DNA from: a virus
DNA length: 64,000 nucleotides
Virus record (IMG/VR): IMGVR_UViG_3300050821_007659
Location: 7,904 to 71,903 of that record
Reading direction: 5' to 3' (one strand)
Part shown: positions 1 to 64,000 of the stretch, one piece after another
Layout of the letters: each line of letters starts with the position of its first letter
How positions within the stretch are numbered: the first letter of the stretch is position 1
The notes under the pieces: generated by a model
Told to the model about the DNA's origin: nothing
The model's input: only the letters and a program-made list of their open reading frames with translations
Database searches by the model: none
Program-made: the position numbers and the translations under genes

Positions 1-582
1 ATCCGTGCTCGCATAGACCGCAGCGAATACCTCGTACGTGAGCCGCGCGCGCTTGACGGTGACCGAGGGACCTTTGATCGCCCGGACGGGATTCTCGTCC
101 AGCCAGCCCTTGACGATCGCGGCATTGAAGCTATCGCGCAGGAAGCCGAACAGTGCCTGCGCGGTGCGCTCATGGCCCTGGGCAACGAGTTGCTCCAGTC
201 CGTCAGAAACCTGCAGGGCCGTGACAGCGCGGACCTTGGTGTCGGCCCCCAGGATCTCCGTCATCCGTGCCGCAAGCTTGCGGTAGTGCTTGCGGGTGTT
301 GGGCGCGAGGGCGCGCTTGGTGAGCATGCCTTCGTACTTGGCGCACCAAGTTGCAATCGTGCGGCTTTGATCGCCTGACAGGCGGTCTATCAGGCGCTCT
401 GTGTGTAGCTGGCCAGCGAGATATAGGTTGGCCTCGATCGCCTGCGAGAAGGCGTATGCGCGATCCCGACCCAGCCCGAAGCGCTCGTCGGTCTTCGGGT
501 TGCGATACGTGTAGTACCCGCCGTCCTCGTAGAGATTGGCCGGCCAACCGGCCTTGCGACTACTGCGCCTGCGTGGCGTCAC
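1..582 (-). CDS. int: Tyrosine integrase, lambda Int-like (N-terminal part; gene runs off the window)
   Basis: Manual translation from GTG at 582 gives MTPRRRSSRKAGWPANLYEDGGYYTYRNPKTDERFGLGRDRAYAFSQAIEAN, resembling the lambda Int arm-binding domain. Overlaps xis. Absent from the ORF track because no stop lies in the window. Confidence 0.9.
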   Translation of the reverse strand, partial: MTPRRRSSRKAGWPANLYEDGGYYTYRNPKTDERFGLGRDRAYAFSQAIEANLYLAGQLHTERLIDRLSGDQSRTIATWCAKYEGMLTKRALAPNTRKHYRKLAARMTEILGADTKVRAVTALQVSDGLEQLVAQGHERTAQALFGFLRDSFNAAIVKGWLDENPVRAIKGPSVTVKRARLTYEVFAAVYASTD

Positions 583-793
583 GCACCCTCCCCATGAACG
601 ACGGGTCGTTGTAGTCCCCGACGTAGCGGGCCGTCTCCTCGACAAAGTAGGAGCGGCCGTGTTTTTGTGGAATCGGGAAGATCTTCCCATCGCGGCACCA
701 GCGGCGCAACGTTTGGACGGAAGGACTGCTTTCGCCATATTGCGCTGCGGCCCACTTTTCGAGGGTGACTCTCACGCCCCACCCTTCTGCCAT
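560..793 (-). CDS. xis: Excisionase (lambda Xis family)
   Basis: TLEKWAA...PSVQTLRRWCRDGKIFPIPQKHGRSYFV matches the Xis winged-helix pattern; directly upstream of int. Confidence 0.9.
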   Translation of the reverse strand: MAEGWGVRVTLEKWAAAQYGESSPSVQTLRRWCRDGKIFPIPQKHGRSYFVEETARYVGDYNDPSFMGRVRDATQAQ

Positions 794-1404
794 TCATACC
801 CCCGCACCCCACCCCCATACCGCGACAGATCCCTTCCCAGAATCGCAGCCAGCTCCCGCACGCCCGCGCTGATGCGCCGCTCGATCATGTCGGCCGAGAG
901 CTTCGTGCGCGCCCGGATCTGTGTCGTGGTTTCGCCATAGACCTTGCGCAGCACCAGCACCTCGCGGACCTGCGCGGGCAATTGGTTGATGGCGGACACG
1001 ATGCGCTCGAGGTCCTGGTGCTGTGAGATCACATCTTCAATGAGTGTCTCATCGCATGCCGCTTCGAGATTTCCCAGATCCCTGATCGATTCGTCCTTGT
1101 CTTCATTCAGGGGCTTGCGCTGTACGAGCGTGCCCAGATCCGCGGCGAGCGTGATCGGAATCACCTTCTGCCGCTGCATATGCTCGAATCCCACGTGGAA
1201 GGCGGCGCGCGCGCAGTAGCCGCGCACGTTGCGGATACCTTCCAGGCCGCGACCGAGAAAGCGCACGTACACCTCCTGCAACAACTCATCGACGTCGGCC
1301 CAGTTGCGCGTATAGCGCCACAGGACCTTGCGCAGCAGAGATTCGTGCGCGAGGGCGGCGGCGAGGAGGGTGTTGGGAGCGGCGGGGTTGAGGAGGGCGT
1401 TCAT
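772..1404 (-). CDS. ECF-type sigma-70 factor
   Basis: Region 2-like DVDELLQEVYVRF and region 4-like AINQLPAQVREVLVLRKVYG...IERRISAG. Confidence 0.8.
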   Translation of the reverse strand: MNALLNPAAPNTLLAAALAHESLLRKVLWRYTRNWADVDELLQEVYVRFLGRGLEGIRNVRGYCARAAFHVGFEHMQRQKVIPITLAADLGTLVQRKPLNEDKDESIRDLGNLEAACDETLIEDVISQHQDLERIVSAINQLPAQVREVLVLRKVYGETTTQIRARTKLSADMIERRISAGVRELAAILGRDLSRYGGGVRGYEWQKGGA

Positions 1405-1673
1405 CGCTTCAACCCCAGGTAGGTTCGCGCCGGTTTCAGAAAGCGGTTGTACTCTCGCAGCCAGCGGCGGGCGTCGTAGTCCGTGACCTTTCCGGTACGC
1501 TCACCGATGCGCTCGGTGTAGCTCTGTGTAATGCTCTCGTGCTCGGCCTCAATGATCTTGACCGCCAGGGCTAGGAGCTTGCGAGGCCCTGGAATCAAAC
1601 CCAACTCGCGAGCAACGGCCTTGAGTTCGGCATTTGTTCTCGATCGCCTACGGGGTTTAGAACGGGAGGTCAT
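1401..1673 (-). CDS. Hypothetical protein
   Basis: Overlap-coupled ORF in the leftward operon. Confidence 0.6.
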   Translation of the reverse strand: MTSRSKPRRRSRTNAELKAVARELGLIPGPRKLLALAVKIIEAEHESITQSYTERIGERTGKVTDYDARRWLREYNRFLKPARTYLGLKR

Positions 1674-2139
1674 CGTCTTCCTCCTGGGCCGGTGCGGGAG
1701 CGGTCGGCGGCGGCACCAACTGCGGCGGCTCGATACGTTCGATCAAATCCCAGATCGGCTTGCAGTGCTTGCAGGGCTCGCTGTGGTCGTTCTCGGGATT
1801 GCCGTCGCCGCGGATGATCTCCCCAGCGCCTTCGCATCCCTCACATCGGCTCGCAAGCTGACGCAGCAGCGGTGCAGCCTCGGCCAGCAACTCCTCTGGC
1901 TCGCGAGCAGCCAGCTTGCCGATATGCCGCCGCTGCCCCTCAATCGTCCGCAGCAGCGAGTTGATGTACTGCTGCACATCGATGCCATCGCCGGCCAGCT
2001 TCTCGACCTCCTGCCGGGAGAGCACGCGCATGTACTCGACGGGCTCCAGCGTGACGGCAGGCTTGGTGAGGGCCAATTGGAAGGCGCGCAGGCTGTCGCG
2101 ATAGATCCAGATGCGGTCGGCGCAGATGTGGTCGCTCAT
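1657..2139 (-). CDS. Hypothetical Zn-finger protein with acidic DDDLPF C-terminus
   Basis: CEGCEGAG...CKHC motifs; ends EEDDDLPF. Confidence 0.65.
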   Translation of the reverse strand: MSDHICADRIWIYRDSLRAFQLALTKPAVTLEPVEYMRVLSRQEVEKLAGDGIDVQQYINSLLRTIEGQRRHIGKLAAREPEELLAEAAPLLRQLASRCEGCEGAGEIIRGDGNPENDHSEPCKHCKPIWDLIERIEPPQLVPPPTAPAPAQEEDDDLPF

Positions 2140-2144
2140 GGCTG

Positions 2145-2657
2145 CTACGGCACAACTCCGGGCAATGGGAAGGTACTGACGATCACGCGCGGCTCAACAT
2201 AGACCGGCGCAACATCCTTCGATTCAGGATTCAGGCACAGCACCCATGTGCCTTCCGCTGCTGCTGGACTGAACAATCCATTCGGGTCAGCCTGAGGGAT
2301 CGTGGCGATTGCGTGGTCGTACAAACTCACCGTCCGCTGAGGATTCGTGTACTGCGTGGAATAGGGAATGCCATAGCCCACCGAATCACACAGTTTGTGC
2401 AACTTAGCGTTGAAATCCTGCGTATATGTGATCGTCGAGAGCTTCGTGTCACGCAGTTCGAGAATCTGCTTCAGGAAGCGCTTTTCCTGAAAGTTGACGA
2501 TGGCGGGCATGCCAACGGATTGCACGGCTTGGAGTGACAATTGTTCCTGTTGTCGATTGGCCATTTGATCCGATGTCGGCGTTTTGTCATGGCAACTGTC
2601 AGCGCACAGAGCAAAGAACGCGACAGCAGCCAATGAGATGGCGGGAAGTATTCGCAT
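2145..2657 (-). CDS. Putative exported protein or lipoprotein
   Basis: Hydrophobic N-terminal signal followed by Cys; operon context. Confidence 0.7.
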   Translation of the reverse strand: MRILPAISLAAVAFFALCADSCHDKTPTSDQMANRQQEQLSLQAVQSVGMPAIVNFQEKRFLKQILELRDTKLSTITYTQDFNAKLHKLCDSVGYGIPYSTQYTNPQRTVSLYDHAIATIPQADPNGLFSPAAAEGTWVLCLNPESKDVAPVYVEPRVIVSTFPLPGVVP

Positions 2658-2664
2658 GCATCAC

Positions 2665-2982
2665 CTAATTGTTGAGTGAGTCGTAGAAGTTCTGCAGATC
2701 CGGCGGCAGGCGATCCCGTGGGTAGATCTCGAAGCGGTGAATGGCCGTAGCCTTTAGTGCGGCCTTTCCCTCGGGCGTGGCGCTCTGGTACTCCCGTTTG
2801 ATGTTCTCCAGGTCGCGCAACATCCCGTCGTTGTACTGCTGCGACTCGTGGAACACTTTGTTCTGCACGGCGGTGTACTTCGGCGCGAAAAACGAGTAGT
2901 TGACGAAGCCGACGGCACTCAGCACAAAAAACACCACAACGATGCCGAGCAACGCCAATACGCCAATACCAAATTCTTTCAT
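2665..2982 (-). CDS. Membrane-anchored hypothetical protein
   Basis: MKEFGIGVLALLGIVVVFF transmembrane segment; AGAGGAG RBS upstream. Confidence 0.7.
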   Translation of the reverse strand: MKEFGIGVLALLGIVVVFFVLSAVGFVNYSFFAPKYTAVQNKVFHESQQYNDGMLRDLENIKREYQSATPEGKAALKATAIHRFEIYPRDRLPPDLQNFYDSLNN

Positions 2983-3227
2983 TGATGAATCTCCTCTGTA
3001 AGCATTTCCGGCGGCGTCCACCCGAGCCGCTGCACGCCATAAAATTCCGGCACCGATCGACTACGAAGCGGTCGCCCCTTGGGCTGATTGACCTGCGCGC
3101 ACACCGTGCAGTGCGGGCGATCGAACGTGGTGCCATCGACGCGCCTGCAGACGGTCACGAGGATGACGGATTCCACGCCGGGGTGATTGCGTTGGCAGGC
3201 GGGCAATGACGTTCGGGCTGCCGTCAC
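2979..3227 (-). CDS. Small hypothetical Cys-containing protein
   Basis: GTG start overlaps the stop of the upstream gene; CxxC motif. Confidence 0.45.
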   Translation of the reverse strand: MTAARTSLPACQRNHPGVESVILVTVCRRVDGTTFDRPHCTVCAQVNQPKGRPLRSRSVPEFYGVQRLGWTPPEMLTEEIHQ

Positions 3228-4777
3228 AGCAACTGCTCCACCGCAATCAACAGGTTGTTCACCGCCTCGCGCGCACGGGCCGCCAGTTTGCGATCCGTCT
3301 TCTGATCCGCCTTGCTGTCCGGGTCCTGGAATACGGCCCATTCCTTTGCGGCTTTGCAGACGGATTCCATGGGCAGATATTCGGTGAGCCGGATGCTCAT
3401 CAGCGTAGGTTCGTCAACCGCCGGTCCGGTCCTCAATATCTCGAGCGCTGGGCTCGCATCTGAGAGGAAGCCGAGAACCTCACCAGCGGGAGGCGCAACG
3501 ATTGCCGCACGCATCTGCTGAAACTCTTCTTGCCTTCGATTCAACTGCGCCCGCTCATCAGCAATGCACTGAGCTTCGGCTTGCTGAGCCGCTTCAACCG
3601 CCGCGCGCTGGTTTGCCTCCTCCTGCCGCCGAGCCTCGAGGCGCGCTTCCTCGGCCTTCTGCGCATCAATGCGCGCTTGCAGGGCGGCGTTCTCGTCTGC
3701 GATACGCTGACGCTCGGCAGCCGCCTCAGCTTCTTGGATGGCCTTGGCTTCAGCCGCGGCCAGCAGTTCACGAATCGACTTCAGTGCGGCGTCCTTGGCC
3801 GCCTGAGCCACACCCGTCAGCGGCCCGAAGTTCGACTCCTCGATTGGCCAGCGCCCGGTCTCGGCCAGCGTCTCGCGGATGCATTCGATCGTGCCGCCCT
3901 TGCGCACGCCCAGCCGACCTACGGAGGCAATCATGACTTGGTGCTGGATGCCGTGAATCTCCGACATCCGGTTGTTGTGCAATTCAGCGGCGGCGCGTTG
4001 CTCGGCGTCAGCCTTCTCGCGTGCCTCCCGGGCGATGCGATCCGCCTCCGCCGCTGCGGCCCGCTGCTTCTCCAATTCTGCGCGCTCCTCCGCCAACCGC
4101 TTCTGCTCCGCCTCCATCGCCAACGCCTTGGTATGCGCCGCCCGCAGCCGGATCAGCGTCGTGGCCTTTGCGCCTTCGGCCTCCTTCTGGAACTCGGCGA
4201 AAGTGTGATCGATGACCATCGATTCGATGTCAGCGATGAAGATCTCGATGTCTCGCGCGCTGCGACCCACGGCCGCCAACGGGACGGCGCGAATGTCATC
4301 CTCGATGCGGCCCCGGATAGCGGCCACGCGCTGGCGCTCGGCTTCCTCCCGCGCGCGCTTCTCATCCTCCTTGCGCCGTTCCTCGTTGGAAATCTGCTCG
4401 TGAATCGGGTCCTCGATGGCCGTGATGCGCGCAATCACCGCATCGACTTGGTCATCGATACCCTTCTTCAGCGCGTTGAGCGGTGTCTTCGCGTCCTTCT
4501 GCATCTTCTGGATCGTGTAGCGCGGCTTGCGGATCGCCAGGCGCGCCTCGCATGCTGCCTTCATGCCGGCGGTCGTCTTCACATCAAACACGACACCCAG
4601 ATATTTGGGTTCGAGCGCCGCAACCTCCAGGGCAACCCTGTTCAGTTCCGTGATCGACTGCGTGACCAGGGCGAGCGCGGTTGTGGTTTGCGTCTCGGGC
4701 AGTGAGACGGCGGGCGGCTGTTTCGGTTCCTCCGTCTTGGTGGGGGGCTGCATGGCGGTTGCGGACTTCGCGCTCAT
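3224..4777 (-). CDS. Long coiled-coil protein in the recombination module
   Basis: 517 aa Ala/Glu/Arg-rich heptads; coupled to the putative annealing gene. Confidence 0.75.
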   Translation of the reverse strand: MSAKSATAMQPPTKTEEPKQPPAVSLPETQTTTALALVTQSITELNRVALEVAALEPKYLGVVFDVKTTAGMKAACEARLAIRKPRYTIQKMQKDAKTPLNALKKGIDDQVDAVIARITAIEDPIHEQISNEERRKEDEKRAREEAERQRVAAIRGRIEDDIRAVPLAAVGRSARDIEIFIADIESMVIDHTFAEFQKEAEGAKATTLIRLRAAHTKALAMEAEQKRLAEERAELEKQRAAAAEADRIAREAREKADAEQRAAAELHNNRMSEIHGIQHQVMIASVGRLGVRKGGTIECIRETLAETGRWPIEESNFGPLTGVAQAAKDAALKSIRELLAAAEAKAIQEAEAAAERQRIADENAALQARIDAQKAEEARLEARRQEEANQRAAVEAAQQAEAQCIADERAQLNRRQEEFQQMRAAIVAPPAGEVLGFLSDASPALEILRTGPAVDEPTLMSIRLTEYLPMESVCKAAKEWAVFQDPDSKADQKTDRKLAARAREAVNNLLIAVEQLL

Positions 4778-5910
4778 GATTCCTGCGACTCCAAATGAGC
4801 CATCCAGTCTGCAAACGCCGTTTCAACCTCGGCTGGCACCTGACGGTTGGTGTTGACGAAATCAAACACAATAAGCTCGTAGCCAGCAGTCAATTCCTTG
4901 CGTGTTTTGAACGCGCGGATCGCGGCCACGGCAGTCTTGGCGTCGTGCTGGGGAATGTTGCCGGCGAGGTCGGCGTCCTTCGCAGACGCCTTCGGCTTAT
5001 CCTTCTCGGCCGGTTTGTCCGTAGCCGTCTTGGCTCGCAGCGCCTCCTTGGCCGCATCCGTTTGAGTCTTCGGCTTGTCACCCTCGGTGGGTTGCGCAGC
5101 TGCCGGCATATCGAACCAGTCGGCAGCCGTGCTCATGCCATCCTTCATCGAATTGTAAATGCGGCCCAGGCCCAGCAGCTGCGCGGGTTGCATGGCATCC
5201 AGTCCGCGCTGGATTCGCTTTTCGATCATTTCGCGCGTGACGTTGTACGTCGCGAATTTCTCCAGCAGGCTTCTCAAGCGTTCGGGAGTGACTTCCGCCT
5301 TGGTTTTGAGTGTCATTTCACACTGCGTTAGCGCCGCTTCCTGCACATCGCTCGGGATCACGGCCAGAATGCAGGCGCGTTTGCGACGAGCGCCCATGTT
5401 GGCCACGATCTCGTAGATGTCACGCTCCTCGGTGATCGCCTTGCCGCCGCTGCGCGTGTCGCGCCAGTGGCGCACCTGAAAGCGCTTCTCGTCGCGGAAA
5501 CCTGTCTCGAGATCCCAGGCATACGCCAAGCACTCCGACACGCCGTTGGCCCGCGACAATTCCGTGACGCCGCACCAGATGTTGCCCCAGCTGCGCGCCA
5601 GTTCCTCGGCGAGACGAATGCTGGCGCCGGTCACGGGCGTACCTCCGCGTGCATACTCGTAGGTCGCATCCTCGGCGAGTCCTGCGCGCTGGCAGTTGGT
5701 CAGTATCTTGTCCAGGGCCTTGCGCTCGTTGCGCGGGAAACGCTGGGCAATGACCATGCCGGCCTGGATCTCGGCAATCTCTCGCTGGGCCAGGGCGGCA
5801 GCAGAGGCGCCAGGGGCGGCAACGACTGGTGCGTTACCGAAAGGATTGTCGGCGCGCGGAATGATGTCCCGGGCGGCGGCTTCGTTGGTGCTCATCGTAT
5901 CTCCTGACAA
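4774..5910 (-). CDS. Putative ssDNA-annealing/recombination protein
   Basis: Immediately downstream of the YqaJ exonuclease; AQRFPRNE...GASIRLAEELARSWGNI...AYAWDLETG; function inferred from context. Confidence 0.65.
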   Translation of the reverse strand: MSGDTMSTNEAAARDIIPRADNPFGNAPVVAAPGASAAALAQREIAEIQAGMVIAQRFPRNERKALDKILTNCQRAGLAEDATYEYARGGTPVTGASIRLAEELARSWGNIWCGVTELSRANGVSECLAYAWDLETGFRDEKRFQVRHWRDTRSGGKAITEERDIYEIVANMGARRKRACILAVIPSDVQEAALTQCEMTLKTKAEVTPERLRSLLEKFATYNVTREMIEKRIQRGLDAMQPAQLLGLGRIYNSMKDGMSTAADWFDMPAAAQPTEGDKPKTQTDAAKEALRAKTATDKPAEKDKPKASAKDADLAGNIPQHDAKTAVAAIRAFKTRKELTAGYELIVFDFVNTNRQVPAEVETAFADWMAHLESQES

Positions 5911-5923
5911 ATGGAAAAAAGGG

Positions 5924-6805
5924 TTATCCGCGATCGTTCACGAACCGGACATCTATGAATTCGGTGGCATCAACCGAGTAGTCGGCCCGCTTGGTTTTCT
6001 GCCGGCGAAAAGCCTTGCCGTCAGCGAAGGCCAGCAGCGCGGCTTCGCCCATGATGTCGAGCAGCTGCGCCTTGCAAGCCTCCTTGTTGCGCTTCGCTTG
6101 TGCTTCGTCCGCAGCCCACTTAGCCATTGCCTCCCGACAGGTGATGGCATCGGCGTCAGCGACCATTCGCTTGCCGTTGGTGCCCGGATAGATCTTCTTG
6201 ACCACGTCAATGGCAGTGCGATGTTTGTAGTCGAGCGGCGGCGGATCGCCCTCGCGGACGCGCCGCATGAAATCGCGCTCACCCTCGATCATCATTTCGC
6301 GGAATTCGGCATCCCCTGCCTCGATCTCGTAGAAGGCGAATTTGCGACCGATCAGGCAGCACACATCGAACACGGGCAACTCCGTGACGATCATGTAGTG
6401 CTGGACCTGCATGAGATAATCGATCGGCACCTGGTCGGTACCCTCATCCCCCCAGCCCGTGGAGTGGAAAGCCGTCTTGCCCTCGTAGCCACGGCGCGGC
6501 GTCGTGTTGTCGATGTAGCCATCGATGTGCGCGCACATGAAATCGTGCTGCGGATGCCAGATGGTGTCGAGGGGCAGGCGCACGATGTTGCCCGTCACCT
6601 CGGCGTATTTCTGCCGCACGACAGGTTCCAGCGCGTTGCCCCACCAGATGACTTCCTCGTCATAGATGTCCGGGGCAATCTCGCCGCGCTTTTCGTGGTA
6701 GAGCTGGCGCGCCGTTTTGCGCGAGGACAGGCCCAGCGCCGTTGCGGCATCGGAACCGCCCACGGCCACTTGGCGGGATTGAACCTGTTCTGCAGTGAGG
6801 CTCAT
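5924..6805 (-). CDS. YqaJ / lambda-exonuclease family nuclease
   Basis: VGGSDAATALG, WGNALEP, AHIDG, YEGKT and YLMQVQHYM motifs. Confidence 0.92.
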   Translation of the reverse strand: MSLTAEQVQSRQVAVGGSDAATALGLSSRKTARQLYHEKRGEIAPDIYDEEVIWWGNALEPVVRQKYAEVTGNIVRLPLDTIWHPQHDFMCAHIDGYIDNTTPRRGYEGKTAFHSTGWGDEGTDQVPIDYLMQVQHYMIVTELPVFDVCCLIGRKFAFYEIEAGDAEFREMMIEGERDFMRRVREGDPPPLDYKHRTAIDVVKKIYPGTNGKRMVADADAITCREAMAKWAADEAQAKRNKEACKAQLLDIMGEAALLAFADGKAFRRQKTKRADYSVDATEFIDVRFVNDRG

Positions 6806-6993
6806 CGAAGCTCCCGCCGCGTCTCAACGCGCGTGTTGTCATCCCAGGCCGGGAAGCGATTGCAGGCCGGCGACGGCAGTCCGAGTCGCCGGTTTTTCTT
6901 TTTGGCGCGTCGCCGCGTGCCCACCGCGATCAGCACCCCGGATGAGACGAGGCAGAGGAGGGTCAGCGCCGCGGACCAGCTGAGATCGCTCAT
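6802..6993 (-). CDS. Small membrane protein
   Basis: One hydrophobic helix followed by a basic tail; coupled to neighbours. Confidence 0.5.
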   Translation of the reverse strand: MSDLSWSAALTLLCLVSSGVLIAVGTRRRAKKKNRRLGLPSPACNRFPAWDDNTRVETRRELR

Positions 6994-7583
6994 GGCTGTC
7001 GCCTCGTATGTACCTGAGGCTTTGTCGTTAAGGCCCTGTCAACTGGCCAGCCCCTCTCCAATCTACTCTCAATGGTCGCACGGCTGATACCAACACGCTT
7101 TGACCATCCCTTGGCGCTTAGGGTCTCGCCTCGAAACGAGATACTCGGGAATTGCGTGCTGAGGTCTGCGGGCTCAGATAGCGCCTTTTCAGCTGGCCAC
7201 TTGCGACACCATCGAGCGGCCAATGCACGGACACTGATCCCTGTCAGCACCGACCATTCCTTCAGATCATGAGTGACGCCATTGAGCGTGAACGTCCGAG
7301 TAGTGCGCCGATTACGGTGCTGCTCGGTTTGCGTCGCCCACCGGCAATTGCCCGGTTCGTAGTTGCCATCGTTATTTGGATATCTATCCAACGTCGTACC
7401 CGGAGGACGTTCACGCATATCCGCCAGGAAGTTCTCGAACTTCAGCCAGCGCTCACAGACGGTGATGTTACGACCGCAATAGTTTGTTCTTCTGTGATCG
7501 GTACACCGCACAATCATTGCTTGCCACGAGCGATAGGTTGGTGATCGGGTCGAGTGAGTAGTATGGCCGTGAATGAAAGTCAT
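6990..7583 (-). CDS. HNH-type homing endonuclease
   Basis: YRSWQAMIVRC...ITVCERW...TLDRYPNNDGNYEPGNCRWAT plus two C-terminal HTH-like repeats. Confidence 0.85.
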   Translation of the reverse strand: MTFIHGHTTHSTRSPTYRSWQAMIVRCTDHRRTNYCGRNITVCERWLKFENFLADMRERPPGTTLDRYPNNDGNYEPGNCRWATQTEQHRNRRTTRTFTLNGVTHDLKEWSVLTGISVRALAARWCRKWPAEKALSEPADLSTQFPSISFRGETLSAKGWSKRVGISRATIESRLERGWPVDRALTTKPQVHTRRQP

Positions 7584-7828
7584 TGCAGATACTCCAACTC
7601 CCGTACCCGTACCGCCTCATCGCCCGCGAAGGTGATGACGTGGCTGTACATTTCCCGCCCCCGCGCAGCCCGCACGCGATTCAACGTGAACGCCGCTGTC
7701 TCGGCCGCTTCGGGCGCGAAATAGCCATACTCAGACATCTGGTAGGCGTCACCATCCGGGTAGGCCAATCGGAAAGCTTGAGTAGATTCAATCATGTCAA
7801 CTTCCCGACGGGTCCGGAGTGATCCCAT
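7580..7828 (-). CDS. Hypothetical protein
   Basis: Coupled ORF; start may be ATG at 7795. Confidence 0.55.
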   Translation of the reverse strand: MGSLRTRREVDMIESTQAFRLAYPDGDAYQMSEYGYFAPEAAETAAFTLNRVRAARGREMYSHVITFAGDEAVRVRELEYLQ

Positions 7829-8058
7829 TCATTGCGCGCGTGCCGCCACATCCAGATCCACACTGCGTACGGGACGTCATCACGCAGTTGATTCCACTGA
7901 CGCTGAGCGGCGTCACGTTCTAACCGCTCGCCCGTCTTGGCATCCAGACCTGAATTCGCGCGGCAGATCCGGGCTGCCTGCAGGCGCTCGTCTGGCGTGC
8001 GCGGCTCGATGGCAACGCTTGCGACTGGTACGCCGACGGTGATGTCGGTGGCGGTCAT
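7792..8058 (-). CDS. Hypothetical protein
   Basis: GGAGG RBS and ATGA overlap with the upstream gene. Confidence 0.6.
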   Translation of the reverse strand: MTATDITVGVPVASVAIEPRTPDERLQAARICRANSGLDAKTGERLERDAAQRQWNQLRDDVPYAVWIWMWRHARNEWDHSGPVGKLT

Positions 8059-8810
8059 GATCCCTCCTCCGGTGCCTCATCCGCCCAACCCGGGTGCAAC
8101 CGCGAGCACATCTCATGCAGCACCAGCATCGCGGTATGGCTCGTATCGGCAAAGGTATCGGCAAAGGTTTCTGCGATCGCGATGGCCACCAACTCCGGAT
8201 TCGAGAGTTTCGTCAGGCGCTGCGCGGTGTCGATGACGTTGAGCACCCTTTGTTCGCCGCCGGGTGGGGGAGCGGCTCGCAGCTTATCCGGCGACTTCCA
8301 GCCACACTCCTGCAGCAATTCGATGGCATCAGACCATGCCGGATTGCAGCCACAGAAGGGCGCGTCACAATCCACTTCGCCGAAGCGCTGGAAGCACTTC
8401 TTGGTGGGCCCCGAACGACACCAAACAACAGCAGCCTTGAAGGATTCCGATGCTTCGTAAGTCGTTTCAGAAGCGTATTCGCCCGTGGCTTCGCGCGCGA
8501 GATTCAGTTGATGACCTTTCGCCCAAGACACAAACTTCTCGTCCACTGAGGGAAGGTGCGCTACCTCCATCTGCGGAGCGACTCCTTCCAACGTCTGCGC
8601 CGCCTCCTCGCAGAGCGGATCGACGGCGTAAACGTGCTCCTGCACTTGGCCACCGATCCCGACACTGCGCAATCCTGCGGAGTCGCCTGCCTTGTGTTCG
8701 CCGCCAAACCAAAATGTAATGTTCTCGTGCGGCTGAAGGCTGCGTCGCTCTGTACCGGGTTTCGGTACAACCACCAACTTGTTTCGCAGGCGTTCGATCA
8801 ACGTGCTCAC
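8055..8810 (-). CDS. Hypothetical protein
   Basis: 251 aa ORF with RBS and overlaps. Confidence 0.65.
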   Translation of the reverse strand: MSTLIERLRNKLVVVPKPGTERRSLQPHENITFWFGGEHKAGDSAGLRSVGIGGQVQEHVYAVDPLCEEAAQTLEGVAPQMEVAHLPSVDEKFVSWAKGHQLNLAREATGEYASETTYEASESFKAAVVWCRSGPTKKCFQRFGEVDCDAPFCGCNPAWSDAIELLQECGWKSPDKLRAAPPPGGEQRVLNVIDTAQRLTKLSNPELVAIAIAETFADTFADTSHTAMLVLHEMCSRLHPGWADEAPEEGS

Positions 8811-9139
8811 AACAGTTTCCTCCGCGCCAATTCAAACATGTAGGCAGTCAGACTCCCAGCCGGTTCGCTCCCGTTGCGAGGACAATCGGTCTTAGTGATT
8901 GTTGGAACGCGGGCCGGCTGGGAATTCAGTGCGCGCTCGATGAACTGGATTCGCAACCACGCATAGGCTTCGTCCTGATAGTCAGGATGGTCGTTCGATA
9001 CGTCGGAAGCGCAGCCGCGCAACCACATGATGTTGGCGCGAATCCAGTTGGCCAGCATTATCGGATCGATGCGGGTGGCGCGCGACAGGCCGTTTTTGAC
9101 CTTCAGCAACTCCGGGGCTTCGGGACGGAAGGGTTTCAT
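8807..9139 (-). CDS. Hypothetical protein
   Basis: ATGA-coupled start MKPFRPEAP. Confidence 0.55.
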   Translation of the reverse strand: MKPFRPEAPELLKVKNGLSRATRIDPIMLANWIRANIMWLRGCASDVSNDHPDYQDEAYAWLRIQFIERALNSQPARVPTITKTDCPRNGSEPAGSLTAYMFELARRKLL

Positions 9140-9450
9140 ACCACCACTCCGGCCTGAGCCAACAGTGCGCGGGCAGGCGTACATTCGGGGCAAGGTTGGT
9201 CGTCCGCATCCCACGCGGCCACCGTGTCGTGACCGGGAATGTGGCGGCTCACGAGGCCTGTGTGATTGCACTCGCCGCACTCGGAAATGAACTGAAGTGT
9301 GATCTCGATCAGTCCCTCGACCACCGCGAACTTCTTCGCCCAGGCTTTGCCCGTGACGACCGCAACCTCGGTGCGCTGCTCATCGAGCAGGCTGTACTCG
9401 CCGGCCGGGTCCTCGGGTTGGGTGACGGGCTCGATGCGGAGGGCGGTCAT
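9136..9450 (-). CDS. Small Zn-ribbon protein
   Basis: CGEC...CPEC motifs; GGAGG RBS. Confidence 0.6.
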   Translation of the reverse strand: MTALRIEPVTQPEDPAGEYSLLDEQRTEVAVVTGKAWAKKFAVVEGLIEITLQFISECGECNHTGLVSRHIPGHDTVAAWDADDQPCPECTPARALLAQAGVVV

Positions 9451-9827
9451 TTGGCCTCCCGGATAACCAAGCCCAAGGGCTCGAACGTGGCGCGGATCTG
9501 CGTGGCTTCGCTGGCCGACAGCATAAAGCTTGCATGAGGGCCAAGGCACAGAAACAAACAGTTGGCTTGGCTGACATCCAGATAGCAATCAGCCAATCGT
9601 TCACCCGTGAGGACGAGCAGAGAGTGAGTTTTTGCATGCACTCTCGCGTACAGCCAGCCGCCCGCGCTCAGTTCCAGGTGTAATTTGCGCGGAAGCTTGG
9701 GTGAGGACATCAACCAGAGATCGGTTTTCGACGCAGCAGGGGCTTGGTCGCAAATCGCGCCACCGGTCCTGACGGTATCTTGTGGTTTGTTCACGGCCAA
9801 GCCCAGACTTGTTGGTTCGGTGCTCAT
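9447..9827 (-). CDS. Hypothetical protein
   Basis: Coupled ORF; start uncertain. Confidence 0.45.
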   Translation of the reverse strand: MSTEPTSLGLAVNKPQDTVRTGGAICDQAPAASKTDLWLMSSPKLPRKLHLELSAGGWLYARVHAKTHSLLVLTGERLADCYLDVSQANCLFLCLGPHASFMLSASEATQIRATFEPLGLVIREAK

Positions 9828-10024
9828 TGATGCTGACACCCGGCCAGTTTCGAGATCACGCCGCAGACCACGACGAAGACCACTACGCCCAGCATCGGCA
9901 GCCACGGATCGGGTTGGCGTTTCATCAACAGGCTCCTAGGCGGCGGGTGAATAGATCCAGATCCACGCGAGCAGTAACACGGCGACGGCGATGATGAGGG
10001 CCCAGCGCAGGGTGTTGTTCATGG

Positions 10025-10249
10025 TCACTCGTTGAGCGAGTCAGCCGTGAAGAACCGATCGCCCTTACCGTTGGGCCGCACCGTCATGTGATCGAAGCCC
10101 ATCTCCTCACCGAGCGCCTTCCATGCGTCGTTTGCATTCTCCTGTGGCGAGCGCGGCTCCCTACCGCCAAACACCATGTAGGGCACTGGCTTGCAGGCCT
10201 CCAGGATCTTGTCGAGTTGGGTCTGCGTCATTTCGTATTCTTTGCGCAT
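10025..10249 (-). CDS. Hypothetical phage protein
   Basis: GGAG RBS; compact ORF. Confidence 0.65.
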   Translation of the reverse strand: MRKEYEMTQTQLDKILEACKPVPYMVFGGREPRSPQENANDAWKALGEEMGFDHMTVRPNGKGDRFFTADSLNE

Positions 10250-10250
10250 G

Positions 10251-10439
10251 TCAGTTGTTCTCCGCTATTGGTCCGCAGTCGCAATCCGCTTGTGTACGCG
10301 CGCCGCAGCCGTTGCACCACAGAGTGGGATCGATGTCACCCATGGTGTGATCACCATCGCGCGTATCCTCGCAGTCGCACCAGGTCTGCATGCCGCAGTT
10401 GGCATGGTCGCCGCGTTGGCAGGCTTCGCACATGCTCAT
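10251..10439 (-). CDS. Small Cys-rich protein
   Basis: CEAC, CDC, CNGC and CDC in about 62 aa. Confidence 0.55.
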   Translation of the reverse strand: MSMCEACQRGDHANCGMQTWCDCEDTRDGDHTMGDIDPTLWCNGCGARTQADCDCGPIAENN

Positions 10440-10748
10440 CGCGGATCTCCCGCTTGAGGCCTTGTCAGAAATCCCGGCAGGCACGGCGATGCCATCGGCT
10501 CAATCGGCTTCACGGGCGCGGTGAGCGCGAACATGAAGGCGCTGTCGGCGGCGGCTAGTTTGGCGCGGGTGCCGGGAGTTATCACAGCGCGAAACCTCCC
10601 AGCCACCAGCCGATCACAGCAGCGATCGCGACGATGGCCGCAATGACCCACCAGCGCAGGCGGTAGCGAACCGGAGCATCGCGGGCGCCGCACGAGACAC
10701 AGCGCCCCTGCCATGAGCCCATGCCACAGTTGCAGGTGGGGCGGCGGT

Positions 10749-11204
10749 TCACGGCGTCCACACTCCACGCACCGCCGCCGACATGGAGGCGAGGTAGCGC
10801 TCATCGGATTCATCGGCGCGCTTCTTCTCCTCGTCGCGCGCAATCTCCTCCTGCACCGTCTGCAGCAGCGCCACCCTGGCATGCGCCATCAATGCCGCGA
10901 TCAGCGACGCACCGACCAGCATGGCTTGCTCAAGGGTCGTGTACTCGGCGCGCGCCAGGATGTTGACGAGCGCGGTATTGAGCGCGCGGTGGGTCGCGGC
11001 ATCGGCTAGCAGGGTCTCATCGGACTCGAGGACGGCGGCGAGCTCCGGACCGGTCAACGAGGCGATCTGGGCGGGGTCGGAGTAGCCGGCGTTGGGCTGC
11101 TGGGCGACCAGGCGATCGAGCAAGCGGCGGTGCGTTTGCTGCAGGCCGGTGCTGATCGCGGCCTCGGCGATGGGTTGGCGCAGGTCGGTGCTGGCGGCGC
11201 TCAT
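10749..11204 (-). CDS. Hypothetical protein
   Basis: Helical ORF near the start of the PL operon. Confidence 0.55.
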   Translation of the reverse strand: MSAASTDLRQPIAEAAISTGLQQTHRRLLDRLVAQQPNAGYSDPAQIASLTGPELAAVLESDETLLADAATHRALNTALVNILARAEYTTLEQAMLVGASLIAALMAHARVALLQTVQEEIARDEEKKRADESDERYLASMSAAVRGVWTP

Positions 11205-11521
11205 AAATCCACCGCATTGGTGAAGCCAACCGCCTGGATAATGCGGGTGCAAACGTCCCGGTATAGACCCTCAGCCTTGCTAGCTTTGGCGGATAACATT
11301 CGGGCCGCCCCCTGCATGCCTACGGCCGCCGCGTTGCATGCCGCACGTCGATTAGCTTGAGCTGCCGCGCGGGCCTTGTCCGCCGTTTCACGGAGCTGTA
11401 TCAATCGGTGCGCGGATACCACGGCCGGTACAGACATGCGGCAGACGGGTGGCTGGCCCCGCTCGAGGCGGCCTTGGCACTGGGCGTTGCCGCAGGTGCA
11501 GGGTTGAGGGGTGGTGGACAT
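11201..11521 (-). CDS. First gene of the PL operon, hypothetical
   Basis: GGAGG RBS just downstream of the predicted PL. Confidence 0.5.
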   Translation of the reverse strand: MSTTPQPCTCGNAQCQGRLERGQPPVCRMSVPAVVSAHRLIQLRETADKARAAAQANRRAACNAAAVGMQGAARMLSAKASKAEGLYRDVCTRIIQAVGFTNAVDL

Positions 11522-11545
11522 GATGCCTCCGGGTCGATGGGAGGC

Positions 11546-11587
11546 AATATACAACCCAGGTTGTGCGCTGTCAACAACCCCGGTTGT
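11546..11587 (-). promoter_or_regulatory. PL promoter with operators OL1/OL2
   Basis: Minus-strand TTGACA (11574-11569), 17-nt spacer, TATATT (11551-11546); palindromes ACAACCCAGGTTGT (11551-11564) and ACAACCCCGGTTGT (11574-11587). Confidence 0.85.
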
Positions 11588-11605
11588 GCGCTGGCCCGCA
11601 AATAT

Positions 11606-12304
11606 TTATGGCTGGGGGGCGGCTTCCTGCTCCTGGGTCGCTGGCGCTGGCGATACATGCTGCAATGTACAATCTGAGCCGAGCGGATCGTCCATGACTC
11701 CGCGCCGCATCTGCAGGCACTGCGCTACGATTCGCTGCCCCTTTTGCAGACGTGCGATGCTCGGTCGATCCGGATTGGCCAGTGTTAGTCCTACACTTTC
11801 GAATGAGTTGTCATCAGATACCACGAGATGCAGCACAATATCGTGGAGTACTTCATCGATGGATTTTATGGTGCCCGTGACTTCGATAACAGAGTCGCCA
11901 ATCTTATCGTTCATCGCAACTTCGTTCGCAGCGTAGCCTTTGTATAGAGCGGCGGCGCTCGTCCTGAAGATATTCCGAACGGGCTCTGCAGGCGCGGGCG
12001 CAGGGGCATCCGCCATGGGCTGCGGCAAGTTGTTTTCGTCTGGCGCCGTTGTTGCAGGCGCCTCGGGCGATGGGGTTTCGACCGCTGGGTGTGGGTCGTC
12101 ATGGCCGCTGTTATGGCCAATTACCAAGACAACTACGAATATCGCCGCCAACAGGGCGATGACTCTTTTAACAGGCAACGATAGTCGGGGGGTCGTTTCT
12201 TGATCGGCGGCGGTGGCTTTCAGCTCCGAGCCACAATGCTTGCACTTGATTGCCGCCGCCAGGATCTCTTCGGCGCAGAAGGGACATCGCTTAGTTGACT
12301 GCAT
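11606..12304 (-). CDS. Zn-ribbon + transmembrane + OB-fold-like membrane protein, probably co-transcribed with cI
   Basis: CPFCAEEILAAAIKCKHCG, a TM helix, a Pro-rich linker and YAANEVA...IEVTGTIKSI (tRNA_anti-like OB fold). Confidence 0.75.
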   Translation of the reverse strand: MQSTKRCPFCAEEILAAAIKCKHCGSELKATAADQETTPRLSLPVKRVIALLAAIFVVVLVIGHNSGHDDPHPAVETPSPEAPATTAPDENNLPQPMADAPAPAPAEPVRNIFRTSAAALYKGYAANEVAMNDKIGDSVIEVTGTIKSIDEVLHDIVLHLVVSDDNSFESVGLTLANPDRPSIARLQKGQRIVAQCLQMRRGVMDDPLGSDCTLQHVSPAPATQEQEAAPQP

Positions 12305-12315
12305 TTGAGTAATTG

Positions 12316-12708
12316 TTATGTTGAGTTCAACAATCGATTGAGATAGCTCTGTGGTCCAATGCCGTACTGAAGCCACGCTGGCTCGACACCGAATACCATA
12401 GCGAAAGCGATCGAGGCATGTGACTCAGAGACTTTGTTTTTGAGAATCAGGCTGAGTGCCTGCTGGGTCATGATCGGTTTATCGCCCGCCTGAAGATTTC
12501 GACCCGTCACGCGGCTTGCCTCGGCAATCAGTTCCTCTTGAGTGTATTTGGCCGGATCGACTCCCAGCTGCCGAGCGCGAACGATCATGCAAGCCCGTAC
12601 GCGTTCCCCTAGCGTCTTGCCGTCAGGGCCGAGATCGGCCTGACGTACCCTGATCTTGCCCGGGGCCTTTGCGGGCGCGGCGGCGGTATTGGAGCGTCTT
12701 GGAGACAT
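12316..12708 (-). CDS. cI: CI-like HTH repressor without a peptidase domain
   Basis: TLGERVR...TQEEL...TQQALSLIL...FGVEPAWLQYG XRE pattern; divergent from cro. Confidence 0.8.
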   Translation of the reverse strand: MSPRRSNTAAAPAKAPGKIRVRQADLGPDGKTLGERVRACMIVRARQLGVDPAKYTQEELIAEASRVTGRNLQAGDKPIMTQQALSLILKNKVSESHASIAFAMVFGVEPAWLQYGIGPQSYLNRLLNST

Positions 12709-12787
12709 GGGCAGGACAGTACAACCGCCGTTGTGACCGGTCACACGACCGGGGTTGTTGACGCGCACAACCGGGGTTGTGTATCGT
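12709..12787. promoter_or_regulatory. OR region: three operators with PRM and PR
   Basis: ACAACCGCCGTTGT 12721-34, ACGACCGGGGTTGT 12745-58, ACAACCGGGGTTGT 12767-80. PR: TTGACG (12758-63), 18-nt spacer, TATCGT. PRM on the minus strand: GTGACC, 17-nt spacer, TACTGT. Confidence 0.85.
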
Positions 12788-12795
12788 GGGTGATC

Positions 12796-13059
12796 ATGGA
12801 TAAACCTCACGTTGCTGCCCTGAAGCGCGCCATTGTGATTGCCGGTAGCCAAGCCGCCCTGGCCAAGGGGCTCGCGGAGTTCCTCCAGCGTCCCACCTTG
12901 GGGCAGCAGACTGTCTCCAAATGGGTGCGTCAGGAAATCCTGATCGAAGCGGAGTACTGGCCTGCTTTCGAGCATGTCACTGGGGGTGTGATCACTGGCG
13001 CTGATTTGCGCCCCGATGTTTTCCGGCGAGCCGTTGTTCTTCGTGACCATGTTGCCTAA
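12796..13059 (+). CDS. cro: Cro/YdaS-like repressor
   Basis: AGSQAALAK...QQTVSKW...TGGVITGADLRPDVF. Confidence 0.88.
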   Translation: MDKPHVAALKRAIVIAGSQAALAKGLAEFLQRPTLGQQTVSKWVRQEILIEAEYWPAFEHVTGGVITGADLRPDVFRRAVVLRDHVA

Positions 13060-13087
13060 CCCCGTTTTTTTTGCCAAGTGAAGCTAC

Positions 13088-13531
13088 GTGCAACCACGAA
13101 CAACAAAGTTGCGCGTCGATGCTCCTGAGGAGCAGCTGTCACTGATACCGGCCCGAAAGCCCAGCCGCCCCGTCAATCTGGAACACATCGCCGTCCTCAA
13201 GAGCACGAAGCATGCCCTGGAGTACGCCTGCCAGCTCGCCGAACTCGCGCCCAAAGAGATCTACCTCGACATGGACTGCGAGAAAAGCGTCTGGTCGCGC
13301 ATCTGTGGCGGTGACCTCGATCTCGACGGCCGTGACATCCCGCGCTTCAACCGTGTGGTCGGCAACAGCGCCTATTTGCTGTATCTGATGCACACCGATG
13401 GCTGGGATTTGACCAACCTGCGCAAGGTCCAGGATGACAAGGACCGCGAGATTGCGGAATTACGCAAGCACATCGCCGACCAGGAGCGCGCGATCCGGCT
13501 GATGGTCGACTACCAGAAAGGGCGGGGCTGA
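13088..13531 (+). CDS. CII-like regulator
   Basis: Position after cro; HTH-like segment and C-terminal coiled coil. Confidence 0.6.
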   Translation: MQPRTTKLRVDAPEEQLSLIPARKPSRPVNLEHIAVLKSTKHALEYACQLAELAPKEIYLDMDCEKSVWSRICGGDLDLDGRDIPRFNRVVGNSAYLLYLMHTDGWDLTNLRKVQDDKDREIAELRKHIADQERAIRLMVDYQKGRG

Positions 13532-13930
13532 GGTGGTGGACGTGTGCGAACCGGTCCATTGCAATGCTGCTCCCTCCGCTTCAATGCGGATGTTGAATGT
13601 GAACCAACATGAGCCGCGCTCAATGACGCCGTCTCGGAAGCGCTCCCTGCTGTGTTGGTTTAGTACTTATCACAGGTTAAGGTCGAATCACTTTGTACGC
13701 TGCCGCACGCAAAGCCGCAACGCGAATTTAGCGATTCGTGCGAATTATTCTGCTGCGAGCCGTCTGAATATCTCAGCTCGCAATCCTAAGAAAGCTCAAG
13801 CCTACAGTCGTGGGCGTGGGCGTTCCCGCAACTCAACGGCGCTGCGCTGCGCAAACATTCGGTCGATGTGCGCAGCAGCAATGCGTAGGAGTTCTACGCG
13901 CGTGGACGAAGTTGAATGGAGGCTTGGCCC

Positions 13931-14119
13931 ATGAAGTACCGCGTCCGCGAAAACCTCACCGCCAAGCCTGAGGAGCGCTACATCGTGCAGTCCACTCACT
14001 ACGGCCACACGTGGGCCGACGAGGCGTACTTCCCCGATCAACTGAGCGCCGAGATTGACATGGAAAGACGGGTCTCGCCGCGTGTCGTGGCAGAGGCGCG
14101 AGACCCGTCATGCCGCTAA
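13931..14119 (+). CDS. Hypothetical protein
   Basis: GGAGG RBS and MKYRVRE start. Confidence 0.55.
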   Translation: MKYRVRENLTAKPEERYIVQSTHYGHTWADEAYFPDQLSAEIDMERRVSPRVVAEARDPSCR

Positions 14120-14301
14120 CCCTTGTCCTTCATCCGACAGAGGATGGAGCGCATGGCCGACAGGTCATCGGCAATGTGCTCCAGGGCCAGGGCGACGCGC
14201 GCCTCGGCAGAGTTGGCGCGTTCGTCTTTGCGCAGCTCGGCGTATTGCTTGGGATCGAAGTAAAAGCCGTGCGTGTCCGGCGTATCAGTGGAATTTTCCA
14301 T
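14116..14301 (-). CDS. Small gene oriented against the early-right operon
   Basis: GAGGA RBS; MENSTDTPDTHGFYF; long hairpin just upstream. Confidence 0.5.
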   Translation of the reverse strand: MENSTDTPDTHGFYFDPKQYAELRKDERANSAEARVALALEHIADDLSAMRSILCRMKDKG

Positions 14302-15090
14302 CGTCGTTTTCCTCGTGGTGTTTGGCGGGCGACCGAAAGGCTGGTTACCGAAGGTCGCCCGCTGAGCACCCAGCTTACCGGAGGTCCGCTCAGCGCGTAG
14401 GCGCTCGGTTACAACGAAGAATTGAAGCGACCGCATGTGTGTGGAGCGGTCATCGAGGGGTCCCATCATGGCCAGCCTGAACGCTCGGTCACCGTTCGCT
14501 GCATTCGATGCCCACGCTGCTGAGCTTGTGGCGGCGCACACCTGTGTCAATGCGCAGGATGTGGAGCGCAGGTTGCGTGAGGCTCGGCGGCTCGCTGCCG
14601 TGTTGCTTGCGGAGGCGGTGCTCGCGCGGGCGAGACGGAGGCTGCGGGCGTGAGAGCAATCATTGCGCCCATGCGCCCTGTGCCGCCCGGCGCCTCCGAC
14701 GAGGTTCGACGGCGCATGCACCGACAAGCGGTTGCCGAGTTGGTCCGGCTCAATCCGCAGAGCTTTTTACCGCCCGGCGTGCGGGCGCGATGGTGGCATC
14801 GACTGTTGGGGCTGAATGAATATCCCAGGGTGCTGTTGCCATGAGCGCCCCACGCATCCCGAAGCAGCCGCGCGCGATGTTGACCCCAGGCCAAGTGGCG
14901 TGGTGCCTCCTGGGTGCGCTGGTCGCATCCGGGCTCGTGATGATCGTCGTGATGGTGGTCGCGGCGCTGTTTAGATTGTTGAGCTGGATGGTTTGGGTGC
15001 CGCCGGCATGATCCTAGCCCAACGCATCCTCGATTGCCTGCGCGACAACGGCCCGATCGCGTCCAGCGAGCTGCCCAAGGAGGCGTGAGA

Positions 15091-15585
15091 GTGAGCGAGC
15101 ATGTGCAATTGCCAATCCGCGGCGGCTTTACTCTGATAGACGCGGCTGATTTACCACTTATTGAAAAGCGCTCTTGGCGACTTCACAAGTGTAAGGACGG
15201 GCATCTATACGCGCGCGCTACTGAGAGCGTCGATGGCGCATCTCGGACGTTACTGATGCATCGCGTGTTGATGGAATTGGAGACAGGTGACCCGTTAGAA
15301 GTGGATCATCGGGACGGTAATGGACTCAACAATACTCGCATGAACCTGCGGATCGCGACGCGTGCTCAGAATGCGAAAAATCGCAAACCGCAAGCTAATC
15401 GACATGGCTTCAAGGGCGTGATGTGGGATGGATGGGCTTATCGAGGTCGTATTTACGTGGACGGCCGGCGCATTGCGGGGCCGGCAGTTACCACCGCGGT
15501 TGATGCGGCAGCGTGGTATGACCAGATGTCGATGCGGCATTACGGAGAATTTGCAGCACCGAACGGCATAAGGCGACCCGGCTAA
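15091..15585 (+). CDS. HNH-AP2 homing endonuclease
   Basis: LMHRVL...VDHRDGNGLNNTRMNLRIAT HNH motif and AP2-like FKGV...AAAWYD...YGEFA. Confidence 0.9.
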   Translation: MSEHVQLPIRGGFTLIDAADLPLIEKRSWRLHKCKDGHLYARATESVDGASRTLLMHRVLMELETGDPLEVDHRDGNGLNNTRMNLRIATRAQNAKNRKPQANRHGFKGVMWDGWAYRGRIYVDGRRIAGPAVTTAVDAAAWYDQMSMRHYGEFAAPNGIRRPG

Positions 15586-16487
15586 TGGCGAGAATCCGGA
15601 CCGTGAAGCCAGAGCTCGCCAAGCACGAACTGCTATTCGCACTTGAGCAAGAATTGAAGGCGCCGGTGCGATTTGCCTGGGTGATGCTATTCGGTCACGC
15701 CGATCGGGAGGGTCGTTTTAAGTGGCGCCCCAATGCACTGAAGACCGACATCCTGCCCTATGACGAGATCGACTTTTCACGCGTGCTCGACGCGTGGGTC
15801 ACGCGTGGCTTACTCGTCAGGTACCGCGTCAGGAACGAGTGGTACGGGTGCATTCCGACCTTTCGCAAGCATCAAGCCATCAATCCGCGTGAGTCAGCGT
15901 CAGAACTGCCCAGCCCCGATAAGGCTGATGAGGTTATCGACTTTACGGATCAGGAACCTACGCACGCGTCAGTCACGCGTCAGTCACGCGTCGATGACGC
16001 GTCAGTCACGCGTCAGGTGCATGCACGTGGGGAAGGGAAGGAGATCTGGGAAGGGAAGGAGATCTGGGAAGGGAAGGAGTGTGCAAGCGTGGATATCCGA
16101 GATCGCAACGGCAGTCATGGGGAAGGGAAGGACGGCAATGGATGCGATTGGGTGGTGGAGTTCGAGCGGGTCAAGGCAGCATACCCGGAGCGAGCCGGGC
16201 GCACCGACTGGGGTAGGGCGCAGCATTTCTGCCATGTGCTGATCGAAAAACACAACGAGACGTGGGAGTCCCTCGAAGCGGCGGCTCAGCGGTACGCGCA
16301 GTACACGCGAGCGACAGAGGCCGAGAGGACGCAGCACGTGCTCATGCCGGGCAACTTCTTCAACCCCACGGATCTTGATAAGCCCTGGTCGCAATTATGG
16401 AACCTGCCTGCGACTAAGGGTCAACTCAAACAGGACGCCAACATCGACGCAGCCCGCACATGGCTCGCAGAGAGTGGTGACACATGA
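15585..16487 (+). CDS. Replication initiator (O-like)
   Basis: MARIRTVKPE...ADREGRF N-terminus typical of phage initiators; internal repeat arrays. Confidence 0.8.
   Translation: MARIRTVKPELAKHELLFALEQELKAPVRFAWVMLFGHADREGRFKWRPNALKTDILPYDEIDFSRVLDAWVTRGLLVRYRVRNEWYGCIPTFRKHQAINPRESASELPSPDKADEVIDFTDQEPTHASVTRQSRVDDASVTRQVHARGEGKEIWEGKEIWEGKECASVDIRDRNGSHGEGKDGNGCDWVVEFERVKAAYPERAGRTDWGRAQHFCHVLIEKHNETWESLEAAAQRYAQYTRATEAERTQHVLMPGNFFNPTDLDKPWSQLWNLPATKGQLKQDANIDAARTWLAESGDT
15779..16079. repeat. Probable origin iterons: ACGCGT arrays at 11-bp period and an 18-bp tandem repeat
   Basis: ACGCGT at 15779/15790/15801 and 15964/15975/15986/15997/16008; GGGAAGGGAAGGAGATCT about 2.8 times at 16030-16079. 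Confidence 0.7.
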
Positions 16488-16987
16488 CGCCTACCGACAA
16501 ATCGAAGTTCATCAAGCAACTCGTAGGCCTCGCCGCGATCAAGCCCGGCAAGGATCTGACACCGGAAGCCTACGAGATCTGGTGGCAGGCCATGCAGAGC
16601 TGGTCGATGGAGGATTTCACAGCCGCCGCCGCACAGCTGGCGCGCAGTGTCGAGTTCATGCCGTCCCCGTATCACTTCGAGCAACTGCGGAAGGCCGGTA
16701 GACCGACAGCCGGGGAGGCCTGGGCCTCGGTGTTGCGTTACGTGCGCAGCGACTACAGCCCAAGTGGCTTGTCCATCGTCAACGGCGGCGACACGAAGCC
16801 GAAAAGTGAGTTGATCGATCGGGCAGTTGCCGCATTGGGAGGCTATCGAACTATTGCGCTGTCGAGCACCGAGAACACACAGTTTCTCGAGCGCCGGTTC
16901 TGCGAACACTACGCCACGATCGAGGATGCCACTGACGTTCGCAAAGCCGTCCCGCAGATCGCGCAGGACCGAAGGCTGCTGACATGA
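16484..16987 (+). CDS. Replication accessory protein (helicase loader-like)
   Basis: Follows the initiator; FMPSP...AGEAW...AVAALGG pattern. Confidence 0.6.
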   Translation: MTPTDKSKFIKQLVGLAAIKPGKDLTPEAYEIWWQAMQSWSMEDFTAAAAQLARSVEFMPSPYHFEQLRKAGRPTAGEAWASVLRYVRSDYSPSGLSIVNGGDTKPKSELIDRAVAALGGYRTIALSSTENTQFLERRFCEHYATIEDATDVRKAVPQIAQDRRLLT

Positions 16988-17298
16988 GGCGCCCCGTCAA
17001 ACCTCAGCCCTCAGACGCATTTGTGGCCTTCCGCGAACTCGACGCCGAACTCTGGCTGGCCTCGCGCCTGAAATCGCACGGCGTCGAGATCTTCGACGGC
17101 GACACGACGCGCGAGGTGAGGGCGGAGCGCGCCCGGGCGGCGATCCTTGAGCGCAAGTTGGCGGCGGTCGTGTTGGGCAATTATCACGGCAAGCTTGAGA
17201 ACTACGAACTGGCCTTCGCGAGAATCTACAACCAACCGCTCGTGGCCAAGGCGCCGCGGGCAAAGCATTCACGAACCGAAACTACGGGAGCAACCTGA
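16984..17298 (+). CDS. Hypothetical protein
   Basis: ATGA-coupled ORF. Confidence 0.6.
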   Translation: MRRPVKPQPSDAFVAFRELDAELWLASRLKSHGVEIFDGDTTREVRAERARAAILERKLAAVVLGNYHGKLENYELAFARIYNQPLVAKAPRAKHSRTETTGAT

Positions 17299-17299
17299 C

Positions 17300-18169
17300 A
17301 TGCTGGACCTCGACAACAAACACGCCCAAGTCGGCGTCATCAATAACCGAATCGAAAAGCACGGCGACAAGGACGTCACCGCGTTCGACATCCCACTCAC
17401 CGTGCTACTCGACCCAAAGGAACTCAACAACCTGCTCGATGACCCGTACAAACATCGGGCCTTGTTCGAAACCAAGGGAGATGTCGCGACGCCGATGTTT
17501 CCGGAGTTCAGCGAATTCGCGATGAAGCACGACCTTGAGGGCGCGACTGTCACGCTACACATCGGTCACAGCGGTTTCGAGATCGAGTACAAGGATTCGT
17601 GTCTCAAGGGGTTGGTGTTGGCGCCACTCCATGGCGGTGAGACGCAACTCGACTTCAAGCTTCAGTGCAATCCACAGACCAAGCACATCGTCAAGTTGCT
17701 GGATGCGCAGAATACCGAGATCAAACTCAGTGTTGCGGATGCGAAGGTTGCGGAGAAGAAAAAACGCAAGCAGCGTGAGCTTCCATTGGGCCCGGACCCA
17801 AAGGCCGACCAGGACGACGAAGGTGGCGACAGCAGCACCACGACCGTGTTGACCGGCGAGCACCTGATCGCAGCCGCTGAGCGAGACACAACGCACGTCT
17901 GGTGGCAACAGGGCGAGAATGGCGAGACGGGCAACGGCCCGCGCTGTGAAAAGCCGGCCGATTGCGTGGAGATCGATCCGCCGGCCGGGAGTAGGAGTGA
18001 GGCCGACCAGATGGCGGCGATCTCCGGTGAGGCTGCCAGCGAGGACAACGAACGGTTCGCTGAAGGTGTTGCGAACGCCCTCGGCGCTCACAAGAAGCGC
18101 GGCCGTGCCATTGACGGCCGCTCAGAGCGGGTGAAGCATCGGGATTCCAAACGCGACGGCGCGCACTGA
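17300..18169 (+). CDS. Hypothetical protein
   Basis: GGAG RBS; about 289 aa. Confidence 0.7.
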   Translation: MLDLDNKHAQVGVINNRIEKHGDKDVTAFDIPLTVLLDPKELNNLLDDPYKHRALFETKGDVATPMFPEFSEFAMKHDLEGATVTLHIGHSGFEIEYKDSCLKGLVLAPLHGGETQLDFKLQCNPQTKHIVKLLDAQNTEIKLSVADAKVAEKKKRKQRELPLGPDPKADQDDEGGDSSTTTVLTGEHLIAAAERDTTHVWWQQGENGETGNGPRCEKPADCVEIDPPAGSRSEADQMAAISGEAASEDNERFAEGVANALGAHKKRGRAIDGRSERVKHRDSKRDGAH

Positions 18170-18180
18170 GGACATCCAAC

Positions 18181-18702
18181 ATGCTAATCCTTGGAGTGGA
18201 CTGCGGGATCACGGGCGGGATCGCCGCTCTCACCGAGGACGGCGTATTCATGGACGTGCACGATTTGCCGATCATGGTTCACGGCAAAGGCAAGTGGGTG
18301 GACGGTGTTGAGTTGCTCAAGATGGTTCGCGACATGCGGCAAGGTCAGCCAGCACGCGCCATGGTCGAGCGCATTCACGCGATGCCGGCCATGGGCGCGG
18401 TGGCCAACAACTCGAAAGGCATGACGTTGGGCTCAACGCTTGCCACGCTGCAGATTGCAGGTTGCGCGATTGAACTCGTCGAGCCGGGCATATGGAAGCG
18501 GGCGCTTGGGTTGCTTGCGCCCAACTCCAGCGACCGCGAGAAAAAGCACGCGAGCTTGTGCCGCGCCCGTCAGTTGTTTCCGATGGCGCCACTGACGCGG
18601 ATTGCGGATAGCGGGAGAGCTGAGGCGTTGTTGATAGCCCACTACACGCAGCGCTTTCGGCAGGGCGAAGTGCAGCCACGGCAACAGGAGTTGGTGGCAT
18701 GA
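18181..18702 (+). CDS. RuvC-like Holliday junction resolvase
   Basis: ILGVDCGITGGIA, MVE, PGIWKRALG and GRAEALLIA motifs. Confidence 0.85.
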   Translation: MLILGVDCGITGGIAALTEDGVFMDVHDLPIMVHGKGKWVDGVELLKMVRDMRQGQPARAMVERIHAMPAMGAVANNSKGMTLGSTLATLQIAGCAIELVEPGIWKRALGLLAPNSSDREKKHASLCRARQLFPMAPLTRIADSGRAEALLIAHYTQRFRQGEVQPRQQELVA

Positions 18703-18886
18703 ACTCGTTCGTCTGCTTCTGCCGCTGCTGCGGTAAACCGGTGGGAAGCTATCGCCAGGCGAACGCGCCAGAAGGCTGCTGCGATGCCGTATGCTTTGCT
18801 GCGGTGAGCGTACTGTCGGCATCCGCGCTCAAGATCTGGAGAAGTCTATGTTGGAAACTGGACGTGGCTCCGACGAGGACGGTCTC

Positions 18887-19102
18887 ATGACGTCGCTGAT
18901 CAAACCCGAGGACGAAGCCCACGTGCGGCTGTTGGTATTTGGAGCGGCGCTGTTGGCGATTGCGACGAGAGGTGATGTTAGAGATGGTGGAGGAACGACA
19001 AAACAAATAGCTTGCCACGTGGAAGGAGAGGCATTAGCCATTGCTGACGCGGTCGTGGCCGAGGCCAAGCGGTTGGACGAACAAAGGAAACAAACAACTT
19101 GA
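18887..19102 (+). CDS. Hypothetical protein
   Basis: GAGG RBS; coupled ORF. Confidence 0.5.
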   Translation: MTSLIKPEDEAHVRLLVFGAALLAIATRGDVRDGGGTTKQIACHVEGEALAIADAVVAEAKRLDEQRKQTT

Positions 19103-19800
19103 ACGCAGCTGAACTCATCGCTCTCGCCGATGCCCACGGCATCGACTTCATCCGAGTGGCTGGAGGCAGTAACAAACCCGACGGCATCGCCGGTAAGCGT
19201 CGCCGCGTCACGATCGAGATCTCCGCCGGCATCACGGAGGAGAGCCGCAGGAAGCAGCGCATTGAGGCACCGGATACCGCCAAGGGCAAAGGCTCGCGCG
19301 TGGCCAAAGCAGCCGCCTACTCGCACGCCGAGCTCGGGATTGCCGCGATGGGCGTGGAGGCGCTGCACTGGTCGGCTGCGCAACACACGATTGCGAATGA
19401 TCGGCGCCCGCAAACCATCCGCACGCTCATGTGCGGGCTGCGGTATTACGCCAACAAGGCGGCGACGAAAGACAATTGGGAAGCGACCGTGCCGGCCCGC
19501 CGTGAGCCAGCCAAGCGCGATCCGAAAACCGGCGTGAAGCTCGCGGCGGAACCCAAGCGCGCAGTGTTGTACCTGGAATCGCTGTGCATGCTGGTGCTCG
19601 ATGAGATCGCGTTTCAGCGCGCCTTTATGGAGGCGCCCGGGCTGTACGCGATCTACCTCGGTGTCGATGAGCGCACCTGGGAGAAGCCCCTGGAGGAGCG
19701 CTTCCGGGTGTTGCAGCAAGAGTATGCTGGGTGGTACCGAGCGGGATTGAGTATGATTCAGCGGGGGATCAATGGGGATGAGGGGGATCGGGCGGCGTGA
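19099..19800 (+). CDS. Putative late antiterminator (Q-like)
   Basis: Last large early gene before terS; C-terminal AIYLGVDERTWEK HTH-like segment; mainly a positional inference. Confidence 0.5.
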   Translation: MNAAELIALADAHGIDFIRVAGGSNKPDGIAGKRRRVTIEISAGITEESRRKQRIEAPDTAKGKGSRVAKAAAYSHAELGIAAMGVEALHWSAAQHTIANDRRPQTIRTLMCGLRYYANKAATKDNWEATVPARREPAKRDPKTGVKLAAEPKRAVLYLESLCMLVLDEIAFQRAFMEAPGLYAIYLGVDERTWEKPLEERFRVLQQEYAGWYRAGLSMIQRGINGDEGDRAA

Positions 19801-20120
19801 CTCTGTGGCCAGACTGGTATGTGCCAAAGCAGACAGCCGTTAACTCTCGGGAGTGGCGCCGCCTGTACGAGCAGGAATGGAGGCCTAGCCCACGCGATCT
19901 GCTGCGGGAAATCGGCCAGCGCTATCACGAGGAATGCGAGGCTTACGACCGCACCGTATGCACGGGACCCATTACGCGAGACGGGATCATGCCGCGAACT
20001 CATGAGGAGCTCGGGCGCGTCAATCCCAATGCCAGGGCTGTGATGACCCGATTACATCGCCAGTATCCGCAACTCAGCTGGCTGGAGCTCATGCGGGCAA
20101 TTAGCGACTATCGCGGGTGA
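19797..20120 (+). CDS. Hypothetical protein
   Basis: GTGA-coupled ORF. Confidence 0.55.
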   Translation: MTLWPDWYVPKQTAVNSREWRRLYEQEWRPSPRDLLREIGQRYHEECEAYDRTVCTGPITRDGIMPRTHEELGRVNPNARAVMTRLHRQYPQLSWLELMRAISDYRG

Positions 20121-20308
20121 TCCCTTGCGCCCAAGCCCCTGATTGCGTTACGTTCGCCACAAATCTGACGCCGGTTCTCAAAAAGGCCCGCTGCGCTTCG
20201 AGCGAAAACCCCGTGTTCTACACACGCGCTCTGAAGATCTGCAGACTCGCGTAACTACCGGATTTCCTTAGAAGTTTTTCCAACGCGGCCCATCTGCCGC
20301 ATCGGCCC

Positions 20309-20890
20309 ATGAAGACCTACAACCGCCTGCGGGCCCGCCTGCGCGCCTTCGTGCGCGCGTACGTCGAGACCGGGGTGGGCGCCAAATCGTTACGCGCGAT
20401 CGGCTTTACCGGCACAAGGCCCGATGTGGCGGCGAGCAAGCTGCTGGCGAAGCCGAAGATTCGCGAGGCCATCGCGGAGTACGAGGCCTACGCGGTCGGC
20501 GAATCCAAGGCGCGTATTTTCGCGACCGTGCTCGGACTTGAGCAGACAGCGAATCTCGATCCGCGCCGTCTATTGGACTCGGACGGTCTCTACCTGCCCC
20601 TGGACAAGCTCCCGGACGACATCTGCGCGGCGATTCAGGGCATTGACGTCGAGGAGTTGTACGAGGGACGCGGGAGCGAGCGTAAGGCGATTGGCGTAGT
20701 CAAAAAATACAAATTCGCCCCGCGCAACGAAGCGCGCAAATTGCTGTTGCAGTACAAGGGTATGTTGGCCGACGTCCACAAGCACCAACAACTCGATGCC
20801 AACGGGAATCCGATCACCCCGGGCCCCACGTTCGTCATCGCGCGCGAGGAAGCGAAGCAAATCGCCGAGGACCTCGACACGAAGGTTTAG
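20309..20890 (+). CDS. terS: Terminase small subunit
   Basis: FVRAY...AASKLLAKPKIREAI HTH pattern; directly upstream of terL. Confidence 0.85.
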   Translation: MKTYNRLRARLRAFVRAYVETGVGAKSLRAIGFTGTRPDVAASKLLAKPKIREAIAEYEAYAVGESKARIFATVLGLEQTANLDPRRLLDSDGLYLPLDKLPDDICAAIQGIDVEELYEGRGSERKAIGVVKKYKFAPRNEARKLLLQYKGMLADVHKHQQLDANGNPITPGPTFVIAREEAKQIAEDLDTKV

Positions 20891-20899
20891 ACCGCACAC

Positions 20900-22363
20900 A
20901 TGATCGACTTCAGCCCGAAAGAGCGGGCTGTGGCCATCGATCGGGCACGCACCGACTTTTGGTTCTACGTGCGCTGGAAGATGCTCCAGCGCCACGGCCG
21001 CCGCTGGATTCGCGGTCCGCATCACGCCGTGATCTGCAACGCGCTCATGCGCGTGTACCTGGGCGAATGGCTGCGCGTGATCATCAACATCCCGCCGCGG
21101 TACAGCAAGACCCAGCTGATCGAAGACTTCATCAGTTGGACGCTGGGGCGGCATCCTGACTCGGAGTACATGTACCTGAGTTACGGCGCGCTGCTGGCCG
21201 CCGACAAGACGGGTGAGATTCGCGCCGATGTCCAGCATCCGTGCTACCGGGAGATCTTTCCGGAAGTTCATCTGGCGACCGAAGGCCAGGGCCACTGGAA
21301 GACGACGGCCGGCGGTGTGGTGTATGCCTCGGGAACCGGCGGCACCATCACGGGCCTCGGCGCCGGCAAGATGCGCGAAGGCTTTGGCGGCGCGCTGATC
21401 TACGACGATCCGCACAAGCCCGACGAAGTCTACAGCGAGGACATTCGCGAGAAGGTCAAGCGCAACTTCCAAGACACCGGTGAAAGCCGTCTCAACTGGA
21501 GGCATACGCCGATCATCGTGATCATGCAGGGATTGCATGAGGAAGACATCACGCAGTGGCTGCTCGCCGGTGGTAACGGCGAGAAGTGGGAACGTGTGTG
21601 TTTGCCGGCCATCAACGAGGATGGGACGGCGCTGTGGCCGGAGAAGCACAGCATCGAGGACCTGCGGCGCATGCAGGCCGCCAAGCCCTACACCTTCAGC
21701 GGCCAGTACATGCAGCGGCCGACGCCGCTGGGCGGTTCGTTCTTCACCGAGGCCAAGCTACTGGTGGACGGCAAGCCCGTACCCACCCCGCAGCGCGTCG
21801 ATTTCGTCTTCGCGATCATTGATACGGCGGTCAAGACGGGCAAGAAAAACGACGGTCTGGCCGTGACCTACTTCGCGCGATCGATCCTGAACAGCATCAA
21901 CACGCCGCTTGCGGTCCTGGATTACGACCTGAAGCAGATCGAGGGCGCGCTGCTCGAGGTGTGGCTGCCCAATGTGTTCAAGTACCTGGAGGAGCTCGCC
22001 AAGGAATGCCAGGCCTTCAAGGGCTCGGCCGGCGCGCTCATCGAGGACAAAACCTCGGGCAGTGTGTTGCTGCAGCAGGCGCGCAACAAACACCTGCCGG
22101 CGCGTCCCATCGACAGCAAGCTGACCTCGCTCGGTAAAAGTGAGCGCGCCATCAATTGCGAAGGCTACGTGTACGGCGATCAGGTGAAATTTACCGAGCG
22201 CGCATACAACCGCGTCGTGACCTACAAGGGCATCACGAAGAATCACCTGCTCGCACAGATTCTGCGGTTCAGCGCGGCGACCGGTGACCAGGGTAGTGAC
22301 GACGCTTTGGATACGTTCACGTATGGGTGCGCCCTGTCGCTCGGCAACTCAAAAGGTTTCTAA
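20900..22363 (+). CDS. terL: Terminase large subunit
   Basis: Walker A INIPPRYSKT, Walker B LIYDDPHK, nuclease-domain IDTA and DDALD. Confidence 0.95.
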   Translation: MIDFSPKERAVAIDRARTDFWFYVRWKMLQRHGRRWIRGPHHAVICNALMRVYLGEWLRVIINIPPRYSKTQLIEDFISWTLGRHPDSEYMYLSYGALLAADKTGEIRADVQHPCYREIFPEVHLATEGQGHWKTTAGGVVYASGTGGTITGLGAGKMREGFGGALIYDDPHKPDEVYSEDIREKVKRNFQDTGESRLNWRHTPIIVIMQGLHEEDITQWLLAGGNGEKWERVCLPAINEDGTALWPEKHSIEDLRRMQAAKPYTFSGQYMQRPTPLGGSFFTEAKLLVDGKPVPTPQRVDFVFAIIDTAVKTGKKNDGLAVTYFARSILNSINTPLAVLDYDLKQIEGALLEVWLPNVFKYLEELAKECQAFKGSAGALIEDKTSGSVLLQQARNKHLPARPIDSKLTSLGKSERAINCEGYVYGDQVKFTERAYNRVVTYKGITKNHLLAQILRFSAATGDQGSDDALDTFTYGCALSLGNSKGF

Positions 22364-22383
22364 CACACAGGAGCGTCCCCCTC

Positions 22384-22524
22384 ATGTCGCTATTCACGGT
22401 GCTCCTGATCGTGTTGATCATCCTCGCGCTCGGCGGCAGCTTTGGTGGCTACTATCCGCACACGTATGGCATTGGCCTCGGCACGATTCTGCTGATTGTG
22501 TTGATCGTGCTGTTGCTGAGGTAA
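22384..22524 (+). CDS. Small two-TM protein (DUF3309-like)
   Basis: LLIVLIILALGG...GIGLGTILLIVLIVLLL; AGGAG RBS. Confidence 0.7.
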   Translation: MSLFTVLLIVLIILALGGSFGGYYPHTYGIGLGTILLIVLIVLLLR

Positions 22525-22537
22525 CGGAGGTTATCCC

Positions 22538-22717
22538 ATGAACATCGTGCCTCTGTTTCTGCAAATCGCTGCACTGGTCTGTTTCATCATGGCCTTCCTC
22601 GGGGTTGCGGCACCTAAGTCGCGACCGCTCAATTGGGAGGCGTGTGGACTGCTGCTGTGGCTCCTGTCGCTAATGATCTCGGGAATACAACTTCACCAAA
22701 CATCGGGTGTTCACTAA
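22538..22717 (+). CDS. Small two-TM protein (59 aa)
   Basis: GGAGG RBS; MNIVPLFLQIAALVCFIMAFLG...LNWEACGLLLWLLS; below the ORF-track size cutoff. Confidence 0.65.
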   Translation: MNIVPLFLQIAALVCFIMAFLGVAAPKSRPLNWEACGLLLWLLSLMISGIQLHQTSGVH

Positions 22718-22727
22718 GGAGACGTTC

Positions 22728-23841
22728 ATGTTGAATCGGTTTCGCAAACTTTTCATGCCGCTGGTGCTCGTTGCGCTCGGGCTGGTGTCGGTGATGGCTG
22801 CGCCGCCCAGTCAGGCAGCCGCTACGTCCAACTACTTCCAGAATCACATCATCGACCAGGTGTTCCGCGCGCAGACGGCACTTGCACCGGCGACGATCTA
22901 TGTGGAGCTGGCGACCTCGACTGCCACGGCACAGGCCTGCGGCACCGAGGTCAGCGGTGGAAGCTACGCACGGCAGGCGATCACGTCGAGTCTTGCCAAC
23001 TGGGCGGGCACGCAAGGCGCCGGCACAACCTCGGCATCCACTAACTCGTCGGGCTCAAGTGGTACGACGAGCAACAACGCGGCCATCACCTATCCCGCAC
23101 CAACAGCAAACTGGACGACAATTACCACCTTCTGCCTGATGGACGCGAGTTCGGGCGGCAACGAGCTGGTATACGCTGGATAATGCGGCGTCTCTCGCAG
23201 CAATGCGGGATGTTAGGAGTCAAATCTGGCATTGACGACTCCGAAGACAGTGTTGTTTTAATGTTCGCTGTCTCTAAATCGGCTCAAATCGGTGAACCCC
23301 TCCCGTGAAAGCGCGGGGAATCCCGAGGGTAAGGCTCAGAGAAAGCTGAGAATCCCGTAACGACTCAGGATTGAGATTCCTGGATGGCCCAACAAAAGAG
23401 GCCATAACACGCCGACCCTGATCATGACCAAGTGAATCGAGCGTTCTGCACTCGACACGATCAGGTGAATGTATAGTCTGGCCCGCTGGAAACAGCGCGG
23501 ATTTTCGGAACAACGGTGATGCTAGAAGTCAGAGATTCGCGATCTGACAGTGGCTCACTCAGCAGCAATGTTGAGATGATAACGGCGTGAATTGCTGGAA
23601 ACCCTAACGTAAAGTCGAGGGCAATCAGCAAGCAAGCGTGTTAGGAATAACACGAAGCTTCAGAGACTAGGACGTACGATCCAGAACGGATTATGAGGTC
23701 CCACGAGCGCGCCGCACCCCACGAGGGTGAAGATATAGTCCGATTCTCCGTTGAAAAGCGGAGTGGCCAGATAAAGAGCTGGCCTATAACATGTTGGCAC
23801 CGAGTTTTGCAGCTGGAGCCCTAACAGTCACAATTGGTTAG
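22728..23841 (+). CDS. Intron-split putative virion protein, join(22728-23177,23229-23251,23508-23523,23797-23841), 177 aa
   Basis: Joining the four exons gives a continuous frame ending GGNELVYA|ALTTPKTV|NNGDA|APSFAAGALTVTIG*. This is the C-terminus I recall for phage proteins containing TEVSGGSYARQAI. AAGGAG RBS before ATG 22728. Confidence 0.85.
23178..23228 (+). ncRNA. 51-nt core-less group I mini-intron (P1/P10 guide, P2, terminal G)
   Basis: ACGCU (23173-77) pairs with GGCGU (23187-91) with U-G at the 5' junction; UAAUGC (23181-86) pairs with 3' exon GCAUUG; P2 is UCUCGCA-GCAA-UGCGGGA; last base is G23228; contains in-frame TAA and TAG. Confidence 0.75.
23252..23507 (+). ncRNA. Group I intron (256 nt, no ORF, no P2)
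   Basis: P1 AGACAGU/GCUGUCU; P10 UGUUC/GAACA; P3 UCGGC/GCCGA; P7 A(C)GACU/AGUCU; two hairpins between P7 and P3'; P8 CCUGAUC/GAUCAGG; P9 CGCUG-GAAA-CAGCG; terminal G. Confidence 0.9.
23524..23796 (+). ncRNA. Group I intron (273 nt, no ORF)
   Basis: Canonical elements P AAUUGCUGGAA, Q AAUCAGCA, R UUCAGAGACUA, S AAGAUAUAGUCC; P2 CUCAGCA-GCAA-UGUUGAG; P3 CGGCGUG/CGCGCCG. P9.0 GA/UU favours terminal G23796 over G23793. Confidence 0.92.
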
Positions 23842-23901
23842 GGGGAATTGTTGAGTTATAATGGACGGACCCGGATCGCGCTACCAACGCAATCCGGGCC
23901 C
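23834..23901 (+). promoter_or_regulatory. Promoter and leader hairpin of the HNH gene
   Basis: TTGGTT, 17-nt spacer, TATAAT (23857-62), followed by a CCCGGAT...ATCCGGG stem. Confidence 0.55.
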
Positions 23902-23931
23902 TAACCACTACCCGCTTTCTCGGAGTGAGCA

Positions 23932-24549
23932 ATGGCTACCCATGAGACTATCACGGCGAAGATCTGTTCTCGTTGTAAACGAGATCTACCTTTGGACCAA
24001 TTCTATAAGGACGCGCGTAAGCCCAATAGAAGGGCTCATTGCAGGGATTGCTGCAACCGAGCGCGCAAAGCGGCGCGAGAAAATGCCACTCCCGAAGAGC
24101 AGAAACGCGCTCTTGAGATGGCCCGCCAGTGGAAGCTGGATAATGCGGAACGCACTGCGAAGGTAAAGCGCGCATGGGATGCTGCCAATCCAGAGAAGGC
24201 GGCCGAGTCCTCTCGAAAAGCATCCACTAAATACCGCGCCAGCAATGGTGCAGTATTTTCCGCTCGTCTTTTGCCCCATCGATTTCGACGAAGCAAGCGC
24301 AAGCGCCCGCCGAAAGCCGAATTGAAGATCGTGCCGGCGTGGGCTGATTTCGCGCAGATCGACGAAGTTTATCGGCTATGCGCAGAGCGTAATGCGTCTG
24401 ACGTAGATGGTGTTGAATGGCAGGTGGACCATATAGTTCCCTTGCAATCGAGTGCCGTGTGCGGCCTCCACGTTCAAGACAATCTTTCGATCATTCCGAA
24501 ACGTCAGAATATCGTCAAAGGCAACCGGCACTGGCCCGACATGCCCTAA
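23932..24549 (+). CDS. Free-standing HNH endonuclease
   Basis: N-terminal CSRC...CRDC Zn finger; C-terminal WQVDHIVPL...CGLHVQDNL...N..KGN. Confidence 0.88.
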   Translation: MATHETITAKICSRCKRDLPLDQFYKDARKPNRRAHCRDCCNRARKAARENATPEEQKRALEMARQWKLDNAERTAKVKRAWDAANPEKAAESSRKASTKYRASNGAVFSARLLPHRFRRSKRKRPPKAELKIVPAWADFAQIDEVYRLCAERNASDVDGVEWQVDHIVPLQSSAVCGLHVQDNLSIIPKRQNIVKGNRHWPDMP

Positions 24550-24564
24550 CCATTCGAGGTTCCC

Positions 24565-25008
24565 ATGATTTCAAAACTGACGGCGGCCCTAGTGGCCGCC
24601 GCTCTCTTTGCACTGTCCGGCTGCGGCCACTCGGATGTGAAACCCCAGCACATCCCCCCGATCTCCGCCGAATACGACGCCACCGCGCTCGCCGGTGAGG
24701 CCAAGGGCGAGGTCATCGTCATCGGCACACTCGCGACCATCGGCTCGTTCGAGTACGGCAATGCCTCGCTCGCCACGGTGGCCGCTGTCAACCTCAAGCA
24801 CATCCCGCAGCTGCTGCACGACAAGCAGATCACGACCGATGAGGCGCAGGCGAAGATCAACGCGGCCGTTCAGGTGCGTGATCTACTGAAGAAAGCGAAC
24901 GCGGTGTGCAAACAGAACGGCGCGGGTAAGTGCACGGGCAACCAGGCGCAAGCCGAGGCACTGGCCGATCAGGCGCGCAGCGTCATGGCGAAAGCCGGCT
25001 TGAACTAA
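24565..25008 (+). CDS. Lipoprotein
   Basis: Signal peptide ending in lipobox LSGC. Confidence 0.75.
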   Translation: MISKLTAALVAAALFALSGCGHSDVKPQHIPPISAEYDATALAGEAKGEVIVIGTLATIGSFEYGNASLATVAAVNLKHIPQLLHDKQITTDEAQAKINAAVQVRDLLKKANAVCKQNGAGKCTGNQAQAEALADQARSVMAKAGLN

Positions 25009-25020
25009 GGGAAACACACC

Positions 25021-25206
25021 ATGAGTGCACCGATCACAGTGACCCAGGCCCGTGCGATTGCCGCCGGATTGAATGCCGGCGCCGATGCCGCCGAGGCTGC
25101 GGGCAAGACCGAGTTCGATCTCACGGAAGTGGCCTTTGCCGATCTCGACACGTCCATCGAGCAGGCCCAAGCCGCCGTCGACGCCGCCAAGGCCCAAGGC
25201 CAGTAA
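25021..25206 (+). CDS. Small Ala-rich protein
   Basis: RBS and operon position. Confidence 0.6.
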   Translation: MSAPITVTQARAIAAGLNAGADAAEAAGKTEFDLTEVAFADLDTSIEQAQAAVDAAKAQGQ

Positions 25207-25209
25207 TCC

Positions 25210-26250
25210 GTGCTGCTCCTCACCTCCGCCTCCGATCTCGTCCAGCTCGTGACGGGGTCGATAGGGGCGATCGCCGTCCACGAGGATCACGTGGACAATT
25301 CGTCCGGCACCATCACGCCCGGGCGTACGAATACGCCTTCTATTACGACGGCGACGACCACGACCATCGTGGGCAGCCCGGCGGCGAGCACGCAGCGCAA
25401 CGTCAAGCACCTGTCGATCTTCAACACGCATGCGACGGTTTCGAACCTGATTCAGGTCAACCACACTGACGGGACCAACGTCTGTGAGCAATGGTCTGGC
25501 ACGTTACTGGCCGGCGAGAGCGTCGTTCTGGATGAAGCCGGGGTGTGGTGGAAGTACAGCGCCAACGGGCAGCTACAGACGGTTGGGCTGCCAATCACCA
25601 CCAAGGGCGATCTGCTCGTCTTCGATACGCTGCCGGATCGGCTGGCGGTGGGGGCAGACGGCCTGTCGTTATTTGCGGCCTCATCGGCCGCCGCCGGCGT
25701 CAAGTACGCAGCGCCATACCGCACCAACCGCTCCACCACCACCGTAAGCGCCGGGTACGCCGCGGACACGTATCTGGCCGGATCCGCAATCACGATGCCC
25801 GCCGGCGGCCCGGTTTCCTCGGGCTCGACGGCCACGGTATACAAGTGCAAGTTCGACATGGCCAAGACCGGAGCGGGCACAGCGGCCTTCACGGTCAATG
25901 TCCGCTACGGTACCGCCGGCACGACGGCCGATGCCTCGGTGTTGAGTCTGGCATTCGCCGCCGGAACAGCCGCCGCCGACACCGGGTTGTTTGAGTTGCT
26001 GTTGCACTTTCGCACGGTGGGCTCAGGCACCGCGGCCGTCATCGCCGCACTCATCGATTGCAGTCATCATCTCGCGGCGACGGGTCTCGTATCGACCGGG
26101 GCGGCCGGCTATGGTCTGGTCGAAGGTGTCTCTGCCGGCTTTGACTCCACGCCCGCGGGATCGATTCTGGGAATTTCGGTCAACGGTGGCGCCTCATTCT
26201 CCGGCACGAACACGATCGCTCAGGCTGAATGTTTCAACGCGATTATCTGA
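25210..26250 (+). CDS. Putative virion fibre or decoration protein
   Basis: TTKGDLLV...DRLAVGADG fibre-like motif; Thr/Gly/Ala-rich. Confidence 0.65.
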   Translation: MLLLTSASDLVQLVTGSIGAIAVHEDHVDNSSGTITPGRTNTPSITTATTTTIVGSPAASTQRNVKHLSIFNTHATVSNLIQVNHTDGTNVCEQWSGTLLAGESVVLDEAGVWWKYSANGQLQTVGLPITTKGDLLVFDTLPDRLAVGADGLSLFAASSAAAGVKYAAPYRTNRSTTTVSAGYAADTYLAGSAITMPAGGPVSSGSTATVYKCKFDMAKTGAGTAAFTVNVRYGTAGTTADASVLSLAFAAGTAAADTGLFELLLHFRTVGSGTAAVIAALIDCSHHLAATGLVSTGAAGYGLVEGVSAGFDSTPAGSILGISVNGGASFSGTNTIAQAECFNAII

Positions 26251-26256
26251 GATCCC

Positions 26257-27303
26257 ATGGGGATCGTTCAGATAGTCACGACCGACCCGGCGCCGAGCAA
26301 CATCGGTGATCTGGGCGGGGCCGGTGATCCGGGCGGTGCGGGCGGATCCGGGCATCTTTGTGTGGCCTCGGCCTCGGGGTTCGCGGCCGGCAATTTGCTG
26401 TTAGGTCTCGGCGAGACCGCGAATTTCGCGACCACGACCGCGGTCAAATGGTCGGACCCCGTTAATGGCGACTGGCAGCCACTGATTCACCTGAACTGCC
26501 GAACGCCCCCAGGCAACGTCACGGACGATCTGGATGTGATCCTGGCCTGCATGCCGGTCACGCAGGCGATCGCCCCGGGGTTCGTGGGCAAGATCAGCGC
26601 CTCGAGCGCGGGCTCCGCAACCTGCACCAACTTCGATGCCACGACGCCGAACCTCAGCGCGTTCGTCGGCGCGACGTTCATCGAGTATTCAACCGGGGTG
26701 ACGGGCACGGTGTCCTCGGTCACCGGCGCCGGCAATAACGTGCTGAACTTCAGCGGTGGAGGAACGCCCCCGGTCGGCAATCCGATGGTGGTGGGTGGCT
26801 TCATCAAGTTCGTCAATACGAGCTCCGGTGAGGATTACACCGCAGCAACGGTTGTCAACATCAATCAGATCGATGCGACGAACCCGATCATCGGGTATTG
26901 CGCCCGGCAGAATATCTATGCCTTGGGGGCAAACCTCTCCACCGGGACGATCAAGCCGTGGATCGGGCCTGCGCTCGCGATCTCCTTCGGCATGGACGGC
27001 GAAGACAACAGCGCCGGACCGTTTAACCCGCTCGCCGACACACGTAACATCGATGACGGCGTGTTTTGGAAGTTCAACTTGTCGAGCGCGATCATGCGCA
27101 TGCAACACGCCGTCGTTACCTCGCCCGATGGTGTGTACGGGATGAACTTCACCGTGCAAGGTGGCGGTGATCATCATATGGCGTTTCTGATTGTTCTCAG
27201 ACTCGCGGCGGCGGCAACGCCAGCGACACCCTCGGGGATCATCCTGCCACGGCGACGGGCGGGCGGACTGTCGATGGATCTCAACATCAAAGAATGGTGG
27301 TAA
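26257..27303 (+). CDS. Beta-rich accessory structural protein
   Basis: 348 aa Gly/Thr-rich ORF in the accessory block. Confidence 0.65.
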   Translation: MGIVQIVTTDPAPSNIGDLGGAGDPGGAGGSGHLCVASASGFAAGNLLLGLGETANFATTTAVKWSDPVNGDWQPLIHLNCRTPPGNVTDDLDVILACMPVTQAIAPGFVGKISASSAGSATCTNFDATTPNLSAFVGATFIEYSTGVTGTVSSVTGAGNNVLNFSGGGTPPVGNPMVVGGFIKFVNTSSGEDYTAATVVNINQIDATNPIIGYCARQNIYALGANLSTGTIKPWIGPALAISFGMDGEDNSAGPFNPLADTRNIDDGVFWKFNLSSAIMRMQHAVVTSPDGVYGMNFTVQGGGDHHMAFLIVLRLAAAATPATPSGIILPRRRAGGLSMDLNIKEWW

Positions 27304-27319
27304 CGGAGGGTCGTAGCCG

Positions 27320-29059
27320 ATGAGTTACGACCTGCTGCCCGCAAAGTGGTTCGACCTGGATGAGCCAGCGGCCGGTCCCGCTGCCGCCTTGGCAGGCTCG
27401 GCAAGCGCCTCTATCTCGGCAGGTGCGCCGCTCAGTACAGGTATCCCGTTGGCGGGTGTGGCGGCGAGCACAGTCAGTGCAACCGCCGCCTTAAACTCCG
27501 GTGTCCTGATGGCCGGGAGTGCCGCCGTGGGTATTGCGGCGACAGCACCCCTGAGTACCGGCATTCCGCTCTCAGGCGCCGGCGTCGTGGGCTCTACTAT
27601 CGCAGCGCCGTTGACCACGGGGATTGCGTTGGGGGGAGCGCCCACGGCCTCCTCGAGCGCCGCGGCCGATCTCAGCACACAGATTGAAGCGGCCGGCAGT
27701 GCAGTGGCGGCCGTCTCGGTCGTCGGCAGTTTCGCCAGCCGCACCTACCGGGCCGCGCGCCTCGCCGTGTCGATCCAGAAGCCGAGCTCCGATGGCTTCT
27801 TCTGGGGTCGCTATCCGCAGGGAGACAAGCCGCCGTTGTCGGGAGCTGCGGTCATTGCGAGTGCCGCCGCAGCGGGCTTGAGCACCGGCATCCGGTTGGC
27901 GATCGCGGCCTCGGCTGCCGCCAGTGCGAGCGCGAGTCTGACGACCGGGGGCGGTAGTCTATCGGCCGTCGGTAACTTCACGCTCTCCAATCAGGGTGGC
28001 TCGACCAACGGTCAGTTCCCCGTCACATCGCCACTGATGCAGATGACGATGACGTGGACTGCAGCCACTGGTCCCGTGCATCACTACCGGGCAAAACGCG
28101 GCGTCAATGGCGGCGTCAAGACCACCTACGACGACACCATTGCAAGTAGCGCCACCTCGTGGACCGATACGGCGGCGACCAACTTCTACAATGCGATGAA
28201 CATCCAGGAGGCCTCCAGCGGCAACGTCCTGGGTCTCACCACGTGGTACGACTACGATATCGTGGCGGTGGATGCGAGTGGCAACGAAGGTCCTACGCCC
28301 GCGCAATTCACGGCTTACATCTATTACAACGGCGTCAGTTACTGCAGTAGCGAGGACCTGTCCTTCGGGATGCTTTCAGCGCCCAATTACAGCGCAATCG
28401 ATCCGCTGGGGGGTACAGCGATCAAATGCATCAAGGGCAGCGGCGGCTGCGGTCTGCAGACAGCGAGCTTCAACCCGACGTATTTCAACTTCGGGCTCGA
28501 AGTGAACATGTTCAATTATTTGAACGTGGAGATACTGCCAGGGCTCTCGGGCGAAGTCTTTGACTTGGCGCATCTAACACGCTCGCCTGTTGGAGACGTG
28601 TTTCCGCACATCAATCTAGGGAATTTCGCCAACTCAGGCGTGTACGGTTCCGCGCCGGTCGCAGGGCAGTACGCTCTTTACAAAGTGCCGCTATCGGCGT
28701 TCGGATTTGGCGAGACCGTTTTTGATGCCACGATTGTCAGTGGCGTCATGAACGTGACTAACATTGTGTCGGGGCCGGGCATAGACCCAACCTGTTGGAT
28801 TGCAACTCAAGCAGGAGGCGCGCTCACCACTCCAGGAGCAAGCCAAGGCGTTTGGGTTTCGTCTGAGCCCAGTCAAAGCGGAGTGGGCACGTATCAGGTC
28901 AGCATGGGGCCGACTGCGGGAACGAACCCGCCCGACGTCCCGACGACGACTCGCTTTGTATGTCACAAGTCCAATGCGTACAAACTGGACTTGAAGGATT
29001 TCACGAGCGCATCGGGTACGACGTTCTATGTGCGCAAGTATTACTTCACGAGGAACTAA
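27320..29059 (+). CDS. Modular fibre-like protein (20-aa repeats, FN3-like domain, CBM-like domain)
   Basis: LSTGIPLAG repeats; MTWTAA...YDYDIVAVDASGNEG FN3-like segment; PVAGQYALYKVPLSAFG CBM-like segment. Confidence 0.7.
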   Translation: MSYDLLPAKWFDLDEPAAGPAAALAGSASASISAGAPLSTGIPLAGVAASTVSATAALNSGVLMAGSAAVGIAATAPLSTGIPLSGAGVVGSTIAAPLTTGIALGGAPTASSSAAADLSTQIEAAGSAVAAVSVVGSFASRTYRAARLAVSIQKPSSDGFFWGRYPQGDKPPLSGAAVIASAAAAGLSTGIRLAIAASAAASASASLTTGGGSLSAVGNFTLSNQGGSTNGQFPVTSPLMQMTMTWTAATGPVHHYRAKRGVNGGVKTTYDDTIASSATSWTDTAATNFYNAMNIQEASSGNVLGLTTWYDYDIVAVDASGNEGPTPAQFTAYIYYNGVSYCSSEDLSFGMLSAPNYSAIDPLGGTAIKCIKGSGGCGLQTASFNPTYFNFGLEVNMFNYLNVEILPGLSGEVFDLAHLTRSPVGDVFPHINLGNFANSGVYGSAPVAGQYALYKVPLSAFGFGETVFDATIVSGVMNVTNIVSGPGIDPTCWIATQAGGALTTPGASQGVWVSSEPSQSGVGTYQVSMGPTAGTNPPDVPTTTRFVCHKSNAYKLDLKDFTSASGTTFYVRKYYFTRN

Positions 29060-29060
29060 C

Positions 29061-29756
29061 ATGCGCCGACTAACTGCTATTCTCGCGTTGCTCGCCGGCA
29101 GCGTTCAGGCGCAGACCATATCGATCCCGGCCCAGACGGCCTGCAGTACGATCCCCGCGCAGACCGTTTGTGTAACGTTGCCCGCACGCACACTGCCAGT
29201 CACGAATACGCCGCCGACTCCGCCGGTCTGCGTGCTACCGCAGGTGCTGATCAATGGCGTGTGCGTTACGCCGGCACCCCCTCCGCCGCCCTCGGGCGTG
29301 AAGTGGATGTACCTGAATGGTGTGAAAACTCTGGCCGGCGATTTCACAGGCTCCGGTGAAGCAACCAACTATCAGAACCTCACGACTGCCGGTTTCAATG
29401 GCGACACCCGGGACATTCTGATTACCTCCAGCGTCCCGTGGGGGTACTTCATTCCGTACTGGTCGGCTGACTACAAGCTACCCAACCCCGGCTACACGAA
29501 CCTGCTGCTCAGCCTCAAGCCCACGATCACGGGCGACACCTTCGGCATCCATGCGGAGCGGGTGGGCGATGTCGGTCTGTCGTCCATCGAACTGCTGAAA
29601 TACGGCCCTCCCTGTGTCGCCGGCAAGTGGGCGAGCTATGTAATTCCGCTGAAGGACCTGGGCGTATACGGCGATGCCACACTGTACAAGGTCGTGTTGG
29701 GCACGCATACCAACGGGCCTGACGCCTTTGAGCTGGACGCGATCGGGTTCCAATAG
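29061..29756 (+). CDS. Signal-peptide protein with a CBM-like domain
   Basis: MRRLTAILALLAGSVQA signal; Pro/Cys linker; AGKWASYVIPLKDLG. Confidence 0.65.
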   Translation: MRRLTAILALLAGSVQAQTISIPAQTACSTIPAQTVCVTLPARTLPVTNTPPTPPVCVLPQVLINGVCVTPAPPPPPSGVKWMYLNGVKTLAGDFTGSGEATNYQNLTTAGFNGDTRDILITSSVPWGYFIPYWSADYKLPNPGYTNLLLSLKPTITGDTFGIHAERVGDVGLSSIELLKYGPPCVAGKWASYVIPLKDLGVYGDATLYKVVLGTHTNGPDAFELDAIGFQ

Positions 29757-29777
29757 TCGCGCGGAACCCATGAGCGC

Positions 29778-31289
29778 ATGCCGACCCCACCGTATTCTCC
29801 CGCGCGGATCGAGATCCCGATCTACCGCGCGAGCTATGACGGGCACTACTGGGGCCGCTACCCCAACGGTGACAAACCCGGCGGGATGGCGGGCGGTGGC
29901 TCGATCATCGCTTCCGCATCGGGTGCGTTAAGCACACACGCCCAACTCGCCGGTGGCGCCTCGCTGAGTGCCGCGGCGATGGGGACATTGAGCGGCGGCA
30001 CGGCGGGCGGGCAGATCATCTGGCGGCCGGGTTGGTATTTGAGGCTATCCGCTTCGCCCGGCATGGATTCTCTGGCCACGATCAAATCGCAAATGGATGC
30101 GGCGGTCGCCGCCGATGTCAACAACAGGGTCCTGGGCTTTGCGTTCCATATGCTGTGGTCGCAGTTGGAGACGCCGAATGCCCCTGCCAACCTGACAGAC
30201 GCCACGGCATCGCGGTACGACGGCTCCTGGGATACGTCGGGCCCGGGGGGCACCACTGAGAGCGGCTTTCCGAAAATAGCTGCGATCATTGCGCACGCGA
30301 AGTCGTACAACCCGCCGCGCAGTATCGTGCCGCTGCTCAACATGGGGGCCAATGGTTTAACGGATATCAACGAGACCTCCTACCCGAAGTGGTTCGCGCC
30401 GGCCTACCTGAATAGCCCGGTGTATGCCGGTGGATGCCTGTACTACCCAGGCAACTGGAGCGACCCGGCCATCGGGACGGTCAAGGTCATCTACTGGAAC
30501 GCGAACGTCCAGCATCGCGAAGCCGCGCTGGTGCAGGCGATGTATACGCGGTTTGGTCCGGATACGCCGACAGGCGGTATCTACATGGTGGACCTGTTCA
30601 ACGAGGTGACGGCGGCACACACCTCGCTCGGCAACTCGGAGTTTGTCAACAACTGCGCCAACATTCTGTTTCCAGCGATCAGGTCGGCCGCTCCCCAGTG
30701 GATGTTTACGGCGCGCCCCACGTTCCTCAATGGCACGGACGCCCAATCGTGGTACCAGCCACTTTTCAACGCGATGATCGCCAACAAAATCGCCCTGGGC
30801 GACGAGGACATGTGCAATGTCGTGGTGGGCTACGGGGATGGGGCCTACGAAGGATTGTGGAGCGGAGTCGCGCAGCCCGGCTGGCCTAACTACACGGCTG
30901 ACACAATTCCTCGGTTTCCTCATGTCGCCAACATCGAGGCCGCGGAGTTGTTCCAGGCGGGCAACCAGTCTACCTACAACAACCCCGTGCCACCGGCGAC
31001 CAAGGGCACGGGCACGTGGTATGACCTCCCGGGAAACCCCGGCATGATGACGGGCGTGCGGCGCATGAAGTCCTCGCACGTCATTGTGTTGAGCGGTGGC
31101 TATGGAGGGCCGCCAGTCAATCGTATGGGGCATACCGGGGCGCCGGCCAACCCGACCCCGGGGCCGGGCGCAGGACTGACCTCGGCGCTGCCTAACATCG
31201 TGAGCGTGATTACAGAAGACACGCGGTATCCGGGCATCATCCCGGGGTCGATGGCGATCCCGTCTACCGCACGGCCTGTGGGTTACTGA
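29778..31289 (+). CDS. Putative glycoside hydrolase (TIM-barrel-like) with an N-terminal shared motif
   Basis: WSQLE...YD, PAYL, YWNANVQ...AMYTRF and FNEV resemble clan GH-A enzymes. Confidence 0.55.
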   Translation: MPTPPYSPARIEIPIYRASYDGHYWGRYPNGDKPGGMAGGGSIIASASGALSTHAQLAGGASLSAAAMGTLSGGTAGGQIIWRPGWYLRLSASPGMDSLATIKSQMDAAVAADVNNRVLGFAFHMLWSQLETPNAPANLTDATASRYDGSWDTSGPGGTTESGFPKIAAIIAHAKSYNPPRSIVPLLNMGANGLTDINETSYPKWFAPAYLNSPVYAGGCLYYPGNWSDPAIGTVKVIYWNANVQHREAALVQAMYTRFGPDTPTGGIYMVDLFNEVTAAHTSLGNSEFVNNCANILFPAIRSAAPQWMFTARPTFLNGTDAQSWYQPLFNAMIANKIALGDEDMCNVVVGYGDGAYEGLWSGVAQPGWPNYTADTIPRFPHVANIEAAELFQAGNQSTYNNPVPPATKGTGTWYDLPGNPGMMTGVRRMKSSHVIVLSGGYGGPPVNRMGHTGAPANPTPGPGAGLTSALPNIVSVITEDTRYPGIIPGSMAIPSTARPVGY

Positions 31290-31293
31290 GGCT

Positions 31294-31473
31294 GTGATTG
31301 ACATTCTGAAATTACCGCACGGCCTCGGTAAGGACTGTGCGGGCTGCTATGGCTGCGCGCATGGACTGCCGCTGAATAACGGCTATCACATCGAGACTTT
31401 CAAGGATGGCAGGACGCAGCCGTTCAAGTGCGCATGCGAGTCGCCGGATTTACCGGTTAGATTGGTGAGCTGA
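31294..31473 (+). CDS. Small Cys-rich protein (59 aa)
   Basis: GTG start after GAGG; CAGCYGC...CAC. Confidence 0.5.
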   Translation: MIDILKLPHGLGKDCAGCYGCAHGLPLNNGYHIETFKDGRTQPFKCACESPDLPVRLVS

Positions 31474-31474
31474 C

Positions 31475-33487
31475 GTGGCCATCACGCGCGTTGGCACGGG
31501 GACGCCTCACTACGTCTTCAACGGCGCGAACACGCCGGTGTTCCCAAGCTTCAGCGCGGGGCAAACGCTGATCTATGCGACCGGCATCCCCATTGGCAGC
31601 GTGACCCTGACAACGCCCTCGGGATGGCAACTGCTATCGCCCAATAACCACGCGCAGCAGGTCGCGGTCTTCGGCCGCACGGCGACCAGCAGCAGCGACA
31701 CCATTCCCAGTGTCAACTGGGGCAACAGCGATTGGAGCTGGGCCGTGGGCATCGTGCTCAACGGCGCGCTGTCCGATATCACGCAGATCGTGGATGTGGC
31801 GGGCGATCGTGCTGCCAGTGGTGTCAGCATCATCGGGCCTTCATCGGCTCTGACACCGGCGGCCAACGGCGAATACGCGCTCTTCTGCGGGACCGTCAAC
31901 GGCAGCACGGACACGTTCACAGCGCCCAGTGGCTTTACCATGGTCGCGCAATCGACCGGCAGCGCTGGGCCTTCGATGGGGATCTGTGAGCAGATCCAGA
32001 CGACCGCCACGACGATCGCGGGCAACCAGGTGATGACCGGCAGCGCGACTGGCACGCCGGCAATGCAGGGCATCCTCATCCTGCTCAAGCCCGCCAGCGC
32101 AGCCGCCCTCGCGGGATCGGCGAGTGCAAGCGCGAGTGGGGCAGGTAATCTCTCGACCGGCATCCAGGCGGCCGGCAACGCGCTTCTCAGCACTGCGGCG
32201 GTCGCAGCGCTCACCAACTGGGCGACCGTGACGCTGTCGGGCACGCAGTACACCGGCCCCGGCGGCATTCACGACCCGAATTTTTGGCTGGATGTTGATC
32301 CGCCCGTCGGCTCGGTCCTCTACTACGACGCCGCCCACATCACGATCTACGCCAATGGCGAGATCAGCTCCACGACCAACAACTGCTCGGCCGTGGTGCA
32401 GTTCTTCGACGGCACCGCCTGGTCGGTCGGTATCGTCATCATCACGCCGCAGATGGTCACCTACGCGCACGTGCTGGCCGCAGCCGCAGGCGCCCTGAGT
32501 ACGGGTATCGTGCTGGCGGGAGCCGCGCTGGTCGCCTCCCAAGCGGCGGGCGGGCTGTCTACCGGCATTCAACTGGCGGGCATTGCGCTCACGGTCGCGA
32601 ATGCGGCGGCCACGCTCACCACGGCCGTGCAACTGAATGCGGCGGCGCTGATCAACGTCAGTGCGAGTGGCGCCCTCACGGGGGGCGTCGCCTCGCTACA
32701 GGGCTCAGCCCCCGTGCTCAGCCAGGCCTTGGGTGCGCTCACCACGCAGATCCAGGACGCCGGCCAGGTCTTGATCAACTCGCAGGCCACGGGCTCGTTC
32801 TCAGCGCTGATCCAGTTCCAGGGTGTGGCGAGCTCACTCACGCAGGCGAGCGGCCAACTCACCGCAGCCATCCAATTCGTCGGCAACGCCAACGTCGTGG
32901 TGACGGCCGCCGGTGCCGCCCTGATCTCGAGCGCTTTCCAGAGCGCGGCCAATGTGGTGTCGAACGCGCTCGGAGCTTTGCAGACGGGCCTGCTGATCGC
33001 GGGCAACGCGCTCGTGCAGGTCTCGGCCGCAGGCGATCTCAGCACCGGGGTCACGCTCTCGGGCGCGGCGGTGGTGGACACGGCGGCGGCGCTCAAGCCG
33101 GTGGGGCTCGAGGGGCAGTTCGGCAAGGCCGATATCGTGGTGTTGAGCACGACGGGACTGCCCGTGGCACTCGCGACCTTCATCCAGGGCTCGCAATGCA
33201 TCGTCAGCGTCTCGTACTTCAACGCGGAAGGATTGCCATTCGTGCCGAGTGCCGTGAACTACCGCGTGGACGATGTGGCGAGCGGGGTGAATCTCGTGCC
33301 GTTTACACCGATCCCACTGCCCTCCATGGCCAATGCGATCACGATCACGGGCACACAGAATTCCATGGTCAACCTGACACGCGCTTCCGAGGAGCATGAG
33401 ATTCTTTTCCAGATCACCGATGGCGTGGGCAACGTGAGCTATCAATCGGCGGTGTATGACTTGATTCGGACGACGGGGACGAACTGA
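31475..33487 (+). CDS. Fibre-like protein with long 20-aa Ala-rich repeats
   Basis: Many L(S/T)TGI.L.G.A repeats between beta-rich N- and C-terminal domains. Confidence 0.7.
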   Translation: MAITRVGTGTPHYVFNGANTPVFPSFSAGQTLIYATGIPIGSVTLTTPSGWQLLSPNNHAQQVAVFGRTATSSSDTIPSVNWGNSDWSWAVGIVLNGALSDITQIVDVAGDRAASGVSIIGPSSALTPAANGEYALFCGTVNGSTDTFTAPSGFTMVAQSTGSAGPSMGICEQIQTTATTIAGNQVMTGSATGTPAMQGILILLKPASAAALAGSASASASGAGNLSTGIQAAGNALLSTAAVAALTNWATVTLSGTQYTGPGGIHDPNFWLDVDPPVGSVLYYDAAHITIYANGEISSTTNNCSAVVQFFDGTAWSVGIVIITPQMVTYAHVLAAAAGALSTGIVLAGAALVASQAAGGLSTGIQLAGIALTVANAAATLTTAVQLNAAALINVSASGALTGGVASLQGSAPVLSQALGALTTQIQDAGQVLINSQATGSFSALIQFQGVASSLTQASGQLTAAIQFVGNANVVVTAAGAALISSAFQSAANVVSNALGALQTGLLIAGNALVQVSAAGDLSTGVTLSGAAVVDTAAALKPVGLEGQFGKADIVVLSTTGLPVALATFIQGSQCIVSVSYFNAEGLPFVPSAVNYRVDDVASGVNLVPFTPIPLPSMANAITITGTQNSMVNLTRASEEHEILFQITDGVGNVSYQSAVYDLIRTTGTN

Positions 33488-33489
33488 GC

Positions 33490-35022
33490 GTGTCGAGAAT
33501 CTCAATCTCTGGAGGATCTAACAATTCTCCACTGATGGACATATTGATGTCCGAGCATATCGAGCCCGGAACCGAGCCCGGATATCACCTATGTAAAGAG
33601 ATATTTTTAGCGCATCCGCTCGGCGCCAAGATGACGGAAGGCCCCATCAGCATGGCGCAGAGTCAACCGCGCACCATCACGGTCGGTAGCGGTACGCCCG
33701 TCGAAGTGGTGGAAGTGTTCCATGAGTGTTGGGAGAATACGGAGGTTGACGGCTACATTTTAAACGCGGCCACGATCTCGCGGATCTATGGCCTGTCGTC
33801 GCTCGTCTTGGGCTGCAAGGAGCAACCGGCCGGCAAGCCGCTCGACATGGAGAAGATCTGGGAGCAAGACATCTTTTTCAACGCGCTGGACCCGCTCAAC
33901 ACCGCCGGCTCGCTCGTGCTCTCGCAGATTCCGGGAACCGCGGACTTCGCCAAGCCCGTGACCGTCACGACCAATGGCGAGCGCTTCCACTCATCGCGCT
34001 TCCAGGTGCTGATGAATGAGTCGCCGATCTACATCGCGTATACGAATTCTGCATTCGGGTTCGTGGGGCGCAGCGTCTACCAGCGCGCGCTGTTTCCGAT
34101 GAAGTCGTTCATCAACACGATGGTCGTTGACGACTTCATCACGACGAAGAACGGTTTGCTCATCGCAAAGCAAGAGTCTCCAGGTTCCATCCTCGACGAC
34201 ATCATGGCCGGCGTCATGGCTCTCAAGCGGAGGATGTTCAAGCAGGCGCATACAGGGCAGGTAGTCTCGATCGGCAAGGAAGAAGCGGTCGAGACGCTCA
34301 ACATGCAGAACGTGGACGGCGCCGGTACGTTCGCGCGAAACAACATCCTGAAGAACATCGCCACGGCTGCGGACATGCCGGCGAAACTGCTGGAGAACGA
34401 GACGCTCGTGCAGGGCTTCGGTGAGGGCACGGAGGATGCCAAGAACATCGCCGCCTATATCGACAGCATCCGCAAGAAGCTGACGCGAATCTACAAGTGG
34501 TTTGACGGCGTGATCATGTATCGCGCGTGGACGCCGGAATTCTTCTCGCGCATCCAAAGACTCTATCCGGATCTATACAAGGGCCGCGAGTATCGCGACG
34601 TCTTCAGCGAATGGCGGCGTAACTTCAAGGCTGAATGGCCGTCGGTACTGAGAGAGCCGGAAAGTGAGCGCGTCAAGGTCTCGGCTGTGAAGTTCGAAAT
34701 GGCGATTGCCACATTGCAGCTCACACTACCGCACTTGGACCCTGTCAATAAGGGACTTGCCATTCAGTGGCTCTGCGACACCATCAACGAAGAAGAGATG
34801 CTATTCCCGCGCGAGATTGAGCTCGATATCGACGGTTTGGTTGCCAGCATGGAGGCCGATAAGCGAGCCGCTCAGAAGATGCAGGAGCAATCGCTTGCCG
34901 GCGAGGAGGGTGACCAGAAGAAGTTCCCGAAATTCGATTCGGCAAGTCAGCCGATGCTGATGGCCAATCTACGCCGCTCGCTGGATCAGTTGCCGCATAG
35001 AGTAGCGGAGAAACGAGCATGA
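33490..35022 (+). CDS. Portal protein (DUF1073-like)
   Basis: About 510 aa; FHSSR, FGFVGRSVYQRA, IATAADMPAKLL...GFGEGTED; upstream of the head genes. Confidence 0.85.
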   Translation: MSRISISGGSNNSPLMDILMSEHIEPGTEPGYHLCKEIFLAHPLGAKMTEGPISMAQSQPRTITVGSGTPVEVVEVFHECWENTEVDGYILNAATISRIYGLSSLVLGCKEQPAGKPLDMEKIWEQDIFFNALDPLNTAGSLVLSQIPGTADFAKPVTVTTNGERFHSSRFQVLMNESPIYIAYTNSAFGFVGRSVYQRALFPMKSFINTMVVDDFITTKNGLLIAKQESPGSILDDIMAGVMALKRRMFKQAHTGQVVSIGKEEAVETLNMQNVDGAGTFARNNILKNIATAADMPAKLLENETLVQGFGEGTEDAKNIAAYIDSIRKKLTRIYKWFDGVIMYRAWTPEFFSRIQRLYPDLYKGREYRDVFSEWRRNFKAEWPSVLREPESERVKVSAVKFEMAIATLQLTLPHLDPVNKGLAIQWLCDTINEEEMLFPREIELDIDGLVASMEADKRAAQKMQEQSLAGEEGDQKKFPKFDSASQPMLMANLRRSLDQLPHRVAEKRA

Positions 35023-35414
35023 CGCAGAGAGTTGGGATTCATCATATCCCCGCTGGCAAAGCCCAGACCTGCGAGTGGCCAGCACATGATGTCATCAGGA
35101 TCGAAGTTCCCGAAGTGCCCGTCCTCGGGCAGATGCGGTTCGAGGCTGACAAACTTCCAACTGATCTGGCCGCATTCAATAAAGAGATGCAGCGCAAGAT
35201 TTCAAAGGCCATTGCCTTTGGTTACGATCACGGAGTGATGGCGGCCAGGGCTGATCCGAACGCGCCATTTATCGATAAGGGATACGGGCGCATTTTCGAA
35301 ATGCTGCATTCGGATGATCCCACCCGGCACGCGGAACACGTCGAGCGCAGTACAAAAGGTTGGCGCGACGACACCGGCGACAGCATCGAATGGGTTGAGT
35401 TCCCCGACCGGTGA
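35019..35414 (+). CDS. Hypothetical protein
   Basis: ATGA-coupled to the portal gene. Confidence 0.55.
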   Translation: MTQRVGIHHIPAGKAQTCEWPAHDVIRIEVPEVPVLGQMRFEADKLPTDLAAFNKEMQRKISKAIAFGYDHGVMAARADPNAPFIDKGYGRIFEMLHSDDPTRHAEHVERSTKGWRDDTGDSIEWVEFPDR

Positions 35415-35426
35415 GAGTGGATCGCA

Positions 35427-36245
35427 ATGCCTCCGCCCCCGCGTAACCAGTTCTATCAGGTCCTGAGCGATGCGATCGCCGACCTCATCGAGCACGGCTT
35501 CGACTCCCAGGAACGCCTTGACGAGTGGCTTCGCCGCCTGGAAACCGCGGCCCGGGCACTGCTGGTCCCGCGATCCGTACTTGAGAACGCGCTACGCGAT
35601 GGCCTACAGCGAGTCTTCGCGCGCAGCACCACGACTGCGAATCTACTGAAGGTCCACCGGGGCATCAGTCAGTACACGATCGAGATGATCAAGCCGAAGC
35701 TGCGGGCGGAGTTGGATCGCAGGATTTTGGCGAGCGCGAGTTTAATCAAGTTGAATCGTGAGACAGCCATCCAGCAGACGCTGCAGCGCTTCGCAGGTTG
35801 GGCGACGTCGATACCGATTGGCGGCAGCGATGTGGTCAATAGGGCGGAAGAGAAAGCCAATATCAGGCGTGGAATCGCTGGCCTCACTTTTATCGACCGC
35901 CGCGTTGTCATCGACCAGGGGCACAAGCTCAGTTCGGCTATCAGCGAGATAGTTTCGCGCGATGGCGGGGCAATCGCCGGCCGCTGGCGCCATGTCATGG
36001 AGGGAGGAGATTATCAGGCACGGCCTGAGCACGTTGCCCGCAATAACAAGGTCTACCTGATTCGAGATAGCTGGGCGAAGCAACAGGGGTTGGTGAAGCC
36101 CGGTCCTCCAGGGTACGCAGATGACATCACCGCTCCCGGCGAGGAAGTCTACTGCCGCTGCACGATGGTCTACCTGTACAACCTCCGCGACCTAGCGCCT
36201 GAGATGTTGACCAATAAGGGCCGCGACGAACTGGCACGAGGATGA
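35427..36245 (+). CDS. Head morphogenesis protein (Mu gpF / SPP1 gp7-like)
   Basis: IDQGHKL, WRH...ARPEH and PGEEVYCRC motifs. Confidence 0.85.
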   Translation: MPPPPRNQFYQVLSDAIADLIEHGFDSQERLDEWLRRLETAARALLVPRSVLENALRDGLQRVFARSTTTANLLKVHRGISQYTIEMIKPKLRAELDRRILASASLIKLNRETAIQQTLQRFAGWATSIPIGGSDVVNRAEEKANIRRGIAGLTFIDRRVVIDQGHKLSSAISEIVSRDGGAIAGRWRHVMEGGDYQARPEHVARNNKVYLIRDSWAKQQGLVKPGPPGYADDITAPGEEVYCRCTMVYLYNLRDLAPEMLTNKGRDELARG

Positions 36246-36249
36246 GCTA

Positions 36250-36525
36250 ATGATCGACCTAACCATAGCGCTACACGCCAGCGCCCCCGCCGGCCACAAA
36301 TGCGCCGATTGCAGCATCGACGGCGTGCCGTGCCCAGCCTGCTATGCGGCGTGGTGGCCGACGCGGCTCACGGGACCTCGCGGAAGTGCCATGCGGCAGT
36401 TCGATGCGCAGCGCGAGACGGCATCGAAGCGGGTGATAGACGGATGTACGTGTAACAGCCTTCCACACCTACCGGAATGCCCCGCTAGCGCGTTCAGTGC
36501 ATTCAAACGCGAGGGGTACGGTTAG
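36250..36525 (+). CDS. Small Cys-rich protein
   Basis: CADC...CPAC...CTC...C. Confidence 0.5.
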   Translation: MIDLTIALHASAPAGHKCADCSIDGVPCPACYAAWWPTRLTGPRGSAMRQFDAQRETASKRVIDGCTCNSLPHLPECPASAFSAFKREGYG

Positions 36526-36527
36526 TT

Positions 36528-37574
36528 GTGATCCGCGCCGCCGGCATTCTCTTCGTCGCACCCAATGGCCACGTTCTGCTCGTCCATCGCACAGACGGCC
36601 AAGGCTGGGCATTCCCTGGCGGGGGCATTGAGGATGGCGAGTCCGCGGAGGATGCCGCGCGGCGCGAGCTGTTCGAGGAAACGGGCGAAAAGTTTGAGAG
36701 TTCCCTGACGCTGTGGACGCGGCGGGTGTCACCAGTCGCAGGCGCCATCCCGAATACACCTGAGGGCGCGCCGTCGGCCCTCGGCGAGGAAGTGGACTTC
36801 ACGACGTTCCTCGCGAAGGGGCCCGAATTCGAGCCCAAGCTGAACGGCGAGCACGATGCCTGGCAGTGGGTGGATCGCGCATTTGCGCTCGGCTCAGGTC
36901 AGTTGCATCCCGGCTGTTACGTCGCGCTGCGGCGATTCGAGATGGATGAGTTGGACGTTGCCAAGGCCATCGCGGCCGGCGAACTCACCAGCCCGCAGCG
37001 CTACCGCAATTTACTGCTGATCGCGATTCGTATCACGGGCACGGGCGCCGCCTATCGCTCGACCGGTGATGAATTCGTGTGGCGCGACCCGTCGATCTAC
37101 ATGAACGACGAGTTTCTGCAGCGCTGCAACGGCCTATTCGTGATTCTCGAGCATCCGCCGAAAGAGCCGATGCTGAACACCCAGGAGTTTCGCAAGCGCA
37201 TTGTGGGCACGATCTTCTTGCCGTACCTGAAGCCCGAAGTCAATGAGGTGTGGGGTATCGCGAAGATTGCCGATATGGAGGTCGCGGAACTATTGGAAAC
37301 CGAGCAGATGTCAACCTCGCCGGGCGTCATCTTCATCAAGTCCGAACTCAAGCGGGAGTTGGAAGTTCAGGACGGCAAGACACTCGTGATCGAGGGTGAG
37401 CCGTGTTTGCTCGATCACGTCTGCATATGCCCCTACGGCGTATGGGACAAGGGCGGCGAGCCAGCGGGCGTTGACTCGATCGAAACCCGCAACGACAGCA
37501 TGGATATCAAGTTGGATTTCCTGCTGCAGCATTTGAAAGTGGATGAAATTCACCGGCGTGTAAGCCGGTTTTAA
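36528..37574 (+). CDS. NUDIX hydrolase fused to a DUF2213-like putative prohead protease domain
   Basis: Nudix box PGGGIEDGESAEDAARRELFEETG; C-terminal half with VILEHP, STSPGV and LDHVCIC. Confidence 0.85.
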   Translation: MIRAAGILFVAPNGHVLLVHRTDGQGWAFPGGGIEDGESAEDAARRELFEETGEKFESSLTLWTRRVSPVAGAIPNTPEGAPSALGEEVDFTTFLAKGPEFEPKLNGEHDAWQWVDRAFALGSGQLHPGCYVALRRFEMDELDVAKAIAAGELTSPQRYRNLLLIAIRITGTGAAYRSTGDEFVWRDPSIYMNDEFLQRCNGLFVILEHPPKEPMLNTQEFRKRIVGTIFLPYLKPEVNEVWGIAKIADMEVAELLETEQMSTSPGVIFIKSELKRELEVQDGKTLVIEGEPCLLDHVCICPYGVWDKGGEPAGVDSIETRNDSMDIKLDFLLQHLKVDEIHRRVSRF

Positions 37575-37602
37575 CGAACCCTTACTCGTCAGGAGCATTG
37601 CG

Positions 37603-38394
37603 ATGGCCGATAAGACTGTTGAAGATAAGCTGGACGCGATTTTTGATTCCATCAGCAAGCGGATGGACGCTGCCGACGCGCGATTGGATGCGGCCTGCTC
37701 GCGCATGGACTCGTTCGCGAAGAAAGATGCCGAGAAGGACGCCGAAGCCAAGGCGAAGAAGGACGCCGAGGACAAGGAGGCTGAGGAAAAAGCCCAAAAG
37801 GATGCTGCCGAGAAGGAGGAAGCGGCCAAGAAAGACGCCGCGGAGGCCGCCAAAAAGGATGCGGCAGAGAAGGAGGAGCAGGCCAAAAAAGACGCCGCCC
37901 CTCGCGCACCCGACACCGCACTGGCGACTCGTCTTGCCGACATCGAGAAACGCTTGCCGCCGCAGCTGGCTTCAGAAGACCGCCAGCGTTTCGTCACCGC
38001 GCAATTCAAGGCAGAGCCTGTCTACCAGGCCTTCGGCGACTCCGCAGGCGCGCCAGCCTTCCTGAATGGCGAAGCGCTGCCCGACTACCAGCGCCGATTG
38101 CTGACCAAGGTCAAGCAGCACAGCCCGCGGTGGAAGGACAAGGATCTCTCCCGGGTCGATGCGAGCGTGCTCGATATCGCCGAGGAGCAGATCTATGCGG
38201 ATGCCATGCAGGCGGCCCTGCATCCGACCGATCTGCCCGTCGGCGTTCTGCGCGAGATCAAGAAGATTGATGAGGCCAATCGCGTCGTCCGTCATTTCGT
38301 CAGCAATGACGAAGCGGCGTGCTGGCGCCAGTTCGGTACGCCCGGCGGCGCGCGTCTAGGCTGCATCAACGCCAACGTCGGCAAGACTCACTAA
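37603..38394 (+). CDS. Capsid scaffolding protein
   Basis: K-D-A-rich repeats; lies between the protease and capsid genes. Confidence 0.75.
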   Translation: MADKTVEDKLDAIFDSISKRMDAADARLDAACSRMDSFAKKDAEKDAEAKAKKDAEDKEAEEKAQKDAAEKEEAAKKDAAEAAKKDAAEKEEQAKKDAAPRAPDTALATRLADIEKRLPPQLASEDRQRFVTAQFKAEPVYQAFGDSAGAPAFLNGEALPDYQRRLLTKVKQHSPRWKDKDLSRVDASVLDIAEEQIYADAMQAALHPTDLPVGVLREIKKIDEANRVVRHFVSNDEAACWRQFGTPGGARLGCINANVGKTH

Positions 38395-38448
38395 CTCTCT
38401 CTCCCTCAAAGGTCCCGGGCGCCTCCACGGAGGCGGCATCGGTATGGC

Positions 38449-38478
38449 AAGGCCACCCGTCGCGGTGGCCTTTTTATT
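38449..38478 (+). terminator. Intrinsic terminator
   Basis: AAGGCCACC/GGTGGCCTT stem followed by a T run. Confidence 0.75.
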
Positions 38479-38493
38479 TGGAGCATACACAAC

Positions 38494-39162
38494 ATGACTG
38501 CTGCTGCCGTTTCCATCAACCCGTTCATTCAATCGAACTTCCCGGGTACGTTCTTTTCGTCCTCCAGCGGATTCACGCAGGGTGATGCGCTGGATGATCC
38601 GGCGATTCGCTTCACGCTGCGCAAGGGCTATGTCGATCCCGCTGCGACTGTGCCAATGTGGGGCGGCCTTGCCATCACGGAGTCGCTTGCGGGAGGCGCC
38701 GCCTTCCAGGTGGGCGGTACGAATGCACCTTCCGAGAATCTAGACTCGAAGCTCAATGCCGCCACCACGCTCGCCAACCTGACCGGCTTCACCGTGTTCA
38801 ACCAAGCCACCGCGCTGATTCAGAGCGCGCAATCGCGCGTGCCGTCTGCCCCTGCAGGCGGCGCCATCAACTTCTATCGCTTGGGTAGCGGTGCACGCAT
38901 ACCGCTGCGCGCCTCGGCAGCGGCAATCACAGCGTGGTTGGGCGGCGTTGTGAATCCCAACGTGTATTGGGACACAACCAACTTGGTGCTCACCAATGCG
39001 GGGGGTTCAGGCATTGTCGGTCCGATCGTGGGTGTTCTGCTCGATAGCGTTATCGCCGGAAATTCCCGGGGCGTCAACTACAACGACAACTCCAGCGGCT
39101 TTGCAACGACCGGATTTCTCAACTGGCTCGAAAGCGTCGCCATGGTGGTTCTGAAGATCTAA
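38494..39162 (+). CDS. Head decoration/cement protein
   Basis: Position before the major capsid gene; size and composition. Confidence 0.65.
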   Translation: MTAAAVSINPFIQSNFPGTFFSSSSGFTQGDALDDPAIRFTLRKGYVDPAATVPMWGGLAITESLAGGAAFQVGGTNAPSENLDSKLNAATTLANLTGFTVFNQATALIQSAQSRVPSAPAGGAINFYRLGSGARIPLRASAAAITAWLGGVVNPNVYWDTTNLVLTNAGGSGIVGPIVGVLLDSVIAGNSRGVNYNDNSSGFATTGFLNWLESVAMVVLKI

Positions 39163-39215
39163 CTTCCGACAGGCTTTCTCTTTAACCGTCACTTCCGTTC
39201 TCGGAGAACAAGTCA

Positions 39216-40235
39216 ATGTCAACCGATGCATCCACGTGGGTCATTACCCAGCCGTCGTTCATGGAGCCCGAACTGCTCTTGCAGTACAACCAACGATCGG
39301 ATTTCATCGAGCTCCTGGCAGGCGGCGCCCCGCGGGTGCGTCTGGGTGAGGAAGACAAGGCCGTCTATCTGCGCCAGCTCGCCGTGCGCACGAAGGTCTC
39401 AAGCGGTGCCGCAGGAGCCAATCAGGTGCCCTCGTGCTCGGTCACGACCGGCATGGCGATGGCTCCCACGTACCTGCAGCAGGTCCGCGCGATCTATGAC
39501 CGCCACCAGACCAACATGCTGGCGCAGTGGGGCGTGTCCATTGTCGAGGCGCAGCGTCTCGGCATGCGCCAGGGTCATCACCAGCAGTTGCGCAACAAGG
39601 CCCTATTCGGCGAGTTCCCAGCGAATGGCGAAGGCTTTCTCTCCACCACCGGTGCCACGTACATCACTTTGCCCGCCGACTCCTTCGGCAATACGCGCAT
39701 CTCGACGTACGACAACGGTCAGATGGCACTGTTCCTGCTCTCCATCGTGCAGCAAATTCTCACGCGCACCTACAATTTGGGCATGCCGCAGAAAATCACG
39801 GTGCTGGGTCCGCAGCAGGATATCGCCCAGTGGCAGATCCAGGGGGTCGTGCAGTTGACCAATTTCCAGCGCGCGGGCGCGGGCTCCGACACGATTGCCG
39901 GCATGGTCAAGGAGATCCTGGAGCGCCACGGCATCGAGATCCGCTTTGGCTATGACGATACATTGATCGGCGCCGGCGCGGGCGGCACCGATGCGATCAT
40001 CTTCGCCATGCCCGAGGTGAAGAAGCCCGAGGGCGAGTCGTGGACTACCAACGAATTCGCCAAGATCGCGCCGGGGTTCAATGCATGCACGTTGCAATAC
40101 ACGGACGTCGCCGCGCCCATTGAGATTGTGACCCCCATTGAGGGAGGCGCGACAGATGTGCTGTCGGAGATGCGGGCAACTTCAGGATGGTCGCCACGCC
40201 CGGAAGCTTTGACCATCCTCAGCGCTACGAACTAA
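39216..40235 (+). CDS. Major capsid protein
   Basis: 339 aa after scaffold and decoration genes; C-terminal SGWSPRPEAL resembles HK97-fold capsid C-termini. Confidence 0.8.
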   Translation: MSTDASTWVITQPSFMEPELLLQYNQRSDFIELLAGGAPRVRLGEEDKAVYLRQLAVRTKVSSGAAGANQVPSCSVTTGMAMAPTYLQQVRAIYDRHQTNMLAQWGVSIVEAQRLGMRQGHHQQLRNKALFGEFPANGEGFLSTTGATYITLPADSFGNTRISTYDNGQMALFLLSIVQQILTRTYNLGMPQKITVLGPQQDIAQWQIQGVVQLTNFQRAGAGSDTIAGMVKEILERHGIEIRFGYDDTLIGAGAGGTDAIIFAMPEVKKPEGESWTTNEFAKIAPGFNACTLQYTDVAAPIEIVTPIEGGATDVLSEMRATSGWSPRPEALTILSATN

Positions 40236-40249
40236 CTCAGGAATCCCAC

Positions 40250-40777
40250 ATGCTGAAGAATCTGTTGTATATCGCGAACTGTAGTAAGCAGGTATGGATG
40301 TTCACGTTTCGCGTGCCGGGCATGCAGAGCGGGTACTTCGTCAAAGCGATTCCGGCGGGGCAGCAAATCTGCCTGGATCATTTGACCTCTGACGAAATCG
40401 CCCTCGTGATCGCGCATTGGGAGATCTATGGCATGAAGTCGGCGGAGGAGATGAGCCGGCGCAAGGGGTACACCGGACTCTGCTACCGCTTGGAGAAGCC
40501 TGTCGTGATGGACGCGATGCTCGCGACCTACGAGCAAAATGACGACGCCCTCACGCAGGCGGCGGACGAACGCCGCGTCAAGACCGCAACCCGCATTGCG
40601 ACGGACATTGCCACCGACATCAGCAACAAGACGGGTATCGACAAACATAAGTTGGTGCCGCAGCGTTTGGAAGTCGAGACTGTCGAGGAAACCGACGGCA
40701 CACCAAGCGTATCGGCAGGTGTGGAAGTCTTGCGCAATCCTGGCACAGACAAGCCGCGCCGCGCCCGCATGAGCTGA
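40250..40777 (+). CDS. Hypothetical virion-associated protein
   Basis: AGGA RBS; LYIANCSKQ start; follows the capsid gene. Confidence 0.65.
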   Translation: MLKNLLYIANCSKQVWMFTFRVPGMQSGYFVKAIPAGQQICLDHLTSDEIALVIAHWEIYGMKSAEEMSRRKGYTGLCYRLEKPVVMDAMLATYEQNDDALTQAADERRVKTATRIATDIATDISNKTGIDKHKLVPQRLEVETVEETDGTPSVSAGVEVLRNPGTDKPRRARMS

Positions 40778-40786
40778 TCGGACTTC

Positions 40787-41458
40787 GTGTTCTCGAATCC
40801 CACCACCCCGAACCTCGCCGACTACCTCACCTTCCTGGCCGGCATCGGCATCCCGCCGATCGCAACGCCGGCCGTCTTCCCCATGGTGAGCGGCGCGGCG
40901 ACTCAGGGGGGCGATCCGGCGAGCCTGACCGACTTCACGCAGTCGTGGCGGACCAATCAGTGGGCTGGGTCCTTTCTCACCGACTCGACGCAAGGCGCGA
41001 CAACATACCTGACCTCCAATACCTCGGTCACGGTGCTGTTTGCGACGCCCTTCGCTAACCCGGTGGTGGCGGGTGATGACTATCAGATCGTGCCCGGCAT
41101 CGCGCCGGTCTCGTTGTCGATCGCGCTCGAGATCGTGAACCAGACCCTCGCCCAGGTGTCGCCCACGATCTACACGCTCGCCGTCTACAACCTGGCGGCG
41201 GATCGGCTGATCAACTATGCGCCGGATGTGGCGGGGCAGACGTTCTTTCAGGACCTGCGCAAGAAGTTGAGGCTGAGTGAGATTTCGGTTGGGGTGCCGT
41301 CTCAGGCGAGCACCGATGGTTTGGCTACCGGGATTCTGAATCCAGAGCAGATGAAGCTGTTCACGCTCGGAGACCTTCAGACTTTGAAGACCGGTCCAGG
41401 CAGACAATACATGTCCTTTGCTCAGATGGTTGGGCGAACCGTATATGGATTGAGTTAG
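40787..41458 (+). CDS. Head-tail adaptor-like protein
   Basis: Position; YTLAVYNLAADRL and KTGPGRQY motifs. Confidence 0.65.
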   Translation: MFSNPTTPNLADYLTFLAGIGIPPIATPAVFPMVSGAATQGGDPASLTDFTQSWRTNQWAGSFLTDSTQGATTYLTSNTSVTVLFATPFANPVVAGDDYQIVPGIAPVSLSIALEIVNQTLAQVSPTIYTLAVYNLAADRLINYAPDVAGQTFFQDLRKKLRLSEISVGVPSQASTDGLATGILNPEQMKLFTLGDLQTLKTGPGRQYMSFAQMVGRTVYGLS

Positions 41459-41956
41459 ATGGCGCCCGACGACAGTTCCCAAGGCGCCCCGAGCTCCCCG
41501 TTACAGGTGGGTGGCTCTGGTCGGCTGACGCTCCATTTGGGAATACTCGACCAACCGTACCGAACGCCGGGCAAGAAGGCCGGGGCCATGACTACCGGCG
41601 ACGTCGCCGAGATCCTCGAAGCCAAGTACAAAATCCTGGAGAACTTCTGGCGCGTGCACGGCCAAGACTGTGCGGGCGATTTAGAAGTGTCGTTGGGCGG
41701 CGCGATGGAGTCGCTTCTGATGGGGCGCGCGGTTGATCCGTGGGGCTCCGCTGGCCAAGCGATTGCTCAGCGGATGAGGGATTTCATCTCAAGTCGCGAG
41801 GTCGAGACGGTTGGAATACCGGGCACGCCGACCAAGGCAGCTCTCATGGGTGTAAGTCACAGGCGAAAACACCCGTACCGGAAATCTAACCCCCAGCGGC
41901 CGAGTTTTCGTGATACAGGCCTCATGACCGCGTCGTATCGCGCCTGGGTTGACTGA
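41459..41956 (+). CDS. Neck / tail completion protein
   Basis: RPSFRDTGLM C-terminus typical of neck proteins. Confidence 0.65.
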   Translation: MAPDDSSQGAPSSPLQVGGSGRLTLHLGILDQPYRTPGKKAGAMTTGDVAEILEAKYKILENFWRVHGQDCAGDLEVSLGGAMESLLMGRAVDPWGSAGQAIAQRMRDFISSREVETVGIPGTPTKAALMGVSHRRKHPYRKSNPQRPSFRDTGLMTASYRAWVD

Positions 41957-42930
41957 TGGCCCAAATCAGCGAATCCGGCCCCGATCCGAATGCAGTCTCG
42001 GGCGCGCTCGGCGATGGTCTGGCAGTCCTGCCGCTGCAGACGATCAGATTCGCCGCCTATACGCGCGCGGTCCTGCCGCTCGACGGGTTCGTCTTCTGGG
42101 TGCCGAAGCAAGAGTACATCGACATCATCGGCGCGCTGAGCTACAGCCAAACAATGGAGCAGGCCGAGGACGAGACGCGGGGCTATGTCACGGTCCAGTT
42201 CGCCACCCGCGAACAGATTACCGAGTTTGAGACTGCGCCGCCCAACACGCTCTATGTCGGCACCGTCAATGATTTTCGCTTCGCATTCTCGCAGCAGACC
42301 GGGCGTTTTGACCCGAGCGGCGCATGGCACTACTTCGGCCACAGCATTCAGCCGGCCATGGCCTCGCAGCTGCTCGACCGCCCGGGCAGCATCGATCTCA
42401 ACCAGGCAGTCACGTCCAACAGTCTCGCGCTGTGGCTCGGGCTGAATGGCTACAACTCGCCCTTTGACGATGAGCTGTCACTGACCGGCGTGCCGTTCTT
42501 TGTGGCACCGCCGACGCTGTATCCGTCGGGTATGGTGCCGCCCAACCTGATTCCGCCGTATGGGGTGGTGCATATCGGCGAGAACGATACGCGCGCGCTC
42601 CAATCAGTGCCCTACATCGATGCGAACCGCAGCCACTATCAGCTGGTGTCTGATCGCGTGCGCATCACGCTCTACGGCCTGCAGAACGACGCCTGCCTGG
42701 ATTTTCAGGACACCGTGAACAAGTACAGCCTGCTGACCGACAACTTCGGGATCATGAACATGCCGGTAGTGCGCGATGCGATTCGCACGCAGGCCGAGTT
42801 GCAGACGCGCGCGATGAAGAAAACATTGGAATACGAAATCTCATACAACCAAACCCGCGTCGCCCAGGTCGCGCGCAAGTTGATCCTGTCGTGTGTGCCC
42901 ACCTACATCATTGCGGGTGGCGCTCAATAG
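41956..42930 (+). CDS. Head-closure / tail terminator-like protein
   Basis: Position in the neck module. Confidence 0.6.
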   Translation: MAQISESGPDPNAVSGALGDGLAVLPLQTIRFAAYTRAVLPLDGFVFWVPKQEYIDIIGALSYSQTMEQAEDETRGYVTVQFATREQITEFETAPPNTLYVGTVNDFRFAFSQQTGRFDPSGAWHYFGHSIQPAMASQLLDRPGSIDLNQAVTSNSLALWLGLNGYNSPFDDELSLTGVPFFVAPPTLYPSGMVPPNLIPPYGVVHIGENDTRALQSVPYIDANRSHYQLVSDRVRITLYGLQNDACLDFQDTVNKYSLLTDNFGIMNMPVVRDAIRTQAELQTRAMKKTLEYEISYNQTRVAQVARKLILSCVPTYIIAGGAQ

Positions 42931-42963
42931 CTCTTTCCGTTGCCGCCCTGATATCTCCCCTTG

Positions 42964-42991
42964 ACCCCGCCTCGTGCGGGGTTTTTCTTTT
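42964..42991 (+). terminator. Intrinsic terminator
   Basis: ACCCCGC/GCGGGGT stem followed by TTTTTCTTTT. Confidence 0.8.
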
Positions 42992-43006
42992 CAGGAGTTC
43001 ATGTAA

Positions 43007-43333
43007 ATGTCTCAGAACGCCATTCCGGTCTATTCCCAATATCCAGGCGGCCTCACGCCGATCTACGACATTGCGGCAACAGGTTCTGTGAAAGCATCGA
43101 ACGGATGTCTCTATCAGATCATCGTGCAGAATGCTGGTAGTGGCGGGTCAATCACCTTCAGCGACATGCTCCAAGGCGGAACGCCCGCCGCCGGCAATCA
43201 GATCATCACCCTGACGACCGCGCAGTTGACGGCGGCTCCCGGCGGCATTCTCAAAATAGAATGGCCCTTCAAGACGGGACTGAACGTGTCAGCCATCAGT
43301 GGCGGCATCATCGTTAATGCGTCGATAGCCTGA
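43007..43333 (+). CDS. Small beta-rich virion protein
   Basis: AGGAG RBS; beta-strand-like composition. Confidence 0.65.
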   Translation: MSQNAIPVYSQYPGGLTPIYDIAATGSVKASNGCLYQIIVQNAGSGGSITFSDMLQGGTPAAGNQIITLTTAQLTAAPGGILKIEWPFKTGLNVSAISGGIIVNASIA

Positions 43334-43339
43334 GCCGCC

Positions 43340-43714
43340 ATGTTTGTTCCTCAAGCGCCGACCGGCTGGTCTCAGGGCCAGTCCCACGGATTGCCCGCCG
43401 TCATTCCGGCAGGCAGTCCAGGTCAGATCGTCTCAAACGTCATCAACACGTTCGGACTGAACAAGGGAGCAGTGGGCCTGCAGAGCACGCAGGCAGGCAA
43501 TCTGACCGTGCAGCGCTATGCCGATGCGGCTGGCCAAATCCCATTGCCTGCGGTCGTCAACGGCGCTCCCACGGTCGCCATCGTGGCCAATACGCCGATC
43601 TGCGTCACGTGGGCTGACGGCACGCCGACCGGCTCGATTCAGATCACGATCACCAATTCCTCGGGCTCGACGGCGGCGAATCTCACCAACCTCACGGTCA
43701 ACCTCGGGCCATGA
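43340..43714 (+). CDS. Small beta-rich virion protein
   Basis: Operon position and composition. Confidence 0.6.
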   Translation: MFVPQAPTGWSQGQSHGLPAVIPAGSPGQIVSNVINTFGLNKGAVGLQSTQAGNLTVQRYADAAGQIPLPAVVNGAPTVAIVANTPICVTWADGTPTGSIQITITNSSGSTAANLTNLTVNLGP

Positions 43715-45777
43715 AGCGCCTTGCCATCTTTCTGGCCGCGCTCGCCATGGCCACGGGCGCCTATGGCCAGCAGCAATCCTCACTGCCGTTCCCGCTGACT
43801 ACGATCACGGCACCCGCCAACAACCAGTGCCTCGTCTATCAGTCGAGTTCGAAGACGTGGGTCAACGGCTCGTGTGCATCCGGCGGTGGCGCGACCGTCA
43901 CGGGCTCTCCCACTGCGGGCCAAGTCACCAAATTCTCCGGCGCCGGCACGATCACGAACGCGGTGGCAGGCACGGATTACCAGGCTCCGCTGTCGATCGC
44001 GACCGGCAATCTTCTTGGCAATGTCAGCGGATCGACGGCCACCCCCGTCGCGTTGCCGCTGCCTACCATCAATCTCGCGCAGCTCGGCGCCTGCGGCATC
44101 ACCGACGGCACCACGATTTTCAACGCGGCAGCGACCGCCGCGGCCTCGACCGGCCAAGCGCTGTATATCCCGGGCAACTGCACGCTCAATCACACCGGGA
44201 CGCTGACGCTGAATGGCCTCACGCTCGTTGGCGACGGTGTCGGCTCCATACTCAAGGGCACCGATTCCGCGAGTTCCGATCCCCACTTGGCGCTCTACAT
44301 CCAAGGGACCGGCACAACGGTGCGCGGGATCAATTTCCAGACCTCCAACACGGCCGCTCGATCGTCCCAGGTGTATGCCGCCGCCATTACGGTGCCTGTC
44401 GGCGTCGGCGCGACGCTGAGCCAGTTCCGCATTCAGGACAACTATTTCACCTCGTCCTTCGCCGGTCCCGACATCCAGCTGGCGTATGCCGGCAGCTACG
44501 GCGACATCTCGCGCAACTTCATGCTGGCAGGTTCCAAGTCGAACCCGATGATCGTGCAGGCCAATGGCGCCGCAGTGACCAACCTCACGATCAGCCAGAA
44601 CACCATGACGGGCACGAGCGGTGATACGTGCATCGAGCTGGTGGACTACTCGAATGGCGCAACAATTTTCTTACAGAACGTTCTCGTGGAGAACAACAAC
44701 CTCGAGATGTGCGGGGCCGAGGGCGTTTCCGCGGTCGGTGGCTCGCACATCAGTTTTATTGGCAACTCCATCAAGACGGTCTCGGATCGCGGCATCCTGA
44801 TCCTGTCGGACGTGACGTTCACGAGTCCCGCCGTCAACCACATCCTCGTGAAGGGCAATCAGGTGCAGGCGGCTTCTGCAGCGGATGCCTACATTCTCGT
44901 GTCCGGCCGCTCGGGCTTTCCGGCCTCAGATGTCGTAGTGGAGGGCAACATCCTCGACATCACGACCACCACGGCGGCCGGGATCAAGGTGGGCGCCTGC
45001 GACACGTGCTCGTCGGCCGACATCCGCACAAGCCGAGTCGATGTCATCGGCAACCACATCAACGGCGACGGCACGCACGGCACGACCGGCATCACGGTAC
45101 GCGGCGCCAACGATGTCAGCATTCTCGGCAATGACATCAGCGCCATCCAGCAGCAGGCGGTCTACAGCTTCGTCGGCAACAGCGGCGCTCTCAAGGTCAA
45201 CAATAACCATTTCCAGAACCTGAGCATTGCATCCTCGGGCGCCAACGAGGCGGTGTACCTCGGCAACAGCGGCTTTGCCATCCAGCAGGTGATGGGTAAC
45301 AGCTACGTGGCAGGCGCGAATACCATCTCACACTTCGCGACGTGCAGCGGCTCGCCCACGCTGATGATGGATTTTAATCTCGGCGCCAACGATTTGAGCG
45401 GTTGCAGTGACAGCAACATCACGGCCAACGGCGGCCTTGGCACGAACTTCACGAATTTCGGCGGTCGATTTCAGATCGTCGGCACCAACAGCGCCTCCGG
45501 CGATGCTCTGTACCGCACGGGCGCCGGCAACGTCTGCATCAGCACCGGCGGCGTACAGGCGGGCTGTTTCGATGCCAGCCAGAACCTCAATCTCGTGGCC
45601 GCCGCGACGCTCGTCACCAAAACGGTCGCGACGCTGCCGACGTGCAACTCGGGAGCCAAGGGGCAGATGTATGCCGTGTCGGATGCCAGCTCCCCGACCT
45701 ACAACGCAACGCTGACCGGTAGCAGCACGACGTGGGCGTTGGCGGTTTGTAACGGGGTCAACTGGACCGCTCATTAG
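43711..45777 (+). CDS. Pectin-lyase-like beta-helix protein (depolymerase-like) with an N-terminal signal peptide
   Basis: GACGITDGT...ALYIPG N-cap; repeated V.I.GN strands; MKRLAIFLAALAMATGAYG signal. Confidence 0.75.
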   Translation: MKRLAIFLAALAMATGAYGQQQSSLPFPLTTITAPANNQCLVYQSSSKTWVNGSCASGGGATVTGSPTAGQVTKFSGAGTITNAVAGTDYQAPLSIATGNLLGNVSGSTATPVALPLPTINLAQLGACGITDGTTIFNAAATAAASTGQALYIPGNCTLNHTGTLTLNGLTLVGDGVGSILKGTDSASSDPHLALYIQGTGTTVRGINFQTSNTAARSSQVYAAAITVPVGVGATLSQFRIQDNYFTSSFAGPDIQLAYAGSYGDISRNFMLAGSKSNPMIVQANGAAVTNLTISQNTMTGTSGDTCIELVDYSNGATIFLQNVLVENNNLEMCGAEGVSAVGGSHISFIGNSIKTVSDRGILILSDVTFTSPAVNHILVKGNQVQAASAADAYILVSGRSGFPASDVVVEGNILDITTTTAAGIKVGACDTCSSADIRTSRVDVIGNHINGDGTHGTTGITVRGANDVSILGNDISAIQQQAVYSFVGNSGALKVNNNHFQNLSIASSGANEAVYLGNSGFAIQQVMGNSYVAGANTISHFATCSGSPTLMMDFNLGANDLSGCSDSNITANGGLGTNFTNFGGRFQIVGTNSASGDALYRTGAGNVCISTGGVQAGCFDASQNLNLVAAATLVTKTVATLPTCNSGAKGQMYAVSDASSPTYNATLTGSSTTWALAVCNGVNWTAH

Positions 45778-45838
45778 CTGACCCGCTTGGCCATCGCGCA
45801 CCTACACACTCACCTGATCAGTTGAGGGATCGCTCCCC

Positions 45839-47221
45839 ATGTCGTATCAAATCGTCCAGCTGAATGTCTCACAGACGTTCGCCCCAGCGCCCATCACCCT
45901 GCAATCAAGCGGTGCCTTCATTTCCCAGGGCGGGACGACTCTGGCAAACGGCACCTCGGCGTTGCTCACACAGAATTCGGATCTCACGCCGTTGCTCGCC
46001 GCGCCGCTCGCGATCACGTCCCTGGCGTGGAGCTCCAGTGTGGTGCTGGCGACCACGACAGCTGCGATTCCAGGACTGTCAACCGGCGATACCTTTATCA
46101 CGACGGTCACGGGAGCCACTCCGGCGGCCTACAACGGGCTCGTGCTGGCCACCGTGACGGGCGCCAATACGTTCACCTACGCGCTGGCCGCCAATCCCGG
46201 CGCGGAGACGGTTCCCGGTACCTACACACCGCCGGGCCAGGGTGAGCTCGTATCGATGGTCGGGACGTTCTTTGGACAAGGTACCGCGCAATCCGCATAC
46301 GTGCTCGAGCTGGGACCCGGAGATGAAGCGAACGGCACGACCGCGCTGGCTGCGTGGATCATCGCCAATCCCGGGGTGTACTACTCCTATCTCGTGCCGC
46401 GGATCTGGGATGTCTCCTCGGGTCTGCTGGCACTGATTGCAGCCTACGAGGCCCCGACCGCCAAAGTCTATTTCTGGGTCACGACGACGCTCGCCAATTG
46501 GTCGACCTACACCAAGCTGATGAAGTGCGTCAATGCGCGCATTGAGGCGCCGGGGATTCCGCTCACCGAATTCAGCCAAGCGGTCGCCTTCCAGAAGTCG
46601 CTGTCGTACGCGCCTTCGAGCGGCAATCGCATGACTCCGCTCGCCTTCTCGTACTACAACGGCGTGACACCGTATCCGACGAGGGGAAATAACGCGCTGC
46701 TCACGACACTGCAGAATGCCAACATCAACGTGATTGGCACCGGTGCGGAGGGCGGCAGCAGTACAGCGCTGGACTGGTGGGGCAAGATGCTCGACGGCAA
46801 TGACTTCTCCTATTGGTATTCGGTGGACTGGTATCAGTTGGCTGCCGCCCAAGCACTGGCGGCGGATGTTCAAAACGGGTCCAACAGCAGTCTGAATCCG
46901 CTGACCTACGATCAGCACGGCATCGACACGCTGCAGGATTCGTTGATCCAGGTGAACAATGACGCGATCACGTTCAACCTGGCCAACGGCACCGTGGCGC
47001 GGGCAGCGCTTGACGGGCCGGCGTTCCAGCAGGCGCTCGATAGCGGGGCGTACGTGGATCAGGACGTCGTCAACGCCGTGCCATTCAAAATCTATGTAGC
47101 CGAGAATCCGAGTGACTTCCAGGCCGAGACCTACAAGGGCTTGTCGTCGGTCTACATCCCACAGCGCGGGTTCATGAAGATTGTCTTCAATCTCAATGTG
47201 TCGAGTTTTCTGGGGATCTGA
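45839..47221 (+). CDS. Tail sheath protein
   Basis: 460 aa; WYSVDW...NPLTYDQHGIDTL; precedes the tube gene. Confidence 0.8.
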   Translation: MSYQIVQLNVSQTFAPAPITLQSSGAFISQGGTTLANGTSALLTQNSDLTPLLAAPLAITSLAWSSSVVLATTTAAIPGLSTGDTFITTVTGATPAAYNGLVLATVTGANTFTYALAANPGAETVPGTYTPPGQGELVSMVGTFFGQGTAQSAYVLELGPGDEANGTTALAAWIIANPGVYYSYLVPRIWDVSSGLLALIAAYEAPTAKVYFWVTTTLANWSTYTKLMKCVNARIEAPGIPLTEFSQAVAFQKSLSYAPSSGNRMTPLAFSYYNGVTPYPTRGNNALLTTLQNANINVIGTGAEGGSSTALDWWGKMLDGNDFSYWYSVDWYQLAAAQALAADVQNGSNSSLNPLTYDQHGIDTLQDSLIQVNNDAITFNLANGTVARAALDGPAFQQALDSGAYVDQDVVNAVPFKIYVAENPSDFQAETYKGLSSVYIPQRGFMKIVFNLNVSSFLGI

Positions 47222-47252
47222 GCGCGAATCTATCAACTGAGGTGCAGCAATC

Positions 47253-47693
47253 GTGAGCAATCCCCTGGTCGATCTCGGCACACTGAACAAGCTTCGTGCG
47301 AGCGTCATCTGGCAGAATGTCAACAATCTCAACGTCTCGGCCTCCTTCCTGGGTACCGAGCAAATTGCGCTGTCGCTGGATGGGGAGGCCACGCAATTCG
47401 TTCCGGTCAGTGTCGGGATGGTGCCTTCACCGCAGTTCTATCAACCGGTGACGCTCAGCATCCACTTGGTGAAGACGCTCAGCATCGCTGCGCAGTACCA
47501 GAGCCGGTGGAAGACGAATTGCCTCCTGGGCCCCGGGACTGTGCGTCCGGATGTGTCCACGGGCATCCAGCCCTACGATCTCGTCAATATGGCGATCGAA
47601 GGCATGCGGCAGATGACCTTCAACGGCCAGGATGCGGGCTTCATGGTCAATTGCCGCGGCTACGTGTACATCAACTCTGATCTCTTCGGGTGA
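47253..47693 (+). CDS. Tail tube protein
   Basis: 146 aa directly after the sheath gene. Confidence 0.75.
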   Translation: MSNPLVDLGTLNKLRASVIWQNVNNLNVSASFLGTEQIALSLDGEATQFVPVSVGMVPSPQFYQPVTLSIHLVKTLSIAAQYQSRWKTNCLLGPGTVRPDVSTGIQPYDLVNMAIEGMRQMTFNGQDAGFMVNCRGYVYINSDLFG

Positions 47694-48262
47694 TATCCGT
47701 GCGTATCGACAAGCGGCTCAACCTCGTGATTCCCGTCACTCGCTCAGACGAGACACAGATCTTCGTCCACTCCACGCCGATCGACTCGGCCGTGTTCGAC
47801 GTCTACTACAAGCCCATTGCGCGCGCCTTCAACGAGTTGTTCACCGGCGGGTACGGCATCTATTCGGGTCCGCGTATCGCCAACAAGCTGCTGCGCGATG
47901 TCGCGAAGGACATGGGGCTGTGGGACGGCCTGGCCGGGGTCGAGAAGGGACTGCTCGCCGAAATATACCGCCGAACGACTGTCCTCGGCCCAGCCAAGCG
48001 CGGCGGCTGGGAGCCGGTGCTGTACGAGGACGCGCTTGCGAACGGTTTGTTGGAGCCGGCGGACGCCGCGGAGGTGGAGGGCGCCATCTGTTTTTTTACG
48101 GTTGTCTCGTGCATGAACCGCAAGGAGGATCTGCCGAAGGTGTTGGACGGCGCTGCGAAACTCTGGGGTGCGCAGACCACATTATCGAACTCTACGGAAT
48201 ACATGAGTTCCTTGCCGATCTTGATCACAGCCGCGAGTACTGGCGCGAAGGCGGCGGCATAG
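47690..48262 (+). CDS. Tail assembly chaperone
   Basis: Between tube and tape measure genes; the -1 frame stays open to 48405. Confidence 0.65.
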   Translation: MISVRIDKRLNLVIPVTRSDETQIFVHSTPIDSAVFDVYYKPIARAFNELFTGGYGIYSGPRIANKLLRDVAKDMGLWDGLAGVEKGLLAEIYRRTTVLGPAKRGGWEPVLYEDALANGLLEPADAAEVEGAICFFTVVSCMNRKEDLPKVLDGAAKLWGAQTTLSNSTEYMSSLPILITAASTGAKAAA

Positions 48263-48421
48263 TCGCGGATGTGCTGCAGTGGCTGGCGGGCCCCGGGTTC
48301 GCGCCGTTCTTCGAGCGCTGGGATCAGTTTGAGCATCGCTCAGCCGTGGAGTTCCGGCAGCGCTATCTGATCAGGGCGTTGCGCGGTTTTGTGCCGGTAA
48401 AGTAACTCCAGGAGTAGTGCC

Positions 48422-50092
48422 ATTACTGTCCGGTCGGTAATTGACGTCGAGGTGAACGACGGCGAGTTCCAGCGCTTTCAAGAGTTGTTCAACAAGTACC
48501 AGGAGCAACTCGCCAAGACTCCTAGCGCCTGGGCCAAGGTCTCCAAAGAAAACGCAGTTACCGCCTCGAACTTCGAGCGCATTGCCGCCGCTCTGATGGC
48601 GCAAAATCGCATCAGCCATGAGGCGGCCGAGGCCAACAAGGCGCAGGCGAAGCACCTGACCTTGAGCGAGCGCCTGTGGACCAGCATGGCGCACTCCACC
48701 AAGGATGTGGCCAAGAGCATCCTGGGGGCCACGGAGGGGCTCTTGAAGTGGTCCGGTATCTTGGGCGCCGTCGGTGGCTTGCTCGGCGCCGGTGGTCTGT
48801 GGGGCATCGATCGCATGGCCATGGCAGCGGCCGGCCAGCGCAGTTCCGGCATGGGCCTTGGGATGTCCACCGGCGCGCAGAAGGCCTTCAACATCAACTT
48901 TGGCGGCGGGCGGCTGCTGGACAACGCGGATGCGTTTTTGGATTGGGTCAACCAGATGGAGACCGACCGGTCCAAGCAGGGGCCGGCCTACGCGCTGACC
49001 CGCGGCGTGGGTTTGTCAGGCGACACTGAGAAGGATGCGCTGCGCCTGATGAAAGGGATTCGGACCCTGGCACAGCAAACGGAACTCGGCAATCTCGGCA
49101 CCATCATGGGCGGCTTCGGCGCGCCCTTGAGCTCGGCCGAGCAGCGGCGCTTCAAGACGATGGGCAATCCGGAATATGGCGGCTTGTTCATGAACTATGC
49201 GAAGGATGCGACCAGGCTGAACACGCCGGATGACATCGGCAAGAAGTGGGCTGATTTCACGCAGCAGATGGAGCGAGCAGGGCAATCGATCTTCAACACG
49301 TTTGTGAAAGGTCTCGCGCCACTGGCCGATCCGCTGGCGCATTTGTCAGCCGGAATCGTAAAGTTCACCGAGACTTTGCTGAAGAGCGATCTCGTCAAGG
49401 ACGCCATCAACAATCTGGCGAGTTGGCTGGAAAAGTTCTCCGGCACCATCAGTGCGCCCGCGTTTCTGGATGATGTGAAGACGTTCACCTCGGATGTGGG
49501 AGATCTCGCGGATGCGATTCACACGATTACGCATCCGGGGCAGGCGATAGCGAATTTCGGCTCCAACATCAAATCATTCTTTGCTCCCACCCCAGACGAT
49601 CTCAAATCTCATCCAGGCCTGATGCAGAGGTATATGGGCCGGCTGGATTCGCATTTTGATCTGCCAACAGGATTAGTCGAGACCGTAAAGGCGCTTGAGA
49701 ATTCTGCGGCGAATGCCGTTTCTCCTAAAGGTGCAATGGGGGTCATGCAGTTGATGCCGGGGACGGCTGCGCAATATGGCGCTACCAATCCATTTGATCC
49801 AGTCCAGAATCTGAACGCGGGCGCGAAATATCTGGCGCATCTCGAAGATCGATATCACGGCGATATTGCAAAGGTGCTTGCGGCCTACAACTACGGCGAA
49901 GGCAGACTGGATAAGTTGATTTCCGAGCACCCAAAGGACTGGGGGCAGCAGTTGCCGCGCGAAACTCGCCAATATCTGATGAACGCGAATCCCCTGCTGG
50001 CAGCCTATGGATCTCCAATCAGGGTAGACGTAACCATTCATTCGCCGCCCGGCACCTCTGCGACCGCCACCGTGAATGCACTGGCGCACTGA
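48422..50092 (+). CDS. Tape measure protein with a C-terminal lytic transglycosylase (SLT) domain
   Basis: Helical body; EN...AVSPKGAMGVMQLMP...AAYNYG SLT motifs; probable ATT start at 48422 (ORF track uses GTG 48452). Confidence 0.88.
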   Translation: MTVRSVIDVEVNDGEFQRFQELFNKYQEQLAKTPSAWAKVSKENAVTASNFERIAAALMAQNRISHEAAEANKAQAKHLTLSERLWTSMAHSTKDVAKSILGATEGLLKWSGILGAVGGLLGAGGLWGIDRMAMAAAGQRSSGMGLGMSTGAQKAFNINFGGGRLLDNADAFLDWVNQMETDRSKQGPAYALTRGVGLSGDTEKDALRLMKGIRTLAQQTELGNLGTIMGGFGAPLSSAEQRRFKTMGNPEYGGLFMNYAKDATRLNTPDDIGKKWADFTQQMERAGQSIFNTFVKGLAPLADPLAHLSAGIVKFTETLLKSDLVKDAINNLASWLEKFSGTISAPAFLDDVKTFTSDVGDLADAIHTITHPGQAIANFGSNIKSFFAPTPDDLKSHPGLMQRYMGRLDSHFDLPTGLVETVKALENSAANAVSPKGAMGVMQLMPGTAAQYGATNPFDPVQNLNAGAKYLAHLEDRYHGDIAKVLAAYNYGEGRLDKLISEHPKDWGQQLPRETRQYLMNANPLLAAYGSPIRVDVTIHSPPGTSATATVNALAH

Positions 50093-50095
50093 CCC

Positions 50096-50842
50096 ATGAG
50101 CTTCAGTGCAGGTCGCGCTGCGTGGATGATCGCCATGCAGCTATCGCCGATCGTCCTGACGCGCGGGATTGCGGCCAGCCTCGGGGGCGCGCTGCCGATC
50201 GTGGCGCTCACCGAAGGCGCCAACTTCATCGGCCAGATCGGCAACCTCATCAACGCCTTCTCAGGCGCCCCGCCGAACCTTGAGGACTTCTTCGCGCACT
50301 TCGATGTGCTGCCCGGGGGCACGCTGATCAACAATCAGGCGGCCACCATGCCGTTCGCCAACCAGTCGGTTGCGGCCAACGCCATCATCACGCAGCCGCT
50401 CAATATCTCGCTGAAGATGGTCTGCCCCGCGCGCAACCTGGCCGGCGTGTTCACAAAGCTCGCCACCTTGATGGCGCTCAAACTGACGCTCGCGCAGCAC
50501 AACAACCTCGGCGGCACCTACACGATCATGACGCCAGCGGGCATCTTCAACGACTGCATCATGACGCCGGCCATGCGCGATATCACGGGCGGCAGCGGAG
50601 ACCAGAAACAGCAGGAGTGGCAGTTGGACTTCCTGCAGCCGCTCGTGACGCTGGATGCGGCGCAGAATGCCTTGAACGGGCTGATGCAAAAGCTCACCAA
50701 TGGCACGGCCCTGAGCGGTACGCCGAGCTGGCTCACCGGCGCGGGGCTGCCGGTTGGCAATCCGCTCAGCCTCCTGTCCTCGAGTCTCGTGCCGCAGTCA
50801 TCGTTGGGGGCGGGTTCCGCGCTGCAAGCGGCCACACAGTGA
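50096..50842 (+). CDS. Baseplate / tube initiator protein
   Basis: Position after the tape measure gene. Confidence 0.65.
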   Translation: MSFSAGRAAWMIAMQLSPIVLTRGIAASLGGALPIVALTEGANFIGQIGNLINAFSGAPPNLEDFFAHFDVLPGGTLINNQAATMPFANQSVAANAIITQPLNISLKMVCPARNLAGVFTKLATLMALKLTLAQHNNLGGTYTIMTPAGIFNDCIMTPAMRDITGGSGDQKQQEWQLDFLQPLVTLDAAQNALNGLMQKLTNGTALSGTPSWLTGAGLPVGNPLSLLSSSLVPQSSLGAGSALQAATQ

Positions 50843-51321
50843 GCACGTTTGTTGACTTCACGCCGTCCACGACGGAAGTCTTTGCATTCCAGCCCACGCT
50901 TTCGAATGGCGTGCAATACGCCGCGACCGTGACCTGGAATGTCTTTGGGCAACGCTGGTATCTCACGCTGGCGGATCTGCAGGGTAATCAGATCGTGACG
51001 CGCGCGCTGTGTGCCAGCGGCCCGCAATTGCCGGGCTCTTTCACCTGGGATGACGGCGTGGCGAGCGTCACGACGACGGGCAACCACAACGTTCCGATCG
51101 CCTCGCAGGCAGCGATCCGGGTGCTGCAGACCGACAGCGGTTTTGACGGGCAGTACCTTGCGCTTGCAACGGATGCCGCTGCCTTCACTTACCCGTTGCC
51201 AACGGACCCGGGGCAGTCGGCCCCGATCAGCGGGACCGTGAGCTTCGATCTGGATCTACTGGCCGGGTATGGCATCGGGTCGCTTTTCTTCCACTACGAG
51301 ACGCAACAGTTCGAATTCTGA
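50839..51321 (+). CDS. Baseplate protein
   Basis: VTWNVFGQRWYL motif; GTGA-coupled. Confidence 0.65.
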   Translation: MSTFVDFTPSTTEVFAFQPTLSNGVQYAATVTWNVFGQRWYLTLADLQGNQIVTRALCASGPQLPGSFTWDDGVASVTTTGNHNVPIASQAAIRVLQTDSGFDGQYLALATDAAAFTYPLPTDPGQSAPISGTVSFDLDLLAGYGIGSLFFHYETQQFEF

Positions 51322-51327
51322 TTTGCT

Positions 51328-52341
51328 GTGAGATATTACGAGCTAACCTGTAGTGACCCCCAGACGGGCGATATCTGGAAGCCCAACTCTACAGACGGAA
51401 AATTGACCAAGAGCGCAGGCGGCTCGACATTCTCCAGCGTCCTGAATGGCAAGAACAATCCGGGCGCACTTAACATCGAGTTTGACCTGCCGAACGTAGT
51501 GCTCGCCAATCCGCAAGGGCAGGCGATCATTCGCGTGTGGGGCGTCGGGCTACAGATGCTCGGACAGGCAGCCGATCTGAACGGACAGAACTTCGTATTG
51601 CGCGCCGGCATGGGCAAGGGACTGCCACTTGCGAATCCGGCGCAGGCGGGCGTGATCGTTCAGGGGCAGATTTTCCAGGCCTTCGGCAATTGGCAGGGCA
51701 CCAATCAAACATTGGATTTGGTCTGCAATCCCGGAGCGCTGCTGCCCGATCAGAATGTCTCGTTCACGTGGAAGGCGGGCAAGACGCTGGCCAGCGCGTT
51801 GTTCGCAACGTTGGCGCAGGCCTTTCCGACCTACAAGGCCAAGATCAATATCTCGCCCAGCTTGGTGCTGGCGAGCGATGAGTACGGCCACTACGACACA
51901 CTCGCCGACTTCGCGGATTACATTTCCCAGATCAGCAAAATGGTCGGCGGAAAGGCGGTCGGCCCCGACTATCCCGGCGTTGATTTCCACATCGCCGGTG
52001 ACACGATCACGGTGACCGATCAAACGACGCCTCCCAAACTCGTGCAGTTGGCCTTCCAGGATCTGATTGGCCAGCCAACGTGGATCGGCGCCACTGCGAT
52101 CAGCTTCAAAACGGTGCTGCGTGCGGACATCTCTGTCGGCGATCAGGTGCAGTTCCCGCAAGGCGTGGTGCTGCCCTACGCACTCACCTCCGCCAAGGCG
52201 GCGATCCCGAACGCGCCTTCGCGCAGCAAGATTGCCTTCCAGGGGAAGTTCGTTATCAACGAGGTGCATTACTTCGCCAACTTCCGGCAGCCTGATGCGG
52301 ACAGTTGGAATACGTCATTCACGGCGGTGTCGGCCTCATGA
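51328..52341 (+). CDS. Baseplate hub protein
   Basis: Size and position; DLIGQPTW and NFRQPD. Confidence 0.7.
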   Translation: MRYYELTCSDPQTGDIWKPNSTDGKLTKSAGGSTFSSVLNGKNNPGALNIEFDLPNVVLANPQGQAIIRVWGVGLQMLGQAADLNGQNFVLRAGMGKGLPLANPAQAGVIVQGQIFQAFGNWQGTNQTLDLVCNPGALLPDQNVSFTWKAGKTLASALFATLAQAFPTYKAKINISPSLVLASDEYGHYDTLADFADYISQISKMVGGKAVGPDYPGVDFHIAGDTITVTDQTTPPKLVQLAFQDLIGQPTWIGATAISFKTVLRADISVGDQVQFPQGVVLPYALTSAKAAIPNAPSRSKIAFQGKFVINEVHYFANFRQPDADSWNTSFTAVSAS

Positions 52342-52970
52342 GCAGCGAGCAGAAGATACCGCTGTCGCGCGCGCTAAGTGCCTTCACGCGCAGCAAGGCG
52401 TTGAGTGAGATCGTCAAGCGCTGGCGCGTACTGCCGGGGCACGTGGTGGCGGTCGCAGGCTCGATCGTCACCATCAATTTCGATGTGCAGGGGCAGACGC
52501 TGCCGCAGGTGACCATGCCGCTCGCGGGCCCGGAGTACATACGCTATCCCATCCAGGTGGGGGACATGGGCGTTGCTTTGCCCGCCTCCGTCTATCTCGG
52601 GGGTGTGAGCGGGCTCGGCGGCGGAATGGCTGATAAGACGCTGCGGGGTAATCTTGCGACGTTGTGGTGGGTACCAATCAGTAACGCCAACTGGTCTGCG
52701 GTCGATCCGAACGCGGTCACGATCTACGGGCCGAATGGCGTGGCGCTCATGGACACCGCCGGCCACACAAAAGCAACCCTAACACCTGCAGGACTCGCCG
52801 TCACCGCACAGACCTCGATATCGCTCACCGTCGGATCTCACAACATCACGATCGACTCGGCCGGCGTACACATCGATGGGCGCCTGTTCCTGGCACACGA
52901 GCACACGCCGGGTACGTATGCAGAAAGCGGCGGTTCTGCGGTCACGGGCAACAGCGGCGGTGTGGTCTGA
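52338..52970 (+). CDS. Baseplate central spike
   Basis: OB-like N-terminus (PIQVGDMG) and C-terminal HxH (AHEH) metal-binding tip. Confidence 0.8.
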   Translation: MSSEQKIPLSRALSAFTRSKALSEIVKRWRVLPGHVVAVAGSIVTINFDVQGQTLPQVTMPLAGPEYIRYPIQVGDMGVALPASVYLGGVSGLGGGMADKTLRGNLATLWWVPISNANWSAVDPNAVTIYGPNGVALMDTAGHTKATLTPAGLAVTAQTSISLTVGSHNITIDSAGVHIDGRLFLAHEHTPGTYAESGGSAVTGNSGGVV

Positions 52971-53344
52971 TGCCGCGAACTTGGGGCAGGGTGCCGCCCG
53001 TCCCGGGCGGTAAACCCACGATATGGGTTGAGGTATCGACTGACCCCAACGGAAATAATGACGGGGTGTGGTTGACAACACTCGCGCAGACGCTGCTGCT
53101 CAACCTCGGAGAAAGCCCGTTCAATGCGTCGTTGGGGATTCCGGCCGTGCCGGATGTCATGCAGCAGGTATTTCCGGACTACTACGTGACGCAGATCCAG
53201 CAGATCTATGCGCCGTACTTTGCCTCCTTGAAGATAACGAAACGTGCCACCTCCACGCCCACCTACGACATCCTGGCGATCACGCACCAGGGTGTGGTGC
53301 TGAGCAAGAGCGTATCGCCTACCAGCAGCAACATCCCGGTATAA
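52970..53344 (+). CDS. Baseplate wedge (gp25-like)
   Basis: LNLGESPF...GIP motif; position. Confidence 0.7.
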   Translation: MPRTWGRVPPVPGGKPTIWVEVSTDPNGNNDGVWLTTLAQTLLLNLGESPFNASLGIPAVPDVMQQVFPDYYVTQIQQIYAPYFASLKITKRATSTPTYDILAITHQGVVLSKSVSPTSSNIPV

Positions 53345-53345
53345 C

Positions 53346-54566
53346 ATGCCAACCGCCTTCAGCTACAACTTCCCGGTCGTGCTGACGGCGAACGGGCTGC
53401 AGCCACAAAGCCCGCAGTCCCTATTGGATCAGCTGGTCGCGAACGTGACCGTGAGCGCTCCGGGCTACACGATATTGCCCTCGGGATTGGTTGACGATAT
53501 CAGCGGCACGGATGTCGCCGCGATCTCGCTGATTGACCAGGCGAAGGTGGAGACGGTCAATTCTCTGACCCCCTACGGCGCCAACGTCTTCACGCTGCAG
53601 CAGTTGGGCCAGATCTACATTGGGCAGCCGCAGCCAGGCCAGACGACGAACACCTCCGTGCTGGTGGTCTTTACCTCCGTGAGTTACGGGCTCGTGATCC
53701 CTCAGGGAATCTTGGTCGGGGACGGCACGAACGTCTTCCAAACGCAGACGGGCGGGGTCATCAATAGCCTCGGCAACAGCGCGCCCATCCTGGCCGTTGC
53801 CGTCACTCCGGGGTCCACCTTCGGAGTGCCGCTCAATACTGTGATTCATATCTTGAGCTCGGTACCCGCCGGGCTCGGCGTGAACAATCCCACCGCCGGC
53901 ACGCCCGGGGGGGCCTTCGAAACATACTATTCGTATCGCACGCGAGTCTTGCAGGCGGGACTGGTGGCCTGCGTGGGAACGCCCCGCTGCATCAAGACAC
54001 TGATCGGAAAACTGCAACCGGCACAGGCGAACCTCATCGCGGTGCAGCCCGCCAGCGGTGGTCTGCGCGTCATCGTCGCCGTGAACGCAGATCTAAACGA
54101 TATTGCCTACGCGATTTTTTCCTCGGTTGCAGATCCGGCCACATTGCAGGGTTCTGCGGTGTCCTCAGGACGGAATGTCACGGTCAGCCTGTCTGATCCT
54201 CCGGATACATACAACATCCTCTTGGTCTCGGCACCTTTCCAGAATGTGACGATGGCCATCACATGGAACACGGTGCTGACGAGTTTCACGGGAGGTTCCG
54301 CTTTTGCCTCGTTGGTCCAGGCACCGCTGGCGGCCTACATCAATGGCCTTGGCATTGGGCAGGTTATCAACGTGCTCGAGATGGAAAGAATCTTCCAGCA
54401 AGCCGTAGCCGCCTCGCTTGATCCTGCGCTCCTGACGCGGCTGGTATTCGTCGTGTCGATTAACCTCACGCCAACGGCCCCCGCCTCGGGAACGTTTGCG
54501 ATCTCCGGAGATCCTGAGAGCTATTTCACCTGTCTGCCCAGCAACATCGTGGTTGCGCAGGGATAA
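53346..54566 (+). CDS. Baseplate J-like protein
   Basis: LQQLGQIY, IPQG and ETYYSYRTRV motifs. Confidence 0.8.
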   Translation: MPTAFSYNFPVVLTANGLQPQSPQSLLDQLVANVTVSAPGYTILPSGLVDDISGTDVAAISLIDQAKVETVNSLTPYGANVFTLQQLGQIYIGQPQPGQTTNTSVLVVFTSVSYGLVIPQGILVGDGTNVFQTQTGGVINSLGNSAPILAVAVTPGSTFGVPLNTVIHILSSVPAGLGVNNPTAGTPGGAFETYYSYRTRVLQAGLVACVGTPRCIKTLIGKLQPAQANLIAVQPASGGLRVIVAVNADLNDIAYAIFSSVADPATLQGSAVSSGRNVTVSLSDPPDTYNILLVSAPFQNVTMAITWNTVLTSFTGGSAFASLVQAPLAAYINGLGIGQVINVLEMERIFQQAVAASLDPALLTRLVFVVSINLTPTAPASGTFAISGDPESYFTCLPSNIVVAQG

Positions 54567-54572
54567 GAGTTT

Positions 54573-55226
54573 GTGCTGACGACCACAATCCCCGCGTATC
54601 TCTATCAGGAGTACGCGGACGATGACAATCTGCAGGCGTTCATCGATGCCTACAACCAAGCCACGCAAACCTACGTCGATTGGTTCAACACCGTCGGCCT
54701 GCCGTTCTATCCGGGACTGAACGGGCCGCTGCTCGACTGGGTGGTGCAGGGCCTCTACGGCATGACGCGGCCGTCATTCCTGTCACCTGCGATTGCGCTG
54801 GGGCCGCTCAACACCGTGCCTCTCAATACGCCGGGCTATCCGCTCAATGCCTTTACGCCGGCCGCCGGCTATTCGATCAGCGACGACGCATTCAAACGCA
54901 TCGTCACCTGGAATTTCTTCAAGGGCGACGGCAAGCGATTCTGCATGCGCTGGTTGAAGCGCCGTGTCATGCGCTTCCTGGTGGGCACCAATGGCCTGGA
55001 CCCGAATCCCGCGCTGCCGGGATTCATTGTGGGCACCGAGAACACGTCCGCCATCAGTGCGCACGTGGTGAGCGGCACACTGACAGTCGCCATCAGTCAA
55101 TCGCAATTGTCGGCCGTGGGGGGCGCCATGCCCGGGATTCTGAATCTGTTTCAGCTCGCCTTCCAAGGTGGCGTGCTCGATTTGCCCGCCCAATTTACTT
55201 CGTACATCGTCAGCATCAACCCGTGA
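54573..55226 (+). CDS. Baseplate wedge protein
   Basis: GPLLDW...LYG..R and DDAFKRIV; follows the J-like gene. Confidence 0.7.
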   Translation: MLTTTIPAYLYQEYADDDNLQAFIDAYNQATQTYVDWFNTVGLPFYPGLNGPLLDWVVQGLYGMTRPSFLSPAIALGPLNTVPLNTPGYPLNAFTPAAGYSISDDAFKRIVTWNFFKGDGKRFCMRWLKRRVMRFLVGTNGLDPNPALPGFIVGTENTSAISAHVVSGTLTVAISQSQLSAVGGAMPGILNLFQLAFQGGVLDLPAQFTSYIVSINP

Positions 55227-55236
55227 GGAGAGCGTC

Positions 55237-57450
55237 TTGACCCGCCGGCTGTACACCAACAGGACCTCTACGACTCTCGCGGCCGGCATTTCCAACACCG
55301 CTACGAGCCTCTCGGTGACGCCCGGCGGGGGGGCGTCATTTCCAAATCCCGGAGCGGGTTACGAATTCACGGCGACCTTGCAGAGCGCCACTACGCCTAG
55401 CATCAACGAAGTGGTTCTCGTGTCCGTTCGCTCGAGTGATGTGTTCACGATCGCGCGTGGCCAGGAAGGAACGACCGCACTGGCCTGGAGTGCCGGCGAT
55501 ATTCTGGCCCTCCTACCCACGGCCGGCGACATGGCCGCCTTCGCGCAGTTCGATGATTTGCAGGCGCAGGGGGCGAACTATGCGATCGACACCGGGGCGG
55601 CCAATGCCTACGTCGTAGGGCTCACGCCTGCGGTCACGAGTCACGTCGTCGGCATGCCGATCCGCTGGAAGGCCACGCACGCCAACGTGGCGGGCGCCTC
55701 GACGTTCAACGACGGGGCGGGTGCAGCAGCCCTGGTGCTGAATTCGGGGACGCCACCACCCGCCGGTGCCATTCTTCCGGGCGCCCTCTACACCTCGGTC
55801 TGGAACGGCACGAGTTTCTTCCTGTATGGGTCGGTGACGGTCTACGGCTTGAGCGCCCAGGAGCTCGCGGCCACGGGCGGCACCTCTCCGGCCGATTACA
55901 GTTATCCGCCCGGGCACATACTGAGGTACGGGATCAACACGACTCCGGGCACCACCGACATGACGGCGGCCTTCAATGCGGCCTGCATGTACACCACGCC
56001 GTATACGCTGCCCGGCATGTTGGCCGACATCAACGCCCCGCCTGGCCAGTACGCGATCAACGGCACGGTCTACGTACGCAAGGGCCAACGGATTCGCGGC
56101 TCGAGCGCTGGCACCTACATCGTCTGCAACAACTCAGGAACCGGGCCCACCTTTCAGATGGGCTGGGGTCTCATCGGTGGGACGCCGACTCCGGACTCAG
56201 GCGGCCAGCCCGTATCGATTGAGAGTCTGTTCCTGCTGGGTGGCCCGGCGACAGGAACCATTTCGCTCAACAGTATCGCGGGCGCCTTCGTCAGAGACAT
56301 CTTCTTCAGCGGTCCGGGAGTGGGGATCTCGATCACCGCGGCCGGTGATATCAATATCCAGAACGTCATTTTCGATCAGGGCCAGAATGGCATCGTGATC
56401 AACAATGGCAGCAACATCCAGGCGTCGTTGATGAAGTTCTACTTGATGCACTTCGATCTCACGATCAACAGCGACACCTACGACTGTCAGTTCTCCGACT
56501 GCCACAGCGAGTACAACCAGTTCACGAGTGTCCTCTTCGGGGATAGCCAGACCCACATCCGCAATATTCGGTTCACCAATTGGATGTGTGTCTACAATGC
56601 CCAATTCGGCACGTACACCGGCGCAATCGAGAACCGCTCGGTGGGTACGGTCGCCGGGTTCGTAGGCTGCAGCTTCAACAACATGCCCGGGGCGGCCTAT
56701 CAGTGCAGTGCGGGTAGCGGTTCAGATATTGAGTTCGCAAACTGCACGTTCGATGGGAATGCCACGCGCCTCCTGTCCCCGCCGTATACCCAGTCTACGA
56801 CGGCCGCGGCGATCGCCACCGCCAACGAGAGCGTGCGCTGCGTCGGCTGTACGATCAAGAATATGCCGGCAGGAAATCCGATCTCGATGGGCGGATCTTC
56901 GGCTGCCTCGACGCTCGAGTTAGAGAACTGCAAGTGGTTCGGCAATAACGCCAGTTTCTCGCTGGTCAACATTTCGGCGACGGTGGCGGGCGCGTTTCGG
57001 GCATCCGGCTGCAAGGGCGATGCCACGCAGCAGCTGGTCAACGTGCAACTGCCGATCCCCGTGAGCATTCGCAACTGCGAAGACTGGTTTGGTGTCATCA
57101 GCTCAACCGGCTCTAGTCATGTCGTGACGGTGCCCTATCAGCGCAGTAACACCTACCAGATCACCTTGCGGGCGAATATGAATTTCACCGGGAATTCTGA
57201 TTACCGCAAATGTATCGTCACGTACGCCGTCAAGAGCAACGACTTCACGGGCAGTACGCCGACCTCCTATATCGATACCGCCGTCGCCGTTCAGGGTGCA
57301 GCTCACGGCAATGGGGCGATGACACTCGTGGTTGAGTTTGGCGCAGTCGGTGGAAATACGAACATTCCATTGTCTAACTCAGGCGTGCTCGCGATCAGCT
57401 GGCCCAATACCTACTCGAGCGAGAGCGTTGAGATACACCAGCTCATATGA
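55237..57450 (+). CDS. Tail fibre or tailspike with a beta-helix domain
   Basis: N-terminal TIARGQEGTTA baseplate-attachment pattern; YAIDTGAANAY; DMTAAFNAA...PPGQY beta-helix cap. Confidence 0.82.
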   Translation: MTRRLYTNRTSTTLAAGISNTATSLSVTPGGGASFPNPGAGYEFTATLQSATTPSINEVVLVSVRSSDVFTIARGQEGTTALAWSAGDILALLPTAGDMAAFAQFDDLQAQGANYAIDTGAANAYVVGLTPAVTSHVVGMPIRWKATHANVAGASTFNDGAGAAALVLNSGTPPPAGAILPGALYTSVWNGTSFFLYGSVTVYGLSAQELAATGGTSPADYSYPPGHILRYGINTTPGTTDMTAAFNAACMYTTPYTLPGMLADINAPPGQYAINGTVYVRKGQRIRGSSAGTYIVCNNSGTGPTFQMGWGLIGGTPTPDSGGQPVSIESLFLLGGPATGTISLNSIAGAFVRDIFFSGPGVGISITAAGDINIQNVIFDQGQNGIVINNGSNIQASLMKFYLMHFDLTINSDTYDCQFSDCHSEYNQFTSVLFGDSQTHIRNIRFTNWMCVYNAQFGTYTGAIENRSVGTVAGFVGCSFNNMPGAAYQCSAGSGSDIEFANCTFDGNATRLLSPPYTQSTTAAAIATANESVRCVGCTIKNMPAGNPISMGGSSAASTLELENCKWFGNNASFSLVNISATVAGAFRASGCKGDATQQLVNVQLPIPVSIRNCEDWFGVISSTGSSHVVTVPYQRSNTYQITLRANMNFTGNSDYRKCIVTYAVKSNDFTGSTPTSYIDTAVAVQGAAHGNGAMTLVVEFGAVGGNTNIPLSNSGVLAISWPNTYSSESVEIHQLI

Positions 57451-57500
57451 GCGGATTGAGGCGAATGCCCGGCCAAAACATGACTTGCGAGGGGGACAGG

Positions 57501-57902
57501 ATGGCAATCCCAGTCGATGCGGATGGACCCACCTGGAAGTGGGTGGCGGTAAGCGCCCTGGCAGTCGTTCAAATCCTTTTCGGGTGGATGGCCAAGGGCG
57601 TCAAGGACGAGCTGAAATCCCAGGGCAGCCGACTCGACCGCATGGACGATCTGCATCGCACCTATGTCACGCGAGATGAGCTGGAGCGGCACTCCGAACG
57701 GTTGGAGGCCTCGAGCTTGCGGATGCACGCGGACAACAAGGAGACCAACCGCGAGATGAAGGAAACCATGCAGCGCATCGAGGAGAAGCTCGAGCATGGG
57801 GGCCAGACGCGACACGGTATTCTCGATGGAGTGAACGCGGTCCAACTGATGCTCCGGAGCACGTTGGAGCAGCTCAAGCAGGAGAGGACGCGTAAGCCAT
57901 GA
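57501..57902 (+). CDS. TM + coiled-coil protein (lysis region)
   Basis: N-terminal TM helix followed by a coiled coil. Confidence 0.6.
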   Translation: MAIPVDADGPTWKWVAVSALAVVQILFGWMAKGVKDELKSQGSRLDRMDDLHRTYVTRDELERHSERLEASSLRMHADNKETNREMKETMQRIEEKLEHGGQTRHGILDGVNAVQLMLRSTLEQLKQERTRKP

Positions 57903-58375
57903 GCGAGGAGGGCGATTCCCCCGGAACAGCAGGCGGCGTTGAGGAAACAACCGCAAAGTTAGCCCGCACCGCGTTCAGCATCGACGGCGTGGCGCACCGG
58001 TTGGCTGATCTGATCGAGGCCTTCAGGGGCTACATGGAGAAGCGCAGTGCCTCCATGCACCGGGTGGCCATTAGCATCGGCGGCTCCATGTTCCTCGTGA
58101 TCGTGGCGCTGCTGCTGGTGATTGGTGCCTGCGGTGTTGTAATAGGGATGGATATCGCTGACCGATCTGCGCAGCAACGCGAATGGGCGCGAGACACGGC
58201 GCAACTCACCGAGAAGATGGACGATTTGCGGCGGCAGTACCGTATGACGGAATTAAAACTAGATGACTGGAGCGTGGTCGGCCACCGAGCCGGTCTAGCT
58301 CTTCCGGGGGACTACACGCGAGGGCCACAAGGTAACTTGGATTCTGAATCGTTCACCAAGCCGAAGGAGAAATGA
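57899..58375 (+). CDS. Membrane protein (lysis region)
   Basis: Central TM helix and coiled coil. Confidence 0.6.
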   Translation: MSEEGDSPGTAGGVEETTAKLARTAFSIDGVAHRLADLIEAFRGYMEKRSASMHRVAISIGGSMFLVIVALLLVIGACGVVIGMDIADRSAQQREWARDTAQLTEKMDDLRRQYRMTELKLDDWSVVGHRAGLALPGDYTRGPQGNLDSESFTKPKEK

Positions 58376-58569
58376 TCATGGGTGCTGGAGGGATCATTCA
58401 AGACAGAGCAGCCGTGCTGCTCACGGCCGCACAGGCTACTTCGATGTATGACTCGATGACCGACGACCAGCGCGATGCGGTCGATGCCGTCGCATCGAAG
58501 GGGCCAGCTGACCGTACGCAGGCGGATATCAACTGTCTGCTGGATTGTCTGGCAGTCGCGCGCTGCTGA
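58372..58569 (+). CDS. Hypothetical protein
   Basis: AAGGAG RBS; coupled ORF. Confidence 0.55.
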   Translation: MIMGAGGIIQDRAAVLLTAAQATSMYDSMTDDQRDAVDAVASKGPADRTQADINCLLDCLAVARC

Positions 58570-58570
58570 T

Positions 58571-59086
58571 ATGACCAACCGCACTTCCTCCACGGGCGCA
58601 ATCGGGGCCAGCGGAGGAAGTGCGCCTGTTATCGCGCTGTTGTGTTTTCTGGCCGGCACGGGGAGCAGCGAATACGCAATAGGCACCGAGTCAACTCGGC
58701 AGCCTTCCTCGAATGACCTCACGCTGCGCGAATACGTCGATGTTCGCTTTGACGCGCAGGAAAAGGCCGTATCGGCTGCGCTCGCCGCCGCCAAGGAAGC
58801 GGTGACCAAGGCGGAATCGGCTTCCGAGAAACGCTTCGAGTCCATTAACGAGTTCCGCGGCACCTTAAGCGATCAGGCCCGCACGTTGATGCCCCGCGCA
58901 GAAGCTGAAGCCCAATTCAAGGTGCTCAATGAAAAGCTGGAGGCGATCAACGCTCGGTTGAGCGCGCGCGAGAACCAAAGTCAAGGTCTGGCGGCTGGAT
59001 GGGGCTACGTCGTGGGATTTGTCGGTGTCGCCACTGCAATTGGCATGGTCTTACTGCAGACACTCAAGCGACGTCCGGGGGCGTGA
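58571..59086 (+). CDS. Coiled-coil protein with a C-terminal TM helix
   Basis: AVTKAESASEKRFESINEFR followed by a hydrophobic C-terminus. Confidence 0.6.
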   Translation: MTNRTSSTGAIGASGGSAPVIALLCFLAGTGSSEYAIGTESTRQPSSNDLTLREYVDVRFDAQEKAVSAALAAAKEAVTKAESASEKRFESINEFRGTLSDQARTLMPRAEAEAQFKVLNEKLEAINARLSARENQSQGLAAGWGYVVGFVGVATAIGMVLLQTLKRRPGA

Positions 59087-59622
59087 TGATCTCCGCCATC
59101 CAACTCCAAGCAATCTGTTCGCACGCGGGGTCACGCATTGCGGACTTCATCCGGCCGCTCAATGACGCGATGAGCCGCTTCTCAATCGTGACGCCACGGC
59201 GACAGGCGGCATTCCTTGCACAGTGTGCTCATGAATCCGTGGAGTTTCGGTTCATGCGGGAACTGGCCTCCGGCGATGCCTATGAGCCGCCCTCTGAGAA
59301 GGCGACAGATCTCGGCAACACGCAGCCCGGGGACGGACGGCGATTCAAGGGCGGTGGGTTGATTCAGATCACCGGGCGCGATAACTACCAACGGTGCGCG
59401 GCGGCGCTCGGCGTGGACCTGGTCAACCATCCGGAAGCGATCGAGGAGCCGGATAATGCCTGCGCGGCCTCGGCCTGGTGGTGGCAGACGCACGGGCTCA
59501 ACGAGCTGGCCGATCAGAACGCCTTCGGCACCATCACACACAGAATCAACGGTGGCTACAACGGTCTCGACCAACGACTTGCTTACTGGCTACTCGCTTT
59601 GCAAGCCACGCAAGCACTATAA
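59086..59622 (+). CDS. Endolysin, glycoside hydrolase family 19
   Basis: AAFLAQCAHES, LGNTQPGDG..FKGGGLIQITGRDNY and INGGYNGLDQR. Confidence 0.92.
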   Translation: MISAIQLQAICSHAGSRIADFIRPLNDAMSRFSIVTPRRQAAFLAQCAHESVEFRFMRELASGDAYEPPSEKATDLGNTQPGDGRRFKGGGLIQITGRDNYQRCAAALGVDLVNHPEAIEEPDNACAASAWWWQTHGLNELADQNAFGTITHRINGGYNGLDQRLAYWLLALQATQAL

Positions 59623-59649
59623 ATCACGTGAACACAGGAGATTACTGAT

Positions 59650-59976
59650 ATGACTACCATTGCAATTGTCGCCGGAAAAGGCGCGCTGGTTCCCGGAGCG
59701 CCACCCACCGGCATCGTTTCCACCAAGGCTGTCGTGACCGATAACAGCGGAGTTGCCCTGTCACCTGTAACGCTGACCGGGGCCGAAACGCCGCCCTGGT
59801 CCGCCACGCTGACGGGCGCTGCCGGTGCGAACGAAGCCTCAGTCACCTTCACCGACCTCGATGTGAACGGCGCGATCATCGGTACGCCCATCACGGTGAC
59901 GGAGAGCGGCAGCGGCGGAGTGATCGGAAACCTTCCCGGCACCGTCGCGGCGGGCAGTTCCATTTCGGTCACCTAA
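59650..59976 (+). CDS. Small beta-rich hypothetical protein
   Basis: AGGAG RBS. Confidence 0.6.
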   Translation: MTTIAIVAGKGALVPGAPPTGIVSTKAVVTDNSGVALSPVTLTGAETPPWSATLTGAAGANEASVTFTDLDVNGAIIGTPITVTESGSGGVIGNLPGTVAAGSSISVT

Positions 59977-59977
59977 C

Positions 59978-60163
59978 GTGGGGTGGCGTGAGGTCGAGCT
60001 GCTCGAGGCAATCCAGCGGAAACTCGAATCCATCGAGAAACTGTTGGGGAGCAGCGCGCAGCGAGAAGAGCGCCTGGTTGGGCTTCTGGAGCAACTCGTC
60101 AGGCTCCAGACGCCCAATCGACCGCCGACGGTGAGTGGAACAATTAGCGTAGGGAAGTCATGA
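59978..60163 (+). CDS. Small coiled-coil protein
   Basis: Coupled ORF. Confidence 0.45.
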   Translation: MGWREVELLEAIQRKLESIEKLLGSSAQREERLVGLLEQLVRLQTPNRPPTVSGTISVGKS

Positions 60164-60552
60164 ATCCGACAGATCGATTAATGGCGATGGCGCAGATCTG
60201 GATCACAATCATCTTCCTGTCGTTCACGTTCGTGATGTTGATGATCTACGAGCTGGGCTGGGCACATCTGACCGAAGCGCAGGACAAGTCCTTTTCCAAC
60301 TCGCTGAACTGGCTGGAAGGTGCCGCGCTCATCCTGATTTACTTCTGGTTCCAACGCACGAGAACGTCAGGAATTCCAGATCCCTCACAGGTCGTGACCC
60401 AGACTCATACGCTGCCGGATGGCACCAAAACTGTCATTACGTCGCCTTCCGCGACAACTCCTGTTCCAACAAGCCAAACGATAGTCCTGCCTATCGCGAA
60501 GGTAGATCCGTCCATCCCTTTAGCTCCAACTCAAAAGGATATCCCCAAATGA
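60160..60552 (+). CDS. Putative holin (two TM helices)
   Basis: Two TM helices and ILIYFWFQR; near the endolysin. Confidence 0.6.
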   Translation: MNPTDRLMAMAQIWITIIFLSFTFVMLMIYELGWAHLTEAQDKSFSNSLNWLEGAALILIYFWFQRTRTSGIPDPSQVVTQTHTLPDGTKTVITSPSATTPVPTSQTIVLPIAKVDPSIPLAPTQKDIPK

Positions 60553-60956
60553 ATGCACTCACCGCCGGCCTGCTCACCCCCGTGGTGGATCTCATCACGG
60601 GCCAGATTATCCACGCCGGCACCAATGGGGATGCGACCAAGATCGTCGCGCGCGCGAATGCCCTATTAGCCATCAATACCGCGATCACTGACATCAACTC
60701 CGGCAACAGCGCGGCCGGCATGACCGCGCTCGGCGCCGCCCTCAGTACGGCCAATCTGCAGCCCGGCGAGGCCATTGCCCTGCAGAACCTGATGAGCGTG
60801 CTTTCAAGCCAGCTTGGACTGCTGCAGACCGTGCTCGGCAGCACCATCCTGGGTCAGTCGCAGACGATGATCCTGAACAACGTGCTGGCGGCGGGCTCTG
60901 CGGTGGCGCAGGCGGAGATTGCGAAATACGGGACGCCTACTGCTGCAGCCAAGTAA
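60549..60956 (+). CDS. Hydrophobic hypothetical protein
   Basis: ATGA-coupled; Ala/Leu-rich. Confidence 0.6.
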   Translation: MNALTAGLLTPVVDLITGQIIHAGTNGDATKIVARANALLAINTAITDINSGNSAAGMTALGAALSTANLQPGEAIALQNLMSVLSSQLGLLQTVLGSTILGQSQTMILNNVLAAGSAVAQAEIAKYGTPTAAAK

Positions 60957-60982
60957 GTCTTTCGTCAGGAGCGGGCTGGAGT

Positions 60983-61017
60983 GGGGGCGGTCATCACGAC
61001 CGCCTCCTTTCTTTTTT
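60983..61017 (+). terminator. Intrinsic terminator
   Basis: GGGGGCGGTC/GACCGCCTCC stem followed by a T-rich tail. Confidence 0.75.
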
Positions 61018-61034
61018 GTGAGGATGACTTCGCA

Positions 61035-61877
61035 ATGACCCCCGACCATACCGCCGATGCGCGCTTAGGGCTCACCGTCCTCTGCGCGTTCGACATGCAC
61101 GCATTGGAGCCGGCTGCTCTTGAGCCGCCGCCCGATCCGCGCCTATCGCCCGACTGGCTGCTGCACGGCTACATCACGGGCGTCGACGCCATCCTGCGCG
61201 CTGAGGCGGCCCTGGAGCTGGGGGGGCAACGTGTGTGCTACGGCCTGCTGCTGGAGGCAGCGGCGAGCCCGGGTGAGTTCGTGGTGGCCATTCGAGGCAC
61301 GGAGGGGCTGCTCGAATGGGCCATCGACGGTGAGTTTGCCCTGTGCCCACATCCATTGGCGGGTAAGGCCGAGGCGGGCTTTTGGTCGCTCTATGAGTCC
61401 ATGAGCTTTCGCTCGCCTGGCGGAAAGGATGTGCCGTTAGCTTCGGGAATTGCTGATGCCGTCGGTGAGGGCATCGTGACGATCGTCGGCCATAGCCTAG
61501 GGTCTGCGCTCGCAACATATCTCACACTTGATCTGACCGAGCGACCCGGGCTGCGTGTACGAGGACGGTTTTTTGCCTCGCCACGCCCAGGAGACGCGGC
61601 GTTCGCGGATCTGTTTGACCGGACGGTGGCGGATTATTGCGCCTATGCATGGCTGCTCGACGCCGTACCCCACGTCCCCTTGGGCCTCGGCTACACGCCG
61701 TTGCACAACCTAGTGGAGATCAGGCCGAGCGGCGCACAGGCACGAATCGGTTTTGGTCTGCAGTGCTCACATCATTTGGTTTGTTATTTGGCCGAGTTGG
61801 ATTACTTACTGCTGGACTGGAAAAACATGCCGCCCATCGATCAGTCGTGCGCGGCATGCATCAAAGGCCCGGCGTAG
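61035..61877 (+). CDS. Class 3 lipase (alpha/beta hydrolase)
   Basis: VAIRGT, VGHSLGSALA, FASPRPGD, DAVPHVP and a C-terminal His. Confidence 0.88.
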   Translation: MTPDHTADARLGLTVLCAFDMHALEPAALEPPPDPRLSPDWLLHGYITGVDAILRAEAALELGGQRVCYGLLLEAAASPGEFVVAIRGTEGLLEWAIDGEFALCPHPLAGKAEAGFWSLYESMSFRSPGGKDVPLASGIADAVGEGIVTIVGHSLGSALATYLTLDLTERPGLRVRGRFFASPRPGDAAFADLFDRTVADYCAYAWLLDAVPHVPLGLGYTPLHNLVEIRPSGAQARIGFGLQCSHHLVCYLAELDYLLLDWKNMPPIDQSCAACIKGPA

Positions 61878-62073
61878 ACGCCTTCTCACTCACCAACCGC
61901 GTCAACTCCTCCATGGCCGCCCGCCTGATCCTCATCTCGAAACCATGCCCCGTAGCTTCAGCGCGCAATCCGGTTGGGACATGCAGCACGCGCACAGTGA
62001 CTTCCCCGCCCCGGATCGCCTGTCGATAGACATCGGTGTGGAGGTTTTGCGGCTCGGTTTCGTCGAGACGCAT
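61861..62073 (-). CDS. Small protein resembling the peptide release factor (RF-1) catalytic domain, with GGE in place of GGQ
   Basis: LHTDVYRQAIRGGEVTVRVLHVPTGLRAEA...RRAAMEELTRLV; TGATG-coupled start. Confidence 0.55.
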   Translation of the reverse strand: MRLDETEPQNLHTDVYRQAIRGGEVTVRVLHVPTGLRAEATGHGFEMRIRRAAMEELTRLVSEKASTPGL

Positions 62074-62363
62074 CAAAACCATTCCGGCAGCTTCGGCCGA
62101 TACTTCATGTCGATGTAACTCGGCCCACCAGCCCAAGTCGCAAGCGTGGTGGATACGTTCACGCGCGCATAGCCCCACTCGGCCGTGGGCGCCGGAAACG
62201 TGATCGGCGTCGGCGATACGCAAACATTGCACCAAGGATGACCGTTCACGCATGTGAAGCCTGCTGGTCCATTGCCATAAAGATAGACTTCCTTTTCGCG
62301 CGCCGGCGCTGCCGGCACGAAGGGCAGAGCGGATAGCCAGCCGAAGAGTTGACGGCGGTTCAT
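62073..62363 (-). CDS. Small protein with a Tat-like signal
   Basis: MNRRQLFGWLSALPFVPAAPA; ATGA-coupled. Confidence 0.5.
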   Translation of the reverse strand: MNRRQLFGWLSALPFVPAAPAREKEVYLYGNGPAGFTCVNGHPWCNVCVSPTPITFPAPTAEWGYARVNVSTTLATWAGGPSYIDMKYRPKLPEWF

Positions 62364-62875
62364 TGGACGGTCCACGTCATTACATCCGCTACGCAGTTGA
62401 TACGCCCATCCGGACAGGCCACCAACGTTACAGCCGGGGGAATCCAGGGCTGCGGCGTACAGGGCATGAGATGCTCCGGCGTGTCGCATGTCTCGCCAAT
62501 CCAAGGCTGTGGTTTACAACCTTCCCCGAAACAGCCGTGCGCGAAGCTCGGCGCCAACTCGGCATCGGCCAGTTCTTGGCCGGCCCTCCAGTCAGATTTG
62601 ATGTTGCCGCCGTCTGAGGATTTCACCGGGCAAACCTTCGTAATCACACCCCAGCAAGCCGCGCCATCCTTGGAGCATGTTAGTTGCCCTTTCTGCATGC
62701 GCACTTCAACCGGATCGCCGCAGTACTCAGTCGCAGTTTCAGCGGCCCTGTGACACCCCACTAAACTCTGCAGCGCGCAGGCGAGGACGAAGCCGGTTTT
62801 GAAGTTGATGTGTTTCACGCTGGCATGTTCACTTTTCGTAAAGAACCCCCGGCCTGCGGCTACGCGGTGAGCCAC
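62360..62875 (-). CDS. Cys-rich putative lipoprotein
   Basis: LVGC lipobox-like motif and many Cys; start uncertain. Confidence 0.5.
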   Translation of the reverse strand: MAHRVAAGRGFFTKSEHASVKHINFKTGFVLACALQSLVGCHRAAETATEYCGDPVEVRMQKGQLTCSKDGAACWGVITKVCPVKSSDGGNIKSDWRAGQELADAELAPSFAHGCFGEGCKPQPWIGETCDTPEHLMPCTPQPWIPPAVTLVACPDGRINCVADVMTWTVQ

Positions 62876-62947
62876 CGGGAGCGCCGGACACCGCGTTCCG
62901 GCTCAAATCTTATCACCCCTCCTCCCTTCACACCCTCCGCTCAAGCG

Positions 62948-63184
62948 CTAACCCTTCCTCCGGCCCTTCAGCTCCACCACATTCGTTGGCAGCAGCTCGT
63001 GCGGCGACAGCCAGCACTGCCGCATATCCGTGTCGTAGCTCCCGCAGCGGCTGCAGCGAAGTCGCCGCTTTCGGCCTCCGCGCGGCCTATCGAATACCGC
63101 CGGATTCAAATCCGCTTTGTGGCCGCAGGCATTGCACCAGCACCGCGCTCGCAGGACGTGGGACATCCGCGGAGCATGCCGCAC
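62948..63184 (-). CDS. Zn-ribbon protein
   Basis: CNACGH...LRCSRCG. Confidence 0.5.
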   Translation of the reverse strand: MRHAPRMSHVLRARCWCNACGHKADLNPAVFDRPRGGRKRRLRCSRCGSYDTDMRQCWLSPHELLPTNVVELKGRRKG

Positions 63185-63236
63185 TGCGGGGCACCCTCAG
63201 CAAATCCTCATCGTGGCTACTGGATGCGCTGGCCTT

Positions 63237-63470
63237 TTATGTTCTGCGCAGTCGCACGCAGATCTGCCTGCTTATGACTGGGAGCGCCATACATCGGCCA
63301 ATCTTCAGCAGGCGCCGATCGTACCGGGCGAACAGCATGCCGCATTTCAGGCGGACTTCGAGTGGAGGGCGTGACCTGCGCATGCGGATGAACCCTACGC
63401 AATTAGTCGAGGTCGGGGTAGGGTGCATTTCTACCGAATTTACCCAGAAATGCATGAGCGCTCTGATCAT
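63237..63470 (-). CDS. Hypothetical protein
   Basis: ATGA-coupled ORF. Confidence 0.4.
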   Translation of the reverse strand: MIRALMHFWVNSVEMHPTPTSTNCVGFIRMRRSRPPLEVRLKCGMLFARYDRRLLKIGRCMALPVISRQICVRLRRT

Positions 63471-63721
63471 CCGCTAGACGGTGGTCGGAAGTACCCAACA
63501 TGCGGTTTCCACTCCCCCATCTGAGCCTTGGTTTTGGGGTCTAGCGCCTCGTAGATCCCGCTGGTGGTATGGTATTCCTCCCGTACGAAATAGCCGAGCC
63601 TATCGGCTTCTGATTTCCATTCTTCCCATGACATCGGCTTGATGTCTGGGGGCTCCCTCGTCGGTCGCGCCTTAAAAGGCTGATCCTCAACACGGTATTC
63701 GCCGATTTTCCAGTCAGCCAT
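63467..63721 (-). CDS. Hypothetical protein
   Basis: GAGG RBS; compact ORF. Confidence 0.55.
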   Translation of the reverse strand: MADWKIGEYRVEDQPFKARPTREPPDIKPMSWEEWKSEADRLGYFVREEYHTTSGIYEALDPKTKAQMGEWKPHVGYFRPPSSG

Positions 63722-64000
63722 GAGACGTCATCCTCGACGCAGAGCGGCTCGATAGAGCTTCGAGTTCTGTAGCAACTTCGTCGCTCGTTCGATTATTTCA
63801 TCCACGCTTTCAGGCGTGAGCGGATCATCGCCGATAGTCAATTCCTCGCACGCTTGCGCATCCATTTTGATTGCGCGTCTCAGATCTTCATTGTTCATTG
63901 TTGGTTCTCACATGTGCTCTGCAAGCGCGCGTGCGACCATGACGCGATTCTCGCGGCTCAGGTTGTAATCCACTTCCACTTTGTCCAAAGCCACGGAATA

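What the first reader, a model, noticed from the sequence alone, without database searches (positions are those of the whole stretch)
23178..23228. Core-less 51-nt group I mini-intron in a phage gene
Seen in sequence: the frame stops at Y-A-G-TAA and resumes 51 nt later, in frame, as ALTTPKTV. The insert has every splice-site-selecting element of a group I intron. An 11-nt guide, UAAUGCGGCGU (23181-91), pairs with the 5' exon (ACGCU, with U23177-G23187 at the cut) and, immediately adjacent, with the 3' exon (GCAUUG, P10). It also has a 7-bp GCAA-capped P2 much like that of intron 23524-23796, and a terminal G23228. There is no room for P3-P9. Established knowledge: group I catalysis needs the P3-P9 core with the G-binding site in P7. 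Inference: this is a dependent intron that must be excised by another intron's core. I know of no described phage example, but I could not search the literature.
Basis: partly seen in the sequence, partly recalled or inferred. Interest (0 to 1): 0.95.

Follow-up and report, generated by a model that had tools for sequence, protein, structure and literature searches.

The report
Core-less mini group I intron
A 51-base insert that breaks a soil phage's tail-fibre gene is the shrunken remnant of a self-splicing (group I) intron that kept its splice-site guides but lost its catalytic part, so it probably has to be cut out by one of the two complete introns further down the same gene.

Summary
The gene at 22728-23841 belongs to Pfam Gp80 (fibre I protein of podophage GP4). 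It is split by a 51-nt insert (23178-23228) and by two full group I introns (23252-23507 and 23524-23796). Removing exactly these three pieces gives a 177-aa protein that aligns without gaps to 13 of 13 uninterrupted homologues.

The insert has U.G at the 5' cut, a contiguous 11-nt P10+P1 guide, a 7-bp GCAA-capped hairpin and a terminal G. It has no P3-P9 core.

New here: from guide to last base the insert aligns with the 5' domain of intron B (1 of 2000 shuffles reach the score). It is therefore a deletion derivative of a B-type intron.

A related phage seen in another study's DNA run keeps the insert almost unchanged. Its 11 listed changes in the last part of exon 1 and in exons 2 and 4 are all synonymous, so the gene is alive and the insert must be removed or bypassed.

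No spliced RNA junction was seen. Helper-dependent splicing stays an inference (about 0.5). Rivals are a dead relic and a gene-60-like ribosome hop, for which no matched landing codon gives the right protein.

Earlier agents of this scan noted similar core-less mini-introns on other phage DNA. In print I found only 56-81-nt degenerate group I introns of fungal rDNA.

The parts
22728..23177 (+). Exon 1 of the fibre gene (150 codons, ends ..NELVYA)
   Evidence: Pfam PF23140 Gp80, E 1.8e-30, profile positions 2-104 of 128, so the C-terminal part is missing. Homologues.
23178..23228 (+). 51-nt core-less mini-intron (starts GGA UAA, ends ..CUG)
   Evidence: Precise removal gives YA|ALTTPKTV, as in the homologues.
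23173..23191 (+). P1 hairpin: exon ACGCU (23173-77) pairs with guide GGCGU (23187-91), with U23177.G23187 at the cut
23181..23186 (+). P10 half of the guide (UAAUGC). It pairs with the first six bases of exon 2 (GCAUUG, 23229-34) and contains the in-frame UAA stop.
23193..23210 (+). P2-like hairpin: 7 bp with a GCAA tetraloop (23200-03). The loop is GUAA in relative X3.
23216..23242 (+). Hairpin across the 3' splice site: intron GGAGUC (23216-21) pairs with exon 2 GACUCC (23237-42). GGAG is also Shine-Dalgarno-like.
   Evidence: in both minimum-energy folds. No covariation data.
23229..23251 (+). Exon 2, 23 nt (ALTTPKT + first two bases of the Val codon)
23252..23507 (+). Group I intron A, 256 nt, no P2. 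P1 guide GCUGUCU at 23267-73. Ends in G23507.
   Evidence: Rfam RF00028, 23.6 bits, below the gathering score of 50, E 0.0039 in the 3-kb search. P1 appears in the fold. Two compensatory pair changes in hairpin 23335-50 in X3.
23508..23523 (+). Exon 3, 16 nt (last base of the Val codon + NNGDA)
23524..23796 (+). Group I intron B, 273 nt, with its own guide GGCUCA and a 7-bp GCAA-capped P2 (23558-75)
   Evidence: Rfam RF00028, 70.8 bits, E 2.8e-17. Its 5' domain is homologous to the mini-intron.
23797..23841 (+). Exon 4 (APSFAAGALTVTIG + TAG)
23932..24549 (+). Free-standing HNH / endonuclease VII-like nuclease gene, 90 nt after the last exon. It is a possible homing partner of the intron block.
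   Evidence: phrog_1035 (E 3e-18) and phrog_2255, HNH endonuclease (E 1.9e-6).

Best explanation
The 51-nt insert is a degenerate group I intron. A B-type intron once sat at a second GCU|GCA site of the gene and later lost everything from P4 to just before its 3' end. What remains is the P10+P1 guide, P2 with its GNRA loop, J2/3, the 5' strand of P3, J3/4 and a terminal G.

The insert carries two in-frame stops, and the downstream exons are still under protein-level selection. It therefore has to be removed from the mRNA.

The most likely route is ordinary group I chemistry done by a borrowed core. The mini-intron's own guide holds exon 1 (P1, with U.G at the cut) and exon 2 (P10) side by side. 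This P1-P2 module docks into the catalytic core of a complete intron on the same transcript. That core is either intron A, 23 nt downstream, or intron B, whose own P1-P2 module has the same geometry. Guanosine attacks after U23177, and then G23228 takes the G-binding site so that exon 1 joins exon 2.

Shown: the anatomy, the homology to intron B, the need for removal, and conservation in relatives. Inferred: RNA-level excision, the use of a neighbour's core, and which neighbour.
For: (1) Precise removal. Joining 22728-23177, 23229-23251, 23508-23523 and 23797-23841 gives 177 aa that align gap-free across all three junctions to 13 of 13 homologues. The gene runs uninterrupted across this site in 159 of 160 viral and metagenome loci (L063 ends at its contig end before the site) and in 13 of 13 bacterial genome loci.

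(2) Splice-site elements. U at -1 pairs with G; P10+P1 form a contiguous 11-nt guide; the last base is G. The guide has P about 0.0025 by shuffling and 0.0042 by the genomic background. Both wobble pairs work only on the sense strand, as RNA.

(3) Group I origin. Insert 23187-23228 aligns along its whole length with intron B 23552-23597 (score 33; 1 of 2000 shuffles reach it). It does not align significantly with intron A (1211 of 2000). In both, 13 nt separate the wobble G from the tetraloop, counted on the sequence. Both sites read GCU|GCA.

(4) The gene is alive.
- In the X3 relative, which carries the F-to-W change seen in protein P0002, all 9 listed changes in 23132-23166 are synonymous. 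So are the single listed changes in exon 2 and exon 4.
- The site lies in the middle of a predicted beta-strand (residues 141-153 of homologue P0022; mean pLDDT of the model 65).
- The solved GP4 protein 8JOU aligns through to the C-terminus.

(5) Conservation.
- X3 has only one listed change in the 51 nt (23201 C>U, GCAA to GUAA, still a GNRA loop). It has 9 changes in the 35 nt 23132-23166 just upstream.
- The X7 contig shows no listed change in the insert.
- Proteins P0002 (87% identical) and P0004 (80%) stop at the same place (YAG*, YAE*).

(6) Helpers are on the same transcript. The whole 71.9-kb genome has only two group I cores, and both lie downstream in this gene. Intron A shows two compensatory pair changes in X3 (A23338G with U23347C; G23339A with C23346U), so it is a constrained RNA.

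(7) Precedent for sharing. In E. coli, halves of two tandem Tetrahymena introns flanking a 24-nt exon complement each other (PMC10136302, section 3.2 read).
Against: - No spliced junction 23177|23229 was seen.
- The only RNA-library contig across the insert's 3' junction (X7, 23172-23315) keeps the insert. It also keeps intron A's 5' splice site, so it is precursor RNA or carried-over DNA and says little either way.
- No natural case of one group I core splicing a second, core-less intron has been demonstrated in any paper I could find.
- The low divergence of the insert in X3 is no lower than that of intron A (1 of 51 against 13 substitutions and 2 indels in 256). It starts abruptly near 23167, so recent co-transfer of the block [mini, exon 2, intron A] could explain it as well as selection could.
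- Up to 3 further X3 differences on the stretch were not listed by the tool.
- No covariation is available for P1, P10 or P2.
- The insert also shows several bypass-like features: GGA UAA, hairpins, and GGAG followed by an AU-rich spacer.
Confidence: 0.5

Rival explanations
1. Dead or decaying relic. The insert is an intron stump that cannot be removed. The phage makes only the 151-aa truncated protein (..VYAG), and exons 2-4 look intact only because the deletion is recent.
For: The insert is a deletion derivative without a core. No spliced RNA was seen. Gene callers report 150-151-aa products in three phages.
Against: - The insert is shared by phages whose fibre proteins are only 80-87% identical, so it is not very recent.
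- Exon 2 and exon 4 changes in X3 are synonymous (1 of 1 each), and their 27 residues match the family consensus.
- Truncation would cut a predicted beta-strand in half and remove the last strand.
- P10 is 6 bp, against 2 bp in intron B by my own reading. That looks like adaptation after the insertion.
- The genome is rated 100% complete.
Confidence: 0.2
2. Ribosomal bypass like T4 gene 60. The ribosome takes off at or before GGA UAA, skips about 50 nt with the help of the hairpins and the GGAG motif, and lands at exon 2. The nearby HNH nuclease would play the part of MobA.
For: - GGA is followed directly by a stop.
- The take-off region lies in a hairpin, followed by a second, GNRA-capped hairpin.
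- GGAG lies 6 nt before CUG and 9 nt before GCA, with the AU-rich spacer UCAAAU.
- The gap length is 51 nt.
- An HNH gene lies 704 nt downstream.
- These are features listed for bypass cassettes in bioRxiv 10.1101/2022.08.31.505936 (abstract and the conservation section read).
Against: - All described cassettes have take-off and landing codons read by one tRNA (same preprint).
- Here no GGN codon lies in a position that continues in the LTTPKTV frame. GGA at 23208 is followed by UGU UAG. GGA at 23216 and GGC at 23228 lead into the wrong frame.
- The only matched pair, GCU 23175 / GCA 23229, has no stop in the A site and would give a protein one residue shorter than every homologue. A GGA take-off that resumed at 23229 would give a protein one residue longer.
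- GGA is the least used Gly codon but is not rare (8.7 per 1000 codons).
- P0004 has Glu, not Gly, at the would-be take-off codon.
- Bypass does not explain the U.G, the terminal G, the P10/P1 guide or the homology to intron B.
Confidence: 0.1
3. Autonomous minimal ribozyme. The 51 nt, together with the exon sequences it pairs with (P1, P10 and the GGAGUC/GACUCC helix), splices by itself, as claimed for the 67-nt PaSSU intron of Phialophora.
For: The element set is the same as in the fungal small introns: P1, a central hairpin, P10 and a pairing between mid-intron and 3' exon (PMC3160393, abstract and discussion read).
Against: There is no recognisable guanosine-binding site. The fungal claim itself needed about 300 nt of exon context. 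Here two full cores sit on the same transcript.
Confidence: 0.07
4. Split gene. Translation stops at UAA 23181 and restarts after GGAG at CUG 23226 or UUG 23232, giving a separate 27-28-aa C-terminal peptide that assembles with the 151-aa part.
For: AGGAG at 23215-19 has spacing typical of this phage's start sites.
Against: CUG is a very poor start codon, and UUG lies 12 nt from the GGAG. GGAG is also explained by its pairing with exon 2. No homologue is split this way among the loci examined.
Confidence: 0.03

Closest known systems
Small 'degenerate' group I introns (56-81 nt) of fungal nuclear SSU rDNA, e.g. PaSSU of Phialophora americana, Arthonia lapidicola, Porpidia crustulata (PMC3160393)
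   Same: They are tiny and lack the P3-P9 core. [quoted passage not shown] They are thought to derive from full introns by deletion, and they must be removed for the gene to work.
   Different: They lie in rRNA genes of eukaryotes, not in a phage protein-coding gene. They are reported to splice on their own with long exon context. One uses a terminal U. They are not next to a full intron. Here the parent-type intron is still present in the same gene.
Several group I introns in one phage gene with short exons and cross-talk: Staphylococcus phage Twort orf142 (23-nt exon, exon skipping) and engineered tandem Tetrahymena introns (PMC10136302). The Twort paper itself was not held; I know it from citations.
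   Same: Three interruptions fall within a few dozen coding bases, and there is a 23-nt exon. Parts of two neighbouring introns can be used together as one ribozyme.
   Different: In those cases every natural intron has its own complete core, and cross-talk gives exon skipping. Here one partner has no core and would depend on the other for normal exon inclusion.
T4 gene 60 bypass cassette with MobA (bioRxiv 10.1101/2022.08.31.505936)
   Same: A roughly 50-nt stop-containing insert in a phage gene. GGA plus a stop at its start. Hairpins. An SD-like motif before the resumption point. An HNH nuclease gene nearby.
   Different: There is no matched landing codon that gives the family's protein. The insert has group I splice-site elements and is homologous to a group I intron.
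Canonical self-splicing group I introns (Rfam RF00028), such as introns A and B of this gene
   Same: U.G at the 5' splice site, an internal guide forming P1 and P10, P2, and a terminal G. Sequence homology to intron B.
   Different: It lacks P3-P9 and the guanosine-binding site, so it cannot be a self-sufficient ribozyme of this family.

Membership tests
Group I intron (self-splicing, RF00028) | 5' splice site after a U that forms a U.G wobble in P1 with an internal guide | tested here: met
   U23177.G23187 within the 5-bp P1 ACGCU/GGCGU.
Group I intron (self-splicing, RF00028) | The guide also pairs with the 3' exon (P10), and the intron ends in G | tested here: met
   UAAUGC pairs with GCAUUG (6 bp), contiguous with P1. 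G23228 is the last base.
Group I intron (self-splicing, RF00028) | Catalytic core P3-P9 with the guanosine-binding site in P7 | tested here: not met
   No Rfam match over 23178-23228 at E up to 1. Only 18 nt follow P2, and they align with J2/3, the 5' strand of P3 and J3/4 of intron B.
Group I intron (self-splicing, RF00028) | Sequence homology to a bona fide group I intron | tested here: met
   Insert 23187-23228 against intron B 23552-23597: 1 of 2000 shuffles reach the score.
Group I intron (self-splicing, RF00028) | GTP-dependent excision and exon ligation | not testable with these tools
   Needs in vitro or in vivo RNA work. RNA runs gave no junction.
Helper-dependent (non-autonomous) intron, proposed class | A complete core of the same intron class on the same transcript | tested here: met
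   Introns A and B lie downstream in the same gene and are the only two cores in the 71.9-kb genome. X3 and X7 contigs carry the insert together with intron A.
Helper-dependent (non-autonomous) intron, proposed class | A spliced junction exists and depends on the helper core | not testable with these tools
   No junction-bearing contig in the 2 RNA runs laid. Raw reads were not available.
Gene-60-type translational bypass cassette | Take-off and landing codons read by the same tRNA, with decoding resuming in the correct frame | tested here: not met
   No GGN landing codon continues as LTTPKTV. The GCU/GCA pair gives a one-residue deletion. The criterion is from 10.1101/2022.08.31.505936.
Gene-60-type translational bypass cassette | A stop or hungry codon right after take-off, a take-off stem-loop, and an SD-like motif 5-7 nt before landing | tested here: inconclusive
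   GGA UAA is present. Hairpins are present. GGAG lies 6 nt before CUG but 9 nt before GCA. GGA makes up 10% of Gly codons.
Fungal small degenerate group I introns | P1, a central hairpin, P10 and a mid-intron/3'-exon pairing, with no other core helices | tested here: met
   The element list is from PMC3160393.
Fungal small degenerate group I introns | Location in nuclear SSU rDNA and common descent with the Phialophora/lichen clade | tested here: not met
   This is a phage protein-coding gene, and its nearest relative is intron B of the same gene.

The most novel reading that the evidence does not exclude
The insert is a working, non-autonomous group I intron: a 'MITE-like' stump that keeps only its own splice-site guide module and is spliced by the ribozyme core of a full intron on the same transcript. 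The origin is visible here, because the parent-type intron (B) still sits 295 nt downstream at a second GCU|GCA site. Together with the similar cases this scan has noted in other soil phages, it would define a class of helper-dependent introns in which one ribozyme serves several introns.
Probability: 0.5. Interest if true: 0.9.

Novelty: new variant of a known kind. Interest (0 to 1): 0.8.

Why it matters
Group I introns are defined by carrying their own catalyst. A natural intron that keeps only the substrate-side module (P1, P10, P2, terminal G) and relies on a neighbour's core would be the group I counterpart of non-autonomous transposons.

It would show how selfish introns can degenerate yet persist. 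It would give a natural system for studying how a ribozyme core chooses between competing P1 modules. It would also mean that stop-containing gaps of about 30-60 nt in phage genes, now annotated as truncated genes or suspected hops, may be introns that covariance models cannot see.

This locus is a good test case. Parent-type intron, stump and a second intron lie within 620 nt, and the expected products differ by single residues.

Tried and rejected

Searches for relatives that found no interrupted gene or no close relative:
- Fibre-protein scans of viral contigs (80 loci kept of 108 relatives), metagenome contigs (80 kept of 91) and genome contigs (13 loci) returned only uninterrupted genes.
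- A terminase scan found no close relative: 60% identity or less over 80 loci.

DNA pattern scans of viral contigs:
- The guide+loop pattern gave 99 stretches. The 80 held as loci were scored against the locus. The best local score was 21, and inspection showed chance matches.
- The hairpin pattern gave 0 matches.
- The intron A core pattern gave 0 matches.

Other searches that led nowhere:
- Searching the spurious 41-aa ORF over the insert, as a proxy for relatives' DNA, found nothing.
- Cluster look-up of 8 truncated proteins gave no further members of use.
- GenBank phages share only intron B's core with the window.
- A second copy of the P2 motif in the window: only intron B itself matched.
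- Further group I cores in the rest of the genome: none.

RNA runs. X2 contigs cover only 22868-23146 and 23267-23459. X7 covers 23172-23477 in pieces. Nothing covers exon 4 or a junction. This lack of cover is no evidence for or against splicing.

Weak signals that I treat as chance or coincidence:
- The R1162-like antisense RNA match at 23866-23939 (29.5 bits, gathering score 55).
- The overall fold z-scores (-1.56 and -2.16) are weak and were not used as evidence.

Readings rejected:
- Read-through of the insert: two in-frame stops and 17 extra residues inside a strand.
- DNA-level deletion between the CTGG repeats: the 50-nt period would shift the frame.
- Rfam's P1 placement for introns A and B: it puts the known splice sites on the wrong strand of the helix.

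Literature. Searches for a phage or helper-dependent core-less group I intron found none. Landthaler & Shub 1999 is not held.
Full report
WHAT IS THERE

The window is 64 kb of a 71.9-kb IMG/VR virus record rated 100% complete. The gene starting at 22728 matches Pfam PF23140, 'Podophage GP4 fiber I protein gp80' (E 1.8e-30). Only profile positions 2-104 of 128 are covered, because the open frame stops at ..NELVYAG-TAA. Uninterrupted homologues read ..GGNELIYA-ALTTPKTV-NNGDA-APSFAAGALTITIG.

In the window these pieces are all present, in order and in frame with each other, but separated by three inserts:
- 23178-23228, 51 nt;
- 23252-23507, 256 nt (Rfam group I, 23.6 bits, below the gathering score);
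- 23524-23796, 273 nt (Rfam group I, 70.8 bits).

Joining the four exons by coordinates gives 177 aa that align without a gap across all junctions to 13 of 13 homologues. The gene is uninterrupted at this place in 159 of 160 viral and metagenome loci (one locus ends before it) and in 13 of 13 betaproteobacterial genome loci.

Among the 22 homologous proteins I fetched, two others stop at exactly the same place: P0002 ends ..VYAG and P0004 ends ..VYAE. Four stop at the intron A site (..KTV).

THE INSERT'S ANATOMY

- P1: exon ACGCU (23173-77) pairs with GGCGU (23187-91), with U23177.G23187 at the cut.
- P10: directly 5' of P1 in the guide, UAAUGC (23181-86) pairs with the first six bases of exon 2.
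- Hairpin: 7 bp with a GCAA loop (23193-23210).
- Terminal base: G23228.

P1, the hairpin and a third helix (intron GGAGUC 23216-21 with exon 2 GACUCC 23237-42) appear in the minimum-energy folds of both a 101-nt and a 371-nt context.

A contiguous P10+P1 guide of 11 or more pairs with U.G at the cut arises in 0.25% of 200000 shuffles of the insert. It arises at 0.42% of 6907 comparable places in the window. That is significant but not overwhelming on its own.

Both wobble pairs would be A.C mismatches on the other strand, so the pairing makes sense only as sense-strand RNA.

Of the 23 nt of exon 2, 19 lie in helices with intron guides: P10 of the mini-intron, the GGAGUC helix, and P1 of intron A.

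ORIGIN (NEW HERE)

From the wobble G to its last base the insert aligns with intron B. The aligned parts are B's guide (GGC), its P2 (the nine bases GCAGCAAUG are identical), J2/3, the 5' strand of P3, J3/4 and the first bases of P4. Only 1 of 2000 shuffles reach the score. Against intron A the alignment is at chance level.

Both introns sit at GCU|GCA. In both, 13 nt separate the wobble G from the tetraloop.

The insert is therefore a deletion derivative of a B-type intron that had entered a second, look-alike site 39 coding bases upstream. It then lost P4 through nearly its 3' end.

Its P10 is 6 bp. By my own reading of the sequence, intron B's is only about 2 bp. This looks like adaptation after the deletion.

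MUST IT BE REMOVED?

Yes, unless the gene is dead, and the gene does not look dead.

A DNA contig from another study (X3, 8.8 kb) carries a relative whose N-terminus has the F-to-W change of P0002.
- All 9 of its listed differences in 23132-23166 are synonymous.
- The single listed differences in exon 2 and exon 4 are also synonymous.
- The same contig has one listed difference in the 51-nt insert. It turns GCAA into GUAA, still a GNRA loop.
- It also has two compensatory pair changes in a hairpin of intron A.

The tool left up to three differences on the stretch unlisted, so 'one' is a minimum.

The insertion point lies in the middle of a beta-strand in an AlphaFold model of homologue P0022 (mean pLDDT 65, about 80 around the strand). 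The solved GP4 protein (8JOU) aligns to the very C-terminus.

HOW IS IT REMOVED?

This is not shown. The two RNA libraries laid on the locus give no junction. One contig (X7) bridges the insert's 3' junction unspliced, but it also bridges intron A's 5' splice site unspliced, so it is precursor RNA or DNA carry-over.

I favour group I chemistry with a borrowed core, at about 0.5, for four reasons:
- The insert has exactly the substrate-side elements and nothing else.
- The genome's only two cores lie downstream on the same transcript.
- The module geometry of the parent-type intron is preserved.
- Halves of tandem group I introns flanking a 24-nt exon have been shown to complement each other in E. 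coli (PMC10136302).

Intron A is the nearest core (23 nt away), has no P2 of its own, and appears to travel with the insert as one low-divergence block that begins near 23167. Intron B is the homologue. I cannot choose between them.

RIVALS

Gene-60-like hop (0.1). This fits superficially: GGA UAA, hairpins, and GGAG plus an AU-rich spacer. It fails the one feature shared by all described cassettes, which is matched take-off and landing codons (10.1101/2022.08.31.505936). No GGN landing site continues in the right frame. The GCU/GCA pair would delete a residue that every homologue has.

Dead relic (0.2). This fits the lack of a core. It does not fit the synonymous-only changes, the intact downstream exons, or the presence of the insert in phages only 80-87% identical.

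Autonomous minimal ribozyme (0.07). This is modelled on the fungal PaSSU claim.

Split gene with restart (0.03). This is the least likely of the four.

COMPARISON WITH WHAT IS KNOWN

The closest described things are the 56-81-nt 'degenerate' group I introns of fungal SSU rDNA. They have the same element set: P1, a hairpin, P10 and a mid-intron/3'-exon pairing (PMC3160393; abstract, background and discussion read).

My seven literature searches found no phage example and no demonstrated natural case of one group I core serving a core-less neighbour.

Earlier agents of this scan have noted similar mini-introns upstream of full group I introns in other soil-phage genomes. Those are unchecked notes. 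I used them as leads only.

VERDICT

The insert is a real, conserved group I intron stump that must be removed for the gene to work. Helper-dependent splicing is the best but unproven mechanism. This locus adds the visible parent-type intron to the picture.

Noticed in passing
window 23178-23796: The mini-intron's 5' site and intron B's 3' site are both GCU|GCA. Joining exon 1 directly to exon 4 would be in frame and give a product 13 residues shorter (exon skipping, as reported for Twort orf142). The mini guide GGCGU can also pair with the end of exon 3 (AUGCU).
   Followed up: partly
window 23163-23170 with 23278-23285: In the 371-nt fold, exon 1 GAGCUGGU pairs with AUCGGCUC, which is the 5' strand of intron A's P3. 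This encloses P1 and P2 of the mini-intron, the 3'-site hairpin and intron A's P1 in one four-way junction. It could be an inactive alternative fold, or chance.
   Followed up: no
window 23132-23523, compared with run X3: Divergence from the X3 relative drops abruptly near 23167: 9 changes in 35 nt before it and none in the next 34 nt. The block [mini-intron, exon 2, intron A] may therefore be exchanged as one cassette. The free-standing HNH gene at 23932-24549 may be involved.
   Followed up: partly
window 23524-23804, compared with run X3: In the X3 relative the intron B site holds 271 other letters (less than 88% alike) in place of 281. The downstream intron is replaced or strongly diverged, while the mini-intron is conserved.
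   Followed up: no
window 23280-23477, runs X3 and X7: Short contigs in a DNA run and an RNA run match parts of intron A's core but carry different hairpins (loose ends, or 122 other letters between). Intron A therefore belongs to a wider family in soil samples.
   Followed up: no
window 23866-23939: Weak match to the R1162-like plasmid antisense RNA (RF00043, 29.5 bits, gathering score 55) in the leader of the HNH gene. Probably chance.
   Followed up: no
The + strand translation of that range gave no PHROG hit, and the ORF seems to lie on the minus strand. I did not pursue it.
   Followed up: no
L261-L273: The 13 bacterial genomes with fibre-gene homologues are all betaproteobacteria (Massilia, Variovorax, Rhizobacter, Paraburkholderia, Rhodocyclaceae and others). 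This suggests the host range of this phage group.
   Followed up: no

What the first reader, a model, noticed from the sequence alone, without database searches (positions are those of the whole stretch)
23178..23507. One ribozyme core may serve two introns: the mini-intron has P2 but no core, the next intron has a core but no P2
Seen in sequence: intron 23252-23507 goes from its P1 guide (GCUGUCU, 23267-73) through CUAAA straight to P3, with no P2. It still has a P8 starting CCU/AGG. Its P9.0 bases G23480-G23481 can pair with the UC before its own terminal G and also with the CU before the mini-intron's G23228; the GA of intron 3 fits CU poorly. The mini-intron tail GGAGUC (23216-21) can pair with exon 2 GACUCC (23237-42), which would display the 3' splice site in a loop. 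Established knowledge: GNRA L2 loops dock in P8 to position P1 in many group I introns. Inference: this core acts twice, first on the upstream mini-intron, whose 3' splice site lies 5' of the core, and then on itself.
Basis: inference. Interest (0 to 1): 0.88.

Follow-up and report, generated by a model that had tools for sequence, protein, structure and literature searches.

The report
Core-less intron stump beside two ribozymes
A phage fibre gene is split by a 51-base stump of a self-splicing intron that has lost its catalytic core and sits just before two complete sister introns, so one of them may have to cut it out, but no data here show that this happens.

Summary
In a PF23140 (Gp80) gene of a 71.9-kb soil phage, homologues fix four exons: ..23177, 23229-23251, 23508-23523 and 23797-23843. 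Between them lie a 51-nt insert, a 256-nt intron 2 and a 273-nt intron 3.

Intron 2 has a 12-nt guide (9 of 200,000 shuffles as good), then CUAAA, then P3, so it has no P2. Its core is otherwise complete, with a CC:GG-based P8. The insert has its own 10-nt P10/P1 guide (117 of 200,000) and a GCAA-capped P2, but no core.

New here: the insert aligns colinearly with the 5' 46 nt of intron 3's guide-to-P4 segment (1 of 2000 shuffles as good). It is therefore the stump of a third, paralogous intron, deleted from inside P4.

The interpretation, that intron 2's core excises it, is untested. Three metatranscriptome runs gave no splice joints, and the only contig spanning the stump is unspliced. P2 is optional in group I introns. 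The 2-bp P9.0 fit is near chance. No stump-core base pairing exceeds chance. No related interrupted locus could be fetched.

My odds: excision by intron 2 about 0.33, by intron 3 about 0.15, no excision about 0.35. An in vitro transcript would settle it.

The parts
22728..23177 (+). Exon 1 of a PF23140 (Gp80, podophage GP4 fibre I) gene. It ends ..GGNELVYA and its last base is U, paired as U.G in P1 of the stump.
   Evidence: Pfam 106 bits covering profile positions 2-104 of 128; homologues.
23178..23228 (+). 51-nt core-less group I stump ('mini-intron'), in frame, with TAA at 23181 and TAG at 23214, and a terminal G at 23228.
   Evidence: Homologues have no residues here. Positions 23187-23228 align colinearly to intron 3 23552-23597. 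It is also present in an independent Logan contig of run X7 with one change, A23215C.
23181..23191 (+). Guide of the stump. (U)AAUGC pairs with exon 2's start GCAUU(G) to form P10. GGCGU pairs with exon 1's end ACGCU to form P1, with G23187.U23177 at the cut.
   Evidence: 10 contiguous strict pairs; 117 of 200,000 shuffles as good. It is the only one of 3462 sliding 51-nt pseudo-introns with 10 or more pairs and both arms of 3 or more.
23193..23210 (+). P2 of the stump: 7-bp stem UCUCGCA/UGCGGGA capped by the GNRA loop GCAA (23200-03).
   Evidence: MFE and centroid fold. It is homologous to intron 3's P2, 23559-74, which also has a GCAA loop.
23211..23228 (+). Tail of the stump, UGUUA-GGAGUC-AAAU-CUG. 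It corresponds to J2/3, the P3 5' strand, J3/4 and the first bases of the P4 5' strand of the lost intron. GGAGUC (23216-21) pairs with exon 2 GACUCC.
   Evidence: Alignment to intron 3. UCAAAUC is also identical to intron 2 at 23284-90. Helix in the MFE fold. Variant A23215C adds a C-G23243 pair.
23229..23251 (+). Exon 2, 23 nt (ALTTPKT + GU). It contains GACUCC (23237-42) and AGACAGU (23245-51, the 5' strand of intron 2's P1).
   Evidence: Homologues; fold.
23252..23507 (+). Intron 2, a 256-nt IA-like group I intron without P2. Elements: P10 guide GUUC 23263-66; P1 guide 23267-73; J1/3 CUAAA; P3 23279-83/23411-15; P4 23289-92/23323-26; P5 23297-300/23315-18 with a GAAA loop; P6 23327-29/23354-56; P6a; P7 23362-67/23474-78 with bulged C23366; P7.1; P7.2 23384-89/23400-05; P8 23417-23/23459-65; J8/7 23466-73; GG 23480-81; P9 with GAAA loop 23482-23500; omega G23507.
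   Evidence: RF00028 alignment at 23.6 bits, below the 50-bit cut-off, E 0.0013 in a 1-kb search. Guide statistics. RNA-run contigs hold its interior, and a variant has a replaced P6a hairpin and U33-A57 changed to U.G.
23508..23523 (+). Exon 3, 16 nt (G + NNGDA). GAAC 23508-11 forms P10 with intron 2.
   Evidence: Homologues.
23524..23796 (+). Intron 3, a 273-nt group I intron with P1 extension hairpin, guide GGCUCAC 23552-58, P2 23559-74 (GCAA loop), a full core and omega G23796.
   Evidence: RF00028 at 70.8 bits, above the 50-bit cut-off. Its core resembles introns in Bacillus phage DNA polymerase genes.
23797..23843 (+). Exon 4: APSFAAGALTVTIG plus stop.
   Evidence: tblastn HSP with P0011 residues 156-169. 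Homologues L085 and L086 stop at the same place.
23932..24549 (+). Free-standing endonuclease gene (HNH / endonuclease VII-like, 205 aa), flanked by the 12-nt direct repeat GCCCTAACCAYT at 23898 and 24543.
   Evidence: PHROG 1035 'endonuclease VII' at 3e-18 and PHROG 2255 'HNH endonuclease' at 1.9e-6; repeat.

Best explanation
Shown or directly readable: three paralogous IA-type group I introns entered three sites within 90 coding bases of a Gp80-family fibre gene. They came as part of a lower-GC cassette that also carries a free-standing endonuclease gene. The first intron later lost everything from inside the P4 5' strand to its 3' end. What remains is a 51-nt stump with an intact P10/P1 guide, a GCAA-capped P2, J2/3, the old P3 5' strand (now paired with exon 2) and a terminal G. 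Intron 2 is a complete ribozyme that never needed, or has lost, P2.

Inferred: the stump cannot splice itself, yet the last 24 of 128 Pfam domain positions lie in exons 2-4. A full-length protein therefore requires its removal. The most likely route has three steps. First, the stump's P1-P2 module docks as a substrate domain into a complete neighbouring core, through generic P1 recognition plus the L2 GCAA loop in the minor groove of P8. Second, that core catalyses guanosine attack at 23177/78. Third, with G23228 in its G-site and the stump's own P10 holding exon 2, it catalyses ligation at 23228/29.

Intron 2 is the best-placed helper. It lies 23 nt downstream on the same transcript, its P8 CC:GG site is not occupied by a P2 of its own, and GG 23480-81 can pair with the CU before G23228. 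It would have to act before it excises itself.
For: - Exon boundaries and in-frame restoration come from homologues.
- Guide statistics: stump 117 of 200,000 shuffles as good; intron 2, 9 of 200,000.
- The stump is the only one of 3462 pseudo-introns with two real arms.
- The four-hairpin fold has z -3.06.
- Stump 23187-23228 aligns colinearly with intron 3 23552-23597; 1 of 2000 shuffles as good.
- Intron 2's core is aligned to RF00028 with the P2 columns deleted.
- The domain is incomplete without exons 2-4: exon 1 covers profile positions 2-104 of 128.
- Against homologues, exons 2-4 differ at 10-20 codons synonymously and at only 3-9 non-synonymously.
- The gene is single-copy in the window.
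- The stump recurs with 1 change in 51 nt in a contig from another sample and study (X7). In that strain intron 2 has L1 changes. X7 and X9 contigs show a replaced P6a hairpin.
- The one stump change adds a base pair to the tail/exon 2 helix.
- No other group I core exists in the 71.9-kb genome.
- Precedents: an engineered Tetrahymena ribozyme removes a 64- or 100-nt core-less intron in trans in vitro and in E. coli (PMC4094466, abstract and section 5). The Azoarcus core works with a guide supplied in trans (PMC2709566, abstract). L2 docks in P8/P8a in Azoarcus (PMC4333387, passages).
Against: - No splice joint was seen in any of 3 RNA runs. The only contig across the stump in an RNA library (X7 record 5, 23172-23315) is unspliced. 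Contigs drop rare forms and DNA may be present in the library, so this weighs only lightly.
- Every intron-like feature of the stump is explained by ancestry alone, so none shows present function.
- P2 is optional (PMC3873408 passage).
- The P9.0 fit is 2 bp, a 1-in-4 event, and the CU is a P4 leftover.
- RNAduplex finds no stump:intron 2 pairing beyond chance; 723 of 1000 shuffles were as good.
- Intron 2's own P1 is tethered to P3 by 5 nt and should win the active site. Once intron 2 has excised itself the cis advantage is lost.
- Gp80-type head or fibre proteins may be dispensable, so a truncated product might be tolerated.
- No related locus with the stump could be fetched for covariation.
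Confidence: 0.33

Rival explanations
1. The stump is a dead scar and is never excised. Translation stops at TAA 23181 and gives a 151-aa protein lacking the last strands of the domain. The gene is decaying or its C-terminus is dispensable. Exons 2-4 look intact only because the deletion is recent.
For: The only contig spanning the stump in an RNA library is unspliced, and no joints were seen. All intron-like features are inherited from the parent intron. The two strains carrying the stump differ by few events in this stretch, so the deletion may be young. PHROG 240 calls the family a head protein, and Pfam calls it a fibre of a podophage; decoration proteins are often non-essential (recalled).
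Against: The gene is single-copy. 24 of 128 domain positions would be lost. The C-terminal segment is under strong purifying selection across the family. The stump persists in two samples from two studies, alongside an intron 2 that has diverged in a structure-preserving way.
Confidence: 0.35
2. The helper is intron 3, not intron 2. The stump's guide-P2 module is a paralogue of intron 3's own and has the same helical length from the G.U pair to the GCAA loop (12 bp plus 1 nt versus 13 bp). It therefore fits intron 3's P8 receptor and active site. After intron 2 leaves, the stump lies only 39 nt upstream of intron 3.
For: Alignment of stump to intron 3 scores 33, with 1 of 2000 shuffles as good; against intron 2, 1211 of 2000 were as good. 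Intron 3 is the stronger ribozyme match, 70.8 versus 23.6 bits. Its P8 also has CC:GG pairs.
Against: Intron 3's own P2 occupies the P8 site in cis. Its GA after P7 pairs with the stump's CU at one position only. It lies farther away in the primary transcript. No stump:intron 3 pairing exceeds chance; 318 of 1000 shuffles were as good.
Confidence: 0.15
3. The dependence runs the other way. The stump is kept because its P2 (GCAA) serves as the missing peripheral clamp for intron 2's fold by docking in P8, whether or not the stump itself is excised.
For: Intron 2 lacks P2 and has a short 4-bp P4 and a low Rfam score. L2-P8 docking stabilises the Azoarcus ribozyme (PMC4333387 passages).
Against: This gives no route to a full-length protein. 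Homologues with an intron at site 2 have no interruption at site 1 (4 of 119), although their introns begin differently. P2 is optional (PMC3873408 passage).
Confidence: 0.05
4. Ribosomes bypass the 51 nt, as in T4 gene 60, or read through both stop codons.
For: GGA followed directly by a stop (GGA UAA, 23178-83) and a gap of about 50 nt with hairpins resemble the gene 60 take-off site (recalled).
Against: No matching landing codon exists. The GGA codons at 23208 and 23216 resume in frames that do not give ALTTPKTV. Homologues leave no room for an extra Gly. Readthrough would have to pass two stops and insert 17 residues in a conserved strand.
Confidence: 0.02

Closest known systems
Phage Twort orf142: one gene with three self-splicing group I introns and exon skipping (Landthaler and Shub 1999; recalled, only papers citing it were seen in the listing)
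   Same: A phage gene carries several closely spaced, related, ORF-less IA-type introns separated by short exons.
   Different: All three Twort introns have their own cores. Here one is reduced to 51 nt with no core, and the exons are only 23 and 16 nt.
Group I 'spliceozyme', an engineered Tetrahymena ribozyme that removes an intron from a pre-mRNA in trans (PMC4094466; abstract and section 5 read)
   Same: A group I core excises a short (64- or 100-nt) intervening sequence that has no catalytic core and joins the exons, in vitro and in E. coli.
   Different: It is engineered. The guide (P1, P1 extension, P9.2) sits on the ribozyme, whereas here the guide sits on the stump and the helper would have to recognise a ready-made P1-P2. 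No natural case is known to me. Searches found none.
Bimolecular phage group I systems in which a separate P1-P2 substrate is recognised by the core through a GNRA loop and a helical receptor (Costa and Michel selection, mentioned in a passage of PMC2275092; details recalled). Also the Azoarcus core with its guide supplied in trans (PMC2709566 abstract).
   Same: This is exactly the recognition mode needed here: a P1-P2 hairpin with a GNRA L2 loop docking onto a core that does not carry it.
   Different: These are laboratory constructs. Only the first step or reverse splicing was assayed, not excision of an upstream intervening sequence.
Trans-spliced (bipartite) organellar group I introns, one of them hypothesised to use a helper RNA (passage in PMC3873408)
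   Same: Splicing relies on RNA parts that are not contiguous with the splice sites.
   Different: In those introns the two pieces together rebuild one core by base pairing. Here the stump supplies no core strand and shows no complementarity to the neighbours beyond chance.
Collaborative homing: a free-standing endonuclease next to an ORF-less intron (PMC2790892 abstract; reviews in the listing)
   Same: ORF-less introns sit beside a free-standing HNH/EndoVII-like gene. Contigs of four other interrupted Gp80 homologues hold homologues of this endonuclease, judged by matching contig lengths.
   Different: Neither cleavage nor the target site has been tested. The link to the other contigs rests on contig lengths only.

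Membership tests
Self-splicing group I intron (RF00028): the 51-nt insert | P1 formed by the 5' exon end and an internal guide, with U.G at the 5' splice site | tested here: met
   ACGCU 23173-77 pairs with GGCGU 23187-91, with U23177.G23187. Found in the MFE fold and supported by shuffle statistics.
Self-splicing group I intron (RF00028): the 51-nt insert | Terminal G (omega G), and P10 between the guide and the 3' exon | tested here: met
   G23228 is terminal. AAUGC 23182-86 pairs with GCAUU 23229-33, contiguous with P1.
Self-splicing group I intron (RF00028): the insert | Catalytic core P3-P9 with a guanosine-binding P7 | tested here: not met
   Only 51 nt. The alignment to intron 3 ends inside the P4 5' strand. 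No Rfam match starts or lies within 23178-23228.
Self-splicing group I intron (RF00028): intron 2 | Core helices P3-P9, J8/7, bulged P7, omega G | tested here: inconclusive
   All elements can be placed and the covariance model aligns end to end (model positions 1-253), but at 23.6 bits against a 50-bit cut-off. A variant strain shows structure-preserving changes.
Self-splicing group I intron (RF00028): intron 2 | P1/P10 guide matching both exons | tested here: met
   12 contiguous pairs; 9 of 200,000 shuffles as good.
Self-splicing group I intron: intron 2 | P2 (optional peripheral helix) | tested here: not met
   Only 5 nt (CUAAA) lie between the guide and P3, and the P2 columns are deleted in the CM alignment. 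P2 is optional according to a passage in PMC3873408.
Any group I intron here | Splicing activity (ligated exons, excised intron) | tested here: inconclusive
   No joints in contigs of 3 RNA runs. Raw reads were not available, so this cannot be decided.
Bipartite / helper-assisted trans-spliced group I intron | The separate pieces base-pair to rebuild one core | tested here: not met
   RNAduplex of the stump against intron 2 or intron 3 is no better than shuffles (723 and 318 of 1000 as good). The stump's P3-like strand is not complementary to either P3 3' strand.
Programmed translational bypass (T4 gene 60 type; features recalled) | Matched take-off and landing codons that restore the frame | tested here: not met
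   Take-off-like GGA UAA is present, but no GGA lies in a position that resumes as ALTTPKTV.
Collaborative-homing cassette | Free-standing homing-type endonuclease adjacent to ORF-less intron(s) | tested here: met
   ORF 23932-24549 matches PHROG endonuclease VII / HNH families. No ORF of that kind lies inside the introns. Cleavage specificity cannot be tested here.

The most novel reading that the evidence does not exclude
A natural non-autonomous group I intron. A 51-nt stump keeps only its splice-site guide, P2 and a pseudo-P3. It is excised by the catalytic core of a neighbouring sister intron, most likely the P2-less intron 2, acting in cis before its own excision. One ribozyme would then serve two substrate helices and two pairs of splice sites, as a natural 'spliceozyme'.
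Probability: 0.4. Interest if true: 0.85.

Novelty: new variant of a known kind. Interest (0 to 1): 0.62.

Why it matters
Group I introns are defined by carrying their own catalyst. A stump that survives by borrowing a neighbour's core would be the group I counterpart of non-autonomous transposons and of degenerate group II or group III introns. It would also be a small natural step towards a shared, trans-acting splicing machine.

It would show that tandem paralogous introns buffer one another against core loss. And it offers a compact natural design, about 330 nt, for ribozymes that remove foreign intervening sequences.

If the stump is not excised, the locus is still a clean example of how an intron dies in a phage gene. 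It also shows that automated calls of this Gp80 gene stop 27 residues too early.

Tried and rejected
Related DNA
The contigs of the interrupted homologues could therefore not be read: P0002 and P0004 (site 1), and P0007, P0012, P0020 and P0035 (site 2).
- 173 homologous loci were fetched: 80 of 108 viral, 80 of 91 metagenomic and 13 genomic. None shows the window's split pattern.
- L063 is cut by its locus end. L160 looked short but reads through. L151 has an unexplained in-frame stop that I did not resolve; Rfam found nothing there.
- Exact-pattern scans of viral contigs gave 0 hits for the stump, 0 hits for intron 2's core and 2 chance hits in AT-rich coding DNA.
- blastn of 23170-23530 against GenBank phages gave no match at E up to 1.
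- blastn of 23170-23800 against 401 genomes of the order of G001 gave only 4 chance-size matches of 20-23 nt.
- nhmmer of the stump, intron 2 and intron 3 against 245 loci found nothing.
- 70 loci with endonuclease homologues were fetched. Rfam found no family above cut-off in the first 40 of them. The other 30 were not scanned.
- A 41-aa ORF across the stump has no protein homologue in the 22-72 aa range.

RNA
- One look-up of runs and one laying of 3 RNA runs plus 1 DNA run were made. The parts 23147-23171 and 23523-24700 have no RNA cover. Nothing follows from that.
- The start of X2's intron 2 contig at 23267, the first base of the guide, tempted me to read it as a processed 5' end. Contigs cannot show ends, so I rejected that reading.

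Ideas dropped
- The tail AGUC as a relic of the P7 3' strand. The colinear alignment to P3/J3/4/P4 of intron 3 is better.
- The stump as the missing 5' part of intron 2. Both carry their own P3-J3/4-P4 5' strands.
- Strand exchange with a neighbour's P3 or P4. The strands are not complementary.
- Translational bypass. There is no landing codon.

Literature
Searches found no natural core-less group I intron.
Full report
WHAT THE REGION IS. The window is most of a 71,903-base virus record rated 100% complete. It comes from a soil metagenome, and a 48-kb Logan contig of DNA run X1, the possible source, matches 22500-24700 without a difference. The ORF 22728-23183 follows the terminase large subunit gene and belongs to Pfam PF23140, 'Podophage GP4 fiber I protein gp80'. 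It covers only profile positions 2-104 of 128.

Among 1891 protein homologues (120 listed), the full-length ones continue ..ELIYA[A/P]LTTPKTVNNGDAAPSFAAGALTITIG... The missing residues are all present downstream in the window, in three pieces:
- 23229-23251 (ALTTPKT plus two bases of V);
- 23508-23523 (NNGDA);
- 23797-23843 (APSFAAGALTVTIG, then stop).
Two homologues stop at the same place.

The gene is therefore interrupted three times: by 51 nt (23178-23228), 256 nt (23252-23507) and 273 nt (23524-23796). Rfam finds a group I intron above cut-off in the third (70.8 bits). It gives a full-length but sub-threshold alignment in the second (23.6 bits, E 0.0013 in a 1-kb search). A free-standing HNH/endonuclease VII-like gene follows at 23932-24549.

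CHECK OF THE OBSERVATION.
- Intron 2's guide (U)GUUC|GCUGUCU, 23262-73, pairs without a break with the first bases of exon 3 (P10) and the last seven of exon 2 (P1, with U23251.G23267). Only 9 of 200,000 shuffles do as well.
- Five bases later (CUAAA) P3 begins (23279-83 with 23411-15). There is no space for a P2, and the covariance-model alignment deletes the P2 columns.
- The rest of the core can be placed: P4, P5 with a GAAA loop, P6/P6a, a P7 with a bulged C, P7.1/P7.2 (an IA-type trait), and P8 beginning C-G, C-G, U-A. After these come J8/7, GG 23480-81, P9 with a GAAA loop and G23507.
- The 2-bp pairings claimed for GG (with UC before G23507 and with CU before G23228) exist. However, one random dinucleotide in four would pair with GG.
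- GGAGUC 23216-21 pairs with GACUCC 23237-42. This helix is part of the minimum-energy and centroid folds of 23170-23275. That stretch forms four successive hairpins with z = -3.06, and 0 of 200 shuffles fold as well.
- A 6-bp helix between the tail and exon 2 arises in 720 of 20,000 shuffles.

WHAT THE 51-NT INSERT IS. It has a bona fide group I guide. AAUGC (23182-86) pairs with the first five bases of exon 2. Immediately next to it, GGCGU (23187-91) pairs with the last five bases of exon 1, with the canonical G.U at the cut. With strict pairing this is matched in 117 of 200,000 shuffles. Among 3462 sliding 51-nt 'pseudo-introns' in the window it is the only one with 10 or more pairs in two real arms. 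One base further on lies a 7-bp hairpin capped by GCAA.

The new finding is that 23187-23228 aligns colinearly with intron 3's 23552-23597: guide, P2 (also GCAA-capped), J2/3, P3 5' strand, J3/4 and the first bases of the P4 5' strand. The score is 33, and 1 of 2000 shuffles does as well. Against intron 2 the best local match is at chance (1211 of 2000). The heptamer UCAAAUC of the tail is nevertheless identical to intron 2's P3-J3/4-P4 junction at 23284-90.

The insert is therefore the 5' stump of a third intron, paralogous to both neighbours, whose core was deleted from inside P4 to the 3' splice site. UGG microhomology at both ends would fit such a deletion; this is my inference. Three consequences follow:
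- The CU before G23228 is a leftover of P4, not an evolved P9.0 partner.
- GGAGUC is the old P3 5' strand, and exon 2 happens to supply a complement, forming a pseudo-P3.
- The stump's P1-P2 module has nearly the same helical length from the G.U pair to the loop as intron 3's (12 bp plus one base versus 13 bp, read).

IS IT EXCISED, AND BY WHAT? The stump has no core, so it cannot splice itself. The whole genome holds no group I core other than introns 2 and 3.

Arguments that it must be removed are indirect:
- The gene is single-copy.
- 24 of 128 domain positions lie beyond it.
- Against homologues the C-terminal segment shows 10-20 synonymous but only 3-9 non-synonymous codon differences.
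- The stump recurs in a contig of run X7, from another sample and study, with one change in 51 nt (A23215C, which adds a C-G23243 pair to the tail/exon 2 helix). That same contig carries changes in intron 2's L1.
- Contigs of X7 and X9 show an intron 2 with a replaced P6a hairpin, and a U-A to U.G change inside the P8 extension. These structure-preserving differences argue that intron 2 is a working ribozyme.

Against excision, no splice joint was seen in the contigs of three metatranscriptome runs. The one contig that spans the stump is unspliced. Contigs drop rare forms and RNA libraries contain DNA, so this weighs little either way.

No base pairing between the stump and either neighbour exceeds chance. 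Any help must therefore come from tertiary docking: generic P1 recognition plus the GCAA loop in a helical receptor. Both P8 helices contain CC:GG pairs, so the receptor does not discriminate between the two cores.

For intron 2: it is the nearest core, its P8 site is free, and the GG/CU fit exists. Against intron 2: its own P1 is tethered by 5 nt and should win the active site, and after self-excision it is no longer in cis. For intron 3: it is the stump's closest paralogue and the stronger ribozyme match.

P2 is an optional element (passage in PMC3873408). Four of 119 homologues (P0007, P0012, P0020, P0035) stop at the intron-2 site with an uninterrupted site 1. 'No P2' is therefore not evidence of dependence.

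Biochemical plausibility is good:
- An engineered Tetrahymena ribozyme removes 64- and 100-nt core-less introns in trans, in vitro and in E. coli (PMC4094466, abstract and section 5).
- The Azoarcus core works with a guide supplied in trans (PMC2709566, abstract).
- L2 docks in P8/P8a in Azoarcus (PMC4333387, passages).
- GNRA-helix contacts were used to select ribozyme-substrate recognition in a group I system (passage in PMC2275092).

I put excision by intron 2 at about 0.33, by intron 3 at about 0.15, and no excision at about 0.35. The remainder goes to minor rivals (P2 lent to intron 2 without excision; bypass) and to the unknown.

ORIGIN OF THE CASSETTE. GC at third codon positions falls from 0.75 in exon 1 (150 codons) to 0.37 in exons 2-4 (27 codons; Fisher p = 2e-4). 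The introns and the endonuclease gene have 51-54% GC against 61% for the window. This is thin evidence, but it fits a shared cassette in different exon 1 backgrounds.

The contigs of four other interrupted homologues also hold homologues of the endonuclease at 38-50% identity: P0007, P0020 and P0012 at site 2, and P0004 at site 1. The contig of P0002 (87% identical in exon 1, same ...VYAG stop) does not appear among the 120 listed. This fits homing of ORF-less introns with a free-standing nuclease (collaborative homing; PMC2790892 abstract). It may also explain why three introns crowd into 90 coding bases.

COMPARISON AND NOVELTY. The closest natural relative is the three-intron orf142 of phage Twort (recalled), where every intron keeps its core. 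The closest functional analogue is the engineered spliceozyme. Bipartite organellar group I introns differ because their pieces rebuild one core by pairing.

My seven literature searches found no natural core-less group I intron served by another intron's core. Supplements were closed.

The anatomy is a new variant of a known kind. The shared-core mechanism is an attractive, cheaply testable hypothesis, not a result.

Noticed in passing
window 23170-24549: A lower-GC cassette. GC3 is 0.75 in exon 1 and 0.37 in exons 2-4 (Fisher p 2e-4). The introns and the endonuclease gene have 51-54% GC against 61% for the window. This suggests acquisition by homing with co-conversion starting about 8 nt before the stump.
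   Followed up: partly
window 23898-23909 and 24543-24554: A 12-nt direct repeat, GCCCTAACCAYT, brackets the endonuclease ORF. Expected by chance 0.23; 2 of 100 shuffles reached 2 matches. A third, shorter copy (GCCCTAAC) lies in exon 4. These may be insertion or recombination scars of the nuclease gene.
   Followed up: partly
proteins P0122, P0123, P0128, P0185 against P0007, P0020, P0012, P0004: Homologues of the endonuclease (38-50% identity) sit on contigs of exactly the same lengths (25669, 37744, 16284, 83747) as four other Gp80 homologues whose ORFs stop at intron site 1 or 2. Interrupted Gp80 genes and this nuclease family therefore seem to travel together.
   Followed up: partly
window 23316-23351 and 23425-23457 (runs X7, X9): A strain variant of intron 2 in soil metatranscriptome contigs has a different P6a hairpin (loose end GGGUAAGACCAAACGAAAGUUUGGG). 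It also has three changes in the P8 internal loop and one U-A to U.G change. Several further contigs share only the 35-nt segment 23354-23388 (P6 3' strand to P7.1), so this intron type seems common in soil.
   Followed up: partly
window 22728-22830: The Gp80-family protein and its closest homologues begin with a signal-peptide-like segment (..LVALGLVSVMAAPPSQA|AATSNY..), which is unusual for a virion fibre or head protein (judged by eye only).
   Followed up: no
window 23866-23939: A hairpin in the leader of the endonuclease gene gives a sub-threshold match to the R1162-like plasmid antisense RNA family (29.5 bits against a 55-bit cut-off). This is probably only a shared hairpin shape.
   Followed up: no
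locus L151 (metagenome contig): A Gp80 homologue whose match spans 627 nt for 148 residues and shows an in-frame stop in the tblastn alignment. Rfam finds no RNA family there. It was not resolved.
   Followed up: partly
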